From the IMG/VR virus record IMGVR_UViG_3300025889_000075, positions 91,132-155,131 of that record: a stretch of DNA of 64,000 nucleotides, one strand, 5' to 3'. Position 1 is the first letter of the stretch. Each line of letters starts with the position of its first letter. Under the pieces are notes generated by a model that worked only from the letters and a program-made list of their open reading frames with translations, was not told where the DNA came from and did no database searches. The DNA comes from a virus. The position numbers and the translations under genes were made by a program. This document shows, in pieces, positions 1 to 64,000 of the stretch.

Positions 1-1
1 T

Positions 2-253
2 GGAGGATCCCCAACGTCGAATGTTATCGATAAATTCCCGTTTTCATCCGACGCGAATGCTACTGACGTAGGAGATTTGACAGTAGCAAGATATACATCA
101 GCAGGTCAATCGTCAACTGCTAGTGGATATACTTCTGGAGGGTATCCATATCAAAACACTATTGATAAATTCTCATTCTCTTCTGATGGTAATGCGACTG
201 ACGTTGGAGATATGACAGAAGTAAAGGGTTTCGTTATAGGACAACAGGTATAA
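2..253 (+). CDS. C-terminal part of a repeat (Kelch/beta-propeller-like) putative virion protein, 5'-truncated
   Basis: Manual translation gives ...IDKFPFSSDANATDVGDL...IDKFSFSSDGNATDVGDM...GQQV*; same repeat and C-terminal QV as 257..1507 and 16498..17730. Confidence 0.75.
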   Translation, partial: GGSPTSNVIDKFPFSSDANATDVGDLTVARYTSAGQSSTASGYTSGGYPYQNTIDKFSFSSDGNATDVGDMTEVKGFVIGQQV

Positions 254-256
254 ATT

Positions 257-1507
257 ATGGCAATTGATCTAAAAGAATTATTAAGTGCAGTACAGAGCAA
301 GATTGGTAATCTTACGCCGTCAAGTCCATCGCGTCAAATTGAATTCTTGGCGAAAGCAGCAGTTAGGTCAGGAGAGAATTTAGTTCGCTCTTACGATTCT
401 GATGGTGAGTTTTTAGATTCTGCGACAACTTCGCCTTATTTAATGCTCTATCATACAACAGATAAAAATATCTACATGTGGGATAGCGATGGTACTTGGA
501 AACCGATTAGCGGCAATGAAGCGTTATTGGTTGGTTTACAAGGGGATTTAGCGGGGTATGCTATAACAGGAAGAAAAGCCACAAACTCCGACATAGATAA
601 TATTGTTGCATTTAGGTTTGCTTCAGGATCAGAAACTATCTATAATCAGGGTCTTAGTGGGGTAAACTCTTTGCCGGCAGGTGTTGGTATGGGTCATGGT
701 CGTGGTACAATGAGTGAGACTAATGGATATCATTACGGTGGTTATAATCCTCCTTCTCCAATGTCAAGCACAATGTATAAATTTCCATTTTCTTCTACTG
801 GTGGACTTTCTGGTTTAAGTAGTATGAGTCCGCATGGAGCATATGCTTGGACTGCAGCTGTTTCAGCACAAGGTCCAGGATACGGTTATTATTCAGCTGG
901 GCGAGCATTACCCGCAGGTGCATCAAGCGCAACACATAAATTTCAATTTTCTAATGATACTTCTGCGGCGACTCCTGTTGGGACTACTAATTTTAGCTCT
1001 TATGCTACTGGTCAAACAGATGTCGTAGGCGGGCAGGGTCATATATTTCAATATGATATCATTGGAGGATCATCAAGAGATAAATACCCATTTGCCTCTG
1101 ATGTTAATGCTACTGCTATAACAAGTATTTCGATCTCAAAATATGGTTCTCAAGGATCTACTGGAGACGCTAGTAATTATTATCAAGCAGGTGGAGTAAA
1201 CCCAAGCGGAAGTACCATTTACACTGATATTTACAAAATGAATTTCACAAGTGAAGGACCTTCAACAAACATCGGCGATTTAACTACTGCAAGATATCAG
1301 ACTGGAGGTTATTCTTATTCTGGCGGAACTGCTTTTATTGCGGGGGGGAGTTCCGGAACTCCTTCTCCAAACTATTTAAACCCATTAGCATATACATCAA
1401 CTATTGAAGGTATTTCTTTTGCTAGTGATACCATCGGTGTTGCTGCTGGTTCTGGAATGTCTGGACCATCGCCAGCTCGATCTGGATATGGTTGCGTTCA
1501 GGTTTGA
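257..1507 (+). CDS. Gly/Ser-rich repeat (beta-propeller-like) putative virion protein
   Basis: Repeats Y-x-x-GG...KF-x-F-S/A; N-terminus similar to 16498..17730; ends QV. Confidence 0.6.
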   Translation: MAIDLKELLSAVQSKIGNLTPSSPSRQIEFLAKAAVRSGENLVRSYDSDGEFLDSATTSPYLMLYHTTDKNIYMWDSDGTWKPISGNEALLVGLQGDLAGYAITGRKATNSDIDNIVAFRFASGSETIYNQGLSGVNSLPAGVGMGHGRGTMSETNGYHYGGYNPPSPMSSTMYKFPFSSTGGLSGLSSMSPHGAYAWTAAVSAQGPGYGYYSAGRALPAGASSATHKFQFSNDTSAATPVGTTNFSSYATGQTDVVGGQGHIFQYDIIGGSSRDKYPFASDVNATAITSISISKYGSQGSTGDASNYYQAGGVNPSGSTIYTDIYKMNFTSEGPSTNIGDLTTARYQTGGYSYSGGTAFIAGGSSGTPSPNYLNPLAYTSTIEGISFASDTIGVAAGSGMSGPSPARSGYGCVQV

Positions 1508-1557
1508 TTCTCTTTAAAATTTAATATATACTATTGTTATTTAATTATTAATTTATT

Positions 1558-2397
1558 ATGAAACAATTACATTTTTGCGGTGGACTTCCACGTTCAGGAT
1601 CAACAGTCTTAATGAATATACTTCAGCAAAACCCTGAAGTATTCACGACCACAACTGATCCTCTTCCGATGAATCTTCAACGATATATTCTTCAGAGATT
1701 TCGTGTAACTGAAATGTTCCAAGCAATGGACGGTGATCATGCAGATCGTGCGTTGTATGGTATGGCAATGGGAGCAATTAATGGTTGGTACAGCGGATTA
1801 ACAAATAAACCTGTTGTTATCTCTAAGACTCGTTATTGGAATCGTATACATCATTTACTGCCGAATGCAAAAATATTAATTATGATTCGAGACTTGAGGG
1901 ACATCGTCGAAAGTTTCAACAAAGTTAATTTAAGATTAAAAGCATTACATTCATACGAAACAGAAGGTAGCGCGTTATATGCTGCTATGACTGAGATGCA
2001 AAAATTTGATTATCATTTCGGCAAAGATAATTCTTTAAGTGCATCATTACAAGAAGAAGTACCAGCAGCAATGGAATTTTGGATGTATGAGAATAAACAA
2101 GACACAATTAAGTTTATTCGTTACGAAGACTTTCTTAAAGATCCTATAGATACAATTAGATCAATCTATGCTTTTCTTAATTTAAATTATTACGAACACG
2201 ACTTAAATAATATTTCACAATCAGAAATGTTTGAACATGATAATGCCTATTTTATGGAGAAAACTGATCATCGGACCAAACCCTCCTTTATTAAATGGCA
2301 ACCACCAAAAAGGTTATTAAGCGAACGTATACATAATCGTATACTTAAAGAATATCAATGGTTTTATGAAGGATTTTATCCGGAGGAATTAAAATAA
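1558..2397 (+). CDS. sulfotransferase family protein
   Basis: GLPRSGST PAPS-binding loop, IRDLRD and IRYEDF motifs. Confidence 0.85.
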   Translation: MKQLHFCGGLPRSGSTVLMNILQQNPEVFTTTTDPLPMNLQRYILQRFRVTEMFQAMDGDHADRALYGMAMGAINGWYSGLTNKPVVISKTRYWNRIHHLLPNAKILIMIRDLRDIVESFNKVNLRLKALHSYETEGSALYAAMTEMQKFDYHFGKDNSLSASLQEEVPAAMEFWMYENKQDTIKFIRYEDFLKDPIDTIRSIYAFLNLNYYEHDLNNISQSEMFEHDNAYFMEKTDHRTKPSFIKWQPPKRLLSERIHNRILKEYQWFYEGFYPEELK

Positions 2398-3752
2398 TGG
2401 AAATGGCAGCGCAACAACAATATACCGCAGCAGATGCTTTTCGTGATAGGGGATACGTATATTTAAATAGTACCATCTCTAGAAAAGATTGTGAAGAACT
2501 AACGAAGTATATGTTCTCACTTTATGATAAAGGAGTGCTTGAAAAAGACGAGCAATGTCCTCTTTCCGATTCAGTTTATGGTGATGAAATCTTTGATGGT
2601 ATCGCTAGAGAATTAGCAGGTCCGTTGTCGAATCAACTCGGCGTTCAGTTGCTCCCTACCTACACTTACGCCAGGATTTATCGCAACGGGGAAATACTAG
2701 TGCGTCATAAAGATCGCCCCTCATGCGAGATCTCAGGAACCATGACACTCGGTTTCGATGATGGTTCAGGACTTTGGCCAATTTATTTCGCTGAGAATGA
2801 TGACGATCAAATAGGAACTCCTTACGAAATTAATATCGGTGATTTGGTAATGTACCGTGGTTGCGAACTTCCTCACTGGAGACCGAAATATAAAGGTAAG
2901 TGGCAAGTTCAAATCTTTTTCCATTTTGTTGATGCTAATGGTCCACACAAAGATTTTGTCTGGGACGGCAGGAAGTCAATGGGGAAAAAGAAAACTCCAG
3001 ATAATATGAGAGAAAAAGGTGAAACTCCTACGCTCGACATGTTTAAGGGTAAGGTCATCAATGATGAAGTTGATGTTATGCGCGGAAGAAACATTCCTGA
3101 AGATATTAAATTCTATCATCTTCCACAATCACAATGGATCACTAATGGTATTATGATTCGAACTTGTGATAACGAGTTTCCTGGTGCTTCGTTCTTCAGT
3201 AAAAAAGGCGTTCATCCTGAAATGACATTAAGTCTAGAAGAATGTAAACGAGTAATCTCTTATGCCGATCAAAAATATGGAATGAAATCTACCGTTGGTT
3301 CTGATGAATCAAGAGCATACAATAAGGAAATTCGTGAAGTTGATACATACACTCTGGAGCATACACCAGAAACTTCTTGGTTGTTTCAGAAAGTAGCAGC
3401 TGCCGTGGGTGTAGTAAACGCTGAATACTACCGCTGGAATCTTCTTGGTATTACTCATGCTCTGCAGTTACTACATTATAAAGGCGAAGATAAATCTCAT
3501 TATCAGTGGCATATTGACGCGGGACCAACGAGCAGCGCAACGAGAAAACTATCTCTTTCTATTCCGCTCAATGATGACTATGAGGGAGGCGATCTTATAA
3601 TCAATAGCAACGGTGTTATAATGACTGCGCCCAAAGAACTCGGATCTATTTCTTTCTTCCCAAGTTTCAGTTTGCATAAAGTTGAACCTGTTACTAAAGG
3701 TGAGCGCTGGGTAATCGTCGCTTGGATTCATGGACCTGATCGATTTAAATAG
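2397..3752 (+). CDS. tandem two-domain 2OG-Fe(II) oxygenase
   Basis: Domain 1 HKDRPSCEIS...HWR; domain 2 WHID...RKLS...HKVEPVTKGERW. Confidence 0.85.
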   Translation: MEMAAQQQYTAADAFRDRGYVYLNSTISRKDCEELTKYMFSLYDKGVLEKDEQCPLSDSVYGDEIFDGIARELAGPLSNQLGVQLLPTYTYARIYRNGEILVRHKDRPSCEISGTMTLGFDDGSGLWPIYFAENDDDQIGTPYEINIGDLVMYRGCELPHWRPKYKGKWQVQIFFHFVDANGPHKDFVWDGRKSMGKKKTPDNMREKGETPTLDMFKGKVINDEVDVMRGRNIPEDIKFYHLPQSQWITNGIMIRTCDNEFPGASFFSKKGVHPEMTLSLEECKRVISYADQKYGMKSTVGSDESRAYNKEIREVDTYTLEHTPETSWLFQKVAAAVGVVNAEYYRWNLLGITHALQLLHYKGEDKSHYQWHIDAGPTSSATRKLSLSIPLNDDYEGGDLIINSNGVIMTAPKELGSISFFPSFSLHKVEPVTKGERWVIVAWIHGPDRFK

Positions 3753-3760
3753 CGAATCCT

Positions 3761-3768
3761 TATAAATA
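3761..3768 (+). promoter_or_regulatory. T4-type late promoter (TATAAATA)
   Basis: Exact consensus upstream of g13. Confidence 0.8.
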
Positions 3769-3796
3769 AACAGGAGTCAATTAGGATTATGCTAAA

Positions 3797-4552
3797 ATGC
3801 CAGCAATTACAAGTAGAGATACGCTTATTGATTATTGCTTGAGGAAACTTGGCGACCCTGTTATTGAAATAAACGTCGATCAGGATCAAATAGAAGATAA
3901 AGTAGATGATGCTCTGCAAATGTATCAGGAGTATCATAGCGACGCAACAATTCGTACTTATTTGAAGCATCTCGTTACTGCTGATGATGTTTCGAATAAG
4001 TACATTCCTATTTCATCAGATATTATTTACGTATCTAAACTATTCCCCGTAACGTCAACCTTTGGATCATCAGGCAACTTATTTGATATTCGTTATCAGA
4101 TGATGTTGAACAACATGGGCGACTTTATTAACTTTGCTGGTGATATTGCTTATCTTTATCAGATGGAGCAATACCTCAGCATGGTCGATCAAACATTGCA
4201 CGGCAATCCATTAGTTAGATTTTCTAGAAGACAAAACCGTCTTTATCTCTTTGGAGATTTCGAAGATAAAGATGTCAAAGCAGGTGACTATTTAATTGCT
4301 GAGGTTTATCAAATAGTAAACCCACAATCTCACACCAGCGTTTATAACGACATGTTCATTAAGAACTATACTACTGCGCTAATTAAACAGCAGTGGGGTA
4401 TTAACATGTCTAAATTTGAAGGTATGCAATTACCTGGAGGAGTAACAGTTAGCGGAAGACAAATGTATGATGACGCAACAACTGAGTTAGAAAAACTCGA
4501 AGAGAAACTGCGTCTTGAACAAGAATTACCTCCTGACTTTTTTGTAGGTTAA
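3797..4552 (+). CDS. g13: neck protein gp13
   Basis: YCLRKLGDPVIEINVD, KQQWG.N..KF.G.QLPGG; synteny. Confidence 0.92.
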   Translation: MPAITSRDTLIDYCLRKLGDPVIEINVDQDQIEDKVDDALQMYQEYHSDATIRTYLKHLVTADDVSNKYIPISSDIIYVSKLFPVTSTFGSSGNLFDIRYQMMLNNMGDFINFAGDIAYLYQMEQYLSMVDQTLHGNPLVRFSRRQNRLYLFGDFEDKDVKAGDYLIAEVYQIVNPQSHTSVYNDMFIKNYTTALIKQQWGINMSKFEGMQLPGGVTVSGRQMYDDATTELEKLEEKLRLEQELPPDFFVG

Positions 4553-4553
4553 A

Positions 4554-5165
4554 ATGGCGACAAATCAATATTTCTCTCGCGGATCTAAATCCGAGCAAAG
4601 ACTTTATGAGGATCTAGTAATAGAATCTTTGAAGATGTACGGGCAAGATGTTTATTATGTCCCGAGAGAAATCGTGCGCAGAGATACTATTTTCAATGAA
4701 GCGACATTATCTCGTTTTTTAAATGCATATAAAATAGAAATGTATTTAGAAAATACAGATGGGTTTGAGGGCGAAGGCGATTTGTTTACTAAGTTCGGTA
4801 TTCAAATTAGAGATACTGCTAATTTTGTTGTTTCAAGAAAAAGATTTAACTGGGAAGTTGGTAGTATAGAAAATGGTGGTGATCCAAATAAATTCTATAG
4901 ACCAAGAGAAGGTGATGTAATTCATTTACCTCTTTCTAATTCTACTTTCCAGATTATGAAAGTTGAAGATGAAACACCATTTTATCAATTAAAAAATCTT
5001 CCAACGTTTAGACTTTCTTGCGAATTATTTGAATACGCTGATGAAAACTTCGATACTCAAATTGCTGAAATTGATAATATTGAAACTTACGCAGCATATC
5101 AATATGTTCTTACTATACGTACGGCAGAACAAGCCAGAGCAACTGCAACAGCGAGTATTGACTAA
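4554..5165 (+). CDS. g14: neck protein gp14, N-terminal part
   Basis: EQRLYEDLVIESLKMYGQDVYYVPR, FTKFGIQIRD, RPREGD. Confidence 0.9.
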   Translation: MATNQYFSRGSKSEQRLYEDLVIESLKMYGQDVYYVPREIVRRDTIFNEATLSRFLNAYKIEMYLENTDGFEGEGDLFTKFGIQIRDTANFVVSRKRFNWEVGSIENGGDPNKFYRPREGDVIHLPLSNSTFQIMKVEDETPFYQLKNLPTFRLSCELFEYADENFDTQIAEIDNIETYAAYQYVLTIRTAEQARATATASID

Positions 5166-5971
5166 TGGCAGGTATTAGCTCATTATCATTAACTTTCGCT
5201 GGAGCAAACTATCAAGTAGCTCCAAGCGTTACAATTGCGCTTCCAGATTTAGATTCTGGTAACGCTACTGCAACTATCACTTTAAATGATAGCGGATTTG
5301 TCAGTTCTATTAATGTTACTGATGGTGGTGCTTATTATACCTCTGCTCCAAATGCATCATTTACTTACGTTGACTCTGATGGAAACAGCGGAACAATTAT
5401 TGTTGGTACTACTATTAATATTGACGGCACAGTTACTGCAGTAGATAAACCAATAACATCAGCGCCAATTGTTTCCTCTTCTATAACAATAGATTCGGCG
5501 ACTGGTACAAAAAATGATTTTAGAGCAAGAGTTACTTCGATACTCGATTCAGCAAACAGCGTAGTTAGTGGGTTCAATATAATCGATTCTGGTGGGGGTT
5601 ATACAGTAGCGCCAGCGGTTACAATTGATTTCTCTTACACAGATTTAAATTATGTGGTAGGAGAAAATGCTATACAACAAAATGCTACGTTTAATATGGT
5701 TGGTGAAGTTCAGGGTTGGAACGATTCGGATAGAGAATTAAAACTAATTCGAGTTGGTGCTTCTGATGGTAAATTTCATGAATGGAATACTACCAATCCA
5801 GTTCGAGGCGAAACTTCAGGTTCTTCTGGTTCTATACTGTCAGTTAGAGAAGTACAAACAATGGATCCTGATGCTGGCGGTGGTTCTTCTGGTAACGTTA
5901 CTGATTTCGATGTTTCTGCGCTCGAGTTTATTGATTTCAGCGAAAATAATCCGTTCGGAGATCCAATCTAA
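5165..5971 (+). CDS. gp14 C-terminal part encoded as a separate ORF
   Basis: GGGY..AP.V.I repeats and terminal DFSENNPFG typical of gp14 C-termini; TAATG overlap with preceding ORF. Confidence 0.7.
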   Translation: MAGISSLSLTFAGANYQVAPSVTIALPDLDSGNATATITLNDSGFVSSINVTDGGAYYTSAPNASFTYVDSDGNSGTIIVGTTINIDGTVTAVDKPITSAPIVSSSITIDSATGTKNDFRARVTSILDSANSVVSGFNIIDSGGGYTVAPAVTIDFSYTDLNYVVGENAIQQNATFNMVGEVQGWNDSDRELKLIRVGASDGKFHEWNTTNPVRGETSGSSGSILSVREVQTMDPDAGGGSSGNVTDFDVSALEFIDFSENNPFGDPI

Positions 5972-6747
5972 TGTTAACTGGTCATTTCTATCACGAACAT
6001 ATTCGCAAATCAGTAGCGGTCTTTGGATCTCTTTTCAACGACATTTATATTTTTAGAAAAACAAATAGTGGCGTTGGTCAAGGTCAAATGAAAGTTCCTT
6101 TGAGTTATGGTCCAAGGAATAATTTCTTAACACGTATCGCAGAGATGGCAAACGGCGAAGAAGCAGAGCGTCAGTTAGCAATCAGATTACCGAGAATGTC
6201 GTTTGAGATTCTAGGTTTAAATTATGATCCTGTTAGAAAATTACCGACCAACAATTCTACAGTTCAGGCATTGGTTGGATCAAACAGTCAGACTGCTAGA
6301 ACTAAAATGTTCACCGCTGTTCCTTACAACATTTTATTTCAATTAAATATTTATGGTAAAACTCAAGACGACGCGCTACAAATAACAGAGCAAATCTTGC
6401 CTTACTTTAATCCACAATATACAGTTAGAGTTAAACCAATTGCTGATATTCCAGCAATTATAGATGATGTACCAATTATCTTGCAAGGCGTAACATTTAC
6501 TGACGATTATGAAGGATCTATTGAACAAAGAAGAACAATTCTTTATACTTTAGATTTTGAAATGAAAATAAACTTTTATGGACCTGTCGTTTCTAAAGAT
6601 ATTGTCACAGAAGTTCAAACGAGTTTGTTTCAAATGGATACTGGTTTATCAGATAGTGATGAATTACTTAGCACGTTAACAACTACTGCTACTCCTTCTG
6701 GGGTTGGACCAGATAGTGATTTTTCTTTATTAACTACTATATCATAG
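5971..6747 (+). CDS. g15: tail sheath stabiliser gp15
   Basis: FGSLFNDI, VPLSYGP, LPRMSFE, EQILPYFNP. Confidence 0.92.
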   Translation: MLTGHFYHEHIRKSVAVFGSLFNDIYIFRKTNSGVGQGQMKVPLSYGPRNNFLTRIAEMANGEEAERQLAIRLPRMSFEILGLNYDPVRKLPTNNSTVQALVGSNSQTARTKMFTAVPYNILFQLNIYGKTQDDALQITEQILPYFNPQYTVRVKPIADIPAIIDDVPIILQGVTFTDDYEGSIEQRRTILYTLDFEMKINFYGPVVSKDIVTEVQTSLFQMDTGLSDSDELLSTLTTTATPSGVGPDSDFSLLTTIS

Positions 6748-6754
6748 GTAATGT

Positions 6755-7105
6755 ATGAATGAAAAAAATAATAATATCAGAAATGACTACGAATACTCCC
6801 GAGAGACTTATTACGATCTACTAGAGAAGGGAAGAGAGTCACTTGAGTTAATGATTGAAGTTGCCAGAGAAAGCGAGCATCCACGTGCATTCGAAGTCCT
6901 ATCAAACATGATGAAGAATATGGCAGACATTAATGATAAGTTAATGGACCTCAATAAGAAAAATAAAGACATTAACAAAGAAGAAGTTAAAGAGACAAAA
7001 CAGATTACAAATAATAACGTGTTTTTAGGAAGCACAACTGATCTACAAAGATTTTTACAGGATGAAAAAAAGGTGATTGATGTTACTCCAGAATCGAATG
7101 AATAA
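6755..7105 (+). CDS. g16: terminase small subunit gp16
   Basis: DYEYSR, SEHPRAFEV, NNNVFLGSTTDLQ. Confidence 0.9.
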   Translation: MNEKNNNIRNDYEYSRETYYDLLEKGRESLELMIEVARESEHPRAFEVLSNMMKNMADINDKLMDLNKKNKDINKEEVKETKQITNNNVFLGSTTDLQRFLQDEKKVIDVTPESNE

Positions 7106-8699
7106 TGAAACATATCTTGGCAATATCAATGTAAAACGCGATGGTGTTGTTCAAGAATGGACTAGGGAGCAAGTTCTTGAATATAAAAAGTGTATGGATA
7201 GTCCCGCATATTTTGCGGAAAAGTATGTCAAAATTATTTCGTTGGATAGGGGACTTGTTCCTTTTAATCTTTACCCCTATCAAAGAGATATGTTCGAACA
7301 TTTTAACAGCAATCGTTTTAATGTTGTTCTTGCTTGTCGACAAAGCGGTAAGTCTATCTCCTCCGTCGCCTATCTCCTTTGGTACGCTATATTCAATTCA
7401 GAAAAAACAATTGCTGTCCTTGCAAACAAAGGGGCAACTGCTAGAGAAATGTTGGCTCGTGTTACTCTTATGCTGGAGAACCTTCCTTTCTTTTTGCAAC
7501 CAGGTTGTAAAACTCTCAATAAAGGGAGTATTGATTTTTCTAATAACAGTAGGATTATTGCTGCTGCCACTAGCGGGTCTTCTATTCGCGGTATGTCTGT
7601 TAATTTGCTCTATCTCGATGAGTTTGCTTTTGTTGAGCGAGCAGCTGAATTCTACACTTCAACCTATCCTGTCGTCTCAGCAGGTAAAGAAACAAAAGTC
7701 ATCATTACCTCAACAGCAAACGGCATCGGAAACGTCTTCCATAAAATCTGGGAAGGTGCCAATCAAGGTGTAAATGAATTCAAACCATTTAGAGTCGACT
7801 GGTGGGATGTTCCAGGAAGAGACGAAAACTGGAAACAAGAAACTATCGCTAATACGAGTCCTCTCCAGTTTGATCAGGAATTTGGAAATACCTTTTTCGG
7901 AACTGGAGATACCCTGATAAATGCAGAGACGCTCTTGTCATTGCGAGCAAGAGCGCCACTACAAGTTTTAGAGGGCGGTCTTTTTCTTTCTTATAAAGAA
8001 CCTGCTAGCAAGCACGAATACATCATGACCGTTGATGTTTCGAAAGGAAGAGGTCAGGATTACTCTACGTTCAATATTATCGATATTACGACACGCCCTT
8101 TTGAACAGGTGGCTGTGTATCGGAACAATTCTATCTCTCCAATACTCTTCCCTAATATTATCTATAAGTATGCGAAAGTCTACAATGAAGCATATGTGGT
8201 TGTAGAATCAAATGATCAAGGTGGCGTTGTTTGTAATGGTTTGTATTATGATCTTGAATATGAAAATGTACATGTGTCATCAGCAATTAAAGCAAACTCT
8301 ATCGGGATTGAGATTAATAGGAAAACCAAGCGTCTTGGTTGCTCTGGTATTAAAGATATTTTAGAGGAACAGAAATTAGAAATTTATGATGAAAACACAA
8401 TTTTAGAAATATCAACTTTTGTCGCTAAAGGGCAGTCATATGAAGCAAGTGAAGGAAACCATGATGACTTAATGATGAATCTGGTCATGTTTGGTTATTT
8501 TGCAACAACGCAGTTTTTCAGCGACATGACAAACATCAATTTAAAAGAAATGATGTTCCAACAAAAAATGCGACAGATAGAAGAAGACATTGTTCCATTT
8601 GGTTTTATTGACGATGGATTAGATGCAATTGAGGTTTTAGAAGATCAAGAACGATGGAAAAATCAAGAGTGGTTGATTCCTCATCCCGAAGAATGGTAG
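7098..8699 (+). CDS. g17: terminase large subunit gp17
   Basis: RQSGKS Walker A, LYLDEFAF Walker B, HDDLMM nuclease motif; ATG at 7098 preferred. Confidence 0.95.
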   Translation: MNNETYLGNINVKRDGVVQEWTREQVLEYKKCMDSPAYFAEKYVKIISLDRGLVPFNLYPYQRDMFEHFNSNRFNVVLACRQSGKSISSVAYLLWYAIFNSEKTIAVLANKGATAREMLARVTLMLENLPFFLQPGCKTLNKGSIDFSNNSRIIAAATSGSSIRGMSVNLLYLDEFAFVERAAEFYTSTYPVVSAGKETKVIITSTANGIGNVFHKIWEGANQGVNEFKPFRVDWWDVPGRDENWKQETIANTSPLQFDQEFGNTFFGTGDTLINAETLLSLRARAPLQVLEGGLFLSYKEPASKHEYIMTVDVSKGRGQDYSTFNIIDITTRPFEQVAVYRNNSISPILFPNIIYKYAKVYNEAYVVVESNDQGGVVCNGLYYDLEYENVHVSSAIKANSIGIEINRKTKRLGCSGIKDILEEQKLEIYDENTILEISTFVAKGQSYEASEGNHDDLMMNLVMFGYFATTQFFSDMTNINLKEMMFQQKMRQIEEDIVPFGFIDDGLDAIEVLEDQERWKNQEWLIPHPEEW

Positions 8700-8791
8700 T
8701 CAAAAGTCCCTTTTTAATAAATAAATGCATTGAGCAATTACCTTGTAATGTTATTCTTATCATTAGCTAATAGAAAAGAAGGACACGAATT

Positions 8792-10540
8792 ATGGCACTT
8801 TTTACCCAATCCGCGTCTCCTGGTATCACTATAAAGGAAATAGACTTAACGGGTGTTGTCCCGAATGTCACGACTTCTACTGGTGCCTTTGTTGGAGATT
8901 TTAGTTGGGGACCAGCGGAAACACCAGTTCTAGTTGACAATGAAGGGACTTTGGTGTCTACGTTCGGTTCACCAACGACAAGTAACAATGTTGACTTTTT
9001 GTCAGCAGCAGCGTTCTTAAAATATTCGAACAGCCTTTATGTTGTTCGCGAAGCAACTGGTGTTGCTAAAAACGCATATTTTGCAACAGGAATTTCTGTA
9101 ACAGATCCATTTGTCAAAGACGCAACAGATTTTGATAATCAAGCATCCAGTTTGGATTCTGATGGTCATACTTTTGTTGCTCGCTATCACGGCACAGCAG
9201 GAAACAGTATTAAAGTTTCTGTTTGCCCAGTAGAAGACGGTGATGCTGCATTCTCATCATGGACGTATCGAACTGAATTCGATGGCGCTCCAGGAACGAG
9301 TTCATATGCATCAGCAGCTGGTGGATCAAACGACGAAGTTCATGTTGTAGTTGTTGATGAAGACGGTGATCTCACTGGAACTGCTGGTACAGTTCTTGAA
9401 AGATATCCTTATGTCTCTCTCGCAACTGACGCTAAAACATCTGATGGCACTAAAAACAACTGGAAAGACGTAATTAATGCGCGTTCTAGTTATATTTGGG
9501 CAGTCAGCATGAACAAAGCGAACGATGTTTCTGATCAGCAATTTAGCGAAGCATCAACAGCAGCAAGCACTAATTTCGTTTTAGCAGATCCAGTATCAAA
9601 AGATTTCAGTTTAACTGCCGGCGTAAATTCTGGCGTGTTTGGAACATCTGAATATTTGTCTGGTTTCGATAAATTCGAAAGCAACGAAGACATTCAGGTT
9701 GATTTCTTAATCGCTCCTGGAATGTCTTCTTCATCAGATCAAGCAACTGTAGTAAATGATCTAGTTGCAACTGCTGCTAGTTTAAGAAAAGATTGCGTTG
9801 TTGTTACTTCTCCAAACCGCGCTGGCGTTGTTGGGGTAACTTCTGCTGCCACGATTGTTACTAATACGACAACTTGTGCGAACCTATTTACGGCATCATC
9901 TTATCTGATTATGGATAACAACTACTTGAAAGTTTATGATAAATATAACGACAAGTATGTGTTTATTCCTGCTGCTTCATCAACCGCTGGTTTGATGGCA
10001 GGTACAGATGCAGTTGCTGCTCCATGGTTCTCGCCAGCGGGTAATCGTAGGGGTCAATATTTCGGTGTTACTTCTCTCGCCTATTCAGCTAGTCAATCTC
10101 AACGAGATACGCTTTACAAGGCAGGTGTTAACCCAATCGTTAATCTTCCTGGCCAGGGTGTTACTCTCTTTGGTGACAAAACTAAAGAGTCTCGCCCATC
10201 AGCGTTCGATAGGATTAACGTTCGTCGCTTGTTCTTGGCAGTTGAGAGAGCAATCTCTGCTGCTGCTAGAAACGTTATGTTTGAATTTAACGACGAATTT
10301 ACAAGAGCGGAATTTGTTAATATCGTTGAACCATTCTTGAGAGAAATCAAGGGTCGTCGCGGTATCACAGATTTCAGAGTAGTTTGTGACGAAACTAACA
10401 ACACGGCAGCGGTCATTGATCGTAACGAGTTTATTGCTAGTGTCTTCATCAAACCCGCACGTTCTATTAACTACATTACATTGAACTTTGTAGCGGTTAG
10501 AACTGGCGTAAACTTTGAAGAAGTAGTTGGTTTAGTCTAA
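8792..10540 (+). CDS. g18: tail sheath protein gp18
   Basis: SPGITIKEIDLT, PWFSPAG, FDRINVRRLF, KPARSINYI. Confidence 0.95.
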   Translation: MALFTQSASPGITIKEIDLTGVVPNVTTSTGAFVGDFSWGPAETPVLVDNEGTLVSTFGSPTTSNNVDFLSAAAFLKYSNSLYVVREATGVAKNAYFATGISVTDPFVKDATDFDNQASSLDSDGHTFVARYHGTAGNSIKVSVCPVEDGDAAFSSWTYRTEFDGAPGTSSYASAAGGSNDEVHVVVVDEDGDLTGTAGTVLERYPYVSLATDAKTSDGTKNNWKDVINARSSYIWAVSMNKANDVSDQQFSEASTAASTNFVLADPVSKDFSLTAGVNSGVFGTSEYLSGFDKFESNEDIQVDFLIAPGMSSSSDQATVVNDLVATAASLRKDCVVVTSPNRAGVVGVTSAATIVTNTTTCANLFTASSYLIMDNNYLKVYDKYNDKYVFIPAASSTAGLMAGTDAVAAPWFSPAGNRRGQYFGVTSLAYSASQSQRDTLYKAGVNPIVNLPGQGVTLFGDKTKESRPSAFDRINVRRLFLAVERAISAAARNVMFEFNDEFTRAEFVNIVEPFLREIKGRRGITDFRVVCDETNNTAAVIDRNEFIASVFIKPARSINYITLNFVAVRTGVNFEEVVGLV

Positions 10541-10560
10541 GCGCACTAAGGAGAAAATAA

Positions 10561-11088
10561 ATGGCAATTTTAGGAGTCGATGACTTTAAATCCAAACTGA
10601 AAGGTGGAGGTGCGCGTCCCAATCTATTCAAAGCGACCATAAACTTTCCAGTATACGCAGGTGGAGATGTTGAATTAACATCTTTCCTTTGCGAAGCAGC
10701 ACAATTGCCTGGATCAACGATCGGGTTGATCACAGTACCGTTTCGCGGTAGGCAATTAAAAATTGCTGGAGATCGTACGTTCGAACCATGGACAGTGACA
10801 GTTATCAATGATACTGATTTCGCTGTTCGTGATTCAATGGAACGTTGGATGAATGGTATGAACGAACATTCAGCAAATACGGGATTAACCAATCCTGTTG
10901 ATTATCAAGCAGACCTTTTGGTCGAGCAACTTGATAAAGACGGTACCTCTGTTAAGAAGTATAACTTCAGGGGTTGTTTCCCAACAAACGTAAGTCCGAT
11001 TGATGTCAACTATGCTACTGTAGATGACATCGAAAGGTTTACGGTTGAGTTCCAGATTCAATACTGGGAATCAAATACCACGAGTTAA
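10561..11088 (+). CDS. g19: tail tube protein gp19
   Basis: GGARPNLF, VPFRGRQLKIAGDRTFEPW. Confidence 0.95.
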   Translation: MAILGVDDFKSKLKGGGARPNLFKATINFPVYAGGDVELTSFLCEAAQLPGSTIGLITVPFRGRQLKIAGDRTFEPWTVTVINDTDFAVRDSMERWMNGMNEHSANTGLTNPVDYQADLLVEQLDKDGTSVKKYNFRGCFPTNVSPIDVNYATVDDIERFTVEFQIQYWESNTTS

Positions 11089-11105
11089 TCTCAAAATAAA
11101 TACTT

Positions 11106-11129
11106 GGGACTTCATTAATTTGGAGTCCC
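11106..11129 (+). promoter_or_regulatory. intergenic hairpin after g19, just downstream of a late-promoter variant AATAAATA (11095-11102)
   Basis: GGGACTTCA-ttaatt-TGGAGTCCC; weak U-tract. Confidence 0.5.
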
Positions 11130-11156
11130 TTGTGTTTAACACTGTGAGAAAATTAA

Positions 11157-12731
11157 ATGGCAGACGACAGCGTTTTAAAATTATTTGGATTTGAAATAAA
11201 AAGGGCAGGAGCGAAGGAGAAAAAAGTTCTCCCTTCAGTCGTTCCACCTGTTGATGATGATGGAGCAGGATATGTTTCTGCTACCGCTGGTCATTATGGT
11301 CAATACATTAACATGGATGGTGATAACTCTAAGGATAATCATCATCTTATTTTGAGATATCGCGGTGTAGCGATGCATCCTGAAGTTGATATGGCGATTG
11401 AAGAAATCGTTAATGAATCAATTTCAGCGTCAGAATTAGAATCAACTGTTGAGTTATCGCTCGACAAAGTTGAAGCACCAGATAAAATCAAAGATCAAAT
11501 TACGGAAGAGTTTGAGAATATTGTTTCAATGTTAAAGTTCAATGAACTTGGGCATGATATTTTCAGATCTTGGTATGTTGACGGTCGAATCTATTATCAT
11601 CTACTAGTAAACGAAAGCAATCTCAAAGCAGGTATTCAAGAGATTAGAAGTATTGACGCGTCAAAGATTCGCAAAGTGAAAAACATTAAGTATAAAAAAG
11701 ATCCGATTACTGGGGCAAAACTCGTTGACAAAATAGACGAATTCTATATTTTTGAAGATAAACCAGGACAGCAAAATTCTGGTGTTAAAATGTCTCTTGA
11801 CTCGATCACATATGTGACTTCGGGCATGTTAGACGAAACAAAGAAAAAAGTAGTTTCACATTTACATAAAGCATTAAAACCCATCAACCAGTTACGTATG
11901 ATGGAAGACTCTCTTGTAATCTATCGATTAGCAAGAGCACCTGAAAGAAGAATCTTTTATATTGATGTTGGTAATTTACCTACAGGTAAAGCAGAACAAT
12001 ATATGAAAGATATTATGGCGAAATATCGTAACAAATTAGTTTACGACGCCAGCACAGGTGAAATGAAAGATGATCGTAAACATATGTCAATGCTTGAAGA
12101 CTTTTGGTTGCCTCGTCGTGAAGGTGGTAGAGGTACTGAAATCTCTACATTGCCTGGTGGCGAGAACCTTGGTCAGATTGATGATATAATTTATTTTCAA
12201 AAGAGATTATATCGTTCATTGAATGTTCCAATAAACCGTTTGGAACAAGAAGCACAGTTTTCTTTGGGTCGTTCAACAGAAATTACTAGGGACGAACTAA
12301 AGTTTCAAAAGTTTATTGATAGATTGAGAAAGAAATTTGCTAACGTATTTCTCAATATCCTCAAGAAACAACTTATCCTTAAAGGTGTTATTACTGATCA
12401 AGATTGGGATGAGTGGAAAAACGACATTGTAGTAGATTTCGTTAAAGATAACCATTTCACAGAATTGAAAGAAATGGAAATCCTTAGAGAGAAATTGAAT
12501 ACAATGAATGAGATTCAACCGTTCGTTGGAGAATTCTTCTCTAAAGAATGGATTATGAAAAATGTTATGAGATTATCTGATGAAGATATCGAAGACATGA
12601 AGAAAGAAATTGATCAAGAGATCAGTTCTGGTGATATTGATACAGGCGAAGAAGAGGGTCAACCTCCTGAATCTGCTCCAGCAGCACAGGAAAAGAAACC
12701 TCAGCCACCTAAAGCAGAGAAAGAGGAGTAA
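11157..12731 (+). CDS. g20: portal protein gp20
   Basis: YRLARAPERRIFYIDVGNLP, MLEDFWLPRREGGRGTEI. Confidence 0.97.
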   Translation: MADDSVLKLFGFEIKRAGAKEKKVLPSVVPPVDDDGAGYVSATAGHYGQYINMDGDNSKDNHHLILRYRGVAMHPEVDMAIEEIVNESISASELESTVELSLDKVEAPDKIKDQITEEFENIVSMLKFNELGHDIFRSWYVDGRIYYHLLVNESNLKAGIQEIRSIDASKIRKVKNIKYKKDPITGAKLVDKIDEFYIFEDKPGQQNSGVKMSLDSITYVTSGMLDETKKKVVSHLHKALKPINQLRMMEDSLVIYRLARAPERRIFYIDVGNLPTGKAEQYMKDIMAKYRNKLVYDASTGEMKDDRKHMSMLEDFWLPRREGGRGTEISTLPGGENLGQIDDIIYFQKRLYRSLNVPINRLEQEAQFSLGRSTEITRDELKFQKFIDRLRKKFANVFLNILKKQLILKGVITDQDWDEWKNDIVVDFVKDNHFTELKEMEILREKLNTMNEIQPFVGEFFSKEWIMKNVMRLSDEDIEDMKKEIDQEISSGDIDTGEEEGQPPESAPAAQEKKPQPPKAEKEE

Positions 12732-12734
12732 ATT

Positions 12735-13082
12735 ATGTCTGAACAAGAAGCATTGGTTGCCGACGAACAAGAAATTGAAATGCCTTCAAACCAACAGGGT
12801 ATTTTAGATTTTCTTAAACACATTGAAGACGGCGACTTCACTAATGCAGAAAGAGGATTTAATTCTTTAGTCAACGATAAGATCACTGACGTATTAGATC
12901 AAACTAAAATGAAACTCGCCGATCAAATCTTCAATGATTATGAAGACGATGGTGATGATGATGAAGAAATTGAATATGAAGAAGACTTCGACGAAGATGA
13001 TGAAGAAATCGACGAAGAAGACGAAGATGATGATGACGAAGAGTGGGAAGAAGACGACGAAGAAGATCCTTCTGAAAATTAA
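12735..13082 (+). CDS. acidic prohead core protein (gp67-like)
   Basis: Between g20 and g21; long D/E tract. Confidence 0.6.
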   Translation: MSEQEALVADEQEIEMPSNQQGILDFLKHIEDGDFTNAERGFNSLVNDKITDVLDQTKMKLADQIFNDYEDDGDDDEEIEYEEDFDEDDEEIDEEDEDDDDEEWEEDDEEDPSEN

Positions 13083-13087
13083 TTTTT

Positions 13088-13095
13088 TATAAATA
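13088..13095 (+). promoter_or_regulatory. T4-type late promoter (TATAAATA)
   Basis: Exact consensus. Confidence 0.8.
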
Positions 13096-13101
13096 AATAA
13101 C

Positions 13102-13311
13102 ATGAAATCGTTTACACAAATACGAGAAAAGACCAGCAAGATGCCTCCTGGAGAGCATGTCTTTGACAAAAAGGTTGGTAAAGTCAAAGTAATGGTTCAT
13201 AAAACCGATAAGGGATTTGTGGTTTATGTAGACGGTGACAAGTTAGATACATATAGATCTAAATCAGAAGCGCAAAGGATGGGAATCCAATTCGCTAAGG
13301 AACTCAAATGA
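13102..13311 (+). CDS. small head-associated protein with internal-protein-like N-terminus
   Basis: MKSFTQIRE; position upstream of g21. Confidence 0.5.
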   Translation: MKSFTQIREKTSKMPPGEHVFDKKVGKVKVMVHKTDKGFVVYVDGDKLDTYRSKSEAQRMGIQFAKELK

Positions 13312-13973
13312 AACTGATCGCAGAGTATATCGAACACGATTTAGAAGTTATCACCGAGAAAAAAGAAAACGGTGAAAAGTCTTACGCCATTGAAGGCGTT
13401 TTTGCGCAAGCAGAACAAAAGAATCGTAACGGTCGCATTTATCCTCGCCCTATTATGGAAAAGGCAGTCGACAAATATGTGGTTGAACAAGTTTCACAAA
13501 AGAGAGCAGTTGGAGAATTAAATCATCCAGAGGGTCCGACTGTTAATTTAGATAAAGTTTCTCACCTCATCACTGACCTTCGCTTCGAGGGCAATGATGT
13601 GGTTGGAAAAGCATCTATACTGGATACTCCTAATGGCAAGATTGTTAAAGGATTGTTAGATGGGGGCGTCAGATTAGGTGTTTCAACTCGTGGTATGGGT
13701 AGTCTTGAGAATCGTGGTGGTACTATGTACGTTAAGGATGACTTCATTCTTAATACAGTAGACATTGTACAAGATCCATCAGCACCAGCAGCTTTCGTTA
13801 ATGGAATTATGGAAGGTGTTGAATGGGTTTGGAACAATGGCATTATCGAACCTCAAGTAATTGAAGAAATGGAGACTGAAATTAAAACAGCTCCGCGCAA
13901 GCATCTCTACGAGACGCAAGTTCGTGAGTTTAAAAATTTCCTCTCGTTGCTTAAATCGAACTTTAAGGAGTAA
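13308..13973 (+). CDS. g21: prohead protease gp21
   Basis: NRNGRIY, GELNHP, GVSTRGMGS, DIVQDPSAP. Confidence 0.95.
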   Translation: MKLIAEYIEHDLEVITEKKENGEKSYAIEGVFAQAEQKNRNGRIYPRPIMEKAVDKYVVEQVSQKRAVGELNHPEGPTVNLDKVSHLITDLRFEGNDVVGKASILDTPNGKIVKGLLDGGVRLGVSTRGMGSLENRGGTMYVKDDFILNTVDIVQDPSAPAAFVNGIMEGVEWVWNNGIIEPQVIEEMETEIKTAPRKHLYETQVREFKNFLSLLKSNFKE

Positions 13974-13976
13974 AAT

Positions 13977-15017
13977 ATGTCTGAAGAATACTTAGACAAT
14001 GTTGAACTTCACGATGAGGACAACCAAGTCGAGGAAGGTCACGACATGAAAAACGCAGAAGCGCAAAGCGTAGCGTCCGTGGATAAAGCATCTGAACCTG
14101 GCAAAAAAGCAAAAGCTCGTAAGGGTGATAACACTAAACAGGATCCGATGCCGAAAACTAAAGCAGGCATGATCAATGCAATGTATACAAAGATGGCAGG
14201 TATGAAGAAAGAAGACCTCGCTCTCGCGTATTCTAAAATGCATGAAGAGTTTGGCGAAATGGAAGAAGACGAAACTGTCGAACTTCCAGAAATGTCTTAT
14301 GATTTTTCTGCCGAACTTACAGATCTCGTTGAATCAGAATCAACTCTTTCTGATGAATTCAAGTCAAAGACTGCTGTAATTTTCGAAACTGCAATTCGTT
14401 CCAAGATCGCTGAAGAAGTTGATCGATTGGAAGATGATTATCAATCACGACTGGAAGAAGAACTTGAGTCATCACGTTCTGATATGGTCGAGAAGGTTGA
14501 TTCCTACCTCAACTATGTTGTTGAAACTTGGATGGAAGAAAACCGTGTTGCTGTTGAGCAAGGTTTACGTACTGAAATCGCTGAGAACTTTATGGGCAAA
14601 CTCAAGGAGTTGTTTGTTGAGTCTCACATCGAAGTACCTGAGTCCAAAGTTGACCTAGTTGACGAACTCGCTGCACAAGTTGATGAGTTGGAAGAAAAAC
14701 TCAACGCACAAACTTCTGCTGCTATTGCAATGCAAGAAAAAATGGAAGAGTATCAAAGAGAATCTGTGATTCGTGAGAATGCACGTGACCTCGCTGATAC
14801 CGAAGTAGAAAAACTGAGGTCACTCGTATCTTCACTTGACTTTGAAGACCAAGAGTCTTTCGCTCATAAAGTTAAGACTGTTAAAGAATCTTATTTCAAG
14901 AAAGCAGTTGCAACTGAGTCCGAAGAAATCGCTGAAGATTGGAGCGCTGACGTAACTGAAACATCAAGCGCAATGGATCTCTATCTTAAATCAATCAAGA
15001 AAATGCATAAGGAGTAA
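13977..15017 (+). CDS. g22: prohead core scaffold gp22
   Basis: Acidic coiled coil, KVDSYLNYVVETW; synteny. Confidence 0.9.
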   Translation: MSEEYLDNVELHDEDNQVEEGHDMKNAEAQSVASVDKASEPGKKAKARKGDNTKQDPMPKTKAGMINAMYTKMAGMKKEDLALAYSKMHEEFGEMEEDETVELPEMSYDFSAELTDLVESESTLSDEFKSKTAVIFETAIRSKIAEEVDRLEDDYQSRLEEELESSRSDMVEKVDSYLNYVVETWMEENRVAVEQGLRTEIAENFMGKLKELFVESHIEVPESKVDLVDELAAQVDELEEKLNAQTSAAIAMQEKMEEYQRESVIRENARDLADTEVEKLRSLVSSLDFEDQESFAHKVKTVKESYFKKAVATESEEIAEDWSADVTETSSAMDLYLKSIKKMHKE

Positions 15018-15020
15018 ACA

Positions 15021-16376
15021 ATGCAACAAGTTTCTTATGATCAATTAGTTGAGAAATGGGCACCTGTACTCAACGAAGAGTCTGCTGGTAAGATCCAGGA
15101 CGCTCATCGTCGTGCAGTAACTGCCGCTGTTCTCGAAAACCAAGAAATCGCTTTCCGTGAAGAGGCTGCTCAAAATGGAATGCTTAACGAAACTCCAGCA
15201 AACGTAACGACTAACGTTGCTAACTGGAACCCAGTACTTATCGCCCTCGTGCGTCGTGCAATGCCTAACTTGATGGCATATGACGTTTGTGGTGTTCAAC
15301 CTATGTCTGGTCCTACTGGTTTGATCTTCGCTATGAAGTCAACCTATAAGACTACTCGTGGTGGCGCTACTACTGGCGACGAAGCGTTGTTTAATGAACC
15401 ACGCGCCGCATATTCTGGTGATTCATCAATAACTTCATCTGGTTATTCATCAGGTTTGGACGGTGTTACTGATACAGATAACGACAGTTCTATCGCTGAT
15501 TCAGGCGGTTCTTATATTCCTAATGGAATTGGAACTCCTCCTGCTGGTGCTGGTATGTCTACTGCTGACGCTGAATCTTTGGGTAACACTGGATCTGCTT
15601 TTGCAGAAATGGGTTTCACCATTGAAAAAGCAACAGTAACTGCACAATCACGTGCTCTGAAAGCAGAATACACGCTTGAACTCGCTCAAGACTTGAAAGC
15701 AATTCATGGTCTTGACGCTGAGACAGAACTTGCTAATATTCTGTCAACAGAAATCCTTGCTGAGATTAACCGCGAAGTAATTCGTACGATTAACTCTCAA
15801 GCATTGATTGGTGCTACTACGTCTAACCTTCAAACTAAAGGTATTTTTGATCTTTCTACAGACGCTGATGGTCGTTGGTCTGCAGAAAAATTCAAGGGTC
15901 TTGTAGTTCAGTTGGATCGTGAGTGTAACCAAATCGCTAAAGACACTCGTCGTGGTAAGGGTAACGTTGTAATCTGTTCTTCAGATGTCGCGACTGCTCT
16001 TTCTGCTTCAGGTATGCTTGATTATACTCCTGCTATGTCTACTTCTTTGCAAGTTGACGACACAGGTAACACTTTCGCTGGTACTTTGAATGGTCGAGTT
16101 CGCGTTTACATCGATCCATATGCTGGCGCTGACTACATCACAGTTGGTTATAAGGGTACTAACCCATATGACGCTGGTGTGTTCTACTGTCCTTACGTGC
16201 CCCTCCAAATGGTACGTGCGGTTGGTGAGAATGACTTCCAGCCACGTATCGGGTTCAAGACTCGTTATGGCATGGCTTCCAACCCATACGTTGGTTCAAC
16301 TCCTGCTAACGGTCTTGCTACAGTACGTACTAACCAATACTATCGTATCTTCCGCGTCGATAATATTTTGACCTAA
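15021..16376 (+). CDS. g23: major capsid protein gp23
   Basis: GVQPMSGPTGLIFAM, ELAQDLKAIHGLDAE, QPRIGFKTRYG. Confidence 0.98.
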   Translation: MQQVSYDQLVEKWAPVLNEESAGKIQDAHRRAVTAAVLENQEIAFREEAAQNGMLNETPANVTTNVANWNPVLIALVRRAMPNLMAYDVCGVQPMSGPTGLIFAMKSTYKTTRGGATTGDEALFNEPRAAYSGDSSITSSGYSSGLDGVTDTDNDSSIADSGGSYIPNGIGTPPAGAGMSTADAESLGNTGSAFAEMGFTIEKATVTAQSRALKAEYTLELAQDLKAIHGLDAETELANILSTEILAEINREVIRTINSQALIGATTSNLQTKGIFDLSTDADGRWSAEKFKGLVVQLDRECNQIAKDTRRGKGNVVICSSDVATALSASGMLDYTPAMSTSLQVDDTGNTFAGTLNGRVRVYIDPYAGADYITVGYKGTNPYDAGVFYCPYVPLQMVRAVGENDFQPRIGFKTRYGMASNPYVGSTPANGLATVRTNQYYRIFRVDNILT

Positions 16377-16423
16377 TAAGAAGAACAATAGTTGCCGATT
16401 GGTGACATCCATTCGGATTAATT

Positions 16424-16448
16424 GGGGGACTTCGGTCCCCCTTTTTTT
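16424..16448 (+). terminator. rho-independent terminator after g23
   Basis: GGGGGAC-TTCG-GTCCCCC followed by T7. Confidence 0.9.
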
Positions 16449-16461
16449 GCGTCAAATTTAT

Positions 16462-16469
16462 TATAAATA
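16462..16469 (+). promoter_or_regulatory. T4-type late promoter (TATAAATA)
   Basis: Exact consensus. Confidence 0.8.
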
Positions 16470-16497
16470 GAGTTGTAATATTACTCGTGAGAATTCC

Positions 16498-17730
16498 ATG
16501 GCAACAGTTAATCTTAAAGAAGTAATGGAAGCAGTACAAAAGAAAATTTATGCTGCTGATTCTTCTACCTCTAATCTTCAAGATTTAATCTATCTTCTCA
16601 AAGCAGCAAAAAGAGGAGATGGTACTATGGTTCAGCAGGTAGCGTCTGCTTCTGTTTTGCCTGATTTAACTGACAGTGCTGCTGATACTGAGATGATAGC
16701 ATTCGTACAGAATGAAGGCAAGTTGTATTTTAAACAGGACAGTTCTGGTACGACTGTTTGGAAAACGTATACAGTAACTCCGTCAGCACCATCATTTGTT
16801 TATGGTGGCGAAACGAGTGGATTTTTTTCTGGTTCTTTATTATATCCAGGAGGCGGCGGGACAAGCAGTTCATCAATCATAAAAATTCCATTTACGTCCG
16901 ATACAGGATCTAGTTCTCAAGGGAGCACAACTGTTGCGATGAATAATGCGCACGGATGGTCTAATTCTACAAATGGATATATTGCTGGTGGTTCAAGCAG
17001 TCCAGTTACTGCCTTCGACTTAACGCAGATTGAAAAATTCCCAATGTCTTCTGCAGCGAGTTCTTCTGACACTGGTGCAGATCTGTCCACTTTTCGCGGT
17101 GGCGGCGCTGCCAACCACAATGAAAGTTACGGGTACGCTACAGCAGGTAATCCTGTTGCTTCACCTACTGTTGCTAACGCTACTGATAAATATACTTTTG
17201 CGAACGAAACATCAAATGCTGCTATAATCTCAGGACTAACAAACGTCAGTCCTCAGATGCGTTATTCTAGTGGAGTCCCTAGTCCAACATATGCTTATAT
17301 AGCAGGTGGACAAAACCCTGCTGTAAGTGCTTATCTTAACAATATTGAAAAATTTCCTTTCGCTGCTGAAGATACTGTTAGTGATGTTGGTGATTTATTT
17401 TTAGCACATCACTCTGGTGCTGCAGTAGCGTCAACAGAAAATGGTTACATTATGGGAGGAAACATTAGTCCTACTTACACTAATACAATTCAAAAATGGT
17501 CTTTTAGTTCTGACGGTAATGGTACTGATGTAGCAGATTTAACAGCTGCCAGTTATGGATCAGGTGGTTGTTCTTCAACGACTGCTGGATATAAAGCAGG
17601 TGGTATCATTACATCACCAACCTTTACTACGTTGACAAATACTGAAAAATTCACTTTTTCATCTGAGTCCAATTCTTCGAATATAGGTACAAGTCCGATC
17701 GGTTCTGATGCAGCAACCCAACAGGTATAA
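16498..17730 (+). CDS. repeat (beta-propeller-like) putative virion protein, paralogue of 257..1507
   Basis: Several GY-x-x-GG...IEKFPF...DVGDL repeats; late promoter. Confidence 0.65.
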   Translation: MATVNLKEVMEAVQKKIYAADSSTSNLQDLIYLLKAAKRGDGTMVQQVASASVLPDLTDSAADTEMIAFVQNEGKLYFKQDSSGTTVWKTYTVTPSAPSFVYGGETSGFFSGSLLYPGGGGTSSSSIIKIPFTSDTGSSSQGSTTVAMNNAHGWSNSTNGYIAGGSSSPVTAFDLTQIEKFPMSSAASSSDTGADLSTFRGGGAANHNESYGYATAGNPVASPTVANATDKYTFANETSNAAIISGLTNVSPQMRYSSGVPSPTYAYIAGGQNPAVSAYLNNIEKFPFAAEDTVSDVGDLFLAHHSGAAVASTENGYIMGGNISPTYTNTIQKWSFSSDGNGTDVADLTAASYGSGGCSSTTAGYKAGGIITSPTFTTLTNTEKFTFSSESNSSNIGTSPIGSDAATQQV

Positions 17731-17733
17731 ACA

Positions 17734-18255
17734 ATGGCATTAACAACAAACATTAATTACCTGCAACCTACTGGGTTTGGTATCACGATTAATCGTGAAA
17801 ACTATCCAAACCTTGAATATTTTGCGCAGGCAGTTTATCATCCAACTGTTAATGTTTCTGGCGTAGAATTACCCGTTAGAAGAACTCGTCTTGCTTTTCC
17901 TGGTGATAATATCTCGTTTGGAGATCTTAACGTTACTTTCTTAATTGACGAAGATATGAACTCGTATACTGAAATGTATAATTGGTTGGTTCGTATTATT
18001 CAAAAAAACAACACTACATCATTTAAAGGTATTAGTCTTGGAGGTTTCGATGAAGAAACTATTACAGAAATTCCAACAGAGTGTGACATCACAGTATCAA
18101 TGCTTACTTCTTCGAACAACCCTAATAAGAGAATACGATATTATAATGCCTTTCCTACCTCTATTAGCGATATTGAAATGACAGCGACTCAAACTGACAT
18201 CACACCACTTGTTTTCACATCATCATTTAGATTTGCTTATTTCGAAATAGTATAG
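17734..18255 (+). CDS. g3: tail completion/tube terminator gp3-like
   Basis: NYLQPTGF, FLIDEDMNSY.E...W, FPTS. Confidence 0.8.
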   Translation: MALTTNINYLQPTGFGITINRENYPNLEYFAQAVYHPTVNVSGVELPVRRTRLAFPGDNISFGDLNVTFLIDEDMNSYTEMYNWLVRIIQKNNTTSFKGISLGGFDEETITEIPTECDITVSMLTSSNNPNKRIRYYNAFPTSISDIEMTATQTDITPLVFTSSFRFAYFEIV

Positions 18256-18285
18256 TATACTAACTCTTTTGACTGAAATTACATT

Positions 18286-18729
18286 ATGAACCTGAATAAA
18301 ATCCTCGAAGAGTGGAAAGAAGATTCACAACTAGAATCTAACTACCTTGACGAATCTTCTAGATTGACTCCTTTTCTTCATTCTAAATATCTAGAACTGC
18401 TTTCTAATGCTAAGTTACAATTAAAACAGGCAGAGTATAAACAGAAATCATTAATGAAAAAGAAATGGTTATGGTATAATGGTAAACTGAGTCAGCAAGA
18501 AGTTGAAGAACTCGGGTGGGACCCAGACCCATTTGATGGTCTTAAAATACTTAAAGGCGAGATGGAACATTATGTTAATGCTGATCCAGAGCTCGTTGAA
18601 TCGCAAGCGAAAATAGATTACCTTACTACTGTAATAGATACATTGAAAGAAATACTTTCTCATATAACATGGCGCCATCAAACAATTAAGAACATGATTG
18701 ATTGGCGTAAGTTTGAATCAGGCGTTTAA
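18286..18729 (+). CDS. uvsY: recombination mediator UvsY
   Basis: LHSKYL, IKNMIDWRKFESG. Confidence 0.85.
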   Translation: MNLNKILEEWKEDSQLESNYLDESSRLTPFLHSKYLELLSNAKLQLKQAEYKQKSLMKKKWLWYNGKLSQQEVEELGWDPDPFDGLKILKGEMEHYVNADPELVESQAKIDYLTTVIDTLKEILSHITWRHQTIKNMIDWRKFESGV

Positions 18730-20210
18730 TGGAAACCATAGAAACAACACTGAAAGATTATAGCATGATTCGCGTGAATTGTTCTAGCGGTATTGCTCAA
18801 GAACTTTCAGATTATTTTTGTTTCTTTGTTCCTGGTTATAAGTTTATGCCAGCGTATCGCCGTAAAGTTTGGGACGGTAAGATACGTTTATTTAATCGAA
18901 CCAACGGCGAGATTAGTGCAGGTCTTTTCTGGCAGATTAAAAAGTTTGCTATGGAAAGAGGATATGGCGTTTCTGTTAAAGAAACAAAATATGGTTTACC
19001 AAACGATCAAAATAAAGTAAATCATATTGAACTACTCAAAAGCATTTCTCAGTTCGAGAACTTACCTTTCCTACCGCGCGATTATCAGTATGACGCAATA
19101 ACCCACGCAATAGAAAAGAAACGTGCAGTTCTAGTTTCTCCGACGGGTTCAGGTAAATCGTTTATAATCTATTTGTTAATGCGTTGGTTCCTTGAACATA
19201 ACGAAGATCAGAAAGTTTTAATCGTGGTGCCGACTACAGGACTCGTACAACAGATGTATTCTGACTTTGACGAGTACGGGTTTGATTCAGAGACTCATTG
19301 CCACCAGATTTATTCTGGTAAAGATAAAGACACCGACAAAAGAATTATCATTACAACCTGGCAATCTGTTTATAAACTCAGCGGTAAGTGGTTTGAAAAC
19401 ATTGGCGTCATATTCGGCGACGAGTGTCATGGATTTAAAGCGAAGTCTTTATCTTCTATTATGAATAAAGCGATTAATGCTGAGTATCGTTTTGGTACAA
19501 CAGGTACGCTCGACGGAACTCAAACACACAAAATGGTTTTAGAAGGTTTATTTGGTCCTGTTTATAAAGTAACAACAACTGCTAAACTGCAGAAAGAAAA
19601 GAAACTTGCAGACCTAAATATTGATATCATACAACTTACTTATCCTAAGGAAGTATGCGATGGATTCGAAAATAAAACGTATCAAGAAGAAATTGATTTC
19701 TTGGTGGGTCATAGAGGTCGCAATTTATTTATTCGCAATCTATGCTGTAGTTTGGATGGCAACACTCTTGTCTTATTTAATTTGGTAGATAAACACGGTA
19801 AGGTATTAAGAGATTTAATCGAAGACAAACTAGAAACCAAAAGAAAATTATTTTATGTATCTGGCGAAACTAAATCAAGCGATAGAGAATATGTTAGAAA
19901 AATTGTCGAAACTCAAACCGACGCAGTGGTTATCGCATCCTTGGGCACCTTTTCTACTGGGATTAATATTAGGAATTTGCATAATATCATTTTTGCATCT
20001 CCTTCAAAATCTCAAATCAGAGTATTACAGTCAATCGGACGTGGGTTGCGAGTGTCGGAAGATGGTCGCGAAACAAAACTCTACGATATTGCCGATGACT
20101 TACGATCAAAAGGGAAACCAAATTTTACCTTGCAGCACAGCGCCGAAAGAATAAAAATATATAAGAATGAGAAGTTTAATTTTAAAGTTACCAGAGTAAA
20201 TATTTCATGA
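18729..20210 (+). CDS. uvsW: DNA helicase UvsW
   Basis: SPTGSGKS, DECH, LQSIGRGLR. Confidence 0.93.
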   Translation: METIETTLKDYSMIRVNCSSGIAQELSDYFCFFVPGYKFMPAYRRKVWDGKIRLFNRTNGEISAGLFWQIKKFAMERGYGVSVKETKYGLPNDQNKVNHIELLKSISQFENLPFLPRDYQYDAITHAIEKKRAVLVSPTGSGKSFIIYLLMRWFLEHNEDQKVLIVVPTTGLVQQMYSDFDEYGFDSETHCHQIYSGKDKDTDKRIIITTWQSVYKLSGKWFENIGVIFGDECHGFKAKSLSSIMNKAINAEYRFGTTGTLDGTQTHKMVLEGLFGPVYKVTTTAKLQKEKKLADLNIDIIQLTYPKEVCDGFENKTYQEEIDFLVGHRGRNLFIRNLCCSLDGNTLVLFNLVDKHGKVLRDLIEDKLETKRKLFYVSGETKSSDREYVRKIVETQTDAVVIASLGTFSTGINIRNLHNIIFASPSKSQIRVLQSIGRGLRVSEDGRETKLYDIADDLRSKGKPNFTLQHSAERIKIYKNEKFNFKVTRVNIS

Positions 20211-20608
20211 CAATAAGACAAATAAAATTTACGAACGGTGAAGAAATACTTTGCAATGTTATGGAATGGGATGATGAACTTCTCGTTAAAGATGCTATGC
20301 GTATTGAAGCAGTAGGTAGGGGTAATCAAAAGTTTTATGTTTTTCGCCCTTGGTTACATTATCAAGAAAGTCCTTATAATATTATTTCTATTCAGAGCGA
20401 ACACATAACTGCAGTTGCTGATCCTAACACTCATTTAAAAGATCAGTATTTTGATGCTGTACATGATATGCACGACACCGATGAAGAAAGAAACCAATAT
20501 TATTTGGCAGAGAGAATGCAGAAATTAAGTGAGATCGCAGGTTCGATAGCAAACGCACAAGCGTTAGATTCTGCTAAAAATAATATAATTCAGTTCCCAA
20601 GAAATTAG
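20207..20608 (+). CDS. conserved hypothetical (Sm-like) protein between uvsW and g55
   Basis: QIKFTNGEEILC, FRPW; position typical of marine T4-likes. Confidence 0.55.
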   Translation: MTIRQIKFTNGEEILCNVMEWDDELLVKDAMRIEAVGRGNQKFYVFRPWLHYQESPYNIISIQSEHITAVADPNTHLKDQYFDAVHDMHDTDEERNQYYLAERMQKLSEIAGSIANAQALDSAKNNIIQFPRN

Positions 20609-20637
20609 TATGATCCTCCGGCAACCGCTAAGCTCTT

Positions 20638-20666
20638 ATTCTACTGAATTTTTTTAATAAAAGCAA
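20638..20666 (-). promoter_or_regulatory. candidate antisense sigma70 promoter
   Basis: Minus strand TTGCTT-N17-TAGAAT. Confidence 0.5.
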
Positions 20667-20715
20667 CCTTTTTTACAAATTAAATTTATAGTATAATTTT
20701 CTATTTGAGGCAATT

Positions 20716-21306
20716 ATGAAACCAAGTGAAAAACCCCATTACGTTAACAACGCAGAATTTTCTGCAGCAGTCGTAAAGTACGTAAGTTCTGCTAACCAAG
20801 CGAAAGAGAATAATGAACCTAAGCCAATCATTCCTGACTATGTGGCAAGATGTTTCCTTAAAATTGCTGAAGGGTTGTCACACAAAGCAAACTTTGTTCG
20901 TTATACCTATCGCGAAGAAATGGTTATGGATGCAGTAGAGAACTGCCTCAAAGCAATTGAGAATTATAATCTGGAAACTGCAACCAGGACAGGTAAACCA
21001 AATGCTTTCGCATATTTTACCCAGATTGCTTGGTATGCATTTTTACGAAGAATTCAAAAAGAAAAGAAACAGCAAGATATCAAATTAAAGTATCTCGCTG
21101 AGTCGGGTTTAGAGCTTCTTGTTTCTGAGGAGATAGATAATGATGAAGCATCAAGACAAACCCAAGCATTTGTTGATGAATTAAGACAAAGAATCGATGT
21201 TGTCAAAGAACACGATAACCAATTTACTCAATATGTCAAAGAAGAAAAAACTAGAAGAAGAACGAGACACGCGGACTCTGACTTAACCGAATTCTTGGTG
21301 AATTAA
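20716..21306 (+). CDS. g55: late sigma factor gp55
   Basis: HYVNNAEF, NAFAYFTQIAWYAFLRRIQKEK. Confidence 0.93.
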   Translation: MKPSEKPHYVNNAEFSAAVVKYVSSANQAKENNEPKPIIPDYVARCFLKIAEGLSHKANFVRYTYREEMVMDAVENCLKAIENYNLETATRTGKPNAFAYFTQIAWYAFLRRIQKEKKQQDIKLKYLAESGLELLVSEEIDNDEASRQTQAFVDELRQRIDVVKEHDNQFTQYVKEEKTRRRTRHADSDLTEFLVN

Positions 21307-21464
21307 TGAAACTCTGGACGATCTGGAAATATGCTCTTGGTGGATTCTCAGACGATAAGACCGAACCTTACGATGATTATGTTGCTTTACTTCGAACAGT
21401 AATTGTTGGAGTAAACTTCATGACTTGTTTTTTTATTATGGCAAACGTGGTGCATAACTGGTGA
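21306..21464 (+). CDS. small membrane protein (52 aa)
   Basis: MKLWTIWKYALGGFSDDKT...ANVVHNW; overlaps g55 stop and g47 start. Confidence 0.65.
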   Translation: MKLWTIWKYALGGFSDDKTEPYDDYVALLRTVIVGVNFMTCFFIMANVVHNW

Positions 21465-22516
21465 AAATAGCAATACTAAACGATACTCATTGTGGTATAC
21501 GAAACTCTTCTGAAATCTTTATGGATTATCAGGAAAAGTTTTATAGAGATGTGTTCTTTCCGTTTTTAAAAGAAAACGATATTAAGAAAATTATTCATCT
21601 GGGAGATTATTATGAAAACAGGACTTCGATCAATTTTAAAGCACTTAATCACAATCGTAGGATATTCCTTGACGTTCTTAGGGATATGCATATTCACATG
21701 GATATTATTCCTGGGAATCACGATGTCTACTACAAAAACACCAATAAACTAAATGCGTTGAAAGAACTTCTTGGTCATTATATGAACGAGGTTCGTATTA
21801 TTGAGAAACCAACCGTAGAACAATATGACAGCCTAAAGATAGCGTTAATCCCCTGGATTAATCCAGACAATGAAGAAGAAACAGTTCAGTTTATTAATAA
21901 TTGCACTGCTGATGTTGTTGGAGCACACTTAGAATTATTTGGGTTCGAAATGCAAAAAGGCGTGTCGTGTCCAGCGGGTATGGATCATTCGTTATTTTCC
22001 CGTTTCGAAGCAGTTCTCTCAGGTCATTTTCATACTAAGTCACAGAACGATAATGTTCATTATCTTGGTTCTCAGATGCAGTTCTTTTGGTCAGATTGCG
22101 ACGATAGAAAATACTTTCATGTTCTTGATACTGAAACTCGTGAACTTCAAGCAGTTGAGAACCCAATAACAATATTTGAAAAAATTTATTATGACGATAA
22201 CAAATCAGCGCTGACTAATTTATCGCACCTAGATGATAAGTTTGTTAAATTGATTGTTGTTAATAAATCAAACCCAGTAGAATTTGAGAAATTTGTTGAT
22301 AAAATAAACGCTAGAAAAATATTTGGTTTACAAATCGTTGAGAATTTTCAAGATTTTTCAGGATCAAATGTGCTCGACGATAAAATATCAGTTGAAAACA
22401 CTGAAACTTTATTATATACTTACATTGATGCAGTTGATACTGATCTTGACAAAGATAGAATTAAATCTGATGTAAGGCGTTTGATGATTGAAGCACAAAC
22501 TATGGAGATTGCGTGA
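21461..22516 (+). CDS. g47: recombination endonuclease gp47 (Mre11-like)
   Basis: DTH, GD, GNHD, GHFH metallophosphoesterase motifs. Confidence 0.93.
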   Translation: MKIAILNDTHCGIRNSSEIFMDYQEKFYRDVFFPFLKENDIKKIIHLGDYYENRTSINFKALNHNRRIFLDVLRDMHIHMDIIPGNHDVYYKNTNKLNALKELLGHYMNEVRIIEKPTVEQYDSLKIALIPWINPDNEEETVQFINNCTADVVGAHLELFGFEMQKGVSCPAGMDHSLFSRFEAVLSGHFHTKSQNDNVHYLGSQMQFFWSDCDDRKYFHVLDTETRELQAVENPITIFEKIYYDDNKSALTNLSHLDDKFVKLIVVNKSNPVEFEKFVDKINARKIFGLQIVENFQDFSGSNVLDDKISVENTETLLYTYIDAVDTDLDKDRIKSDVRRLMIEAQTMEIA

Positions 22517-24219
22517 TAGTTTTTAATAAACTACGGTTCAAAAATTTTCTTTCCTCTGGCGATAACTTTGTAGAACTAGAACTTAGCAAGTCAAACTCTA
22601 CGCTAATTGTAGGACAAAACGGCGCGGGTAAGTCGACAATGCTTGACGCGTTGTCTTTTGCTTTGTTTGGAAAAGCACATCGCAATGTTAATAAACCACA
22701 GTTAATTAATAGTATTAATAATAAAAACTGTTTGGTTGAGGTTGAGTTTACTGTATTTGGGCAACAATTTAAGATTGTTCGTGGTTTAAAACCAACGATA
22801 TTTGAGATATGGAAAAATAATGAATTAATTAATCAGGATTCTCATAATAAAGAGTATCAAAAAATACTTGAACAAAACATTCTGAAATTAAATCATAAAT
22901 CATTCCATCAAGTTGTAGTATTGGGAAGTTCATCGTTTATACCTTTTATGCAATTACCGTCTCACATTCGGAGAGAGGTAATTGAAGATATACTAGATAT
23001 TAACGTGTTCTCAAAAATGAATACTATCCTCAAAGAGCAAACAGCAAAGTTGAAGGATAATATTTTAAATAATTCGCACGACCTTGAAATCGTACAAACT
23101 AAAATAGACGCACAGAAGAAACATATCTGTGAGTTAGAAAAAATCTCTGAATCTGCGAAAAGGGAAAAAGAAACTGAACTCAAAGAGCAGCAAGCAGAGT
23201 TGGCCCGCCTTGAGAGTGAGTTCGAGGGTATACAAACAGAAATCCTAGATGAACTGAATGTTAACCTGAACAAACTTGGTAAGAAAAAAATGGAGTTCGA
23301 GAAATATCAATTTCAATTCGAACAAAAGATTAAGAAGTTTGACAAGGATATATTATTCTATGAGGAGAACGATACCTGCCCGACTTGTGACCAGGAAATT
23401 ACAGAACTTACTAAGGAAAACAAAGTTACTGAGAGCAAAGATAAAAAACAAGAGATTATTAATGCTTCAAATGATCTCACCACCCAACTCCAAACGCTAC
23501 AAGTTTCGATTGATGAAGTCCAGACCAAATATCTTGAAGAGAATAATCGAATCGATGATGCGAAAATGGTACAAGAGAAAATTAGTTGGGCAAAGAAAAG
23601 AGTTAATTCTTTACAGAGTGACGTTTCCGAACTCTCGACAGGTATGGATAGCATGTCAACCGCACGAGATACACTTGAGAGTCTCAGAAATACGAAGGAA
23701 ATACATACAACCGAAAGACTCAAACTCGCTGAAGAAAGAGAGTACAATTCAGTAATTACTACCTTACTAAAAGATACTGGAATCAAGACAAAGATTATTA
23801 AACAGTATTTACCTGTTATAAATAAACTCACAAATCAATATCTACAAATTTTAGATTTTTATGTACACTTTGATCTAGACGAATCATTCAAAGAAACTAT
23901 TCGCTCGCGACACCGCGATGCTTTTTCTTATGATTCTTTCAGCGAGGGTGAAAAACAACGTATCGATCTTGCTCTGCTTTTTACCTGGCGTCAAATCGCT
24001 AAGATGAAGAACAGCGTTGCTACTAATCTGTTAATCCTCGACGAAACGTTTGACTCATCCCTAGACGCAGACGGTGTTGAGAATCTAATGAAGATATTAG
24101 ATACATTAGATAACACAACGAATGTGTTTGTTATCTCTCACAAAGGTGAACTTCTTGACAATAAGTTCGATCGTAAGATTGAGTTTGTTAAGGCGAAGAA
24201 TTTCAGCAAGGTCGCTTGA
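22513..24219 (+). CDS. g46: recombination ATPase gp46 (Rad50-like)
   Basis: GQNGAGKS, CPTC hook, FSEGEK, LDETFD. Confidence 0.95.
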   Translation: MIVFNKLRFKNFLSSGDNFVELELSKSNSTLIVGQNGAGKSTMLDALSFALFGKAHRNVNKPQLINSINNKNCLVEVEFTVFGQQFKIVRGLKPTIFEIWKNNELINQDSHNKEYQKILEQNILKLNHKSFHQVVVLGSSSFIPFMQLPSHIRREVIEDILDINVFSKMNTILKEQTAKLKDNILNNSHDLEIVQTKIDAQKKHICELEKISESAKREKETELKEQQAELARLESEFEGIQTEILDELNVNLNKLGKKKMEFEKYQFQFEQKIKKFDKDILFYEENDTCPTCDQEITELTKENKVTESKDKKQEIINASNDLTTQLQTLQVSIDEVQTKYLEENNRIDDAKMVQEKISWAKKRVNSLQSDVSELSTGMDSMSTARDTLESLRNTKEIHTTERLKLAEEREYNSVITTLLKDTGIKTKIIKQYLPVINKLTNQYLQILDFYVHFDLDESFKETIRSRHRDAFSYDSFSEGEKQRIDLALLFTWRQIAKMKNSVATNLLILDETFDSSLDADGVENLMKILDTLDNTTNVFVISHKGELLDNKFDRKIEFVKAKNFSKVA

Positions 24220-24244
24220 TTATTCTTCTTAAATATAATATAAT
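24216..24244 (+). promoter_or_regulatory. sigma70-type promoter for g45
   Basis: TTGATT-N17-TATAAT. Confidence 0.65.
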
Positions 24245-24271
24245 GCACTGAAATAAACAAAAGGATATATT

Positions 24272-24946
24272 ATGCAACTAAGTGAAAAGACTGTAGAGAT
24301 TCTGCGCAACTTTTCTTCTATTAACCCCAACGTTGTTATTAATGAAGGCAAAGTTGTTAAGACTATCTCAGAGGCGAAAAACGTTTTGAGTACAGCGGTG
24401 CTTGATGACGAGTTTCCATCTACATTTGGAATCTATGATCTCAACGAATTCCTAAGTGTTATCTCTTTGGTTGACGACGCTCGACTAAAGTTTGAGAGCA
24501 CACATGTCTTAATTGGTGATGGTAGCGGTAGATCACGAATCAAGTATTTTTATTCTGATCTTGATATGCTGACTAAACCCTCTAAAGATATTATAATGCC
24601 AGAGGCAGAAGTGAAGTTTGAACTTGATGAAGAAGTATTACGTCGGGTTAAAAAAGCATCTTCTGTTCTCGGACATACAGAGATGTCAGTCTCTGCTTCA
24701 AATGGTGTGATTAGTTTATCGGTAATTGACAACAACGACAAGACTTCCAACGTCTTTTCAATTGACGTCAACGGTACGGTAAACAGCGAGAATTTTAACT
24801 TCGTATTTAACATTAGTAATCTTAAGATGATTGATGGTAATTATGATGTTTCAATTTCCTCTAAATTAATTTCGCACTTTGTTAACAAAGAAACCGCTAT
24901 CGAATATTGGGTAGCACTCGAAAAATCCAGTACGTACGGAGAATAA
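24272..24946 (+). CDS. g45: sliding clamp gp45
   Basis: LRNFSSIN, FGIYDLNEFL, YWVALE. Confidence 0.93.
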   Translation: MQLSEKTVEILRNFSSINPNVVINEGKVVKTISEAKNVLSTAVLDDEFPSTFGIYDLNEFLSVISLVDDARLKFESTHVLIGDGSGRSRIKYFYSDLDMLTKPSKDIIMPEAEVKFELDEEVLRRVKKASSVLGHTEMSVSASNGVISLSVIDNNDKTSNVFSIDVNGTVNSENFNFVFNISNLKMIDGNYDVSISSKLISHFVNKETAIEYWVALEKSSTYGE

Positions 24947-24948
24947 TT

Positions 24949-25176
24949 ATGTCGGACAATCAACAAATGATTGATCTCGCGAATCGAGTCACGCGCAGCA
25001 CTGTTGCTGTTATTGACACGATTGCAGCGCGAGGTGGTTTTAAAGGCGAAGAACTCGCCACGATTGGTCAATTACGTGACCAGTGTATTGCGTTAATCTC
25101 AGTAGTTGAGAACGCGCAAAATGCACCATTGAAAACGCCAGCACAGGAAGAAGCGGAAAAGAAAGAAAAGAAATAA
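24949..25176 (+). CDS. hypothetical protein
   Basis: ORF with AARGGFKGEEL; ATG at 24949. Confidence 0.6.
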   Translation: MSDNQQMIDLANRVTRSTVAVIDTIAARGGFKGEELATIGQLRDQCIALISVVENAQNAPLKTPAQEEAEKKEKK

Positions 25177-25177
25177 C

Positions 25178-25206
25178 TTGATTACTCCACCTTGAACCTT
25201 TATTAT
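25178..25206 (+). promoter_or_regulatory. sigma70-type promoter for g44
   Basis: TTGATT-N17-TATTAT. Confidence 0.5.
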
Positions 25207-25226
25207 ATTATGAAATGGAGTAAATC

Positions 25227-26165
25227 ATGTCTACTGACTTTCTTTGGGTCGAGAAATACCGACCCCGCAAAATAGAAGATACAATTCTTCCTGAATCCTT
25301 GAAGACTACATTCCGGAATATAGTCGACAAGGAAGAACTACCGAACATGCTTTTTACTGGTTCGGCGGGTCTTGGAAAAACAACTGTTGCTCGAGCAATC
25401 TGTGATGAACTTGGTTACGATTATATCGTGGTCAATGGATCAGAAGAAGGTAACATTGACACCTTGAGGGGTAAGATCAAGAGGTTCGCCTCTTCGATCT
25501 CCCTCACTGGTGACTTAAAGGTTGTTATCCTTGACGAAGCGGATTATCTTAATCCTCAATCAACTCAACCTGCTCTTCGTGCATTCATCGAAGAGTTTTC
25601 TCAGAACTGTCGATTTATTCTAACTTGTAACTTCAAGAACAGAATAATTGAACCGCTGCATTCTCGATGTGGTGTTTATGAATTCAATACTACTAAGAAA
25701 GAAATGCAGAGTCTCTGTGCTGATTTCTTTGTGCGATTGATTTACATTCTTGAGTCTGAACAAGTTGAATTTAACAAAGACCTAATCGCTCAGATGATTA
25801 TGAAACACGCTCCTGATTGGCGTCGAATCATATCCGAGTGTCAGCGCCACAGTATTGGTGGACAACTTACCACTGAGATTCTTTCTAACTCTATCGATAA
25901 GAACTTCGATACGCTATTTGAAATTCTTAAGACCAAAGAGTTTAAAAAGATGAGATCCTGGGTCGCTAATAACGTTGACCTAGATATGACTGTGGTTCTT
26001 CGTCATATATTTGACTCGATGTACGAGCGCGTAGAACCTGCTTCAATACCGCAATTGGTATTGATTATGGCAGACTATCAATATAAGAATGCGTTCGTTG
26101 CTGATCATGAACTTAACCTTGTTGCTTGTCTGACTGAGATTATGGCAAACGTGGAGGTTAAATGA
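25227..26165 (+). CDS. g44: clamp loader large subunit gp44
   Basis: LWVEKYRP, GLGKTT, LDEAD, SRC. Confidence 0.95.
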   Translation: MSTDFLWVEKYRPRKIEDTILPESLKTTFRNIVDKEELPNMLFTGSAGLGKTTVARAICDELGYDYIVVNGSEEGNIDTLRGKIKRFASSISLTGDLKVVILDEADYLNPQSTQPALRAFIEEFSQNCRFILTCNFKNRIIEPLHSRCGVYEFNTTKKEMQSLCADFFVRLIYILESEQVEFNKDLIAQMIMKHAPDWRRIISECQRHSIGGQLTTEILSNSIDKNFDTLFEILKTKEFKKMRSWVANNVDLDMTVVLRHIFDSMYERVEPASIPQLVLIMADYQYKNAFVADHELNLVACLTEIMANVEVK

Positions 26166-26896
26166 AAGTTCTATTAACAGGATCGAGTGGTTTTATCGGA
26201 CGTAATTTTTTCAAACAGTATATTGGAAAATATGATTTCCTTTGTCTTGATATGAAAGAAGACAATGATGATATACGCAAGCACACTCGGGATCCTTCGA
26301 TTGAGGCAGTTGTACATCTTGGAGCATACGCTGGTGTTAGGAGATCTCACGAGATACCTCAGCAGTTTTGGGAAATGAACGTCGACGGATCAAGGAATAT
26401 TTTTAATCAGTATAAAGATGTTCCTATAATCTATGCGTCTTCTTCGAGCATTTACGAATGGTGGTTGTCTCCTTACGCTACTACTAAAAAGGTAGTTGAA
26501 GAGATAGCACCTCCTAATTCAATTGGTCTTAGATTTCATACTGTTTATGGGGTTGATTCTCGACCTGATATGCTTTATGATAAGATGCTTAAAAGAAAGG
26601 TTGAGTATATTACCAATCATACACGCGATTGGACGCATGTTGAAGACGTTTGTGAGGCAATAGATATTTGCCTTGATAACATTCCGAAACTCAAATTTCA
26701 CCGAGCGATTGACGTTGGTAATGGAGAACCTGTTTCTGTTAAAGAAATGGCAGATAAACTTTGGCCAGGAAACAACTTACCTGTTCGAGAAGTCACTGGC
26801 GAGCGCGAGCATACATGTGCGAACTCTAAAGAACTTTTCAACTTGGGTTGGAATCCAAAGCATCATATGTTGAGGGACGATCATGAATCCGTTTGA
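26162..26896 (+). CDS. NAD-dependent epimerase/dehydratase
   Basis: TGSSGFIG, YASSSS, YATTK, RDWTHVED. Confidence 0.88.
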   Translation: MKVLLTGSSGFIGRNFFKQYIGKYDFLCLDMKEDNDDIRKHTRDPSIEAVVHLGAYAGVRRSHEIPQQFWEMNVDGSRNIFNQYKDVPIIYASSSSIYEWWLSPYATTKKVVEEIAPPNSIGLRFHTVYGVDSRPDMLYDKMLKRKVEYITNHTRDWTHVEDVCEAIDICLDNIPKLKFHRAIDVGNGEPVSVKEMADKLWPGNNLPVREVTGEREHTCANSKELFNLGWNPKHHMLRDDHESV

Positions 26897-27260
26897 GTTT
26901 GTTAATTCTATTAACTACAGCAAAAAAGATATAATGGATGATGATCTTACCGAGAAGGCATACAACTCATTTTTGATCAATCGTCAGTTATCTTACTTTC
27001 AAGACACTGTTATTGTTGCAAACGAGATGAATCGGTATCATCAGATCGATAATAAGTTGCAATATCATTTTTTACTAAATATTATTCGTAAGCGCAAAAG
27101 ATTCTCTAAATGGATTAAACCTGAGAGAGAAGATGATGTGGAAGCGATTAAAGAGTATTATGGATATAGCAACGAAAAAGCACGCCAGTCTCTTGACCTG
27201 CTTTCACCTGAACAAAAAGAAATAATTAGAAACAAGGTGCAGAAAGGTGGAAGAAGATAA
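26883..27260 (+). CDS. g62: clamp loader small subunit gp62
   Basis: INRQLS, RKRKRFSKW, YYGYSNEKA. Confidence 0.9.
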   Translation: MNPFEFVNSINYSKKDIMDDDLTEKAYNSFLINRQLSYFQDTVIVANEMNRYHQIDNKLQYHFLLNIIRKRKRFSKWIKPEREDDVEAIKEYYGYSNEKARQSLDLLSPEQKEIIRNKVQKGGRR

Positions 27261-27651
27261 AATTTGGTCACCAGCAGATATGCTTGAGGTGACGTTAAAT
27301 GAACCCGATGATTTTCTAAAGGTCCGAGAAACTTTAACTCGTATTGGCGTCGCGTCAAGAAAAGAAAACAAACTGTTTCAATCCTGTCATATTCTACATA
27401 AGCAGGGTCGTTACTTTATTGTTCACTTCAAAGAGTTGTTCCTGTTAGATGGTAAGAAATCTAACCTAGAAGAGAATGATGTTTTAAGAAGAAACACTAT
27501 AGCAACATTGCTGAGCGACTGGGGGTTGATTACTATTAATGACCGCTCTAAAGCAGCAGAGTGTGCACCTCTCAGGCAGATTAAGATTATCTCTCATAAA
27601 GAAAAACACGAGTGGGAACTTTGTCCGAAATATAATATCGGAAATAAGTAA
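27247..27651 (+). CDS. regA: translational repressor RegA
   Basis: DDFLKVRETLTRIG, SCHILHKQGRYFIVHFKELF. Confidence 0.95.
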   Translation: MEEDKIWSPADMLEVTLNEPDDFLKVRETLTRIGVASRKENKLFQSCHILHKQGRYFIVHFKELFLLDGKKSNLEENDVLRRNTIATLLSDWGLITINDRSKAAECAPLRQIKIISHKEKHEWELCPKYNIGNK

Positions 27652-27726
27652 AAAACTTGATTCTAGCAGAAAAATAAGTTATATATATTACCGTCCTCGC
27701 GGAATGGTCCGGAGGATAGACAACAA

Positions 27727-27755
27727 CCTTGCTTAAAGATAAGGAGGCAAATATG
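27727..27755 (+). promoter_or_regulatory. ROSE-like RNA thermometer hairpin occluding the hsp20 Shine-Dalgarno
   Basis: CCUU(G)CUUA pairs with UAAGGAGG with a bulged G; UUGCU motif. Confidence 0.6.
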
Positions 27756-28184
27756 GTTACTACACGTACTAAAGTGTTTTCATTTCCACATTCTCGTTTC
27801 ATTGGTTTCGACCATGTCTGGGATGAGATCGAAAGACTAACTGCTGCTGGCGCTAACGAAAAGGGATTTCCCCGTCACAATATTGTTAAGTATAGTGATA
27901 CGGAATATGCCATGGAGTTTGCACTCGGTGGTTACAGGAAGAAAGATCTAGAGATCGAAGCAAAACCTGGCGTCTTGGTGATTCGCGGTAATCCTGAAGA
28001 CGATACTCGACAGTATCTTCACAAGGGTATTACAACGAAGAAGTTCGTGGAAACTTTTAGACTTGCTGACCACGTTGTCGTTGATGGAGCTGAATTCGTC
28101 AACGGACTACTAGTCATTAAATTGAGAGTGGAACTACCCGAAGAACAGCGTCCGAGAAAGATCCAAATTCAATCTCACTCATAA
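27753..28184 (+). CDS. hsp20: small heat shock protein Hsp20 (IbpA-like)
   Basis: FP.HNI, YLHKGI, F.NGLL.I.L....PEE..P..I.I. Confidence 0.92.
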   Translation: MVTTRTKVFSFPHSRFIGFDHVWDEIERLTAAGANEKGFPRHNIVKYSDTEYAMEFALGGYRKKDLEIEAKPGVLVIRGNPEDDTRQYLHKGITTKKFVETFRLADHVVVDGAEFVNGLLVIKLRVELPEEQRPRKIQIQSHS

Positions 28185-28194
28185 GGACGTAAAA

Positions 28195-28293
28195 ATGAAA
28201 GTTTTATATAACGAGACTGCTCAAGCAGTATACACAATTGCCATCACATTATTAGTTGCCCCTGCAATGATTGCATTGGTGGTGTTATCATGA
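28195..28293 (+). CDS. 32-aa hydrophobic microprotein
   Basis: AGGA RBS; MKVLYNETAQAVYTIAITLLVAPAMIALVVLS. Confidence 0.5.
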   Translation: MKVLYNETAQAVYTIAITLLVAPAMIALVVLS

Positions 28294-28415
28294 TTATTAA
28301 AATCAGAAACTACATGTTAGCAGCAATTGTTATTGGTGGTTGTATCCTTGGGTTTGCGGGTCCAATCATGTACCCCGAACTTATGGTGAATGCTACCTAC
28401 ATGCCGATGATCTAA
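28290..28415 (+). CDS. 41-aa hydrophobic microprotein
   Basis: ATGA overlap; MIIKIRNYMLAAIVIGGCILGFAGP... Confidence 0.5.
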   Translation: MIIKIRNYMLAAIVIGGCILGFAGPIMYPELMVNATYMPMI

Positions 28416-28425
28416 GGAGAATATT

Positions 28426-28572
28426 ATGCAAATGTGTTTAGTGTTAGCGGCAGTATTCTTTATTGCATCCTCTGGTGAACGTGCTGAGTTAAAAAGAACT
28501 TGCGAAAGAGAAGTCGCAGCAAAAGTCTTTGAAACAAAGCGTGAATGTTATCAGTGGTATAAAGAAGATTAA
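28426..28572 (+). CDS. 48-aa microprotein with hydrophobic N-terminus
   Basis: AGGAG RBS; MQMCLVLAAVFFIASSG...CYQWYKED. Confidence 0.5.
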   Translation: MQMCLVLAAVFFIASSGERAELKRTCEREVAAKVFETKRECYQWYKED

Positions 28573-28580
28573 AAAAGTCC

Positions 28581-28655
28581 GTAGCGTACTTAGAGATAAA
28601 GGATTCTCGAAACGCTACTAGAGGTTTTGTGGTGTTCCTCCTCAAAAACACCACA
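28581..28655 (+). other. two-hairpin structured element, candidate small RNA
   Basis: GTAGCGT/ACGCTAC stem; TGTGGTGTT/AACACCACA stem with CCTCCT loop. Confidence 0.4.
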
Positions 28656-28673
28656 CCATTTAAGGATTATATT

Positions 28674-29348
28674 ATGCACCACGCTTTAATGATAACGGAT
28701 TTAAATAATCCGATTTCAAATGAGTATAGAAACCACGCAATCTCTTCTTTTAATTCTGTTAAAGATATTATTGATATAGAACCTTACCAATGTTACACTC
28801 CAAAAAATCCATCTAAACAAATACGATTTAATCCAAGCAAAAAAAGATCTCCGACTGAAATCGCAATTCTTGAAACATATTACTCGTTATTTAAAAAAAT
28901 TGCGAACGGTGAAAAATTTATTATTATGGAACACGATGCTTACCTTAGAGGAGATCGTGAAGAAATCTTTCGTAATCTTTTATCTGAGATAGATTCTTTT
29001 GATGTTTGGAACGTCGGTATTGCTGTTGAATGTCATACATTGAAACAAGAATATGCACAACAGTTCTGTGATAATTTAGAGGATGATTTTGGTGGATCCT
29101 TCAAAGGTCCAATGTCTTTGATGAGAAAGTTAAATAATCTACAGTCTGTAGTTTATGTTAAAGATGGACAAACAGGAGAACTTTGTAAAGCGAAAAATAC
29201 GAACGATGCTGCTAAAGGCGTTGGAGAGAGTATCCTCGCTCCTGTTACGCAGTGTTACATACCAAAACTTGGCTTGACTAACACGGGAAGATCACATAAT
29301 GAATATACTATTCAAACGCAACCACAGATGATTTTTCTTGACATCTGA
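28674..29348 (+). CDS. putative glycosyltransferase (GT25-like)
   Basis: FIIMEHDA motif; ATG at 28674 with RBS. Confidence 0.5.
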   Translation: MHHALMITDLNNPISNEYRNHAISSFNSVKDIIDIEPYQCYTPKNPSKQIRFNPSKKRSPTEIAILETYYSLFKKIANGEKFIIMEHDAYLRGDREEIFRNLLSEIDSFDVWNVGIAVECHTLKQEYAQQFCDNLEDDFGGSFKGPMSLMRKLNNLQSVVYVKDGQTGELCKAKNTNDAAKGVGESILAPVTQCYIPKLGLTNTGRSHNEYTIQTQPQMIFLDI

Positions 29349-29366
29349 TTCAAAGAAGGATAGAAT
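29338..29366 (+). promoter_or_regulatory. sigma70 promoter for g43
   Basis: TTGACA-N17-TAGAAT. Confidence 0.75.
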
Positions 29367-29372
29367 ACTTGT

Positions 29373-31802
29373 ATGAAATTCTATACTAATGTATCAAAAG
29401 TCGGCAACAACATCCTCTATCGAGGATACAAAGACGGTCAACGTCATTCAGAGAAAATAAAATTTAAACCGACCCTTTTCGTTGAGTCCCCAAACGCCAC
29501 TGGTGAATACAAAACCCTGTACGGCAAACCTGTTGCTCCTATGCAGTTTGACGATTTAAACGAGGCGAGGGATTTCTACGAAAGATACAAAAACGTTCAA
29601 AACTTCGAGATACACGGAATGAGTAATTTTGTGTATCAGTATCTCGCGCACGCATACCCGAACGAAGTTAAGTTTGACCGCGACCGAATCAACGTCACCA
29701 CAATAGACATTGAGGTTGCTTCAGACGAAGGGTTCCCAGAACCAGCACAGGCAAACCACCAAGTTATCTCAATTACTTGCAAGAATAATATCGACAACGT
29801 CTATTATGTTTGGGGATTATATCACTATGATGAAACCCTGAGCGAAAAAAATATTAATTATTTCCTTTGTGAAAACGAAGCAAACTTACTTCGTTCTTTC
29901 CTTGGTTGGTGGTCCAGCGCAGTCAATTACCCTGACGTTGTAACTGGTTGGAACACCAAGATGTTTGATATACCTTATCTCGTTAATAGAATTGAGCATG
30001 TCCTCGGAAACAATGAATACAAAAGACTCTCCCCATGGGGTTTGGTCAAAGAACGTAAGTTCCATACGCGCATGGGTCAGGAAGCATTCACCTACGAACT
30101 CGAAGGTATCTCTAGTCTCGATTATTATGATCTGTTTCAAAAGTTTGGCGTCCTAACCTACGGACAACAGGAATCATTTAAACTTGATCATATTGCCCAC
30201 GTTGTCCTCGGCGAGAAGAAACTATCCTATGAAGAGTACGGTTCGCTACACTCTCTTTACCGTCATGACTTTCAAAAGTTTATTGACTACAATATCAAAG
30301 ACGTTGAACTTGTCGACCGTCTCGAAGAAAAGATGGCATTGATCACGCTCGCTATGACTATGGCGTACAAAGCGAAATGTAATTATAATGATGCATTCGG
30401 CACGACTGGTATATGGGACTCTGTTATATACAACGAACTGATTCCACTCAAGATCATCGTTCCCCCAAAGGTTGACAAGTTCAAGTCATCAATCGTTGGT
30501 GGGTTCGTTAAAGATCCAAAGATTGGAATGCATGAATGGGTTTGTTCCTTTGATTTAAATTCTCTCTATCCCAATATCATTGTACAATATAATATGTCGC
30601 CCGAGACTATTAGTGAAGACGGTATTTGCGAGGCAGCAAACGGGACTCGATATCGTAATGATGTTGAAGGTATCATTCCCCGAGTAATTAAGAAGTTCTA
30701 TGCTGACCGCGTTGAAGCGAAAGATAAAATGCTCGAGGCGAAGAGAAAATATCAAGAGGCACCGACTAAAAAACTAGAGAATGAAATCACGATCTACGAT
30801 AACCAGCAGATGGCAGTTAAGATCTTGATGAACTCTCTCTATGGTGCGCTCGCGAATAAGTATTTTCGTTACTTCGATTTACGTATTGCTGAGGCAGTTA
30901 CGACCTCTGGTCAACGAGCGATCCTCTGCGCCGAGAAGGCAGTTAATGATGAGATGCAAGAAATACTTGGCACTAAAGAAGATTATGTCCTGGCGATTGA
31001 CACTGACTCAGTTTACATTAACATGGCACCTCTTGTAACTGAACATAAACCAGCGAACCCAGTTAAGTTTCTTGATAAAGTCTGTGAACATTTTGAGAAG
31101 AAGATTGCCAAGGCATATGAGAAACAAGCAAAGGAAACAAAGGCATACGAAAACCGTATGATCATGAAGCGGGAAGCGATTGCCGACCGAGGCATCTGGA
31201 CTGCTAAGAAGCGATATATACTACAGGTACACAATAACGAGGGTGTACAATATACTGAACCTAAGATGAAGGTCATGGGTATTGAGGCGATTAAATCCAG
31301 CACGCCCCAGATCTGCCGTGATAAGTTTCAGGAAATCTTTAAGGTGTTGTTGAATGGGTCTGAGTCTGAGACCCAGAAGTTTATCCGAGAGTTCAAGAAA
31401 GAGTTTTGTTCGACTCGTCCTGAGGAGGTTGCCTTTCCAAGAACTGCTAAAGAGATATCTAAGTTTCGTGATAAGAATACGATCTATGGTAAGGGCACTC
31501 CAATTCATGTGCGCGGGTCGCTTCTTTATAATCATTACATTAAGGAGAATAAATTACAAAACAAGTATGAATTAATTAAGAACGGTGAGAAGATCAAGTT
31601 TGTTTACCTCAGGACACCAAATTTTATCAAAGAAAATATCATCGCATTTCCGAACGAATTTCCAACTGAGTTGAAACTGCATAAATACGTGGACTATGAG
31701 AAAATGTTTGACAAAACATTCCTTGAACCGTTACGTCCTCTCCTCGACGCTATCGGGTGGCAGGACGAACCTAAAGCGTCCCTTGAAGATTTCTTTGGAT
31801 AA
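29373..31802 (+). CDS. g43: family B DNA polymerase gp43
   Basis: DIEV exonuclease, [23 protein letters not shown]; C-terminal SLEDFFG. Confidence 0.97.
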
Positions 31803-31846
31803 TCAATGACTTATCGCTTTACATTTGTGACAGAATATGGCATAAT
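31801..31846 (+). promoter_or_regulatory. early-type promoter with IHF-consensus box
   Basis: AATCAAtgacTTA-N4-TTTACA-N17-CATAAT. Confidence 0.7.
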
Positions 31847-31852
31847 TGTTTC

Positions 31853-32782
31853 ATGTATTCTCTAACGATATTCAAAAACACGTTTGATAATAAAACGCAT
31901 CGCGGAATGGCATTTGAATCCTGGGAAGGGTTCGAATCGCTTTTGTGTAACTTATCTAAAAAGGAAGGTCAGAAAGGTGGAAACAATTCTTCTCCTCTTA
32001 TTAGTCCTGCTTGTTATTTTTCCGGCACTACGCGTTCTAATAAAAATGTTGATTATTGGGGCGCTTGGGCTGCTATTGATGTTGATGATTATGGCGACGT
32101 TTGGCACGACATAACTGATCTTCAGGATATATGTGGCGAATATGAATTTGTTTGTTATTCTACAGCATCATCTACGCCGATACAACCTAAGTTTCGATTG
32201 GTTTTTCCCTTAACAAGAACAGTCCCAGCGAAAGAGATACCGCATTTTTGGTTTGGTATAACGAAAGAAACCAAAGAGATTGGAGATAAGCAAACAAAAG
32301 ATCTATCAAGAATGTATTATGTTCCTGCGCAGTATCCAGATGCATTTAACTTTTACTTTCATAATGAAGGCAAGTTTATGGATCCCGCAGATATTATGAA
32401 CAAGTGGGAATATACTGCACCAAGCAGCGGTAAAGGTTTCCTAGATAGATTACCCGAAGCAATTAGAGAAGAGGTTGTTAAGTATAGAAAAGAGCAAATG
32501 ACTAATACATCAGTCAATTGGTCTTCTTATCGAGACTGCCCTTTCTTCCCAAAAAAACTAGGGCAAGAATATATTGCTTTGAGTGGAACAGGATGGTATC
32601 ATAAGATGTATCAGATTATGGTTGCCATTGCGGGAAACGCAGTTAAGTCTGAGTATCCCATAACAGCAAAACAGATCGCTGAACTCTGTAAAGAATTCGA
32701 TCGCGATACTGGTAACTGGTACGAGAATCGTCCCTTTGAACTTGAAGCGGATAGTGCACTAGAATATGTGTATAGAAACTAG
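31853..32782 (+). CDS. putative AEP-superfamily primase-polymerase-like protein
   Basis: IDVDD, YSTASS...KFRLVFPL, KDLSRMYYVP. Confidence 0.55.
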   Translation: MYSLTIFKNTFDNKTHRGMAFESWEGFESLLCNLSKKEGQKGGNNSSPLISPACYFSGTTRSNKNVDYWGAWAAIDVDDYGDVWHDITDLQDICGEYEFVCYSTASSTPIQPKFRLVFPLTRTVPAKEIPHFWFGITKETKEIGDKQTKDLSRMYYVPAQYPDAFNFYFHNEGKFMDPADIMNKWEYTAPSSGKGFLDRLPEAIREEVVKYRKEQMTNTSVNWSSYRDCPFFPKKLGQEYIALSGTGWYHKMYQIMVAIAGNAVKSEYPITAKQIAELCKEFDRDTGNWYENRPFELEADSALEYVYRN

Positions 32783-32793
32783 AGGAAAAAATT

Positions 32794-33684
32794 ATGAGTG
32801 AAGTAATTGATCTGAAAGCAGAGATGCTTGAAGAAGAGCAAGAAAAAAAATTACAACAGCAATCAAATGCTAAATTAAAAGTTTCTGTCCTTGGAGATAA
32901 CTCCCTAGCAGTTGGAATAAAAACGTTGTTTTCTGGAAATAAAACTGAAGTTGTTTTGTTTGATGACATTGATGCGTCAGTTTCATGGGGACCAAACTTG
33001 ACGTTCGTTTGTTATTCAACTGAACTTCTTTCAAACGACACAATTGACGATAGTGAAATTATAACTGCTATTCAAAAAACAATTAAGCAAACTGGTGGAG
33101 GCATTTGTTTAAAAACAGCTGTTTCTCCTGAAACCATTGGAAGAATTCAATCTTCTATTGATACTGAATCTTTCGAAAAAAGATTTGCTTATAATCCAGA
33201 AATCTATGACGCAGAAGATATAGAATCGATAATTAATCCATCATTAATTATTGTTGGTGGTTATCCTCCTTCTGCTAGTGCTTTGATTGATGTGTATAGA
33301 AATTATAGTAATCTAATAATTGATTCTTCTTCAATTGAGATGTGTAATCCATATGAAGCAGCGTTTGCTAAACTAGCGATTAGTGGTTTTCTTGCTGTTA
33401 AACAGACATTTTTTAATCAACTCTACGAAGCAGCAATTGAAATTGATAACCTAAATTTCAATGCGGTTAGAAGAATATTTTCTGCTCGAGATTTGGTAAA
33501 AGAAAAAACGACTACTATTCCAACATTTATTCGAGTTAAAGATCAAAACAACTTGAACATTAAAATGGCAAAAAGTCATAAGGGAGAGTACTTAAATCGT
33601 GACGTGAAAATTTTCTCAGCGATGAGCGATAAAATTCCACTAATTGATGAATGCGTTAATTACAAAAATCTTAAAGAGGATTAA
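32794..33684 (+). CDS. degenerate UDP-glucose/GDP-mannose dehydrogenase-like protein
   Basis: KTAVSP, YNPE, AKL...FLAVKQTFFNQ; lacks GxGxxG and catalytic Cys. Confidence 0.6.
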   Translation: MSEVIDLKAEMLEEEQEKKLQQQSNAKLKVSVLGDNSLAVGIKTLFSGNKTEVVLFDDIDASVSWGPNLTFVCYSTELLSNDTIDDSEIITAIQKTIKQTGGGICLKTAVSPETIGRIQSSIDTESFEKRFAYNPEIYDAEDIESIINPSLIIVGGYPPSASALIDVYRNYSNLIIDSSSIEMCNPYEAAFAKLAISGFLAVKQTFFNQLYEAAIEIDNLNFNAVRRIFSARDLVKEKTTTIPTFIRVKDQNNLNIKMAKSHKGEYLNRDVKIFSAMSDKIPLIDECVNYKNLKED

Positions 33685-33687
33685 TCT

Positions 33688-34716
33688 ATGTCTCTAATGA
33701 GCAAACTCAAAAAGAATAGCAAACTCAAACATACTGAGGTATTGTCTGATTCTGAGTTTTTTACCAGCAAAGAAATGGTTAAAACTGACGTTCCAATGTT
33801 GAACGTTGCTTTATCTGGTTCTTTTGACGGTGGTTTAGCACCAGGACTAACAGTTCTCGCTGGACCTTCTAAACATTTTAAAACGTCATTTGCTTTGAAG
33901 ATTGCATCAGCATATCTGAAGGCAGACCCCGAAGCGGTAATGCTTTTTTATGATTCTGAATTTGGTTCACCCCAATCTTATTTTGACACGTTTGAAATTG
34001 ATACCGCCAGAGTTCTACATGTTCCAATCACAAATGTTGAAGAACTCAAATTCGATTTAATTTCGCAATTAGATAATGTAGAGAAGGGTGAAAAAGTAAT
34101 TGTTGTAATTGACTCTATTGGTAATCTAGCGTCTAAGAAAGAATTAGAGGATGCGCTCGACGAGAAATCAGTTGCTGACATGTCACGCGCCAAAGCATTA
34201 AAAGGTTTGTTCCGTATGACAACACCTTACCTAACAATGAAGAATGTTCCTCTCTTAGCAGTGAATCATACCTACAAAGAAATTGGTTTGTTCCCGAAAG
34301 ATATCGTTGGCGGTGGTACTGGTATTTACTACAGCGCTGATAATATCTGGATCCTCGGTCGACGTCAAAATAAAACAGGAACTGAAGTTGTTGGTTATGA
34401 TTTTATTATTAACGTTGACAAATCAAGGTTTGTTAAAGAAAAGAGTAAGATTCCGATTAGCGTAACGTGGGATGGTGGCATAGATCAGTTTAGTGGTTTA
34501 TTGGATGTTGCTCTTGCTTCTGGTCATGTAATTAAACCATCTAACGGATGGTATCAGAAAGTAAATGAAGAAAAGAAATATCGTGCTTCTGAACTTGATG
34601 GAGACTTCTGGAAAGGTATCTTGTCCAGCGTAACGTTTAAAGAAGAAGTTGAGCGTTTGTATAAAATTGGTAAGAAACCAACGTTAGAACTTGACTTGGA
34701 AGAAGTTAATGATTAA
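33688..34716 (+). CDS. uvsX: RecA-like recombinase UvsX
   Basis: AGPSKHFKT, YDSEFG, DSIGNLAS. Confidence 0.95.
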   Translation: MSLMSKLKKNSKLKHTEVLSDSEFFTSKEMVKTDVPMLNVALSGSFDGGLAPGLTVLAGPSKHFKTSFALKIASAYLKADPEAVMLFYDSEFGSPQSYFDTFEIDTARVLHVPITNVEELKFDLISQLDNVEKGEKVIVVIDSIGNLASKKELEDALDEKSVADMSRAKALKGLFRMTTPYLTMKNVPLLAVNHTYKEIGLFPKDIVGGGTGIYYSADNIWILGRRQNKTGTEVVGYDFIINVDKSRFVKEKSKIPISVTWDGGIDQFSGLLDVALASGHVIKPSNGWYQKVNEEKKYRASELDGDFWKGILSSVTFKEEVERLYKIGKKPTLELDLEEVND

Positions 34717-35029
34717 TGTTGACAAAGTATCAGAGGATATCGATTACGAATTAATTCCTGCGGTTGGGTCGAATAACGCCCAAGCGTGGGACATTCGTAT
34801 ATTAACAGGAGAGTTTACTGAAACAATTATTCGTTTCGGTAATGTTTCTTTTAATGGAAAAAACGATTGCCTTAATTTTAATTTTAAGGTAATATCAACT
34901 CCTGATCCTGATTTAAATGTTACTTATGTCCCGTTACAAGATCACGCTGCTCTTATCCTTGAAGATGTTATGGCAAAGAGCATTGGTAACGGATCGATTG
35001 TCTTAAAAGATATGGAACAAAATGATTGA
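34709..35029 (+). CDS. conserved hypothetical protein between uvsX and g41
   Basis: ORF overlapping both neighbours. Confidence 0.6.
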   Translation: MINVDKVSEDIDYELIPAVGSNNAQAWDIRILTGEFTETIIRFGNVSFNGKNDCLNFNFKVISTPDPDLNVTYVPLQDHAALILEDVMAKSIGNGSIVLKDMEQND

Positions 35030-36398
35030 CCTTGAAAAAACTATACTTCGCAATCTTCTAACCAATGAAGAGTTTATGCGAAGAGTCTTACCTTTTATCA
35101 AAAAAGATTATTTCCAAGGAGTTTATAAAGAACTATTCACACAAGTCGTTAAGTATGTTTCAAGATATAATAAACTTCCAACTCAGGAAGCGTTCAAGAT
35201 TAATGTAGATAGTCTTGACACATTAACTGAAGAAACTTACAAACACGCAATTGATATTTTACCAGACATCTTTACCTTTAAAGAAGAGGACGGTGACTGG
35301 TTACTTGACACTACAGAAAAGTGGTGTCAGGATCGTGCGCTTCATGGTGCAATTATGGAGTCTATCACGATCCTTGACGGCAAGCATAACAAACTTACTA
35401 AGAATTCCTTGCCGGACCTTCTTCAAAATGCACTAGCAGTTTGCTTTGACACAAACATTGGTCATGATTACCTTGAGAATGTGGAAGAGAGATATGACTT
35501 TTATCATGAACAGGAAGAACGTATTCCTTTTGACCTAGATTATTTCAACCGCATTACTAAAGGTGGGTTGCCGAACAAAACCCTTAACATTGCGCTCGCT
35601 GGAACTGGCGTTGGTAAGAGTTTGTTCATGTGTCACAGCGCTGCTAGTGCGCTCTCTCAAGGATACAATGTATTATATATTACACTTGAAATGTCAGAAG
35701 AACGTATCGCTGAACGTATCGACGCTAACTTAATGAACGTCGCAATCGATCAGTTAGAAAATATGTCTAAGAGCATGTTTACTGATCGAGTGAAGCGAAT
35801 CGCTGATAAAACTAAAGGTAAGTTGATCATTAAAGAGTATCCGACTGGTCAAGCACACGCGAATCATTTCCGTGCGCTATTCAACGAGCTGAAACTGAAA
35901 CGCTCGTTCAAACCAGAGATTGTGTTCATAGATTACCTAAATATATGTGCGTCCTCGCGTATGAAAGGTATGGGTGGCGCAATTAATTCCTACAGTTATA
36001 TCAAGGCGATTGCTGAGGAAATACGTGGGTTGGCAGTAGAATTTGATGTTCCTATTATGTCTGCTACACAGACAACTCGTAGTGGGTTCTCTAGTTCTGA
36101 TCCTGGACTTGAAGATACATCTGAGTCATTTGGTCTGCCAGCAACTGCAGATTTAATGTTTGCTTTGATCTCGAATGAGGAACTTTCCTCTTTGAACCAG
36201 ATTATGGTTAAACAGTTGAAGAATCGTTATAATGACCCGAACGTGAATCTAAGATTCTGTATTGGGGTGGATCGTTCTAAGATGAGATTGTTTGATGTCG
36301 ATCAAACTAAAGATAAATCGATTATTGAGCAAGAAGATAAACCTGTGTTTGATAATACAACTGCAGGTAAGAGACTTAGTAGCATTAAAGTTTCATAG
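35022..36398 (+). CDS. g41: replicative helicase gp41
   Basis: AGTGVGKS, TLEMSEE, IDYLNIC, QLKNRY. Confidence 0.95.
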   Translation: MIDLEKTILRNLLTNEEFMRRVLPFIKKDYFQGVYKELFTQVVKYVSRYNKLPTQEAFKINVDSLDTLTEETYKHAIDILPDIFTFKEEDGDWLLDTTEKWCQDRALHGAIMESITILDGKHNKLTKNSLPDLLQNALAVCFDTNIGHDYLENVEERYDFYHEQEERIPFDLDYFNRITKGGLPNKTLNIALAGTGVGKSLFMCHSAASALSQGYNVLYITLEMSEERIAERIDANLMNVAIDQLENMSKSMFTDRVKRIADKTKGKLIIKEYPTGQAHANHFRALFNELKLKRSFKPEIVFIDYLNICASSRMKGMGGAINSYSYIKAIAEEIRGLAVEFDVPIMSATQTTRSGFSSSDPGLEDTSESFGLPATADLMFALISNEELSSLNQIMVKQLKNRYNDPNVNLRFCIGVDRSKMRLFDVDQTKDKSIIEQEDKPVFDNTTAGKRLSSIKVS

Positions 36399-36407
36399 GA
36401 GAAACGT

Positions 36408-36671
36408 ATGGATCCATTATATCAAACGGTCTTAACACTTTTTTGTATGTTTGGTGCATATCTTTGGGGTAGGTCCCAAGGAGTTATGTCTGGTTGTACA
36501 ATGACTTGGTTGGTTGTTATTGAGAGTTTTCGAGCGAAAGAATTGAATATTGATGAAGATACCCAAGAAATATTCTTTACGGATAATTGGGGCAGAGTCA
36601 AAAGTTCTCTAACATTTTGGAATGAAGATGGAAATCGAGATAAAGAACCAGAAGTTCTTGAGCAGACTTAA
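36408..36671 (+). CDS. hypothetical membrane protein
   Basis: RBS, N-terminal hydrophobic segment. Confidence 0.55.
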   Translation: MDPLYQTVLTLFCMFGAYLWGRSQGVMSGCTMTWLVVIESFRAKELNIDEDTQEIFFTDNWGRVKSSLTFWNEDGNRDKEPEVLEQT

Positions 36672-37278
36672 TGGTCTGATTGAAGAGTTTAATAGTATTA
36701 GAGGCGATTCTATACTACCTTCTATAAAATCTGTTGATTCTAATTTTGAATCATATCTTTCAAGAGAAAGACTTAATGAGTTAATGTCCGCTCCTCATCG
36801 CGGGGATCCAGTGGACTATCATGCCACACCCGTTGGTGATCTTAGATTAAAATATTCTGAATGGATTAATTTTTATAATGAATGGCGATTTGAAGTTCCT
36901 TCAGAAATGGGTATGGCAACTTGTGCGTTGATCAATCATTATCCTGAACAAGGATTGACGGGTTGGCATACTAATTGGAATGCCAATGCATATCAAATCC
37001 TTTTCACTTGGTCAGAAACAGGCGATGGGTACTTTTGTTACTTAGATAAAGAAAAAGATGAAATAATTAAAATTCAGGACAAACCTGGATGGCAATGTAG
37101 GTGGTTCTATTTCGGTAGAGAAGACGAACCTGAACATCATTGTTGGCATGGTTGTTATACGAATTGTGAAAGATTTACACTAGCATATAAATTTTCAAAT
37201 CAAAGTAAAAACTCAAAAGTAGATTTAATTGCTCAGGAGATGAGAGATGAATTTATCGCAGAGATCACAACAGTTTAA
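36622..37278 (+). CDS. hypothetical, possible double-stranded beta-helix oxygenase
   Basis: GWHTN...CWH...RFTLAY pattern. Confidence 0.4.
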   Translation: MKMEIEIKNQKFLSRLNGLIEEFNSIRGDSILPSIKSVDSNFESYLSRERLNELMSAPHRGDPVDYHATPVGDLRLKYSEWINFYNEWRFEVPSEMGMATCALINHYPEQGLTGWHTNWNANAYQILFTWSETGDGYFCYLDKEKDEIIKIQDKPGWQCRWFYFGREDEPEHHCWHGCYTNCERFTLAYKFSNQSKNSKVDLIAQEMRDEFIAEITTV

Positions 37279-37903
37279 ATTCATAGAAATTTTAGTTATA
37301 ATATTGACAATGTCAGTATTGTTAATTTATGCGGGGAGCGGAGATGAAAAACAAAAACCTGAAGAGGAAATTGTTATTACGCCGTTCTCAGAAACAGGCG
37401 AACAAGATATCGAAACAACCTCCGAAGAAACGGAAGAAATGGATCAATCAAGTGAAGGCGAGCGAGTATTGGATAGCGAACTTTATTGCCTTTCTCTTAA
37501 CATTTACCACGAGTCTCGCGGTGATTCATTCGCTGGCCAAGCTGCTGTAGCAGACGTAGTGCTCAATCGAGTAGAAGATACTTACTATCCAAATACCGTC
37601 TGCGAGGTTGTTAAACAAGCAGTCTATATAGAAAACTGGAAAGGAAACGTAGTACCGAAAAGACATATGTGTCAATTCTCTTGGTATTGTGACGGGATAA
37701 GTGATGAACCAGGAGATCCTGATGCTTGGATGGAATCTTACTTTCTTGCTGAAGAAGTATTGACAAAAGATGCATGGAGAGGTATAACTGAAGGCGCGAC
37801 GCATTATCATGCTGCACACATAAGACCTAATTGGACTGCAGATAGAGGAATGACTTATACGGGTTCAATTGGAGGACATGAGTTTTATAGATGGATAAGA
37901 TAA
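37247..37903 (+). CDS. membrane-anchored cell wall hydrolase (SleB/Hydrolase_2)
   Basis: CLSLNIYHESRG, VVLNRV, CQFSW, GATHYHA, IGGHEFY. Confidence 0.88.
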   Translation: MNLSQRSQQFKFIEILVIILTMSVLLIYAGSGDEKQKPEEEIVITPFSETGEQDIETTSEETEEMDQSSEGERVLDSELYCLSLNIYHESRGDSFAGQAAVADVVLNRVEDTYYPNTVCEVVKQAVYIENWKGNVVPKRHMCQFSWYCDGISDEPGDPDAWMESYFLAEEVLTKDAWRGITEGATHYHAAHIRPNWTADRGMTYTGSIGGHEFYRWIR

Positions 37904-37915
37904 ATTATGAAATGG

Positions 37916-37944
37916 TTGACAAATAAGATAGAAAATAGTAAGAT
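37916..37944 (+). promoter_or_regulatory. sigma70 promoter for the TET/GT operon
   Basis: TTGACA-N17-TAAGAT. Confidence 0.6.
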
Positions 37945-37986
37945 GGAACTATTCTTGGATACTATTGGACTTGAGGAATTTATGTT

Positions 37987-38316
37987 ATGAAACAAAACTT
38001 ATTCACTGAAGGTGTACAATATCGAAAGTTGTTGCCTGAACTTTCTTTAATGACTGTCTATGGTAAAAAAGATGTCGTTATGAAGCGATGTAAATGTTGC
38101 GGCGTGGTAAAATGTGGAAGCGAGTTTTATTTAAAACCAAATTCAAAAACCGAATTAAGAGATTTTTGCACCTCCTGTCACTCCAAAGATACACAAGAAA
38201 GAAGTAAAAGACTTAGATATAAAACCGCAAAGTATAAAGAAATGGTGCGGCGCAGAAAAGAAGAAGAAAAACGAAAGCGAGAAAATGCAGGATCTCTAGA
38301 GGAATTCATGGTATGA
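37987..38316 (+). CDS. Cys4 zinc-finger protein with clamp-binding-like tail
   Basis: CKCC...CTSC; ends SLEEFMV. Confidence 0.55.
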   Translation: MKQNLFTEGVQYRKLLPELSLMTVYGKKDVVMKRCKCCGVVKCGSEFYLKPNSKTELRDFCTSCHSKDTQERSKRLRYKTAKYKEMVRRRKEEEKRKRENAGSLEEFMV

Positions 38317-39644
38317 GAGTTGTCATTGCTGACAAAGTAATTAATTGCGAACACAAACTCGGTACATATATGGAAGATACCGATTACGATCTCTTGGTTG
38401 AAGAGGATATTGACTTCTATGCGCCGATTAAAGAAATTGGTAGAACAGAACCATCAGAGCAAGAGTGTATATTCAAGTTTCGAAAATCTGTGTTTAGCGC
38501 CGAAGAACAACTTGGCGCGTACGAAGGTTTGGTTGGCGCTGCTCAACCAACTCAGAACCGAGGTCTTGCTGCAGGTCCAAAGGGCGAGCGCCTCGGTAGT
38601 AGAAATTGGTGTACTGAAGAGCAAATAGAAATTATGGAACATCTTATGAAAGGCGGAACTTCGCTTTTCTCTGACGACCCAATTGCTGAGATACGCGAAA
38701 AACATAGAAAAATGAAAGTGCAGCCAGAGAGTCGTGGTATTGTTTGGGTTATAACTAAGATTGAAGCGGATGGGTATGAATATGATAATTTCTTTGAAAA
38801 TAAAATTCAGGAAATATTAAAACTTCCTTACGCCGATCGCCGCACAGCTGCTAAACATATGTTCGATACTTACGTATCAAAAACAACTTACGCAAATCAA
38901 GTTTTATCTGGTATTGCTGGATTCTACGATCGATATCCTCGTATTCCTTACGGTCGGGCAACTTCTTATACTGAACATAACTTTTCAACTTATGAAAAAT
39001 GTTATCCATTCATGAGAAAACTATCAAATGAATTTGCCCGACTACTACCTCAGAAGTTTTCTAAACAAGAACATTATGCCAATAAACTTGATGAGCGTTT
39101 TCGAGTTGCCGGTAAAGATACACCATTTACAACAATTACAGTAAATAAAAATTTTAGAACTTCAGCGCATCGCGACGCAGGCGACTTGAGCGAAGGGTTT
39201 TCTAATTTAACAGTTGTCGCTAAAGAAAAGGATTGGGATGGTGGTTATCTTGTGTTGCCCGAATATAGAGTAGCAATCAATGTAAGACCAGGGGATTTAT
39301 TGTTAATTAATAATCATGAAGGTATACATGGCAATACACAAATCATACCGAAAGAAGGAAAAACTTTGGATGAGATGGAACGTATTTCCCTAGTTTGCTA
39401 TTTCCGTGAAAAAATGCTAGAATTGGGTACAATGGAATATGAAAACCATCGTTACAATTTTGTTATCAGTAGAAAAAATAATGAATCACATCCAAATTGG
39501 CGCCCACTTTGGAACGGTGTTAGTGAAGGAATGTGGGAATCAGATGAATGGTTTGATTATCTTGAAACCAACGGCGGTTCTGATATGTTAAATACATATC
39601 ATCCTAATAATGAAAAGTCATCCCTTGAGGCATTTTTTGCATGA
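38313..39644 (+). CDS. TET/JBP-family 2OG-Fe(II) dioxygenase (5-methylpyrimidine oxidase-like)
   Basis: FTTITVNKNFRTSAHRDAGD (HxD), IHGNT, RISLVCYFRE; ends SLEAFFA. Confidence 0.78.
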   Translation: MRVVIADKVINCEHKLGTYMEDTDYDLLVEEDIDFYAPIKEIGRTEPSEQECIFKFRKSVFSAEEQLGAYEGLVGAAQPTQNRGLAAGPKGERLGSRNWCTEEQIEIMEHLMKGGTSLFSDDPIAEIREKHRKMKVQPESRGIVWVITKIEADGYEYDNFFENKIQEILKLPYADRRTAAKHMFDTYVSKTTYANQVLSGIAGFYDRYPRIPYGRATSYTEHNFSTYEKCYPFMRKLSNEFARLLPQKFSKQEHYANKLDERFRVAGKDTPFTTITVNKNFRTSAHRDAGDLSEGFSNLTVVAKEKDWDGGYLVLPEYRVAINVRPGDLLLINNHEGIHGNTQIIPKEGKTLDEMERISLVCYFREKMLELGTMEYENHRYNFVISRKNNESHPNWRPLWNGVSEGMWESDEWFDYLETNGGSDMLNTYHPNNEKSSLEAFFA

Positions 39645-40447
39645 TTGATTACCAGATAGCAGTCCCCAGTTACAAACGACCAGTAACTATTCAAAACAAA
39701 ACACTCAAAGTATTTGAACATCATAACATACCATCCGAAAGAGTTACTATTTTCGTTGCAGACGAAATAGAACATGAAGCATATAAGGTTGCTCTAAATA
39801 ATCACAAATATGGTTCAAACATCGTCATAGGCGTCCCCACAATTGGTGCACAGCGTAATTTTATTGAGAAGTATTATCCCGAAGGCACATTATTAATGAT
39901 GTTTGATGATGACATTGAAGAAGTCCAAAGAAGGCAAGACGAAAAAACTCTTGTACCTATTGACGATTTGTATTCTGAAATCATCGAACAAGGATTTAAT
40001 AAGTGTGCTGAAGTTGGTGCTAAGACCTTCGGTATATATGCAGCATCAAACGCATATTTCATGAAAGATCGAGTTTATACGAAACTTTGTTATATTATTG
40101 CTTCTATGTTTGGCGTCGTCGTTGAGCATGATGATTATCTCGCGCGCGAAACAAATCACGGCGAAGATTATGAATATAGTTTGCGCCAATATGTTAAGAA
40201 TGGTGTTCTCTGCCGACTTGATAACTATACTGTTAAAAGCAACTACTATAAAGAAGAAGGTGGATTACAAACCATTAGAACTAAAGATTATGTACACGAA
40301 TCAATTAGCAAGATTGCTAATATGTTTCCTGACCTTTGTACGATGTACACGCGTAAATCTACTGGTAACGCTGAACTAAGATTACGAGATAGCACTAATG
40401 GTAAATATCAAAAAGCAGAATCAACCCTTGAGGCATTTTTCGTATGA
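39641..40447 (+). CDS. TET-associated GT-A fold glycosyltransferase
   Basis: IAVPSYKR, QRNFI, MFDDDI, GEDYE, EEGGLQ; ends TLEAFFV. Confidence 0.75.
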   Translation: MIDYQIAVPSYKRPVTIQNKTLKVFEHHNIPSERVTIFVADEIEHEAYKVALNNHKYGSNIVIGVPTIGAQRNFIEKYYPEGTLLMMFDDDIEEVQRRQDEKTLVPIDDLYSEIIEQGFNKCAEVGAKTFGIYAASNAYFMKDRVYTKLCYIIASMFGVVVEHDDYLARETNHGEDYEYSLRQYVKNGVLCRLDNYTVKSNYYKEEGGLQTIRTKDYVHESISKIANMFPDLCTMYTRKSTGNAELRLRDSTNGKYQKAESTLEAFFV

Positions 40448-40857
40448 TCGTAGGATTTACTGCAAGCACATTTGACTTGCTTCACGCTGGTCATATTTCT
40501 ATGCTGCGCGAAGCAAAAGAGCAATGCGAATACTTAATTTGTGGTTTGCAAGTTGATCCTTCGTTAGATCGCCCAGAAAAAAATAAACCTGTACAAACTT
40601 TGGTTGAACGTTATATCCAGCTGTCTGCTGTTAAATACGTTGATGAAATTATACCGTATCAATCTGAAGAAGATTTAGAAGATATACTCAAAATGGTTAG
40701 TATCGACATACGTATTATTGGTGCTGAGTATAAGGATAAAAAATTTACTGGTCGCGCTACTTGTGCTTCTCGTGGAATTGAAATATTCTATAACAAGAGA
40801 GACCATAGATTTTCAACCAGCGATTTAAGGAGAAGAGTTAGTGAACTACAAATTTAA
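40444..40857 (+). CDS. cytidylyltransferase (TagD/glycerol-3-phosphate CT-like)
   Basis: FDLLHAGH, KYVDEIIPY, RDHRFSTSDLR. Confidence 0.85.
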   Translation: MIVGFTASTFDLLHAGHISMLREAKEQCEYLICGLQVDPSLDRPEKNKPVQTLVERYIQLSAVKYVDEIIPYQSEEDLEDILKMVSIDIRIIGAEYKDKKFTGRATCASRGIEIFYNKRDHRFSTSDLRRRVSELQI

Positions 40858-41239
40858 TGAAGGCAATTTAATTGCGGAGTTGAAAGAATATGTCGACAAA
40901 ACATACGACGAACATTATGCAACGGATAAATATCAGGCTACTGATGTTATTATTGATAGCGGTCACGGTACTGGGTTTTGCTTGGGTAACGTCATCAAAT
41001 ATGCAAAGCGATATGGACGCAAGGGAGATGCCGCTGAGCAACGTAAGGATCTCATGAAGATTCTTCACTATGCGTTGATTCAATTAAATATACACGACGA
41101 GGCAAACAAACCTGCTAAACCCGCACCATTTCATCATTCCGGTGTTTATCACGGAGATGATGGTAATTACCACAGATATAGCATCGATAATGCAGCAATC
41201 GCAGAGTGGAATAATCTATCAAAGAAAAAAGGAAAGTAA
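40841..41239 (+). CDS. DUF3310-like conserved phage protein
   Basis: HY...GFCLGNVIKYAKRYGRKG...DLMKILHY. Confidence 0.7.
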   Translation: MNYKFNEGNLIAELKEYVDKTYDEHYATDKYQATDVIIDSGHGTGFCLGNVIKYAKRYGRKGDAAEQRKDLMKILHYALIQLNIHDEANKPAKPAPFHHSGVYHGDDGNYHRYSIDNAAIAEWNNLSKKKGK

Positions 41240-41240
41240 T

Positions 41241-41996
41241 ATGAAGAAACTTCTAGCAACTGTATTGTTATTGCCAGCACTAGCATTAGCAAATCCAATT
41301 GACGATAATTGTGCGCAGCATACAATTCATGGTGCTCCAGTTAGCAGCATTACTTCTGGTACTCAGTATATCTGTCACGGTAATTATGCGGTACACTATC
41401 GCTATGATACTAAAACGGCAGAGTACGTTGTTGAGCATTTAGACGACGCTGATATTAACGGCGACGCAAAACGCAGAAACAACTTTAGAGAAGATCCTCT
41501 GGTTGACGATGAAAAAGAAGCACAACTTGAAGATTATAAGGGTCATCCATATGATCGTGGGCATTTGTCACCAGCAGCTGATAATCGTGCTGACTCAGAG
41601 CAGATGAGCGAGAGTTTCTATTTGACTAATATGGTTCCGCAAGATCCTGGTCATAACAGAGGTATCTGGCGTATTCTAGAAATTGGAGTTCGTAATACTG
41701 CTGCCGCTGGTGGTGATATTTACGTTATTAGTGGAACAATCTACGACGAAGGATATAAAGTTATCGGTAACGACTTGGGTGTTCCAACTAGAATTTGGAA
41801 AGTAGTCTTTGATGCCAACACTGGTGAAAGCATTGCCTTCCTGTTTCCGAATGAAAAACTTAGCACTAAGGATATGCCTCTTTATGCTACCTCAGTAGAT
41901 ATGGTAGAAAAAGAAACTGGTATTGACTTCTTCCCAAAAATGGGCGAGAATAAAGAAGACGTATTTGATCTTAACAACTGGCCAGAAATAAAATGA
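41241..41996 (+). CDS. secreted DNA/RNA non-specific endonuclease (NucA/EndoG family)
   Basis: Signal peptide MKKLLATVLLLPALALA; YDRGHLSPAAD, NMVPQ, NRGIW. Confidence 0.88.
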   Translation: MKKLLATVLLLPALALANPIDDNCAQHTIHGAPVSSITSGTQYICHGNYAVHYRYDTKTAEYVVEHLDDADINGDAKRRNNFREDPLVDDEKEAQLEDYKGHPYDRGHLSPAADNRADSEQMSESFYLTNMVPQDPGHNRGIWRILEIGVRNTAAAGGDIYVISGTIYDEGYKVIGNDLGVPTRIWKVVFDANTGESIAFLFPNEKLSTKDMPLYATSVDMVEKETGIDFFPKMGENKEDVFDLNNWPEIK

Positions 41997-42247
41997 GCAA
42001 CGTAGTAGACTTCGTTCAATATAAGAAATTTAAAGAAGAAACCTTGCGGCAAATCGAAGAAGAAGAAAACAATCGGAATCGATTTCGTAATATGAGTAAC
42101 GCTGAGTTGTCAGGTTTATTAAAATTTCTTAATGAACTTGACGAAGGAAATAATTTAGAGTATAGTATTAATGTTGAGGATGGTCATCAATACTATGACT
42201 TTGACACTGCTACTTACACTTTAGACCTATCTACTGACGAAGACTAA
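41993..42247 (+). CDS. hypothetical protein
   Basis: ORF in operon. Confidence 0.55.
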   Translation: MSNVVDFVQYKKFKEETLRQIEEEENNRNRFRNMSNAELSGLLKFLNELDEGNNLEYSINVEDGHQYYDFDTATYTLDLSTDED

Positions 42248-42248
42248 A

Positions 42249-43085
42249 ATGAAACAATTAAAGACGCCCTTGAGATATCCTGGTGGTAAATCAAGGGCAA
42301 CCAAGTTTTTATTTTCTAAACTTCCTGAAAAAATTCGTGCTTACCGTGAACCATTCTTAGGTGGTGGGTCAGTAGCGATTGAGTTCACTAAACGATTTCC
42401 AGATTGCCCCGTTTGGGTTAATGATAAGTATGCTAATCTTTATCATTTCTGGTCTCAACTTCAGAAAAACGGTGAGGCGCTATATAGTGCTATCTTAAAC
42501 TACAAGTTGAAGGCAGAATCGTATGAAGACGTGGATGCAGCACATCGAGAACTTTTTCTCAAAAGTCGAGAGGAAATCAGTGGACCTCTTGATCCTTTTG
42601 GGATTGCTGTTCGCTTTTTCATTATCAATAAGTGCAGTTTTTCTGGTCTTGGGGAATCTAGTGGATTTTCCGCAGCAGCAAGTAAACAAAACTTTTCCAA
42701 AAACAATATATCGCGATTACCAAAATATTCAGAACTGATTCAGAATTGGTTGATCACTAATAATGATTACACAAAAATCTTAGAAGGTTGTGAACAAGAC
42801 GAGTTTGTTTTCTGTGATCCACCATATGATATTAAATCAGCATTATATGGTAAGAATGGTAAGTATCATTTGTTTTTTGATCATTATGAGTTTTCTGTTG
42901 ACGCAACAAAATGCGCAGGTAATGTAATGATAACGTATAATTCAAATGAAGTACTTCGCGAAATTTATGAGGACTGGAATCAAATAGAATGGGACTTGAC
43001 TTACACTATGCATTCAGGTAAGATGTATCGTGAAGATGAGTCAAACAGAAAGGAATTGCTAATAACAAATTATGAAACTAAATGA
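42249..43085 (+). CDS. dam: DNA adenine methyltransferase (Dam/D12 class)
   Basis: LRYPGGKS, EPFLGGGS, DPPY. Confidence 0.88.
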   Translation: MKQLKTPLRYPGGKSRATKFLFSKLPEKIRAYREPFLGGGSVAIEFTKRFPDCPVWVNDKYANLYHFWSQLQKNGEALYSAILNYKLKAESYEDVDAAHRELFLKSREEISGPLDPFGIAVRFFIINKCSFSGLGESSGFSAAASKQNFSKNNISRLPKYSELIQNWLITNNDYTKILEGCEQDEFVFCDPPYDIKSALYGKNGKYHLFFDHYEFSVDATKCAGNVMITYNSNEVLREIYEDWNQIEWDLTYTMHSGKMYREDESNRKELLITNYETK

Positions 43086-43287
43086 AAATATGAAGTTTGC
43101 TTTTATTGATACTTTAGCAGCGACCCCAATTAACTTTACTTTAAATTTTATTTGTTTGAGCATAGCATTTTCTTTGCAAATGACAGCGATTGAAGCAGCA
43201 CCGTTTTTGACTGCAGTTTTTTTCGTTTGTGCAATTATTAGAAAATATTATATTAGAGAGTTCATTGATAGGAGGAACTATGATTAA
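43072..43287 (+). CDS. small two-TM membrane protein
   Basis: Hydrophobic ORF. Confidence 0.5.
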   Translation: MKLNENMKFAFIDTLAATPINFTLNFICLSIAFSLQMTAIEAAPFLTAVFFVCAIIRKYYIREFIDRRNYD

Positions 43288-43338
43288 GAAAGGCGAAACA
43301 TTGCCTGATGTGGTATTTAAATTTGGCGCATACGAAAA

Positions 43339-43611
43339 ATGAAAATTAGAACTGAACACACTAACATTGCTGGTTTTACTAAGGCAGCGAAACAAGGCGT
43401 TGTAACTGTAGAGTTTACCAAGATTGATTCTGGTGAACTTCGAGTAATGCCCTGTACTCTAAATACAACGTTGTCAGATCATAATGTTCAGGAGATTCTT
43501 GAACAAAAAGAAGACAATGAACATCTCGTTGTTTGGGCATTAGACAAAGAAGCGTGGAGATCATTCCGCGTTTCTACTCTAATTAAATGGTACGAAGGAT
43601 ATCCGCAATGA
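43339..43611 (+). CDS. WYL-like/SH3-fold conserved T4-like protein
   Basis: VEFTK.DSGE.R.M.CTL...WRSFR. Confidence 0.7.
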   Translation: MKIRTEHTNIAGFTKAAKQGVVTVEFTKIDSGELRVMPCTLNTTLSDHNVQEILEQKEDNEHLVVWALDKEAWRSFRVSTLIKWYEGYPQ

Positions 43612-43790
43612 CAGGAGCATACTTAGAAAGTCCTATGCATGAAGTAGAAGAAGAACCTCCTTTTCAAACTGAACTTGATATGGGCGCGAAAATTGACAAA
43701 CCTTATGATGGTCTATTTTACTGTTACATACGTAATGGTATGTTTCGATGGCCAGAATTTATTTCTTTTTACAAGAGGAAGAGATTATAA
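43608..43790 (+). CDS. hypothetical protein
   Basis: ORF coupled to both neighbours. Confidence 0.5.
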   Translation: MTGAYLESPMHEVEEEPPFQTELDMGAKIDKPYDGLFYCYIRNGMFRWPEFISFYKRKRL

Positions 43791-43978
43791 TGGCAAGAAA
43801 AGATCTTGATGTTGTTTATATGATTCCCGAGGGACAAACTCGAGAGTCACATGATTATCATTATACGGTATACAAGAAAAAGAAATTTCCTGAGAAATTT
43901 CGTATGAGAAAGTATAATCCGATCAGTCGTAAGCACGAATGGTTCATCGAAGTTAAGAAACCGCCGCACTCAAAATAA
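43790..43978 (+). CDS. rpmG: ribosomal protein bL33 homologue (Cys-free type)
   Basis: YHYTVYKKKKFPEKFRMRKYNPISRKHEWFIEVK aligns by eye with the bL33 pattern FYTTTKN...PEKLE.KKFDP..R.H..Y.E.K. Confidence 0.75.
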   Translation: MARKDLDVVYMIPEGQTRESHDYHYTVYKKKKFPEKFRMRKYNPISRKHEWFIEVKKPPHSK

Positions 43979-44397
43979 TGGCATACTCAGATCAAGTAAT
44001 GGACCACTATCAAAACCCACGTAATGTGGGTAAGATGGATGCTGACGACAGCGATGTCGGAACAGGCATGGTTGGCGCTCCATCTTGTGGTGATGTTATG
44101 AGGTTACAAATAAAAGTTGAAGGCGATGTAATCGTTGACGCCAAGTTTAAAACCTACGGTTGTGGTTCAGCGATTGCATCTTCTTCCCTTTTAACTGAAT
44201 GGGTTAAGGGAAGAACACTAGACGAAGCAGAAAAAATTAAGAACACAGAAATAGCAGAAGAACTGGCATTACCGCCAGTAAAAATTCACTGTTCTGTTTT
44301 GGCAGAAGATGCTATCAAAGCAGCAATTAAAGATTTAAAAGAAAAGAAAAAGAAATATAATAGTTTCTCTTATGAAACTCGTGTTGAAAAATCTTAA
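43978..44397 (+). CDS. iscU: Fe-S cluster scaffold IscU
   Basis: DHYQNPRNVG, GAPSCGD, KTYGCGSAIAS, LPPVKIHC. Confidence 0.95.
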   Translation: MAYSDQVMDHYQNPRNVGKMDADDSDVGTGMVGAPSCGDVMRLQIKVEGDVIVDAKFKTYGCGSAIASSSLLTEWVKGRTLDEAEKIKNTEIAEELALPPVKIHCSVLAEDAIKAAIKDLKEKKKKYNSFSYETRVEKS

Positions 44398-44432
44398 TCA
44401 TATAAGTAGTGTCAAACAACACGGTAAGTATC

Positions 44433-44561
44433 ATGGACACAGAAACATATGTTTCTAAACTGGCAATATTATTGAACCTTGAAAACTCTGAGAAAGAGAA
44501 ACTGAAGCAAAAAATTGAACAGCAACAAGCAGAATCTCCTACCACAGAACAACAAAGTTAA
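44433..44561 (+). CDS. small hypothetical protein (42 aa)
   Basis: Short ORF after a TATAAGTA late-promoter variant. Confidence 0.35.
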   Translation: MDTETYVSKLAILLNLENSEKEKLKQKIEQQQAESPTTEQQS

Positions 44562-44593
44562 TATATAATTCTACACATCATTGAGGTTATATC

Positions 44594-45010
44594 ATGAAAG
44601 CAGGAAAAATATGGGGTCAGACAGAACTGGTCGAGCATACTCCTTCCTTTGAATTTCATCGAATTGAATTCAAAGCGAACACGTGTTGTTCCGAACACTA
44701 CCATAAAACAAAATGGAATGGTTTTTTCGTTGAGTCCGGTACTCTAATGATCAAAACCTGGTCAGATGAACCGAGCGATGAACGACCAAACCTTTGCGAT
44801 CAAACCATTTTAAGATCAGGCGACTACTATAAAGTTCCTCCTGGTAAATGGCATCAGTTCGTTGGTGTTGATGATGGTGTTGCCTTCGAGTTGTATTGGG
44901 CAGAATTCAACGCTGACGACATAGTCCGTCGTACACAGGGAAAACGTTTAGAAGAGGTACAAACTGAACGAACCAATCACCCTATGACGGATTTGAATTA
45001 TGAGGATTGA
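44594..45010 (+). CDS. cupin-fold protein
   Basis: [20 protein letters not shown]. Confidence 0.75.
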
Positions 45011-46055
45011 AACTGAAATTAAACTCGATTACAGTGACGTGCTCCTTAAACCAAAAAGGAGCACAATGGGTTCTAGGAAAGAAGTAGAACTCAAAAGAGA
45101 ATTTAATTTTAGAAATTATCTTCAAAGAAGAGAACCACACTATTCCGGCATTCCTATAATGGCTGCAAATATGGATGGTGTTGGTACTTTTGAAATGGCG
45201 ATTTCTCTCTCTAGGCACGATATGTTTACTTGTCTTAAAAAAGATTATACGCCAAAACAGATTTCAACTTTTTTTAATGATAATAATAACATCAGAGAAA
45301 ACGTTGCTTATACAATGGGGATCGTTGATGCTGATGTTGTTAAGTACAAAGAAACGTTGAAACTAACAGATAAAATCAAATACGTTTGTATTGATGTAGC
45401 AAATGGTTATAGTGAAAGATTTATTGATTTTGTTGCGAAGTTCAGAGAAGAAAACCCAAGAGTCGTTATCATAGCAGGAAATGTTGTTACACCAGAAATT
45501 ACAGAGGAATTAATTCTACGTGGAGCTGATATTATCAAAGTCGGTATTGGTCCCGGTAGCGTGTGTACTACTCGTATTAAAACAGGCGTGGGATATCCAC
45601 AATTATCTGCAACCATTGAATGCGCAGATGCCGCTCATGGACTTGATGCACACATTATTGCTGATGGCGGGTGTGTATCTCCTGGCGACGTCGTAAAAGG
45701 ATTCGCTGGCGGCGCAGACTTTGTAATGCTCGGTGGTATGTTTGCTGGTTGTGATGAAGGCGGTGGCGTTGTTGAAAACGGTCTAGTCAAATTCTACGGG
45801 ATGAGTTCTAACGAAGCGCAAAAAAGTCACGGTGGTGTTAAAAACTATCGCGCGAGCGAGGGGAGAGTTGTAACTATTCCACACAAAGGAAAAGTTGAAC
45901 ATGTAGTTGAGGATATTCTTGGTGGGTTAAGATCAACTTGTACTTACGTTGGCGCGAAAACTCTCAAATCGCTAAGTAAATGTGCTACCTTTATTCGCGT
46001 GAATAATGGTAAACAATACAACACAACCTTTGAATCTCTAACGGTAGGCGATTAA
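45000..46055 (+). CDS. guaC: GMP reductase
   Basis: [35 protein letters not shown]. Confidence 0.92.
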
Positions 46056-46252
46056 TGAGCGAAACAATCTCAGCGATAACAGGCGTAACTCCTTCAGTCA
46101 CATCCTACACCTATACCCAACAGCAGGTATACGGCGCACCTGTTTTTGGTAAAGATAAAATTGTCGAAACTACTTACTCATACATCCTCTATGATAGGAA
46201 TGGATACGTTCAAAAAGTCGCTAATACCAGCACTGTTTCATATTTCGTTTAA
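46055..46252 (+). CDS. hypothetical protein
   Basis: ORF coupled to guaC. Confidence 0.5.
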   Translation: MSETISAITGVTPSVTSYTYTQQQVYGAPVFGKDKIVETTYSYILYDRNGYVQKVANTSTVSYFV

Positions 46253-46298
46253 AATCAATAACTTACCGCTTTACTTTTTCGAGAGAAATGGGCATAAT
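46253..46298 (+). promoter_or_regulatory. early promoter with IHF-consensus box
   Basis: AATCAAtaacTTA-N4-TTTACT-N17-CATAAT. Confidence 0.75.
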
Positions 46299-46324
46299 AT
46301 GTTTTCTTAATAAGGAAACGTAAG

Positions 46325-46504
46325 ATGATTAAAGTTAAATTAGAAGACCGAATTAAACGCTTTTTAGAAAATTATAGCGACGCCCGCTATATACCACTAC
46401 ACCCTGACGACTATAACCTTTTAAAAGCTGAAGGTCGCCTAAACAATTTTCCACTTCCCCTTTATAAACTAAAACCCTCCGGCGGCGGTAAAAAACCCGT
46501 TTAA
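46325..46504 (+). CDS. early small hypothetical protein (59 aa)
   Basis: AAGGA RBS; MIKVKLEDRIKRFLENY...GGGKKPV between two promoter copies. Confidence 0.6.
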   Translation: MIKVKLEDRIKRFLENYSDARYIPLHPDDYNLLKAEGRLNNFPLPLYKLKPSGGGKKPV

Positions 46505-46550
46505 AATCAATGGGTTAACGCTTTACTTTTTTATGGTTTTAGTTCATAAT
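46505..46550 (+). promoter_or_regulatory. early promoter with IHF-consensus box
   Basis: AATCAAtgggTTA-N4-TTTACT-N17-CATAAT. Confidence 0.75.
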
Positions 46551-46574
46551 TGTTTTATAAATTGAAGATAAGGA

Positions 46575-46970
46575 ATGAATATGGGAACAAGAGCAACTTA
46601 CGAGTTTCGCGACGAACTTCGCGGCAACCAAACTTTCTACATCCACTGGGATGGTTATCCCGAGGGTGCAGCGACGTACTTCCGCGAAATGCTTAGATCA
46701 CCGAAAGGTGGGTCTCTCGCAGCGAGATTCTTCCGCGCTAATCCTACCGCTGAGTTTACTCAAGGTTGTGAGTCGCACGGTGATACTGATTACCACTACA
46801 TGGTAGAACGAACAGATCTGCGTGGTCTGACAGTAACTGCTTATCTGATCAAGCGTAACTGGGAAACTGGTGATGCTGGTTACAATAACATCTGGCGTGG
46901 CAGCATCGAAGATTTCGTCGCTAAGTTTTGCGACGAAGATGAACTTTGCGACCAGTTGGAGATAGCGTAA
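46575..46970 (+). CDS. early hypothetical protein
   Basis: MGTRA...YIHWDGYP motif common in phage proteins. Confidence 0.65.
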   Translation: MNMGTRATYEFRDELRGNQTFYIHWDGYPEGAATYFREMLRSPKGGSLAARFFRANPTAEFTQGCESHGDTDYHYMVERTDLRGLTVTAYLIKRNWETGDAGYNNIWRGSIEDFVAKFCDEDELCDQLEIA

Positions 46971-47200
46971 TGAAAACTTTCCCTATGCCAGCATCCGTTT
47001 ACGAAGCAACAGATCTTGAGTCTACCCTTAGAATACTTGATCAGTGTTCCGATATCATTCATGACTATCGCGAAGCAGGATGTCCTGGTTTTCCTGGTAG
47101 CAACCCCTTCTATGATCGTCTGAGAGCGGTAGGTGTCACTCCTTTTGAAGCAGTAGACATCTTAGCAAGAACTTGGGATAACACTGAGGAGAATGTGTAA
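46970..47200 (+). CDS. hypothetical protein
   Basis: TAATG-coupled ORF. Confidence 0.55.
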   Translation: MKTFPMPASVYEATDLESTLRILDQCSDIIHDYREAGCPGFPGSNPFYDRLRAVGVTPFEAVDILARTWDNTEENV

Positions 47201-47448
47201 TGAAAATTCCTGTAACAACCAATCGATCTGATTTGTCTCGTGAGTTGAAGAACATGTTGGACGCCAAGATGTCAAAGGTTCACGAACAGATGTTAGAGTA
47301 TGAACGTGAAGGCGACACTGATATGGCGAACCGCATGGACTCATATGTCAATGCTCTCGAATATGCTTTTGCTTGTATCCTTGACCTTGACGAAGCGTAC
47401 GAGAAAGCGTATACTATTAGTTACAAGATCCCAATGGAGGTGGCGTAA
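47200..47448 (+). CDS. hypothetical protein
   Basis: TAATG-coupled ORF with RBS. Confidence 0.6.
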   Translation: MKIPVTTNRSDLSRELKNMLDAKMSKVHEQMLEYEREGDTDMANRMDSYVNALEYAFACILDLDEAYEKAYTISYKIPMEVA

Positions 47449-47687
47449 TGGACGATTATGATGTTTTTGAAAGCATCCGCGAGGAAGTCGAGTCAATCGA
47501 AGAGCGCGATCTTGGTAAGATCGCTGATGTTGTCCTTGGCGACAACTGGATCTTTCGTAACAACGGTATTGAAGATACTATTGAACAAGTGACGAAAAAA
47601 TTATATAGTAGTTACTTTGACACCTGCGCATCTGACGAGTGGGGTCCCAGCAAGTACGCTCGCTGGTTTATTGGTTCAAATTGTTAG
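47448..47687 (+). CDS. hypothetical protein
   Basis: TAATG-coupled ORF with GGAGG RBS. Confidence 0.6.
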   Translation: MDDYDVFESIREEVESIEERDLGKIADVVLGDNWIFRNNGIEDTIEQVTKKLYSSYFDTCASDEWGPSKYARWFIGSNC

Positions 47688-47694
47688 GAATCGT

Positions 47695-48018
47695 ATGATT
47701 ATACATACTACCTCTCGCTATGATTTCAATGGTCGTAAACGCAAACCTCGTAAGATAAAAGGAGAAGTCTGTGCCAAATATGTCCCACCGAAGTTCCAGG
47801 AGTACAAACCGAAATCGTCAATCTCAGCAGAAAGAGCGTCTGAGACAAATCGCTACCCATCGTGTGTGGCTTCTCCAGCAAAAGCGCGAGGAAATAGCAA
47901 GGAGTCTCCAAGATACACAGGAGACTACGTCATCGGAATCGCAACCCTCCACAAATCAAACGCAGTTCCTGTAACCAACAAGAAGTACGCGACTGAAATT
48001 TCGGAGATGATTTCATGA
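47695..48018 (+). CDS. conserved hypothetical protein
   Basis: YTG..VIGIATLHKSNAVPV. Confidence 0.6.
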   Translation: MIIHTTSRYDFNGRKRKPRKIKGEVCAKYVPPKFQEYKPKSSISAERASETNRYPSCVASPAKARGNSKESPRYTGDYVIGIATLHKSNAVPVTNKKYATEISEMIS

Positions 48019-48179
48019 CAGATTACACTTCGAAGAAGTGGAACAGTCTCAACGATCTGAAACGAGCGATTGAGAACGATAAAAAAGAAACGGTAATTGA
48101 CTTTAATGGTCATACCCTTTTGACTAAAAAATGGCAATACCAGTTGTATGATGGTATTTTGATTAGGAAGAAAAGATGA
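48015..48179 (+). CDS. small hypothetical protein (54 aa)
   Basis: ATGA overlaps at both ends. Confidence 0.5.
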   Translation: MTDYTSKKWNSLNDLKRAIENDKKETVIDFNGHTLLTKKWQYQLYDGILIRKKR

Positions 48180-48394
48180 CAGTTCGTTATAAACAAGAGA
48201 TCACTGACTGGACGAAAGCACCAGCAACCCCAAACCATATCTACATCACCGATGGGAAAACTCTCATCGGTGTCATTCCACAGTTTGGTCCTCAAAAAGG
48301 GATCAAAAAAATGTTCTCAAAACCCTATCGTCAATGGAGTGCCTCGCGTCGAAAGTTTCGAGAATTATCTCCGAAGGAAATTGAATCTTTATAA
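48176..48394 (+). CDS. hypothetical protein
   Basis: EITDW...PNHIY...SRRKF. Confidence 0.6.
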   Translation: MTVRYKQEITDWTKAPATPNHIYITDGKTLIGVIPQFGPQKGIKKMFSKPYRQWSASRRKFRELSPKEIESL

Positions 48395-48397
48395 ATA
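48390..48397 (+). promoter_or_regulatory. T4-type late promoter driving the exported-protein operon
   Basis: TATAAATA. Confidence 0.75.
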
Positions 48398-48431
48398 AGT
48401 TTCGATTAGATGATGTTACTGAGGTTATATT

Positions 48432-48980
48432 ATGCGATATTTAATTTTGTTGTTGTGCGTTTTGATTTCTTCTAATGTTTTTGCGGAAGAGACCGATATT
48501 ATTTACACCGATTCTACCACAAGGAGCACGGTAGATTCTAAAGCAAAGAATGAAACAACCCTGAAGTCTCCTCCCCCATCAGCAATCACGCCGACTATTA
48601 ATACTTCAAACTCTGATTTATGTACATTCGGCGTTGCTGGTGCAATACAGACACAGATACTAGGTATTTCTACTGGTACTCAGGTTACGGATGAGAACTG
48701 CGAAAGGTTGAAGTTGTCCAAGACCCTCTATGATATGGGTATGAAAGTTGCTGCGGTATCTACATTGTGTCAAGATCGTCGAGTTTTTGACGCAATGATG
48801 ATGGCAGGAACTCCTTGCCCTTATGATGGTTTGATTGGAGTTGAGGCAAAGAATGCTTGGGAGACAGACGAAGAACTGCAACCCATTGCATCAAAAAACG
48901 AAAAAGGAATGAAGGATGGTACTAAGACGTTGCTTGGTGGCGCTGGCGTTGCTAGTCTGCTCATCTTACTCCTCATCTGA
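48432..48980 (+). CDS. exported Cys-containing protein with C-terminal membrane anchor
   Basis: Signal peptide (..NVFA), four Cys in mature part, C-terminal hydrophobic tail. Confidence 0.7.
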   Translation: MRYLILLLCVLISSNVFAEETDIIYTDSTTRSTVDSKAKNETTLKSPPPSAITPTINTSNSDLCTFGVAGAIQTQILGISTGTQVTDENCERLKLSKTLYDMGMKVAAVSTLCQDRRVFDAMMMAGTPCPYDGLIGVEAKNAWETDEELQPIASKNEKGMKDGTKTLLGGAGVASLLILLLI

Positions 48981-49791
48981 GGAAGTTTTCGGGACGACAA
49001 ATAATGCTGCCCAATTTGGTTACAATTGGGTAATGACAAATGTGTTGCCGCAACAAGCAGGTCTAAGAGTCAATGGCGTAATATATCAATATACCGCTGT
49101 TAAAGAAACTCAAGACGATATGCTCGTTCATGTACAAAACGAAAACGCCAGAGGTCCTGGTTATATTTTCCGCGAAACAGATGACTGGTCTGGACTACCA
49201 GGAAACACAATTAACAAACTTGTTCCTATAAATATGATTGATATTTCCTATTGGGGAAATGGTTCGATTGAGGTTGAAGGAACTGGCGCAGTAGAAGACG
49301 CGGAAGTAATTTATTCGTATCAATACGATCCATGTTTTGATCCGCAATCTGATCCAAATTGCCCAGGGTATGTCGATTTGTTTTCAATTGAGGTTATGAA
49401 TCCTGATATTACAGACCCTTTAGATGAAGAGTATGTACAGGCAGAACTTGATAGAAAAGCAAATATGAAAGCGCAGGAGGAAGAGGAAAGAGAAGAGGCA
49501 AGAAAAAAGGCATTAGCAAATAAAACTGTTGAAAAAAACTTAGAATCAATTCTTGGCATTGTCAAAGAACTTGATATGTTTTCTTCACAAGCATTGTTGC
49601 AACATGACTTACTCGTCAATTTAAATCTTCTGCCAAACTCTTATCAAGTTGCTTTAAAAGGTGGTGTTTATCCTGATGGACAAATGCCCCCAGATGGAAA
49701 ACTGCCGTCTAATAAAAATGGATTGAGACTAGGAATGGGAAGTCAAATACTTCATGATAAATTGGTTGAGTTACAGTATGAAAAGAAATAA
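48916..49791 (+). CDS. exported protein (beta-rich domain plus coiled coil)
   Basis: Signal peptide; DPCFDPQSDPNCPGY. Confidence 0.65.
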   Translation: MVLRRCLVALALLVCSSYSSSEEVFGTTNNAAQFGYNWVMTNVLPQQAGLRVNGVIYQYTAVKETQDDMLVHVQNENARGPGYIFRETDDWSGLPGNTINKLVPINMIDISYWGNGSIEVEGTGAVEDAEVIYSYQYDPCFDPQSDPNCPGYVDLFSIEVMNPDITDPLDEEYVQAELDRKANMKAQEEEEREEARKKALANKTVEKNLESILGIVKELDMFSSQALLQHDLLVNLNLLPNSYQVALKGGVYPDGQMPPDGKLPSNKNGLRLGMGSQILHDKLVELQYEKK

Positions 49792-49808
49792 CATTAAGAG
49801 GAAATTTT

Positions 49809-50306
49809 ATGTTTAAGAAAATAATTACTTTGACTCTACTTACATTATGTGTAAATGCCTTTGCTGAAGATATACCGATTAGAGGTAAAGTTGAATCAAA
49901 GTGCATTGTGACTCAAGACACTGCTGGTGTTTATGGTAACCCATTGCCTGAAGAATTGTCCACTGATCCTACCGACGGTGGTGTTGATCCAGTTGTTCGT
50001 TATGATGTAATTCAAGCAAGTTACTACAAAGCAAAGATTACACATCCTGTATCTTTCAATGACAGCCCAACGTTGTCTGACGTTGTAACATGGACAGGTT
50101 CTACCTCTGTTGATCAAGTATCTGATACTAACATGTCAGGATACGATACAAGCAAGGTTGAATACGATAATGTCACAGAGGTTGATTTGACGGTTGCTGG
50201 TAGCACTTGGTTTAAAGTCGAATCACAAGCAGACTATGGGTATGATAAAGCATTCCCAGCGGGTGATTATGAGGCAATTGTTACTGCAGAGTGCATTGCC
50301 CTTTAA
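49809..50306 (+). CDS. exported fimbrial-subunit-like protein
   Basis: Signal peptide (..NAFA); N-terminal I.G.V...C; C-terminal AGDYEAIVT. Confidence 0.5.
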   Translation: MFKKIITLTLLTLCVNAFAEDIPIRGKVESKCIVTQDTAGVYGNPLPEELSTDPTDGGVDPVVRYDVIQASYYKAKITHPVSFNDSPTLSDVVTWTGSTSVDQVSDTNMSGYDTSKVEYDNVTEVDLTVAGSTWFKVESQADYGYDKAFPAGDYEAIVTAECIAL

Positions 50307-50318
50307 AAAGAAAATTAT

Positions 50319-50687
50319 ATGCGTTATGTGTTTTTGATTTTATTGTTAGTAAGTGGGCGAGCAATCGCCCACGAATTTACACCAACGTATCCGGTTCTAG
50401 AACCTTCTTACGTTTCAGGTGTTGTTAAAGCAAGTATGAGATTGTTCAATAAAAGGAGCGAGATATCATACTATGAAGTTGAGGTTTTTGATTCAGAATG
50501 GAAAAATCAAAAGTTTGCGATGTTGGGTTCAAGGATTATACCGATTGCTTACTTAGAGACCAAGGAGTTTGATGTTTTCTTTCCTGAAAAAAATAACGTT
50601 ACATATATTTGTACAAGGTCTAGATTGCTCACAGAAGGTAAGACGCAGACAAGATTGAGTTCAAGGATATGTTCTAAAGTTAAATAA
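50319..50687 (+). CDS. exported Ig-like (PapD-like?) protein
   Basis: Signal peptide (..AIA); beta-strand pattern; C-terminal Cys pair. Confidence 0.45.
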   Translation: MRYVFLILLLVSGRAIAHEFTPTYPVLEPSYVSGVVKASMRLFNKRSEISYYEVEVFDSEWKNQKFAMLGSRIIPIAYLETKEFDVFFPEKNNVTYICTRSRLLTEGKTQTRLSSRICSKVK

Positions 50688-50689
50688 TT

Positions 50690-51139
50690 ATGAAACTATT
50701 TTTTGTTATTGTGTTACTGATGATGAGTTTTAAAGTAAGCGCCGAATCTAGTTCATTAAATTTGGCGCTACCTAATACAAATCAACCGTATTCATCTGAC
50801 AGAATACGAGCGGGCAACTTAGAATGTCAGAATGCGATAGGTGGATCGACCAATTTAGAATTTGGTGTTGTTGGTATTTTAAATCAAAATGGTCCATATA
50901 ATAATTACTATGATCCTACTTTTGAACTGCCAGGATATGATAGTAATGGGTTTGTTAGAGACGTTGGTGTATATGCTAAGATTACAGTTCCATTAAATGC
51001 ACCGAAGGAGCGTTTGAATTGTAATGCGCTCTACAAGTTGGAACTTGAGCGTAGAAGATTAGAGATACAAAAACTGAAAGAAGAAGTTGCAAATCTACGA
51101 AGATTGCAATTTGCTGATGAGGGTTCAGATGGCGGCTAA
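50690..51139 (+). CDS. exported protein with beta-hairpin and C-terminal coiled coil
   Basis: Signal peptide (..VSA); LEFGVVGI / VGVYAKITVPL flanked by a Cys pair. Confidence 0.6.
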   Translation: MKLFFVIVLLMMSFKVSAESSSLNLALPNTNQPYSSDRIRAGNLECQNAIGGSTNLEFGVVGILNQNGPYNNYYDPTFELPGYDSNGFVRDVGVYAKITVPLNAPKERLNCNALYKLELERRRLEIQKLKEEVANLRRLQFADEGSDGG

Positions 51140-51689
51140 GAAGAAAGTAAAAGAAAAAGATCTAGGCGATGCGCTAGACAACATTGAAGGTGAAGTTGAG
51201 AACTTAAAGAATACCAAACTCAAACTCTTTGGTATTACAATGACACCGACCACCATTGCTGCGGCACTTACGCTTGTTGGTTCTATTATTGGCACGATGT
51301 ATGCTGGGTTTGAATCATACAAAGCATTCCAAGAAATGGCAGAGAAATTAGAAGTTCTTGATATCGACGCAGTTGAAGCAAGAAACGTTGCCATTGAGAC
51401 AAAACTTAATGACGCAATTGATTACACACGCGACATTAAGAATAGTTTGAGAGACGACATTGTGCGAATCGAACGAGTAACCGAAAGCACTAGCACTCGT
51501 ATGAAAACGGTACAGGATGAAATCGATACACGTATGAGAAACCTTACCGATTTAAGTCGCGAATCGGAAAAGGATGTTCGTGATACAATGCGTGAAACCG
51601 AAGATCGTATTGAAAAGAAGATGGAAAAATTAGATAAGGATCTCAGAGACACGCTACAAAAAGCACTCGACAACCCACTATCGGATTAA
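51129..51689 (+). CDS. single-TM coiled-coil protein
   Basis: TM IAAALTLVGSIIGTMYAG followed by long heptad region. Confidence 0.65.
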   Translation: MAAKKKVKEKDLGDALDNIEGEVENLKNTKLKLFGITMTPTTIAAALTLVGSIIGTMYAGFESYKAFQEMAEKLEVLDIDAVEARNVAIETKLNDAIDYTRDIKNSLRDDIVRIERVTESTSTRMKTVQDEIDTRMRNLTDLSRESEKDVRDTMRETEDRIEKKMEKLDKDLRDTLQKALDNPLSD

Positions 51690-51694
51690 AATCT

Positions 51695-52018
51695 ATGAGA
51701 TATTTATTACTACTCTCACTCTTCCCGATGTCTGCATTCGCGGGTCCATACATCGAAATCAAATCAGAAGTCACCTACAAAGACTGGGCAGTTTCGGATC
51801 AAACCAATCACACAAGGTTTGGTTGGGAAAAGAAAACCCAGACCGGAAACAATGTCTACTTTGAAGCAGGTCATATGACTGGGGGTTATTCTTGGGAAGC
51901 AGGATACAAGACCCGATTGTCCGATAACCTCGTTGTCAAAGGAAAACTCGAAACCAAGGGAGAGAGTGGTTTCAAACCAAAACCCAAATTAGAGACCGAA
52001 ATTAGATATACTTGGTAA
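51695..52018 (+). CDS. small exported outer-membrane beta-strand protein
   Basis: Signal peptide (..AFA), alternating strands, C-terminal IRYTW. Confidence 0.55.
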   Translation: MRYLLLLSLFPMSAFAGPYIEIKSEVTYKDWAVSDQTNHTRFGWEKKTQTGNNVYFEAGHMTGGYSWEAGYKTRLSDNLVVKGKLETKGESGFKPKPKLETEIRYTW

Positions 52019-52028
52019 TCCCTTTTAA

Positions 52029-52074
52029 AATCAATGACTTGCCGCTTTACTTTTTTATGGTTTTAGTTCATAAT
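52029..52074 (+). promoter_or_regulatory. early promoter with IHF-consensus box (repeat copy)
   Basis: AATCAAtgacTTG-N4-TTTACT-N17-CATAAT. Confidence 0.8.
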
Positions 52075-52101
52075 TGTCTTATCTTTTAAGGAATATGAAT
52101 T

Positions 52102-52317
52102 ATGACTAATTTTTTCCCCGCTAAAACTTTAATCGCTTTTGACCGCGTCGCTGGTTATAATGACGCGGTCGCTGATATTCGTGAAGGTTGGGTTGAAACG
52201 TTTGACCCTGAATTTAATCGTAATAATTTAGTGAAAATGATGGGCGCTTCTGACGCTTATATTGAAGGCTACTTAAAAGCTCTTGAAAAAAACGGTGAGT
52301 TGGAAATCTGTAATTAA
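52102..52317 (+). CDS. early hypothetical protein (CA-free coding sequence)
   Basis: RBS AAGGA; lies between promoter repeats. Confidence 0.65.
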   Translation: MTNFFPAKTLIAFDRVAGYNDAVADIREGWVETFDPEFNRNNLVKMMGASDAYIEGYLKALEKNGELEICN

Positions 52318-52362
52318 ATCAATGACTTGCCACTTTACTTTTTTATGGTTTTAGTTCATAAT
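52317..52362 (+). promoter_or_regulatory. early promoter with IHF-consensus box (repeat copy)
   Basis: Near-identical to 52029 and 52809 copies. Confidence 0.8.
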
Positions 52363-52397
52363 TGTTTTTGTGTTTATGTTAAACGTAAGGAAAAAAA

Positions 52398-52796
52398 ATG
52401 ATCAACCCTAAAGTTAACCCAGATTTTCCGAATTATAAACTTTATCCAACTACCGGTAAGGTTCAAAATATAACCACTGGCAGGTTTTTAAAATTGCCTA
52501 CTAAAACGTATGGGCAATGTCCATATCCAAAGATCCGCGTAACCAACAAAAAAGGTGAGCGGAAAACACTGACGTTGCATCGTTTATTCGCTGAGACGTT
52601 TTGTAAAAAACCAAAACATCCTGAAATAACAAAAAAGGTTTGGCGTTCTTTGCCGTTAGAAGTTCGGAAGATACTTCAAAAAGATATGCAGGTCGATCAT
52701 ATCAAAAGAAATCATTTTAATTGGAAACCAAGCAATTTGCGTTGGGTAACTGGCGAAGCAAATCGTAGATACTATCAAGAAGGGCAATCTAAGTAA
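52398..52796 (+). CDS. HNH homing endonuclease-like protein
   Basis: LHRLFAETF, VDHI.RN..N...SNLRWVT...N. Confidence 0.8.
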   Translation: MINPKVNPDFPNYKLYPTTGKVQNITTGRFLKLPTKTYGQCPYPKIRVTNKKGERKTLTLHRLFAETFCKKPKHPEITKKVWRSLPLEVRKILQKDMQVDHIKRNHFNWKPSNLRWVTGEANRRYYQEGQSK

Positions 52797-52808
52797 ATTC
52801 TTGTTTAA

Positions 52809-52854
52809 AATCAATGACTTGCCACTTTACTTTTTTATGGTTTTAGTTCATAAT
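52809..52854 (+). promoter_or_regulatory. early promoter with IHF-consensus box (repeat copy)
   Basis: AATCAAtgacTTG-N4-TTTACT-N17-CATAAT. Confidence 0.8.
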
Positions 52855-52883
52855 TGTCTTATAAATTGAAATAAGGAATAAGT

Positions 52884-53153
52884 ATGAAAAAAGTGATTGA
52901 CTACGTTTGTATCGGTAATGGCGCTATTCGTCTTTATGCTAATGACGTCTGCGTTGGGTTGAGCAATTCAGCTCCTGCTCTCGCGGATCTCATTCGACGC
53001 TTTAACGCTGACGCTGGTCCTGCTTGGAAAATCATGGCATCTTCGCTCTTTATTGAAGCGATCGCTGGTTGTGACTCTTCTGCCCAAGAGGGTGGTTTCG
53101 CGACTGGTAAAGAAGTTGCTGATCTTTGGAAGGAGGTTTGTGATTATGTCTAA
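52884..53153 (+). CDS. early hypothetical protein
   Basis: AAGGA RBS after promoter. Confidence 0.6.
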   Translation: MKKVIDYVCIGNGAIRLYANDVCVGLSNSAPALADLIRRFNADAGPAWKIMASSLFIEAIAGCDSSAQEGGFATGKEVADLWKEVCDYV

Positions 53154-53316
53154 GATCGGCACTGTCAATCTAGCAGTTTTAGATATGTGGGAGCAAGGTT
53201 ATTTCTACACTGATATCATTGAAGAAGTTGCCTTCGACTACAACTGTTCTAAACAGTTTGTTGCAAAAATTTTGGATAACATCATAATGGAGAATGCGAA
53301 TGGCGCATCTAGTTGA
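53146..53316 (+). CDS. hypothetical protein
   Basis: AGGAGG RBS, ATG at 53146. Confidence 0.55.
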   Translation: MSKIGTVNLAVLDMWEQGYFYTDIIEEVAFDYNCSKQFVAKILDNIIMENANGASS

Positions 53317-54244
53317 AACAATGGCGTATGCTGGTCAAGTACCTTGGCATGGACTCGGCGAGCGAGTCTCAAATGATCTCTCACCAATGCAGATGATGCA
53401 GAAAGCGAGAGTCGATTGGTCAGTCACCAAAGAAAATATGTACATTCTTGACGGAATTAGTGTTCCGAGCAAGAAAGCATTGCTTCGGGGTGGTGACAAC
53501 AAAGTTCTCGATATCGTCGGAGACGATTGGGAACCAGTACAAAACGAGGAAGCATTTAACTTCTTCAATGAGTACTGCGCAGCAGGTGACATGGAAATGC
53601 ACACTGCTGGATCGTTGATGGATGGCAAGATCGTTTGGGTTCTTGCTAAGATCAAGGAGTCGTTTGATGTTCTACCTGGAGATCAGGTCGACAACTTCCT
53701 CTTGTTCACAAACCCCCATCGTTACGGTCAATCTTTGAATGTTCGAATGACTCCGATTCGTGTTGTTTGCAATAACACGCTACAGATGTCTTTGTCGAGC
53801 AAGTCAAAGAATGAAGTCTCCTTGAACCATCGTCGAACCTTCGACGCTGATTTGGTCAAACAACAACTGGGCATTGCTCATCAGAAGTTTGATCAATACA
53901 AGGAATTCGCTCAGTTCCTCGCGAACAAGAAAGCGAAGTCTGCTGATGTAATTCAGTTCGTCAACAAAGTCTTCCCTCACTCTAATACCAAGGGTCGGGA
54001 TGTTAAAGACTATGAAGACCTTTCCCCTTCAGCGAAGCGTGCTATGGATGCACGTCAATCGCAACCTGGTGCAGAATATGCCGAAGGCACTTGGTGGAAT
54101 GCGCTCAACGCAGTCACCTACCTTGTTGATCACGAACTCGGTCGTAGCGACGACACGAGAATTACCTCAGCGTGGTATGGTTATAACGCGAAGCGTAAAC
54201 TAATCGCTGTCAACACCGCCATCGAAATGGCAGAGGCAGCATAA
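53300..54244 (+). CDS. DUF932-family phage/plasmid protein
   Basis: MAH.VETMAY...PWHGLG, VQNEEAF.FF, TPIRVVCNNTL, GTWW...NAVT...DH. Confidence 0.85.
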   Translation: MAHLVETMAYAGQVPWHGLGERVSNDLSPMQMMQKARVDWSVTKENMYILDGISVPSKKALLRGGDNKVLDIVGDDWEPVQNEEAFNFFNEYCAAGDMEMHTAGSLMDGKIVWVLAKIKESFDVLPGDQVDNFLLFTNPHRYGQSLNVRMTPIRVVCNNTLQMSLSSKSKNEVSLNHRRTFDADLVKQQLGIAHQKFDQYKEFAQFLANKKAKSADVIQFVNKVFPHSNTKGRDVKDYEDLSPSAKRAMDARQSQPGAEYAEGTWWNALNAVTYLVDHELGRSDDTRITSAWYGYNAKRKLIAVNTAIEMAEAA

Positions 54245-54624
54245 TGTATCATAACCATAAACAAATCCCTACGCATTACCGTAGGTTAATCCTAGAAGAA
54301 ACTGGTCTCAAACGTGTAAGCAAGGTGCCTCTGCACGTTTGTAATCAAATCATCGAAGATATCCTCGAAGAGGAGATGGAGAACGAGTCGCTCAAGCACT
54401 ATCAAGTCGAGTACTACAAAGAGGGTCAATTCGGTTCTGTGGACGTCGTAGGACGTCAACAGGCATTGATCGAAGTTGACCGGATAATGGAGTTCGGCGA
54501 TTACAATGACCCGTCACTGGTCATTGCAGTTCGTCAGGCGAAGCGTTTGATCCAGGGTTTCATTAAGGGACAATGGATCTATCCAGAACCGCGTGATAAA
54601 TTATTAGTAAAATCAACGAGTTAA
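54244..54624 (+). CDS. hypothetical protein
   Basis: TAATG-coupled ORF. Confidence 0.55.
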   Translation: MYHNHKQIPTHYRRLILEETGLKRVSKVPLHVCNQIIEDILEEEMENESLKHYQVEYYKEGQFGSVDVVGRQQALIEVDRIMEFGDYNDPSLVIAVRQAKRLIQGFIKGQWIYPEPRDKLLVKSTS

Positions 54625-54656
54625 AACTTGACTTTTTGGTTAACAAACAGTAGAAT
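54611..54656 (+). promoter_or_regulatory. sigma70 promoter with IHF-consensus box
   Basis: AATCAAcgagTTA-N4-TTGACT-N17-TAGAAT. Confidence 0.75.
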
Positions 54657-54662
54657 ATTCGT

Positions 54663-55103
54663 ATGATTAAATTACTAATGACAGGTAGTTGCCCTCAGTT
54701 TTCTCGGATGGAAGATTTCGCTTGTGATGTAATCAATCACTTCTTTCCGCGAGACCTAAAGAGAAATATTGTTATTGGAGTTGACTTTCTGAAAAATTTA
54801 GAGGATAATGATGCAGGTCAGTGTGTTGATTATGGCGTAATGGATAACGACAGACTGATTCACATATCTCTGTCCAAGCGATTTATCGCTGACGACGAGA
54901 ACTTTGCCTACTCGGCAAAGGAAATTGCCACTACGTTGGCGCATGAATTGGTACACGCTAAACAATGGATCCGTAACGAACTGAGTAATAAACTGCTCAA
55001 CGCTACGCTTAAATCATCGATGACGGAGGATTATTACCACCGTCTTCCTTGGGAAGCTGAAGCATTCGATTTACAGGATTTTCTTGTTGACTTGTACTGG
55101 TAA
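54663..55103 (+). CDS. putative zinc metallopeptidase
   Basis: TLAHELVHAKQW (HExxH), PWEAEA. Confidence 0.7.
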   Translation: MIKLLMTGSCPQFSRMEDFACDVINHFFPRDLKRNIVIGVDFLKNLEDNDAGQCVDYGVMDNDRLIHISLSKRFIADDENFAYSAKEIATTLAHELVHAKQWIRNELSNKLLNATLKSSMTEDYYHRLPWEAEAFDLQDFLVDLYW

Positions 55104-55128
55104 CTTTACTATGAAAAGGAGGGACGTA

Positions 55129-55380
55129 ATGTCTCAAGTAACTCGCGTTTTGAACGCACTCATGGATGGTCAAGAATTGACTGCAAAGCAAATCTCTGCT
55201 CGTTTCGGTGCTGGTAACCCTCGTGCAGTAATCCAAAACATTCGTTTCGCAGGATATCCTGTATATCTTAACAAGCGAACAAACACTAAGGGTCAAACCA
55301 AAGGTTTCTACCGTCTTGGTACTCCTTCTAAGTCTGTAATCGCTGCTGGTTACAAAGCACTCGCTGCTTCCGCAGTATAA
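55129..55380 (+). CDS. winged-helix DNA-binding protein
   Basis: LTAKQISARF...NPRAVI..IR...YRLG; AGGAGG RBS. Confidence 0.65.
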   Translation: MSQVTRVLNALMDGQELTAKQISARFGAGNPRAVIQNIRFAGYPVYLNKRTNTKGQTKGFYRLGTPSKSVIAAGYKALAASAV

Positions 55381-55388
55381 AACAAAAC

Positions 55389-55415
55389 GGGGGAGGCAAC
55401 TCCCCCACTTTTTTT
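55389..55415 (+). terminator. rho-independent terminator
   Basis: GGGGGAG-GCAA-CTCCCCC followed by T7. Confidence 0.88.
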
Positions 55416-55652
55416 ATGACCGAAATGACTCATGAACAAATCGTTACTGTTATTCTCGAAGATTGTACCGAAATACAACTCGCGAATTTTGCTGATGATT
55501 TCCTTGATGATCTTTGGTTCTTAAAAAATAGAGGACGCAAAGACATTATTCAGAAACTCGCTCATGTTGCTGTAGATTTATGGCAGTGGTCGGAAGAAGA
55601 AGTTGACTTTGCTACCTTTTCTCGAGAGTTTTTTGGTTTCACTACACATTGA
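55416..55652 (+). CDS. hypothetical protein
   Basis: ORF. Confidence 0.45.
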   Translation: MTEMTHEQIVTVILEDCTEIQLANFADDFLDDLWFLKNRGRKDIIQKLAHVAVDLWQWSEEEVDFATFSREFFGFTTH

Positions 55653-56020
55653 TAAGTACGGAAATTGCTATGACTGCTATGAACTTACCGCCGTTTAGTC
55701 AACCAAAACTCAACCTCGTTCTCATTGAGAACACTTTTTCCCGAAGGAACTCAATAGTAGTCGATGCTATCGACTACTTTCCTGAGGGAGGACTTCTTTA
55801 TATCTGGGAAGACATTAAAGAAAGAGCACTCTCTTTAATTCATAAGAGAGACAAAGACGACTATCGTGTTGATCTTGATCGCAATCTAGAAGGTTTTCCC
55901 ACTGCAACTTTTTGGAAAAGAGGATATCGTCATCCTGTCGCCAGACTTTATGTTACTAAAAAATCGCCTGAGGTTTCGGTTAATGATGAAACATACGAGT
56001 CTGTTGTTGGTCGATTTTAA
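55649..56020 (+). CDS. hypothetical protein
   Basis: ORF; start may be ATG at 55670. Confidence 0.5.
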   Translation: MISTEIAMTAMNLPPFSQPKLNLVLIENTFSRRNSIVVDAIDYFPEGGLLYIWEDIKERALSLIHKRDKDDYRVDLDRNLEGFPTATFWKRGYRHPVARLYVTKKSPEVSVNDETYESVVGRF

Positions 56021-56045
56021 TAAATAGCATCAGGGGGATTAACTT

Positions 56046-56390
56046 ATGATCAAGAAACTATTAATCGGTCTCGTCATTATTTTGTTTGCTGTTGACGCAT
56101 ATGGTCATCGTGATGTTGTTGGGCAACTTCGTCAATTAGAAAATGCGGTTCCAAGCGAATGTCCACTTTGTCTTTGTGTTCGCGAAAAAGAAAATGGTAT
56201 GATTGAAAGAACTACCGGAAAGGTCTTTGGTTCAACAGAAGGTGCTGTTGGAGCAGTGATTGGCGGTGTTATTGGTAAAGAAGTTTTTGACCATGATGTT
56301 GGTACTGCCGTAGGGGTCATCGTTGGCAATAAGATTGGCAACAAAATGACAAAAGAGAAAATAAAATGCTATGAGGTGGTGGAGAGTTAA
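56046..56390 (+). CDS. glycine-zipper 2TM exported protein
   Basis: Signal peptide; GAVGAVIGGVIG...TAVGVIVGNKIG; late-promoter variant at 56019. Confidence 0.7.
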   Translation: MIKKLLIGLVIILFAVDAYGHRDVVGQLRQLENAVPSECPLCLCVREKENGMIERTTGKVFGSTEGAVGAVIGGVIGKEVFDHDVGTAVGVIVGNKIGNKMTKEKIKCYEVVES

Positions 56391-56543
56391 ATGCACGTAC
56401 ATCGTTTGAAGAGAATAACTTTTGCTTATGAAAGATCTTGGAAAGATTTTGGCGAGTTTCATCTAACACCAGGAATTACCATTTCCAAAGAAGAAATCAT
56501 GATATCATTTTTGCTATGGAAGGTTTCTGTTTTTATTAATTAA

Positions 56544-56729
56544 ATGGTAATAAAATTCGATTTTGTAGAATCCCCTTGCGTCAATGTTTGTACGATGCAG
56601 GGGGATTTTTGCATTGGATGCAAGAGAACTTTAGATGAAATAGGGAAATGGTTTGAAATCACGCCAGAAGAAAAGCGAGAGATTATAAATAGTATAAAGC
56701 AAAGAACTCTCGATCATGGCAAACCTTAA
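56544..56729 (+). CDS. DUF1289-like Cys4 protein
   Basis: SPCVNVC...CIGCKRTLDEI..W. Confidence 0.8.
   Translation: MVIKFDFVESPCVNVCTMQGDFCIGCKRTLDEIGKWFEITPEEKREIINSIKQRTLDHGKP
56684..56691 (+). promoter_or_regulatory. T4-type late promoter
   Basis: TATAAATA. Confidence 0.7.
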
Positions 56730-57885
56730 TCTATCAGAAATAACAAGAGACGGTAAAGAATATCGATCTATTCTTTTGGTTGAGAAAACTTTTGGTAAGA
56801 ATCAAAAGTCTAACAACTTCAAGACTGATGGTGGATTGTTTCATGCTAAGTATCTGGTAATCGGAAATGAAAAGGTAACTACTTGCAAAGACGCAGAATA
56901 TGTTGCTGGAAAAATACTTGGATTAAAAGCATTCAAGTCTGCAATAGATAAGAAATTAATGATTGGCGGATCGTATGTCGGTCAAAAAAAGATAGAAGAG
57001 ATTCCAATAACCAAACTGGAAAAGAGCGAAGAATTTGGTGGTATACCTGCTGGCGGAACTCGGGTTAATAAAGGTCTTTTGTTTGAAAGCGATTTAGCAG
57101 AGCGATTAGATGAATGTATCGAAGGAAAGGTTTGTAAAGGAAGATATTCAAAACAAACTGAAAAAATAATTCATCTTTGTTCTCAACAAGAAAAATCTCC
57201 AGTAATTAATTTTGTGCATGAAGGCGGCGCTAATAAACCAAGACCAATAGTTAATTCAGGAAAAAATGTTTTTATCTCTCCAAGAGATCATAAACAACAC
57301 GGTCCTCAACTTACCGATATAACACTTCAACACAAAAACGGTGCAGAAAGTTACCTTTCTCTAAAATTTAGTTCAACGCTTACCTTTGTTAACTCTGGCG
57401 TCGGTAGAATATTTCCGCAAGATGAAATGAAAAAGGGTAAGATTAAAGCACCAATCGGGCAAGCAATATTTAAAGCGTTCGGTATTGAAGAAACTACGTT
57501 TTGTGATGTATTTAATTTATATGGGAAAGGGAAAAAATTTCCAGTTGGTGTTGACGTTTCTAGAAAAGTCGACAAAAATATTTTACAATTGTTTTTATCA
57601 ACAGCAATTGGTTCTGGTTATTGGATGATTCATGGGATGGAAGGCGAAAAAGTGTACTGTTGGTACATGGACCCAAGTAAAAATCGAGCGATGTCAACTA
57701 TTAATGGTAAGATCTTAGTTAATTATGGTGGATCTGGAGGTAATGGCAAGAGAGTCGATATTGAATTTGCAAACGATTATTTTGATTTTAAGGTTAATAT
57801 AAGAAACAAGCAGTCAGGTTTATATCCATCACATATTATGTGCGATTATAAAAGTAAAGCAGCAACCGGAAAAAAATTACTATAA
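56716..57885 (+). CDS. putative PD-(D/E)xK nuclease-like late protein
   Basis: NKGLLFE...LTDITL...YLSLK. Confidence 0.45.
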   Translation: MANLNLSEITRDGKEYRSILLVEKTFGKNQKSNNFKTDGGLFHAKYLVIGNEKVTTCKDAEYVAGKILGLKAFKSAIDKKLMIGGSYVGQKKIEEIPITKLEKSEEFGGIPAGGTRVNKGLLFESDLAERLDECIEGKVCKGRYSKQTEKIIHLCSQQEKSPVINFVHEGGANKPRPIVNSGKNVFISPRDHKQHGPQLTDITLQHKNGAESYLSLKFSSTLTFVNSGVGRIFPQDEMKKGKIKAPIGQAIFKAFGIEETTFCDVFNLYGKGKKFPVGVDVSRKVDKNILQLFLSTAIGSGYWMIHGMEGEKVYCWYMDPSKNRAMSTINGKILVNYGGSGGNGKRVDIEFANDYFDFKVNIRNKQSGLYPSHIMCDYKSKAATGKKLL

Positions 57886-57895
57886 AGGAACTAAC

Positions 57896-58615
57896 ATGGC
57901 AGTATCACATTACATAGAAGAAGATACAAGACTTACAATCGCTCGTGGATTGACTAGAGCTTCGTTCGTCCATAAGTTTGGCGCTGTTCCTGCCATGTCT
58001 GTTAATACAACAGGAACGATTTGGGATATAAACGATACTTCTTATCCTTGGACTGCTTTTAATACGCCAGGAGTTTTAACTATTCCCGCAGTAAATGCTG
58101 GGGACAATGGCGATAAAGTTGTTGTTTTTGGATTAGATGCTAACTATGCTTTGATTGAAGAAGAGTTTACGTTATCCAGTTCGGGAACGGTAACTGGTAC
58201 TAAAACATTTGGTCGTGTTTATAGAGCATATTACTATGATGATACAACTAACGCAGGAAATATCGATATTCAAAGAGGTGGAACCACAGTTGCTCGTATA
58301 ACTGCAGGCAAGGCACAAACGCTGATGGCAGTTTACACTGTTCCTGTTGGGCATACTGCTTATCTAACTCAAGGTGTTGCTTCAATTCAGTATGGTGGCG
58401 ACGCAACAATTGATATGTTCGTTAGATATCATGGTCAATCTTCATTTAGAATCGGGCATTCGGGAGAAGTCGCTGGAACTGGTATGCCATACCATTATGA
58501 GTTTAGTGTTCCTCTTGCTATCCCAGAAAAATCAGATATTGATGTGAGAACAAGGGTTCGATCTAATAACGCTCGCGTTACTGCGGCGTTTGATATTATT
58601 TTAATGCCGGAATAG
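57896..58615 (+). CDS. beta-rich hypothetical, probably structural, protein
   Basis: HKFG, QTLMAVYTVP, IPEKSDI. Confidence 0.5.
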   Translation: MAVSHYIEEDTRLTIARGLTRASFVHKFGAVPAMSVNTTGTIWDINDTSYPWTAFNTPGVLTIPAVNAGDNGDKVVVFGLDANYALIEEEFTLSSSGTVTGTKTFGRVYRAYYYDDTTNAGNIDIQRGGTTVARITAGKAQTLMAVYTVPVGHTAYLTQGVASIQYGGDATIDMFVRYHGQSSFRIGHSGEVAGTGMPYHYEFSVPLAIPEKSDIDVRTRVRSNNARVTAAFDIILMPE

Positions 58616-58622
58616 ATAAACA

Positions 58623-59846
58623 ATGGATAATTTCGCAAGTTACATAACAGAGCAAAAAAATACTCACATGACCCATATTGAGGATAAAGTCCTCTATGGT
58701 GGAGTGAGTGGCACACGCCAAGCAATTTTTGCGCTCCGTGACTTGCGAGATATGCTTGGTGGTAAAAAAGAAGGAAATGTTTCGGTCAAATGGGATGGCG
58801 CTCCTGCTATTTTCGCTGGAGAAGATCCTCGTGATGGACAATTCTTTGTTGCTAAAAAGGGTATCTTTAATAAGAACCCAAAGGTATATAAAACAAATAC
58901 AGATATTGACGCGGATACTTCAGGTGATTTAAATAAGAAACTGAAAGACGCTCTTAAATATTTGCCCGAACTTGGGATTAAAGGCGTCATACAAGGTGAC
59001 TTTCTTTTTGGTCGTGGCGATGTTAAAACTAAAAACATCGATGGAAAGAAGTATGTAACCTTTCATCCTAACACGATTGTCTATGCTATTCCTTTTGAAC
59101 AAGCAGACGCAATTCGTAAAGCAAAAATCGGTATTGTGTGGCATACTACATATACTGGTAGAACATTCGAGACTATGAAGGCATCTTACGGTGTCAATGT
59201 GAAGGGATTGAAGAACTCCTCTTCGGTATGGTCTCAGGACGCAATGTTGCGCGACCTTCAAAGCGCGACTATGAGTAAAAAAGAAACAGAAGAGGTTAAT
59301 GCAATACTTACGAAAATTGGTTACCTTTTTAACGGGATCGCAGGCAGCACTCTCAGAACCCTCGAGCGAGATCCGACCCTCGCAGGAACCATCGAAACCT
59401 TCAATAACACCTACGTCAGAAAAGGCGAAGTCATCGGGAATTCGAAAGCGCACGTCAACAAACTCATCAGGTACATCAAAAACAAGTACCAAAAAGAAAT
59501 CAACTCGCGCTCGAGCGAAAAAGGCAAAGCAACCCAGCGAGCAAAACTAGCGGCGATTCTTTCTTTCTTTTCTGATGAGAACAAAGAAAACTTAACCAAG
59601 ATGTTTGAATTACAAAAATTAATTGTTTTGGCGAAGTTGAAACTTATAAATAAATTGAACAGACTTGTAAATGTTGATACTTTTGTAAAAACAAGAAAAG
59701 GTTTTAAGGTAACAGGTCAAGAAGGATTTGTTGCCATAGACAGATTAGGTGGTGATGCGGTAAAGATTGTTGATAGAATGGAATTTTCATACAACAACTT
59801 TTCGCCCGATATTTTGAAGGGATGGGATAAACCTACGAGGAAATAA
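58623..59846 (+). CDS. ligase-like covalent nucleotidyltransferase (conserved marine T4-like protein)
   Basis: VKWDG (motif I), QGDFLF, EGFV, VKIVDR. Confidence 0.55.
   Translation: MDNFASYITEQKNTHMTHIEDKVLYGGVSGTRQAIFALRDLRDMLGGKKEGNVSVKWDGAPAIFAGEDPRDGQFFVAKKGIFNKNPKVYKTNTDIDADTSGDLNKKLKDALKYLPELGIKGVIQGDFLFGRGDVKTKNIDGKKYVTFHPNTIVYAIPFEQADAIRKAKIGIVWHTTYTGRTFETMKASYGVNVKGLKNSSSVWSQDAMLRDLQSATMSKKETEEVNAILTKIGYLFNGIAGSTLRTLERDPTLAGTIETFNNTYVRKGEVIGNSKAHVNKLIRYIKNKYQKEINSRSSEKGKATQRAKLAAILSFFSDENKENLTKMFELQKLIVLAKLKLINKLNRLVNVDTFVKTRKGFKVTGQEGFVAIDRLGGDAVKIVDRMEFSYNNFSPDILKGWDKPTRK
59645..59652 (+). promoter_or_regulatory. T4-type late promoter (intragenic)
   Basis: TATAAATA about 200 nt upstream of 59849. 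Confidence 0.5.
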
Positions 59847-59848
59847 CA

Positions 59849-60298
59849 ATGGCAAAGCCATTAGGATTCAAAGACTTCATTAACGTTGATTACACTCAAT
59901 CGGGTGACGATCAACTCGCCTATAATGCTAAGAAAAGAAAAAAAGCAGATCAGGAACACGAAGCACTCTCTATAACGCAGCGTCTTGCTCGTTCTCGTCA
60001 GATGAAGAAATATAAATCCCGTCTTAAGATCGGTCGTGAGAAAGCAAAGAGAAGAACTGCGGGCAAAGAAGTTTTACGTAAGCGAGCAAAGAAAGATGTT
60101 CGCAATAAATTATTTTTGAAATTTAGTAAAGGTGTCAAGAAAGGTGATATGGCACCACAAAGGAGAGGGGAGATCGAGAAAAGAATCGATAAACTTCCTA
60201 AGTCCAGAATTGATATGTTGGTTCGCAAAGCGATTCCACAAATGCGTAAAAAGGAAATGCTTAGAAAGAGAGGAGCTGCTCCTGCTGCTGAAAAATGA
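59849..60298 (+). CDS. highly basic putative internal virion protein
   Basis: K/R-rich; EALSITQRLAR. Confidence 0.55.
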   Translation: MAKPLGFKDFINVDYTQSGDDQLAYNAKKRKKADQEHEALSITQRLARSRQMKKYKSRLKIGREKAKRRTAGKEVLRKRAKKDVRNKLFLKFSKGVKKGDMAPQRRGEIEKRIDKLPKSRIDMLVRKAIPQMRKKEMLRKRGAAPAAEK

Positions 60299-61716
60299 TA
60301 AACATACCATCGTTTAAACAATATCTCGTTGAAGAAGAAAGAGAGATCTATTTCACGTTCGGAAGAATGAATCCTCCGACAGTAGGTCATGGGAAACTCA
60401 TCACCCAATTATCAACAAAAGCAGGTAGAAATCCCTACAAAGTATTCGTTTCACAATCTCAAGACGCAAAGAAAAACCCACTCTCTTACGCTGACAAAAT
60501 TAAGCATGTACGTAAGATGTTTCCAAAGCACGCACGCAACGTTCTACTCAACCGCAAGGTTAAAAGCGTATTTGATGCCGCAACTAATCTTTATGATCAA
60601 GGATATAAAAAGATTGTAATGGTTGTTGGGCAAGACCGTGTTGTCGAATTCGAGACACTGTTAAACAAATACAACGGGGTCAAGGGGAAACACGGATTCT
60701 ACAACTTCGAGAGGATCCGTGTTGTCTCCGCTGGTCAAAGAGATCCAGACTCTGAGGGAGTTGAAGGAATGTCAGCGTCTAAGCAACGAGAGGCAGCGAG
60801 AGAGAATGATTTCGTGTCATTCGCTCAAGGGTTACCCAAAAATCTTTCTAACAAAGACGCTAAGAAACTGTTCAATGATGTTCGCATTGGTATGGGTTTA
60901 AAAGAAGAAACTCAATTTAAGAACCACGTTGAACTTGAACCAGTTTCAGATATTCGTGAAAAGTATATCGAAGGTTCTTTATTCGAACCAGGCGATCGTG
61001 TTGTTATTAAATCATCTAACGAAAAGGGAAGAATCCATAGACTCGGAACCAATTATGTTATCATTAGTTTAGATGAAGGTAACATTTCTCGTCAATGGAT
61101 CGACGGTATCGTTAAAGAAAAAACCGACCGTTGGTATAAGGATCAACCAGAGTGGGGTACTCCAGAAGCAACTAAGAAAGCGAAGAAGGTTACGCCCAAC
61201 GAAGGTGTCAAGCAAGATCCGGATATTAAAGACAGAAAAGGCACACAACCTGCTCGTTATCATAGCGGACTATCTAAGGCACAAAAGATTAGTCGTGATC
61301 GCCAATTCAAACGCCAATCTAAGATGTCAGATAGCGACCCCAATGCATACAAACCAGCTGCTGGGGATAAAACAACTAAAACCAAACCTTCGAAGTATAC
61401 CAAATCATTCAAGGCGATGTACGGCGAAGATGCTGTGCTACGCGCCAAAGATAAAATTGATAAAGAAAAGAAAGCAGATAAGATTAAGCACGATCGAATG
61501 ATGGATCGTGCTCGTATACAAAAAGCAAGGAACATTAATAGAACCACAGTTCCTGAAGGACAGGATAAAATGAACGGTGTTAAGTTTAACCCGAGAGATA
61601 TGATGACGCATAATCCTGTTGCTAAAAATGCACACAAGTTTAATAAAGCAGCAGTGCATACAGATAAGAAAAAAGCAACGAAACGCGGATACATCAAACA
61701 CAAGGGTAAGTCATGA
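60295..61716 (+). CDS. HIGH-superfamily nucleotidyltransferase (cytidyltransferase/NMNAT-like) with basic C-terminal modules
   Basis: FGRMNPPTVGH, KNPL, VVGQDR, SAGQRDPD, MSASK. Confidence 0.8.
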   Translation: MINIPSFKQYLVEEEREIYFTFGRMNPPTVGHGKLITQLSTKAGRNPYKVFVSQSQDAKKNPLSYADKIKHVRKMFPKHARNVLLNRKVKSVFDAATNLYDQGYKKIVMVVGQDRVVEFETLLNKYNGVKGKHGFYNFERIRVVSAGQRDPDSEGVEGMSASKQREAARENDFVSFAQGLPKNLSNKDAKKLFNDVRIGMGLKEETQFKNHVELEPVSDIREKYIEGSLFEPGDRVVIKSSNEKGRIHRLGTNYVIISLDEGNISRQWIDGIVKEKTDRWYKDQPEWGTPEATKKAKKVTPNEGVKQDPDIKDRKGTQPARYHSGLSKAQKISRDRQFKRQSKMSDSDPNAYKPAAGDKTTKTKPSKYTKSFKAMYGEDAVLRAKDKIDKEKKADKIKHDRMMDRARIQKARNINRTTVPEGQDKMNGVKFNPRDMMTHNPVAKNAHKFNKAAVHTDKKKATKRGYIKHKGKS

Positions 61717-61940
61717 AGTTCAAAGAGTTCATCCTAGTTGAGGATGCAATAGCAGATAAAGCAAAGAAATCTGGTTTCTCTGCTTCAACTTTACGCAAAG
61801 TATATAATCGAGGCGTCGCAGCGTGGAAGACTGGACATCGTCCAGGAACAACTTCTCAGCAATGGGGCATGGCTCGTGTTAATGCGTTTATTGTTAAAAA
61901 GAAAAAGGGCGGATTAAACCACGATAAAGATCTGGCATAA
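61713..61940 (+). CDS. small basic putative internal protein
   Basis: MKFKEFILVE; VYNRGVAAWKTGHRPG...QWGMARVNAF. Confidence 0.65.
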   Translation: MKFKEFILVEDAIADKAKKSGFSASTLRKVYNRGVAAWKTGHRPGTTSQQWGMARVNAFIVKKKKGGLNHDKDLA

Positions 61941-61948
61941 TATAAATA
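61941..61948 (+). promoter_or_regulatory. T4-type late promoter
   Basis: TATAAATA. Confidence 0.75.
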
Positions 61949-61954
61949 ACGATT

Positions 61955-63094
61955 ATGAAAAAAGAAAACGTAAAATCAGCAGATAAGAAACCCGAAGTCT
62001 ATACTGACGAAAAGGGTAGAAAACGCGTACGCATGGTATCTGTAGATAAAGAAATTGTTAAAACAAACGAGAAAGCAGTTTCTAAAGCACAACAAAAGTT
62101 TTTTGGGATTGTTCGTGGTTTGCAAAAGGGTGAAATTAAGAACGCTTCACCAGACGCTAAAAAGGCAGCAGCATCAATGAGTAAAAAAGACGTTAAAGAC
62201 TTTGCTGCTACCAAGCACAAGGGGTTGCCTACTAAGAAAGAAGCAACGATGGCAGATAAAGCAGGTCCAGGAAAAGGGAAAGACATGAGGGATATGTCTA
62301 AGTTGGATCACGCTAAGGCAAGAGACTGGCATCAATACAGAGTTAAAAGCAAAGGCGACTATCATTCCAAGATGGCAAAGATTCATCACGCTAATGCTAT
62401 CGGCGGTAGTTCCATGTTACATAAAGAATCTTTGCAGAAAGATATTGCAACACTTTCTGGCAAGTATCCAGAAAGGTCTAAAGTTAAAACCAAAGATGGA
62501 AAAACAGGCACAGTTGTTTCAGTTGGAAGGGATTATGTTAAAGTCGCTCACGGTAATAGGATGAAAGACTACCATCCTTCTAAATTGGAAGCGTGTTGGA
62601 CTGGATACAAGCAAGCAGGTATGAAAAAGAAAGGAGATAAAATGGTCCCTAATTGTGTTCCTGAATCATTTAAATCTTTCATTGGTGAAGCAGTTAAAAT
62701 TTCTCCTGCTAAACAAAAAGAGATAGACGCCAGGAAAGCAGCAAGAGACGCTGATGGTCGATCTTCTGCTGCTAGGAAAGCAAGGAAAGCAAATCCTCCT
62801 GCGCCTAAACCAAAACCCGCGCCAAAGAAACAAACTGCTCGTAAAGACACGTATGATAAAGCAGACCTGCATCCTATTATGCAGCTGAGAAAAGTAGTTG
62901 ATAATCCGAAACACGTTCCTACTTTTCATATGGGTAAATCTGGAAAGGTTAATCCGAAAGACGCAGCAGATGCAATTAGGTTTTATGAAAAATTGCCGGT
63001 AATGGGTAAACGTCAACTGCAAATTAGAATCGCTAAAGGCGGTCCTGCTGCAGTTAAACAAGCAGCAGATGCATATAGAGGGATGAAAAAATGA
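61955..63094 (+). CDS. modular basic putative internal virion polyprotein
   Basis: Modules AVSKAQQKFFG..KDFAATKHKGLP and CWTGYK..PNCVPE separated by x-x-E sites. Confidence 0.6.
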   Translation: MKKENVKSADKKPEVYTDEKGRKRVRMVSVDKEIVKTNEKAVSKAQQKFFGIVRGLQKGEIKNASPDAKKAAASMSKKDVKDFAATKHKGLPTKKEATMADKAGPGKGKDMRDMSKLDHAKARDWHQYRVKSKGDYHSKMAKIHHANAIGGSSMLHKESLQKDIATLSGKYPERSKVKTKDGKTGTVVSVGRDYVKVAHGNRMKDYHPSKLEACWTGYKQAGMKKKGDKMVPNCVPESFKSFIGEAVKISPAKQKEIDARKAARDADGRSSAARKARKANPPAPKPKPAPKKQTARKDTYDKADLHPIMQLRKVVDNPKHVPTFHMGKSGKVNPKDAADAIRFYEKLPVMGKRQLQIRIAKGGPAAVKQAADAYRGMKK

Positions 63095-63663
63095 AGTCGT
63101 TCAAATCTATTAGAGAAGCAGAATGGAAAAAAGAAACTCCATGGCGTAAAGTTAAACCTGGCGATAAAAAGGATAAGTACGGCAATACGGTTAAAGACAA
63201 AAACGTTGCCAGAAACCTTGCTCGTTCTGCTATGAAGAAAACTGCTTCTGGTAAAACAGAATCATCTGATGCTTATGGTAAGAGTCAAGACGCGATTGCT
63301 AATAAAAAGAAAAAAGATGCAATTACGCCACAGGATCGTGTGACGCTTGCCAGATTAGATGCTCTAATGAAAATGCAAAAAAGAAAAAAAGAAAGCGTTG
63401 AAGAAGGTAAAGCGTCTGTTTCTAAGCATAAAAGAATTCTTGCTATAATCGGAAAAGCACAAAATATGGACCAAGCAATTAGTATGGTCATGAAAGCACG
63501 TAATACTGACGAAAAGAAAGCAAAGAAATTGGTACATAATGCAGTAAGATCTGCCTTTTATGATGATCATCGCGAGGCGCTCAACCCAAGACAAAAACAA
63601 AAAGCACAAAAGTCTGCTTCACAGAACAAGTCCTTTAATACTGTAAGAGACCGACTCAAATGA
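63091..63663 (+). CDS. basic putative internal virion protein
   Basis: MKSFKSIREAE N-terminus. Confidence 0.6.
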   Translation: MKSFKSIREAEWKKETPWRKVKPGDKKDKYGNTVKDKNVARNLARSAMKKTASGKTESSDAYGKSQDAIANKKKKDAITPQDRVTLARLDALMKMQKRKKESVEEGKASVSKHKRILAIIGKAQNMDQAISMVMKARNTDEKKAKKLVHNAVRSAFYDDHREALNPRQKQKAQKSASQNKSFNTVRDRLK

Positions 63664-64000
63664 AATCTTTTAAATCTTTCATAGAAGCAAAGATCCCTTG
63701 GTATTCTCCGCAGATTGGTGCACAAACACCAGCAGCTCGCAACAGAAAACATAAACCAATTGATCGACTGACTAAAGAACCTCATGGCACCAAGACCAAA
63801 TATGATTCTGAACGCGCAGTTCGATCTGGTAATCCTGCCCGCTATGATAAAAAGAAAGCAGAATTAAAGAAAAAACTTGATGCATTGCAGTTAAAAAGAG
63901 AATTAGATCGCATCAATAAAGAAGACGTTGATGAAGCAACATACCAAGGAAGGAAAGTGCCTCTTAACAAACCAATGAAAGGCGATGTTAAGAAGTCAAA
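63660..64000 (+). CDS. basic putative internal virion protein, 3'-truncated
   Basis: MKSFKSFIEAK...VDEATYQGRKVPLNKPMKGDVKK, open to window end. Confidence 0.65.
   Translation, partial: MKSFKSFIEAKIPWYSPQIGAQTPAARNRKHKPIDRLTKEPHGTKTKYDSERAVRSGNPARYDKKKAELKKKLDALQLKRELDRINKEDVDEATYQGRKVPLNKPMKGDVKKS

Follow-up and report, generated by a model that had tools for sequence, protein, structure and literature searches.

In bacteriophages T4 and RB69, gp43, gp55 and gp33 carry clamp-binding epitopes, i.e. short hydrophobic-acidic C-terminal peptides on divergent flexible linkers that are common to the polymerase and other clamp clients and interchangeable between them (PMC2988020). The tail of T4 gp55 is an established epitope of this kind, conserved behind a divergent linker (PMC2988020). 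The putative clamp-binding tails described here share this design, whereas their bearers are base-modifying enzymes and a Zn-ribbon protein, not the polymerase or transcription factors; their register is [ST]LExFF instead of SLDFLF. T4 α-glucosyltransferase binds to gp45, as Sommer et al. 2004 reported and PMC13216743 confirmed, and co-purifies with it (PMC13216743). It is a phage DNA glycosyltransferase associated with its own clamp and proposed to modify DNA during replication; unlike the enzyme studied here, it has no gp43-like tail (it ends ...FDIITK) and belongs to another GT family (PF11440). T4, moreover, has no dioxygenase, and its 5hmC is produced ahead of replication. According to a 2026 study, neither modification levels nor α/β ratios in T4 are set mainly by the clamp interaction of the enzyme, which counts against the reading proposed below (PMC13216743). 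An earlier reading of this DNA, made from the sequence only (hereafter the sequence-only reading), did not include the T4 precedent.

In the phage 5mYOX/TET-JBP pathways, a Tet_JBP gene adjoins one for a GT-A DNA glycosyltransferase, as in our locus; the same papers treat gp45/clamp genes only as neighbours and use "sliding clamp" only for ParB (PMC8256090; bioRxiv 10.1101/2023.12.21.572611; PMC13229309). Our locus differs in lying within a T4-like replication module, with the polymerase tail on both the TET and the GT. The ParB-independent subclass of thymine dioxygenases (clade C2, PMC13229309) likewise has no adjoining C5-methyltransferase or ParB, and has GT, methylase and endonuclease genes nearby. 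In our cluster the neighbours are a TET-associated glycosyltransferase (TAGT), an Endonuclease_NS nuclease and a D12 methylase, none of them ParB, but the dioxygenase is 443 aa long compared to about 290–300 aa in that subclass. The trypanosomatid base J enzymes (JBP1/2 and JGT) follow the same T → 5hmU → glucosyl-5hmU logic with the same enzyme superfamilies (PMC13229309), and phage GT-A enzymes have been structurally linked to JGT (bioRxiv 10.1101/2023.12.21.572611). However, targeting in the base J system relies on a J-binding or SNF2 domain and not on a clamp peptide, and the product here is putative.

In eukaryotic maintenance methylation, DNMT1 offers a further parallel: its PIP box, a short clamp-binding peptide, binds PCNA and so brings a DNA-modifying enzyme to freshly replicated DNA. 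A direct phage analogue would be the Dam-like methylase of C48C1, which bears the tail, although the clamp family, the motif and its position (an internal N-terminal PIP box in DNMT1) are unrelated, and the purpose is epigenetic inheritance in one case and, probably, restriction evasion in the other. The oxidation and glycosylation chemistry is already published. Our literature search found no paper on clamp tails of phage DNA-modifying enzymes, and the tailed Zn-ribbon protein is new here.

Gene cluster and encoded proteins

The window, i.e. the whole stretch of DNA analysed, comprises 64,000 nt (positions 91,132 to 155,131 of IMG/VR record IMGVR_UViG_3300025889_000075). The record originates from an uncultured marine T4-like phage, spans 155 kb and is 89% complete. 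The five ORFs of the cluster (37987–41239) were found where the sequence-only reading had placed them (Table 1). Its further claim of a five-gene unit behind one promoter could not be established. The tight packing continues to 43085 through a nuclease, an 84-aa ORF and the Dam-like methylase. The 84-nt gap upstream of the Zn-ribbon gene is the sole such gap and houses the sigma-70-like site, which we treat as a candidate only because the region shows no excess of promoter-like sites over shuffled sequence (29 found, 24.5 expected). The late-promoter motif TATAAATA did not occur between 23.8 and 48.4 kb.

Table 1. Features of the cluster and of the replication genes compared with it (window coordinates).
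Feature	Position	Strand	Details
gp55 late sigma factor	20716..21306	+	related tail DLTEFLVN at 21280-21303
gp45 sliding clamp, proposed docking partner	24272..24946	+	PF09116 E 3.5e-16
gp43 DNA polymerase	29373..31802	+	reference tail bearer; tail SLEDFFG at 31779-31799
Sigma-70-like promoter candidate TTGACA-17-TAAGAT	37916..37944	+	10/12 matches; in 84-nt gap
Zn-ribbon protein	37987..38316	+	109 aa; PHROG HNH/EndoVII matches, Zn region only
Zn-ribbon protein tail SLEEFMV	38293..38313	+	
TET/JBP-family 5-methylpyrimidine dioxygenase	38313..39644	+	443 aa; PF12851 E 1.7e-23
Dioxygenase tail SLEAFFA	39621..39641	+	
TET-associated glycosyltransferase (TAGT, GT-A fold)	39641..40447	+	268 aa; PF20691 E 5.2e-16
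TAGT tail TLEAFFV	40424..40444	+	
Small nucleotidyltransferase (cytidylyl/adenylyl-transferase-like)	40444..40857	+	137 aa; PF01467 E 1.7e-15
DUF3310 protein	40841..41239	+	132 aa; PF11753 E 1.1e-11; phrog_480
Dam-like D12-class methylase	42249-43085		three genes downstream

The dioxygenase, single-copy in the genome, scored 83.1 bits against PF12851 (curated cut-off 34.9). Its HxD...H iron triad is formed by H286, D288 and H339, with R357 as the 2-oxoglutarate-binding Arg; a set of 46 homologues shows no change at H286-R287-D288, H339 or R357. The AF2 model (pLDDT 85.5, with the tail as its low-pLDDT end) matched TET2 (Z 20.5, rmsd 3.8, 271 aligned), CMD1 (Z 18.8) and NgTET1 (Z 18.4), clearly above AlkB/FTO (Z 12–14), and Foldseek returned E of about 1e-10. 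The predicted fold is a double-stranded β-helix closest to the DNA-acting TETs. The TET/JBP identity proposed earlier is thereby upheld. The GT-A glycosyltransferase call was confirmed as well, at 59.6 bits against PF20691 (curated cut-off 27.5). The TAGT gene overlaps the TET gene by 4 nt, and the protein contains R13, DDD89-91 and EDY175-177, the motif set described for phage GT-A DNA glycosyltransferases (bioRxiv 10.1101/2023.12.21.572611).

The small nucleotidyltransferase passes the domain model TIGR00125 only. Neither TagD, glycerol-3-phosphate cytidylyltransferase (TIGR01518, 68.6 vs the equivalog cut-off of 165.4) nor RfaE-II, heptose-1-phosphate adenylyltransferase (TIGR02199, 76.7 vs 181.5), could be assigned. 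Its gene was found in 5/9 relatives' loci with TAGT and in 3/12 without, a weak co-occurrence; its link to the pathway, based on adjacency, is putative. Since the equivalog cut-offs failed and the co-occurrence is loose, the role of CDP-polyol or CDP-sugar supplier suggested by the sequence-only reading is speculation. The DUF3310 protein is translationally coupled and has no C-terminal tail; it could be placed in the pathway only speculatively.

The PHROG HNH/EndoVII matches of the Zn-ribbon protein span residues 25–98, and its atlas neighbours are labelled "Endonuclease VII family", whereas Pfam gave no family match, HNH and Endonuclease_7 included. Cys35/37/38/61/64, with two Zn-binding Cys pairs, and the segment GSLEEFM are invariant in the 8 aligned sequences. 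No His lies between the Cys pairs, and one homologue has Tyr in place of the His that follows the second pair. The protein looks like an EndoVII/HNH-type zinc ribbon that lacks the catalytic His; a basic helix and then the tail come after the ribbon. Given the missing catalytic His and the lack of a curated-family match, we do not class it as an Endonuclease VII/HNH His-Me finger nuclease. A search of 5.8 billion proteins yielded only 6, the query and 5 homologues.

Putative clamp tails and their conservation

All five tails, those of the three cluster proteins, gp43 and gp55, read exactly as previously given. The pattern [ST]LExF[FM] occurred 4 times in the 20,570 aa of window proteins, in gp43 and the three cluster proteins, each time one residue from the C-terminus. 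The chance expectation is 0.05 anywhere in the window proteome and 0.0007 near a C-terminus; a chance origin of these tails is excluded. Scanning the entire 155-kb record in six frames recovered gp43, gp55 and the three cluster proteins only, besides a few evident chance matches. As a control, a like scan of T4 bases 1–50,000 gave only gp43 (SLDFLFG) and gp55 (SLDFLYEAND), both known clamp binders. The gp43 of our phage shares 55% identity with the C48C1 polymerase and 48% with a cyanophage gp43. Its gp45 matches the RB69 clamp (1b77/1b8h) over the full length with E 2.8e-24 and, judging from this homology, is a genuine sliding clamp.

The tail was retained in 113/120 TET homologues (50–86% identity); five others have I-for-L or A-for-S/T variants and two have no tail. 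The entropy at S/T-L-E-x-F-F was 0.97/0.21/0.78/2.4/0.14/0.24 bits, compared to 2.3–3.7 bits in the preceding 30 residues. This profile of a conserved epitope behind a variable linker points to selection on the tail. Among 61 related viral loci, it was found on 47/60 TETs, with TLEDMFG on 8 more, on 11/11 TAGTs and on 9/11 gp43s. The conservation check proposed by the sequence-only reading therefore came out positive for both enzymes. In the TAGT family at large, 148/150 representatives end at the domain boundary and 2/150 carry the tail; in our phage 17 residues are appended after the domain end ...AELRLRD. The tail is modular, being shared by six or more unrelated protein families.

Tails without function, arising by chance or by shared ancestry of 3′ ends, are hardly conceivable against this background: four C-terminal occurrences stand against the 0.0007 expected, and the peptide is conserved behind its variable linker at 50–86% identity and on unrelated families. 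The TET retention, the entropy profile, the spread in related loci and the motif statistics together refute such an origin.

In three further phages, the tails of the modifying enzymes also follow the gp43 tail of their own phage. In DLP6, gp43 ends in TLDSFFA, TET in TLGDFFV and TAGT in DLSSFFN; in Cr30, gp43 ends in DLSSLFD and the TAGT-like protein in DLSKLF, whereas the TET tail, GATLF, agrees with that of gp43 in part only; in C48C1, gp43 ends in TLEDFFG and TET in SLEEFFV. Six-frame scans of these complete genomes yielded no other motif ORFs except the Dam-like methylase in C48C1.

The shared tail might bind the host β clamp or a different hub protein of the phage instead of gp45, or might join the tailed proteins to one another. 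The bacterial β-binding motif QL[SD]LF, whose second residue is likewise L and whose fifth is F, does loosely resemble it. Nevertheless, gp55, another established gp45 ligand, bears a related motif, and the tail occurs in gp45-bearing phages; of the phages without a clamp, two were examined (podovirus HTVC112P and siphovirus P12024L), and their TETs do not have it. Moreover, the polymerase of each phage has the same tail, and T4-family polymerases use theirs for gp45 (PMC2988020). We consider a different partner quite improbable. One close TET clade (L021-L024, L061; ~71% identity) truly has no tail, a frameshift having been ruled out, so the tether to gp45 would be dispensable in some phages.

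Substrate of the dioxygenase

The search of the rest of the genome for a C5-methyltransferase, called for by the sequence-only reading, gave no PF00145 match in the whole 155-kb record, even at E ≤ 1. Within the same record, no ThyA-family gene was found and ThyX is present. Phage thymine dioxygenases have been demonstrated, and only 6% of 5mYOX pathways come with a C5-methyltransferase (PMC13229309). Given these published enzymes, the presence of ThyX and the absence of a C5-methyltransferase, thymine is the likelier substrate, and the dioxygenase probably acts on it. The orthologous TETs in locus L050 and in Cr30 adjoin amino-acid:DNA transferases, a thymidine-hypermodification family.

With the same tether, the substrate could instead be 5-methylcytosine from a methyltransferase that is unrecognised, missing or of host origin, with glycosyl-5hmC as the product, as phage TET pathways already described have it. 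5mC is the substrate of phage TETs in clades A and B (PMC8256090), and the best structural matches of our dioxygenase are 5mC enzymes. With the record 89% complete, its absent portion could still encode a C5-methyltransferase. In the T4-like phage Melnitz, the TET adjoins an HhaI-like C5-methyltransferase and also has a tail-like end (NLNDFLGE), but this enzyme of 328 aa is 27% identical to ours and belongs to a different clade. Set against 5mC are the record without a PF00145 match, the relatives that pair the orthologous TET with thymidine-pathway enzymes, and the report that most phage 5mYOX pathways have no C5-methyltransferase and are thymine enzymes (PMC13229309). In our judgement this substrate is unlikely.

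A role of the dioxygenase on N6-methyladenine made by the Dam-like methylase, either in demethylation or in creating a hydroxymethyl handle for the glycosyltransferase, appears very improbable. The fungal relative CcTet was crystallised on 6mA DNA, and 7w5p is among the structural matches of our model. A D12-class methylase gene also lies <10 kb from TET in 9 related loci, and in C48C1 the Dam-like methylase itself bears the clamp tail. However, N6-hydroxymethyladenine is chemically labile, and Dam genes are common in T4-like phages whether TET is present or not. Furthermore, among the characterised phage enzymes, those that neighbour a methylase oxidise T (PMC13229309).

Proposed modification on the sliding clamp

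Since the oxidase, the sugar transferase and the Zn-ribbon protein share the end peptide of the polymerase, chemical masking of the phage DNA is probably carried out on the sliding clamp behind the replication fork. The Fe(II)/2-oxoglutarate dioxygenase of TET/JBP type would hydroxylate a DNA 5-methylpyrimidine, most likely thymine, to 5-hydroxymethyluracil, and TAGT would add a sugar to the new hydroxyl to give a base-J-like product. Both enzymes and the upstream Zn-ribbon protein, for which a DNA-binding role is presumed, would be held through the appended flexible linker ending in [S/T]LExF[F/M]x-COOH. By analogy with the T4/RB69 gp43, gp55 and gp33 tails, we infer that this peptide docks in the hydrophobic site of gp45. 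The clamp loader places clamps at primer ends and nicks, and clamps that remain behind on newly made DNA could concentrate the modifying enzymes there and allow one-dimensional scanning. Such tethering would provide speed and tell phage DNA from host DNA.

Taken as a whole, the reading in which the tails tether post-replicative TET/TAGT hypermodification to gp45, with thymine as the most likely substrate, seems to us likely. In the earlier interpretation, the domains and the gp43-like tails held, the latter being conserved, lineage-matched and modular, whereas the donor role stays speculative and the one-promoter unit unestablished.

More tentatively, and with the balance tilted against it, the gp45 trimer may serve as a mobile assembly line, with the Zn-ribbon protein, the dioxygenase and TAGT on its three peptide sites together or in turn and the tail as a transferable address label. 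Oxidation and glycosylation would then be processive on fresh phage DNA, and clamp-free host DNA would be spared. In that case, T4-like phages would have tagged TET, TAGT, GNAT, amino-acid:DNA transferase, Dam and HNH-like proteins, and the tail would correspond in function to the ParB activator of other phage thymine dioxygenases. In the related loci, the tail was also observed on non-homologous neighbours, namely GNAT acetyltransferases, HNH-like proteins and an amino-acid:DNA transferase, with ~2 chance tail matches among ~1,100 other genes.

C-terminal tails in the probable modification cluster

Three cluster proteins, the Zn-ribbon protein, the Tet_JBP dioxygenase (TET) and the TET-associated glycosyltransferase (TAGT), end in short peptides resembling the tail of the phage DNA polymerase, gp43. 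The sequence-only reading had reported these tails together with those of gp43 and the late sigma factor gp55, and all five were confirmed by reading the translated ends. Among the 20,570 residues of window-encoded protein, the pattern [ST]LExF[FM] has four occurrences, and each is followed by exactly one residue. Amino-acid composition predicts 0.05 occurrences overall and 0.0007 close to a C-terminus; four terminal occurrences against 0.0007 exclude chance as their origin. Scanning all six frames of the entire 155-kb record added just gp55 to those four, apart from a few matches evidently due to chance. Applied to the first 50 kb of T4, a scan of this kind found only gp43 (SLDFLFG) and gp55 (SLDFLYEAND), the two known clamp ligands encoded there. 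One window protein matched the RB69 gp45 sliding clamp (1b77/1b8h) over its full length with E 2.8e-24 and, judged by its sequence, the phage encodes a genuine gp45 clamp.

Features of the window discussed in the text, with window positions and C-terminal tails
Feature	Position	Family or remark	Tail
gp45-like protein	24272-24946		
Hsp20-family small heat-shock protein	27729-28184	phrog_432, E 1e-30	
218-aa protein	36622-37278		
SleB-type cell-wall hydrolase	37247-37903	PF07486, E 4.7e-21	
Candidate sigma-70-like site	37916-37944	within 84-nt gap preceding gene run	
Zn-ribbon protein, 109 aa	37987-38316	without Pfam family	SLEEFMV
Tet_JBP dioxygenase (TET), 443 aa	38313-39644	PF12851, E 1.7e-23	SLEAFFA
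TET-associated glycosyltransferase (TAGT), 268 aa	39641-40447	PF20691, E 5.2e-16	TLEAFFV
Nucleotidyltransferase, 137 aa	40444-40857	PF01467	
DUF3310 protein, 132 aa	40841-41239	PF11753	
Serratia-type non-specific DNA/RNA endonuclease	41241-41996	PF01223, E 3.5e-46; N-terminal signal peptide (MKKLLATVLLLPALALA)	
84-aa ORF		between nuclease and D12 methylase in chain	
D12-class adenine methylase (Dam-like)	42249-43085	last gene of chain	
72-aa protein	48176-48394		
gp43, DNA polymerase			SLEDFFG
gp55, late sigma factor			DLTEFLVN

Tails among relatives

The dioxygenase had 2,639 homologues at E<=1e-10, and the tail was surveyed in the best 120 of these (50-86% identity). The motif closed 113 of them; in five it was conservatively altered (L replaced by I, or S/T by A), and two had none. 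In homologues aligned by anchoring at the motif, entropy at S/T-L-E-x-F-F was 0.97, 0.21, 0.78, 2.4, 0.14 and 0.24 bits, and the thirty positions before it, variable in length too, showed 2.3-3.7 bits. The last 13 residues of the TET AF2 model (pLDDT 85.5) formed a low-confidence end with a short helix across the motif. This layout matches that of T4 gp55, where a conserved hydrophobic-acidic epitope lies behind a divergent, flexible linker (Geiduschek and Kassavetis, PMC2988020); the T4 tails of gp43, gp55 and gp33 are interchangeable ligands of gp45 (PMC2988020). The tails are under selection.

We also examined 61 related viral loci (L-numbers below), each with 10-kb flanks. TET was tailed at 47 of 60 loci, with eight more carrying the variant TLEDMFG, and so were all 11 TAGTs and nine of 11 gp43 proteins. 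The tail also closed neighbouring proteins that have no homologue in the window, namely GNAT acetyltransferases (216-234 aa), HNH-like proteins (221-223 aa) and an amino-acid:DNA transferase (PF18724), while chance matches amounted to about two in roughly 1,100 other genes. The tail is a transferable module. Of 150 representatives of the wider TAGT family, just 2 were tailed and the others ended near a conserved ...AELRLRD, beyond which the window TAGT has 17 extra residues. The TETs of podovirus HTVC112P, whose gene adjoins ParB, and siphovirus P12024L, both small phages without a T4-type clamp, had no tail.

The complete genomes of Stenotrophomonas phage DLP6, Caulobacter phage Cr30 and phage C48C1 were scanned in six frames, with 60 aa as the minimum ORF length. 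The scans returned the tailed proteins tabulated below and no others, except for the Cr30 TET, whose match was too weak to be picked up. In these genomes the tails follow the polymerase of their own phage, that of the Cr30 TET only in part.

Tails of modifying enzymes beside the polymerase tail of the same phage
Phage	gp43	TET	TAGT	Other
Stenotrophomonas phage DLP6	TLDSFFA	TLGDFFV	DLSSFFN	none
Caulobacter phage Cr30	DLSSLFD	GATLF (partial match)	DLSKLF (TAGT-like)	none
Phage C48C1	TLEDFFG	SLEEFFV	none found	STLDAFFG (Dam-like D12 methylase)

The C48C1 methylase (L084:14480-15364), a methyltransferase with a polymerase-type tail, is encoded immediately after gp43; the D12 adenine methylase of the window phage has no clamp tail. 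The genes for the tailed GNAT acetyltransferases are found 1-2 kb upstream of the orthologous TET gene (L041:8284-8940, L018:4429-5085, L049:1804-2508 and about 10 more loci), which suggests that a DNA adduct or a protein is acetylated on the clamp. PF18724 transferases adjoin orthologous TETs at L050:8219-9247 and, in Cr30, at L003:7024-8253; the former ends in TLEDFLV and the latter is tail-less. STLEMFM closes a 106-aa protein of another relative (L019:16930-17250), whose 72-aa homologue in the window has no tail. The T4-like Methylophilales phage Melnitz-3 (L103) has a different, shorter TET (328 aa) adjoining an HhaI-like C5-methyltransferase; the TET end, NLNDFLGE, resembles gp55-type tails, and the methyltransferase is tail-less.

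We must also note a tail-less clade of close TET homologues (about 71% identity; L021-L024 and L061, e.g. L021:9065-10402) that end in ...KKKVSLWS. A tail hidden by a frameshift was considered and rejected, as none was found in any frame. In these loci, epimerase-like and UDP-galactopyranose-mutase-like genes come after TET, in place of TAGT.

The clamp as a proposed dock for modifying enzymes

At the level of sequence, the reading in which gp45 serves as a dock for the tailed enzymes is strongly supported. The phage clamp would mark newly made phage DNA and carry the modifying enzymes along. The chemistry of oxidation and glycosylation is already published (PMC8256090; PMC13229309; bioRxiv 10.1101/2023.12.21.572611). 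A DNA glycosyltransferase that associates with the clamp is likewise known from T4, whose alpha-GT co-purifies with gp45 and, unlike the window TAGT, lacks a polymerase-like tail; a 2026 study concluded that the alpha-GT-gp45 interaction is not the main factor setting the alpha/beta ratio (PMC13216743). In full-text searches of the literature, we found polymerase-type clamp tails described neither for TET and TAGT nor for other phage enzymes that modify DNA, and the two key papers on phage 5mYOX/GT pathways refer to clamps solely as gene neighbours or when discussing ParB.

The rationale of post-replicative hypermodification was called "a mystery" by the authors of the 2026 work on phage thymine dioxygenases (PMC13229309). 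Clamp tails offer a testable answer to how the enzymes reach phage DNA fast and spare host DNA. If docking is correct, the T4 clamp "toolbelt" would take in DNA modification besides replication and late transcription, as a bacteriophage parallel to DNMT1-PCNA, and an ending like that of the phage's own polymerase would become a sequence signature for DNA-acting enzymes in T4-like metagenomic phages. Some of these enzymes were inactive in published screens, and adding gp45 and its loader might raise their heterologous activity.

Enzymes, substrate and gene neighbourhood

Residues H286, D288 and H339, together with R357, were invariant across 46 dioxygenase homologues. The TET model (residues 1-388) matched TET2 with Z 20.5 and rmsd 3.8 over 271 aligned residues, followed by CMD1 (Z 18.8) and NgTET1 (Z 18.4), whereas AlkB/FTO reached only 12-14; the earlier assignment to nucleic-acid enzymes therefore stands. 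TAGT carries R...DDD...EDY, the motifs by which phage GT-A DNA glycosyltransferases are defined; these enzymes are relatives of the base-J glucosyltransferase of trypanosomes (bioRxiv 10.1101/2023.12.21.572611). The Zn-ribbon protein is rare, with six proteins (itself and five homologues) in 5.8 billion, all ending in GSLEEFM. It has five invariant Cys followed by a very basic helix, resembles the EndoVII/HNH zinc region (PHROGs, ESM Atlas) and gave a poor AF2 model (pLDDT 64.5). Because the catalytic His is missing, an active HNH/EndoVII nuclease was ruled out and we read it as a DNA-binding accessory protein; at a guess, it could be a targeting or activating partner of the dioxygenase.

Thymine appears the likelier substrate, roughly twice as probable as not for a record that is only 89% complete. 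This preference draws on several observations. The 155-kb record contained no C5-methyltransferase (PF00145, E<=1) and no ThyA-family enzyme, and it encodes ThyX, so thymine is present in the DNA. Phage thymine dioxygenases have been demonstrated; in their ParB-independent subclass, C5-methyltransferases are missing from the gene neighbourhood, and the associated genes encode GTs, methylases and endonucleases (PMC13229309). The window locus is similar, with a GT, a methylase and an endonuclease nearby and no neighbouring C5-methyltransferase, although its TET has 443 aa against about 290-300 aa in characterised members. Only 6% of mined 5mYOX pathways contain a C5-methyltransferase (PMC13229309), and the orthologous TETs of L050 and Cr30 adjoin amino-acid:DNA transferases. 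In the window phage genome, no amino-acid:DNA transferase, second TET or second TAGT was found.

The nucleotidyltransferase had been proposed to supply the sugar or polyol donor. It passes a domain-level model only and tracks TAGT weakly, being present in 5 of 9 well-flanked loci with TAGT and 3 of 12 without, so the donor claim is reduced to adjacency and is weak for this gene. Since relatives carry other nucleotide-sugar genes beside TET/TAGT, i.e. an NTP-transferase (DLP6), a glucose-1-phosphate thymidylyltransferase (S-CBWM1) and a UDP-galactopyranose mutase (C48C1), a donor-supply role for such neighbours in general is plausible. The DUF3310 protein has no evident link to the pathway.

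The window covers bases 91132-155131 of the 155-kb record. The phage, T4-like, marine and uncultured, has a gp43 with 55% identity to its counterpart in phage C48C1 (Kyanoviridae) and about 48% identity to cyanophage polymerases; to the closest cultured relative, gp43 identity is only 55%, and a megablast search of cultured phages with the cluster gave no match. Downstream of the 84-nt gap, the cluster genes are closely packed or overlapping. The run does not end after five genes, as first described: three more follow to 43085 with spacers of at most 1 nucleotide. The first, the Serratia-type nuclease, starts one base past the DUF3310 stop; it could degrade unmodified DNA, yet the protein appears exported. 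No T4-type late promoter (TATAAATA) was found at 23.8-48.4 kb, which places the cluster in the early/middle replication region with gp45, gp44/62 and gp43. A PHROG scan of small neighbouring ORFs for gp33 yielded nothing useful.

Immediately upstream of the cluster, in a position kept in 15 related loci, lies the SleB-type hydrolase gene, whose product has an N-terminal membrane anchor and an acidic linker. Trp, His and Cys are abundant in the 218-aa protein (WHTNW, HHCWHGC), which has a sole homologue in L050 and no family match across Pfam, PHROGs and NCBIfam. The Hsp20-family small heat-shock protein is encoded within the replication module.

Follow-up and report, generated by a model that had tools for sequence, protein, structure and literature searches.

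Organization of the late-promoter gene block

The window analyzed here is a 64,000-nt stretch of an uncultured marine T4-like phage (IMG/VR record IMGVR_UViG_3300025889_000075, positions 91,132 to 155,131). Seven plus-strand genes, g1 to g7, lie tightly packed or overlapping at 48432-52018 of the window and are headed by a T4-type late-promoter motif.

48390-48397, plus strand: late-promoter motif TATAAATA, 34 nt 5' of the g1 ATG
48432-48980, plus strand: g1, 182 aa
48916-49791, plus strand: g2, 291 aa, 65-nt overlap with g1
49809-50306, plus strand: g3, 165 aa
50319-50687, plus strand: g4, 122 aa
50690-51139, plus strand: g5, 149 aa
51129-51689, plus strand: g6, 186 aa, 11-nt overlap with g5
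51695-52018, plus strand: g7, 107 aa

Where the genes do not overlap, the gaps between them are 2-17 nt, and no excess of promoter-like or terminator-like signals was seen inside the block. The start of g6 was set at the ATG at 51129 because its homologues begin with MAE or MAK. The TATAAATA motif occurs nine times in the window, always on the plus strand, against 4.7 copies expected, and nine copies were reached in 2 of 100 shuffles. Among 45 related loci, 31 carry the motif no more than 120 nt 5' of the g1 homologue, mostly at a distance of 28-45 nt. The first-pass annotation had described a late promoter preceding seven close-packed genes in otherwise early surroundings. The promoter (48390) and the gene cluster (48432-52018) were confirmed; the early surroundings were plausible on a loose check, with sigma-70-like sites 5' of the genes that follow (52046 and 52334).

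Signal-peptide-like N-termini, called by our own rule based on hydrophobicity and small residues, were present in g1-g5 and g7, in agreement with the six Sec-type signal peptides proposed for the seven proteins, and in 88-100% of the g1-g5 homologues by the same rule. The mature g1 protein contains four Cys, g2, g3, g4, and g5 contain two each, and g6 and g7 contain none. Paired Cys, which had been noted for most members, are thus found in five of the six signal-peptide-bearing proteins (g1-g5). No lipobox protein was found within the block.

Distribution and modularity

The block is co-conserved: 47 viral contigs share the order of g1-g5, at identities of 32-87%, with g6 next. The flanks of g1-g5 differ among these contigs. 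Permuted orders exist as well (g1, g2, g6, g3, g4, g5 in locus L084). The block is very widespread, yet undescribed; in metagenomes, the g3 family comprises 1546 clusters, none of them named, and 117 clusters at 50% identity.

The block is built of two sub-modules, g1-g2-g6 and g3-g4-g5, each of which is also found alone. The former occurs without g3-g5 in cultured Pelagibacter and Roseobacter phages; HTVC115P, Mosig, CRP-810, and many contigs have g1, a long g2, and g6 alone. The latter occurs alone in Vibrio phage Ceto (hhalign 86%, 88%, and, for g5 against a 125-aa protein, a probability of 97.5% at E 7.5e-12), and the PHROG families agree. Queries for g3-like and g4-like proteins each retrieved 179 cultured Vibrio phage records, an agreement of record and host counts and not a record-by-record match. 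The first-pass annotation had suggested a dedicated machine. A co-conserved, late-promoter-headed set of exported proteins does exist, but a single dedicated machine is weakened because the two sub-modules occur without each other, and they therefore need not make up one machine.

The g1-g2-g6 sub-module

The g1 protein consists of a signal peptide, a Ser/Thr/Asn-rich spacer, a Pro-rich stretch, a 4-Cys domain, a short linker, and a hydrophobic C-terminal tail. The 4-Cys domain is strongly conserved (DLC..GA.QTQILGIS...NC...MGMKVAAVS..C...GTPCP), and the g1 alignment has 51 invariant columns. Few proteins of the block are as conserved as g3 and the g1 domain, whose mean column identities are 68% and 60%, respectively. 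The g1 protein matched phrog_20531 (E 1e-12), its domain shares 75% DNA identity with gp54 of Pelagibacter phage HTVC115P, and homologues were found in 13 phage records; searches of Pfam, NCBIfam, and PDB gave no match. The hydrophobic tail, a feature that the first-pass annotation had not stressed, was found in 32 of 33 homologues. It is predicted to anchor g1 in the inner membrane, facing the periplasm.

The signal peptide of g2 is encoded in another frame of the 65 nt that encode the g1 tail, and this gene overlap is kept in every relative examined, in both architectures. In g2, a beta-rich N-terminal domain carrying the motif C..PQ.DP.CPGY is followed by an acidic helical linker and, at the C-terminus, by a conserved H..MV..QY motif. 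Its relatives range from 290 to 853 aa, and no match was obtained in Pfam, PDB, or the Atlas.

The g6 protein is the membrane-anchored, long coiled-coil member that had been recognized earlier. It is predicted to have a short cytoplasmic N-terminus, one weakly hydrophobic, Gly/Ser/Thr-rich transmembrane (TM) segment (residues ~43-61), and a long, helical, periplasmic coiled-coil-like region; an ALDNPL motif is conserved at the C-terminus. Its best matches were weak and of the coiled-coil type (phrog_1009 at 9e-4; the Rz-like phrog_739 at 0.08). Homologues of g6 accompany g1-g2 in both architectures.

The g3-g4-g5 sub-module

The g3 protein has a signal peptide, a conserved N-terminal extension ([DE][IV]P[IV].G.V.SKC) left unmodelled by AF2, and a beta-sandwich (pLDDT 89, pTM 0.76). 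Its sole two mature Cys, C32 and C162, are on the first and last strands, and its C-terminus reads FP.G.Y.A.V.A.C. In Foldseek, the top rows were chaperone-usher pilins (the PapGII pilin domain, CfaB, FimF/G, and Caf1), at weak scores (E 1e-3 to 3e-2, TM 0.4-0.5). VIA-align placed MSCRAMM and other sandwiches ahead of pilins; the best Z, 7.7, was obtained against generic beta-sandwiches, and every Z was below 8. No match to pilin families was found by sequence HMM or profile, and hhalign against eleven E. coli pilins gave 34%, confined to the signal peptide and the N-terminal motif. The earlier description of g3 as pilin-like is thus consistent with its linear hallmarks and, weakly, with the Foldseek fold comparison, but not with the profile searches or VIA-align, which returned a generic beta-sandwich.

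The g4 protein has a signal peptide and a single Ig-like domain (AF2 pLDDT 84), with an invariant H-x-x-TPTYP at the mature N-terminus. An invariant Cys pair, C98/C118, lies on the last two strands, between which there is a long, low-confidence loop. The top Foldseek matches were DraB (rank 2), Caf1M (rank 4), FaeE, FimC, and PapD together with MSP/ASH domains (E 2e-3 to 2e-2, TMq 0.45-0.51). VIA-align gave Z scores of 8.3 for FimC, 8.1 for SafB, and 7.7 for YadV, but a GH2 Ig domain scored higher at 9.7, fibronectin and MSP domains scored alike, and a Z of ~8 is the "common arrangement" level of the tool. The nearest named Atlas cluster was PapD_N (0.82). Neither g3 nor g4 matched anything in Pfam and NCBIfam at E up to 1; g4 had no sequence HMM or profile match to chaperone families, its hhalign probability against four E. 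coli chaperones was 0.4%, a PapD_N HMM run over the genome found nothing, and no second chaperone domain was found. The small Ig/PapD-type domain suggested for g4 therefore stands at the level of fold (AF2 model, Foldseek, VIA-align, and Atlas) but not of sequence profile.

Adjacent genes for an exported beta-sandwich "subunit" and an Ig-like "chaperone" resemble FGL-type chaperone-usher systems (Caf1M-Caf1, SafB-SafA, and DraB/AfaB). In FGL chaperones, a disulfide connects the last two strands, which are separated by a long loop. Both features are seen in g4, the best structural matches of which include chaperone domain 1. Likewise, g3 shares with fimbrial subunits an alternating-hydrophobic N-terminal strand, a conserved Gly before the first Cys, and a G.Y.A.V last strand. 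However, the block differs from these systems in lacking an usher, a second chaperone domain, and sequence-profile similarity of g3 and g4. In addition, the g3 disulfide links the first and last strands instead of strands A and B, g1-g7 are phage-encoded behind a late promoter, and g1, g2, g5, and g6 have no counterpart in the pathway.

The g5 protein has a signal peptide, an SSSLNL.LP motif, a beta-rich region bracketed by Cys, and a charged heptad helix at the C-terminus (LY.LELE..RLE...L..E...LR.L.F). It matched phrog_37374 (E 9e-9) and nothing in PDB.

g7, an optional passenger

The g7 protein has a signal peptide and is a small outer-membrane beta-barrel-type protein. Its last residues are RYTW, in keeping with the proposed outer-membrane-type C-terminal aromatic residue. 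It scores above the Pfam cut-off of 27 bits for Phage_OMP PF24653, a cyanophage outer-membrane-protein-like barrel family (41.4 bits; E 2e-10), and so belongs to that family. It also matched phrog_417 (5e-11). We know of no tested function for the PF24653 family, and the likeness concerns only this seventh gene. In most relatives, the optional g7 gene is absent, shifted upstream of g1, or apart from the block.

Genomic context of lysis genes

Several phage lineages that are not related to each other have the block or one of its sub-modules beside holin, endolysin, or spanin genes. An endolysin gene lies inside the block in one locus (L041; phrog_873, E 3e-49), and a lysozyme gene follows the g1-g2-g6 triad in two loci (L067 and L074) and precedes the block in another (L007). 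In Vibrio phage Ceto and in pVp-1, a T-type holin and an endolysin are encoded 0.6-1.3 kb past g5, and in 11 close relatives, spanins lie 3-4.9 kb downstream. A class-3 lipase/esterase recurs nearby, at 0.8-4.9 kb, in both architectures. With a small panel, a recognizable lysis gene was detected in the fetched flanks of only 19 of 89 loci, many of these loci being close relatives. The genome under study has a canonical overlapped Rz/Rz1-type spanin pair elsewhere (phrog_739 at 2e-11; phrog_812 at 3e-12), at least ~13 kb from the block if the contig is circularly permuted. The block is therefore not the spanin of this phage. A search of this genome for a T-type holin gave no match. The role of the block is possibly tied to cell lysis, although the small share of loci with a lysis gene and the distance from the spanins in this genome speak against it.

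A possible envelope assembly late in infection

We tentatively favor, at somewhat less than even confidence, an accessory envelope assembly of two sub-modules that acts late in infection and prepares lysis and release beside the endolysin and spanins. A mobile late-gene cassette would deliver disulfide-stabilized proteins to the periplasm and inner membrane shortly before lysis. Judged by fold only, g4 may be a one-domain relative of the subunit-binding domain of FGL-type chaperones; it has an F-G disulfide, a long F-G loop, and a conserved N-terminal strand. It would hold or prime g3, a putative beta-sandwich subunit whose pilin-like N-terminal strand is free, and g5, a beta-plus-coiled-coil protein, may act as an oligomeric partner; a polymer may form. 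The tail-anchored, Cys-rich g1, the secreted g2 of variable size, and the N-anchored coiled coil g6 may tether the system to the inner membrane. An usher HMM found no match in the genome, and no protein is large enough for an usher, just as the first-pass annotation had stated that no canonical usher is present. No outer-membrane conduit or export pore was found either, and the assembly would therefore be periplasmic or envelope-embedded rather than a pilus on the cell surface. Most likely, it would play an accessory part at the last stage of infection, remodelling or preparing the envelope for lysis and release, and would work alongside the ordinary endolysin and spanins and not replace them. 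The original pilus or envelope-machine interpretation is only partly supported.

Alternative explanations

A lysis or lysis-timing device without chaperone-subunit assembly is unlikely. Here, g6 would be, for example, a holin-, antiholin-, or spanin-like element that has g1, g2, and g5 as its partners in the periplasm, with the Ig-like folds being incidental. The g6 protein has an i-spanin- or class III-like topology and follows the layout of the i-spanins of two-component systems (lambda Rz/Rz1 and T4 PseT.3/PseT.2), with a single, weak, SAR-like N-terminal TM segment, a coiled coil in the periplasm, and a C-terminus that is conserved. The g6 gene also overlaps that of an exported neighbor. 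The recurrence of the block, in several lineages, next to genes for an endolysin, a holin, or a spanin, the nearby lipase/esterase, and the lack of a T-type holin match in this genome are consistent with such a device. However, the phage already has its own separate spanin pair, the block has no outer-membrane lipoprotein partner or other lipobox protein, the Rz-like match (E 0.08) is at chance level and of the kind given by any coiled coil, and Vibrio phages carry g3-g5 without g6 together with their own holin. The non-canonical lysis apparatus mentioned in the first-pass annotation thus gains from the gene neighborhoods but loses from the canonical spanins.

Receptor masking, or protection of progeny, is rather improbable. 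Late in infection, a surface or periplasmic component of the host would be covered or blocked by the exported proteins, so that new virions are not lost on infected cells and envelope debris or superinfection is blocked. The logic is analogous to that of T5 Llp and the Cor proteins, which are encoded beside tail and receptor-binding genes. In three Vibrio phage types, g3-g4-g5 directly follows a phrog_10818 protein of ~800-850 aa, a possible tail-end protein because of its size, and in Ceto, a small lipoprotein follows g3-g4-g5. Similarly, g1-g2-g6 follows tail-fibre-like genes in HTVC115P and CRP-810, the cassette is moron-like in its own promoter and unconserved flanks, and g7 is an outer-membrane protein. 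The exported morons lambda Lom and Bor, phi80/N15 Cor, and T5 Llp are not virion parts, and their genes lie beside tail or lysis genes. They resemble the block as exported phage proteins acting on the host envelope, and Lom, like g7, is a small outer-membrane barrel. Each of them is, however, a single gene known to block receptors or confer serum resistance, whereas six co-conserved genes form a unit here, and there is no sequence relation. Furthermore, receptor-specific proteins would be expected to diverge, but g3 and the g1 domain are highly conserved (68% and 60%) across phages of necessarily different hosts. The window has no lipoprotein or receptor-like partner, and such exclusion proteins as are known from T4 and T5 are early products.

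The first-pass proposal of a surface pilus or a fibre spanning the envelope is very improbable, whether export relied on a pore built by g5, g1, or g7 or on an usher of the host. The pilin-like g3, the chaperone-like features of g4, the g7 barrel, and the Cys-bracketed beta segments and oligomerizing helix of g5 would suit it. A surface filament is nevertheless not indicated because an outer-membrane conduit was not found: there is no usher match or usher-sized protein, PDB searches gave no pore sign for g1 or g5, and g7, at ~90 mature residues, falls short of the size needed for a secretion channel and is lacking in most relatives. Dependence on a host usher is unlikely because the hosts are diverse.

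Least probable is that these are unrelated small exported "moron" proteins merely travelling together, as the separate occurrence of the sub-modules and g7 and the lack of any member with an assigned function might suggest, since gene order and tight coupling are kept down to 32-50% identity, both architectures keep the g1/g2 overlap, queries for g3-like and g4-like proteins agree in Vibrio phage record and host counts, and the gene set is unchanged in permuted orders.

Layout of the exported-protein block

The 155-kb IMG/VR contig (38% G+C) belongs to a T4-like myovirus; typical genes in the window, its last 64 kb, include those for a family B DNA polymerase, a DnaB-like helicase and TET/JBP. 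Seven genes (g1-g7) are arranged in the window behind a late-promoter motif as follows.

48390-48397, + strand, T4-type late-promoter motif TATAAATA, 34 nt upstream of g1
48432-48980, + strand, g1
48916-49791, + strand, g2
49809-50306, + strand, g3
50319-50687, + strand, g4
50690-51139, + strand, g5
51129-51689, + strand, g6
51695-52018, + strand, g7

The g1 and g2 genes overlap by 65 nt and g5 and g6 by 11 nt, and the remaining gaps are 2-17 nt. Promoter-like or terminator-like sites in the block region showed no excess over shuffles, and the next genes after the block (52046 and 52334) were preceded by sigma-70-like sites. A second copy of TATAAATA was observed on the coding strand inside g2 (49227-49234, frame context ...PINMID...), upstream of g3; this copy is probably due to chance.

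N-termini resembling signal peptides, called by a simple rule based on a hydrophobic core and small residues, were found in g1-g5 and g7. The same rule identified them in 88-100% of the g1-g5 homologues, and the N-terminal sequences themselves were unconserved. Mature g1 contains four Cys residues and has a hydrophobic tail at its C-terminus, and mature g2, g3, g4 and g5 contain two Cys residues each. In g6, one Gly/Ser/Thr-rich transmembrane (TM) segment is accompanied by a long helical region, and the C-terminus carries a conserved ALDNPL. The first-pass annotation had described seven exported or membrane proteins behind a late motif, and each element of that description, namely the motif, the tight packing, the signal-peptide-like N-termini, the paired Cys residues and the g6 TM segment, was found. 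The product of g7 was assigned to Phage_OMP (PF24653), a small outer-membrane barrel, with 41.4 bits against a Pfam gathering threshold of 27 (E = 2e-10), and a six-frame search of the genome with PF24653 gave 37.4 bits at g7.

The 65 nt at 48916-48980 are read in two frames, each giving a hydrophobic segment: the g1 product ends there in its C-terminal tail, and the g2 product begins there with its signal peptide. An overlap of 65-75 nt between g1 and g2 was kept in every relative examined, podovirus-type loci among them, and is suggestive of translational coupling. In g6 (window positions 51240-51320) and its homologues, the TM segment has a high Gly, Ser, Thr and Ala content, as seen in relatives with LLTALSTLGGATWGAF, and it passed the TM hydrophobicity threshold in just 11 of 31 homologues. 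In being Gly/Ser/Thr/Ala-rich and weakly hydrophobic it is reminiscent of signal-arrest-release segments, which are able to leave the membrane.

Co-conservation of the block

A scan of IMG/VR with g3 gave 47 loci. All of those that were sufficiently long contained g1-g5 in the same order with 32-87% identity, followed by a g6-type protein, sometimes beyond inserted genes; the order g1, g2, g6, g3, g4, g5 was seen in one locus. The g7 gene was mostly missing or relocated, and none of the genes flanking the block in the window was conserved across the loci. Of 45 loci, 31 had the motif TATAAATA ahead of the g1 homologue. Because gene order, motif and g1/g2 overlap are kept while the flanks differ, the block is a real, mobile and co-conserved cassette. 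The gene-neighborhood check that the first-pass annotation had proposed was thereby run, and g1-g5 proved to be co-conserved in order across IMG/VR loci in which the window's flanking genes are not conserved.

In public metagenomes, the g3 family comprised 1546 clusters (90% identity), none of them named. A full HMMER search with the g3 profile returned 117 clusters, among which neither a named family nor a clearly bacterial relative was found; the distant members are mostly on contigs too short for their context to be read. In one of these settings, a JGI metagenome contig of 1742 bp (L079), the end of a g5-like gene is followed by two tandem g3-like genes and an apparent tryptophan synthase alpha gene (trpA). 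This contig, too short to tell the two apart, could represent a bacterial-chromosome copy or a phage auxiliary gene. In one clade of relatives, a staphylococcal-nuclease-like gene adjoins the cassette (L030, L038 and L084), as does a small protein with a DxDxDG-type (EF-hand-like) motif and two TM segments (L021, L029, L030 and L038).

When the block was compared with cultured phages at the DNA level, nothing was obtained in near mode, and distant mode gave the g1 domain of HTVC115P only. No matches to cultured phages were obtained by tblastn with g2, g3 and a typical g6, and a description of the module was not found in the literature searched.

Two sub-modules in cultured phages

Comparison of family alignments revealed the sub-module g3-g4-g5 in the T5-like Vibrio phage Ceto, where three adjacent exported proteins occur in the order g3, g4, g5, with g1, g2 and g6 absent beside them. 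The hhalign probabilities were 86% for g3 (E = 5e-6), 88% for g4 (E = 3e-6, full length) and 97.5% for g5 (E = 8e-12). The families weakly matched by g3, g4 and g5 themselves, phrog_25895, phrog_25455 and phrog_37374, have the Ceto trio as their type members. When the g3-like and g4-like proteins of Ceto were each used in tblastn, 179 Vibrio phage records from at least three genome types were obtained with either query, with matching host counts and with no phages other than those of Vibrio. A large phrog_10818 protein was always located directly before the Vibrio triple. This core is carried by many Vibrio phages that are easy to grow, Ceto and pVp-1 among them, which makes it open to ordinary phage genetics.

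The sub-module g1-g2-g6 was reached by a profile search with g1 against all GTDB species genomes, which gave 29 contigs in metagenome-assembled genomes of unrelated phyla, archaea included. We read these contigs as phage DNA in bins rather than as cellular homologues. This set contained a second architecture, in which g1 is followed by a long g2-type protein (560-853 aa) and g6 without g3-g5; the long proteins keep the same overlap with g1 and a related C-terminal ...LQY/LQW end. The triad was also found in the cultured Pelagibacter phages HTVC115P, HTVC023P, HTVC202P, HTVC033P, Baldr and Mosig (the last a myovirus) and in the Roseobacter phages CRP-207 and CRP-810; Ralstonia phage RSP15 has a more distant version. 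Searches of Pfam, NCBIfam, PDB and Atlas with g1, g2, g5 and g6 gave no usable match, nor did Pfam, NCBIfam and PDB sequence searches with the long g2 forms and g1-g6; for g2, the stored Atlas model was poor (pLDDT 0.39). Since the g3 family forms 1546 clusters and the triad occurs in cultured SAR11 and Roseobacter phages, the cassette belongs to very abundant ocean viruses, in which it is blank in annotation.

In CRP-810 (L100, OR671924; 4474-6282), gp53 is the g1 homologue and gp51 is the g6 homologue, which begins with MEDAELKIGGFKFKG... and ends with ...NKNPLGR. The GenBank labels of gp51 ("lysozyme") and gp53 ("OmpA family protein") lacked Pfam support and were dropped. In MW202481.1 (uncultured Caudoviricetes), the gene adjoining the g1 homologue (35511-35888) is labelled "transport protein tonB" and probably encodes a g2-type protein with an acidic or Pro-rich linker.

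Comparison of g3 and g4 with chaperone-usher proteins

The structural model of g3 is a beta-sandwich (pLDDT 89) with its first 12 mature residues (20-31) unstructured. This stretch holds the conserved motif [DE][IV]P[IV].G.V.SKC, in which G26, V28 and C32 are invariant, and the last strand reads G.Y.A.V.A.C; both motifs were kept in distant family members. In Foldseek, the top rows were chaperone-usher subunits, the PapGII pilin domain, CfaB, FimF/FimG, Caf1 and CS17 (entries 2wmp_B, 4y2l, 9fy9_F, 5iqm and 3dos_E), with E values of 1e-3 to 3e-2 and TM scores of 0.4-0.5. In VIA-align, MSCRAMM and other sandwiches came first (best Z 7.7, all Z below 8), and the cannula protein CanA scored Z 5.8-6.2. 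At the sequence level, g3 gave no hit in Pfam and NCBIfam at E up to 1 (Fimbrial PF00419, SCPU PF05229 and Caf1 type included), nothing in a PDB profile search and no informative match in BFVD. The hhalign comparison with 11 E. coli type 1-like pilins gave a probability of 34%, with an alignment of 30 columns confined to the signal peptide and N-terminal motif. Thus, of the pilin-like hallmarks assigned to g3 at first pass, the terminal motifs stand and are accompanied by weak Foldseek rows to pilins, but no pilin sequence profile matched. In pilins, a donor strand alternates hydrophobic residues, contains a conserved Gly and is unpaired in the monomer; the unstructured N-terminal stretch of g3 is consistent with, and no proof of, such a strand.

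The model of g4 consists of one seven-stranded Ig-like domain (pLDDT 84). Its top Foldseek rows included the FGL-type chaperones DraB (rank 2) and Caf1M (rank 4), then the chaperones FaeE, FimC and PapD (TMq 0.45-0.51, E = 2e-3 to 2e-2), and MSP/ASH "PapD-like" domains also appeared in the list. In VIA, FimC (Z 8.3; 93 residues aligned, rmsd 3.4) and SafB (Z 8.1) ranked second and third of 48,161 chains, and YadV scored 7.7; a GH2 Ig domain (Z 9.7) outscored FimC, and MSP and FnIII domains reached 7-7.8. The nearest named Atlas cluster was PapD_N at 0.82, a lead-level score only. C98 and C118 of g4 are invariant and are placed on the last two modelled strands (96-102 and 116-120), where they flank a long loop with a mean pLDDT of about 66. 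FGL chaperones are recognised by a long loop joining the F1 and G1 strands and by a disulfide that links these two strands. As modelled, g4 shares with these chaperones the Cys pair on the last two strands and the long loop between them.

By contrast with these structural rows, no PapD_N profile was hit in g4 in Pfam, PF00345 had no match anywhere in the genome at E up to 10, and hhalign of g4 against FimC, SfmC, YadV and YraI gave a probability of 0.4%. The second, C-terminal chaperone domain is absent from mature g4 (~105 residues, single-domain model). The earlier description of g4 as a small Ig/PapD-type domain is sustained for the modelled Ig-like fold, with chaperones among the top structural rows, but not by a sequence profile or a second domain. 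A histidine-brace copper site, considered for an invariant His at the mature N-terminus of g4, was rejected, because g4 has a single invariant His and matched none of the CopC, YcnI and LPMO families.

An outer-membrane usher is ~800 aa in length. The largest protein of the block is 291 aa, and a search of the 155-kb record (estimated completeness 89%) with the usher profile PF00577 found no match at E up to 1, in agreement with the initial remark that no canonical usher is present. The block thus differs from the chaperone-usher pathway in having no usher, no second domain in g4 and no HMM or profile link of g3 or g4 to pilins or chaperones. As adjacent genes, g3 and g4 may point weakly to two partners of one pathway, more so than either alone, and this is still a resemblance. 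The pilus-like assembly first proposed is partly supported: the block has a chaperone-subunit-like pair, with neither an usher nor sequence-level membership.

A more specific reading, which we consider speculative and rather unlikely to hold in full, is that several unrelated phage lineages (marine T4-likes, and T5-like and other Vibrio siphoviruses) would use an usher-independent one-domain chaperone with a donor-strand subunit to build a periplasmic polymer in the dying host as part of a release programme. In marine myoviruses, this pair would be coupled to an inner-membrane-anchored triad, the one found without the pair in pelagiphages and roseophages. If true, this would add a new class to the known phage envelope machineries, as well as a minimal form of chaperone-subunit assembly that is itself new, in some of the most abundant viruses of the sea. 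A one-domain, usher-less g4-g3 pair would also bear on the origin of donor-strand systems.

Lysis genes and genomic neighborhood

Genes for lysis-related proteins were located on the same contig, outside the window, as follows.

1595-2414 of the full contig, canonical overlapped i-spanin and o-spanin genes (locus L093)
6869-7315 of the genome, lysozyme-domain gene (Pfam Phage_lysozyme), with tail/baseplate lysozymes as its strongest PHROG matches

The i-spanin (187 aa; phrog_739, 2e-11) has an N-terminal TM segment and a coiled coil, and the o-spanin (145 aa; phrog_812, 3e-12) has a lipobox-like LLLQSC and is Pro-rich at its mature start. Because this overlapped pair sits at 1595-2414, the block is, judging from sequence, not the spanin of this phage. 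The topology of g6 fits an i-spanin, but its match to phrog_739 reached only E = 0.08, and no lipobox that would mark an o-spanin partner for g6 was found in g5 or g7.

The same spanin genes were located 3-4.9 kb downstream of the block in 11 close relatives. An endolysin lies between g5 and g6 in one related locus (L041), a lysozyme follows the triad in L067 and L074 and precedes the block in L007, and a T-type holin and an endolysin occur 0.6-1.3 kb after g5 in Ceto and pVp-1. A lysis-type neighbor was found in 19 of 89 loci with a small query panel, many of these loci being close kin; the association of the block with lysis genes is recurrent, not universal. This neighborhood points toward a role near the end of infection. 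A rival explanation is that the block masks receptors or protects progeny, and its position after tail-end genes in siphoviruses and podoviruses keeps such a role alive. We conclude that this late cassette, which encodes envelope-targeted phage proteins with a chaperone-subunit-like pair among them, is real, widespread and undescribed. How these phages achieve lysis and release is poorly understood, and a conserved set of exported late proteins near lysis genes offers a concrete handle on them.

A class-3 lipase/esterase (phrog_21992, 1.5e-26) was also observed near the cassette, at 0.8-4.9 kb, in both architectures (L004, 9205-9987; L009, 9519-10292; L067, 8962-9696; and others). In this genome, the lipase is present only as a C-terminal fragment at the contig start (18-278). 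Besides this fragment, the first genes of the contig (1-1600) encode a TM protein of 54 aa, two DUF-like products and a basic protein of 54 aa; all of these are genes that follow the cassette in L002-L014. Because of this correspondence, the linear record looks circularly permuted, with about 12 kb of extra DNA between the cassette and these genes and an insertion of about 13 kb separating the block from the spanins.
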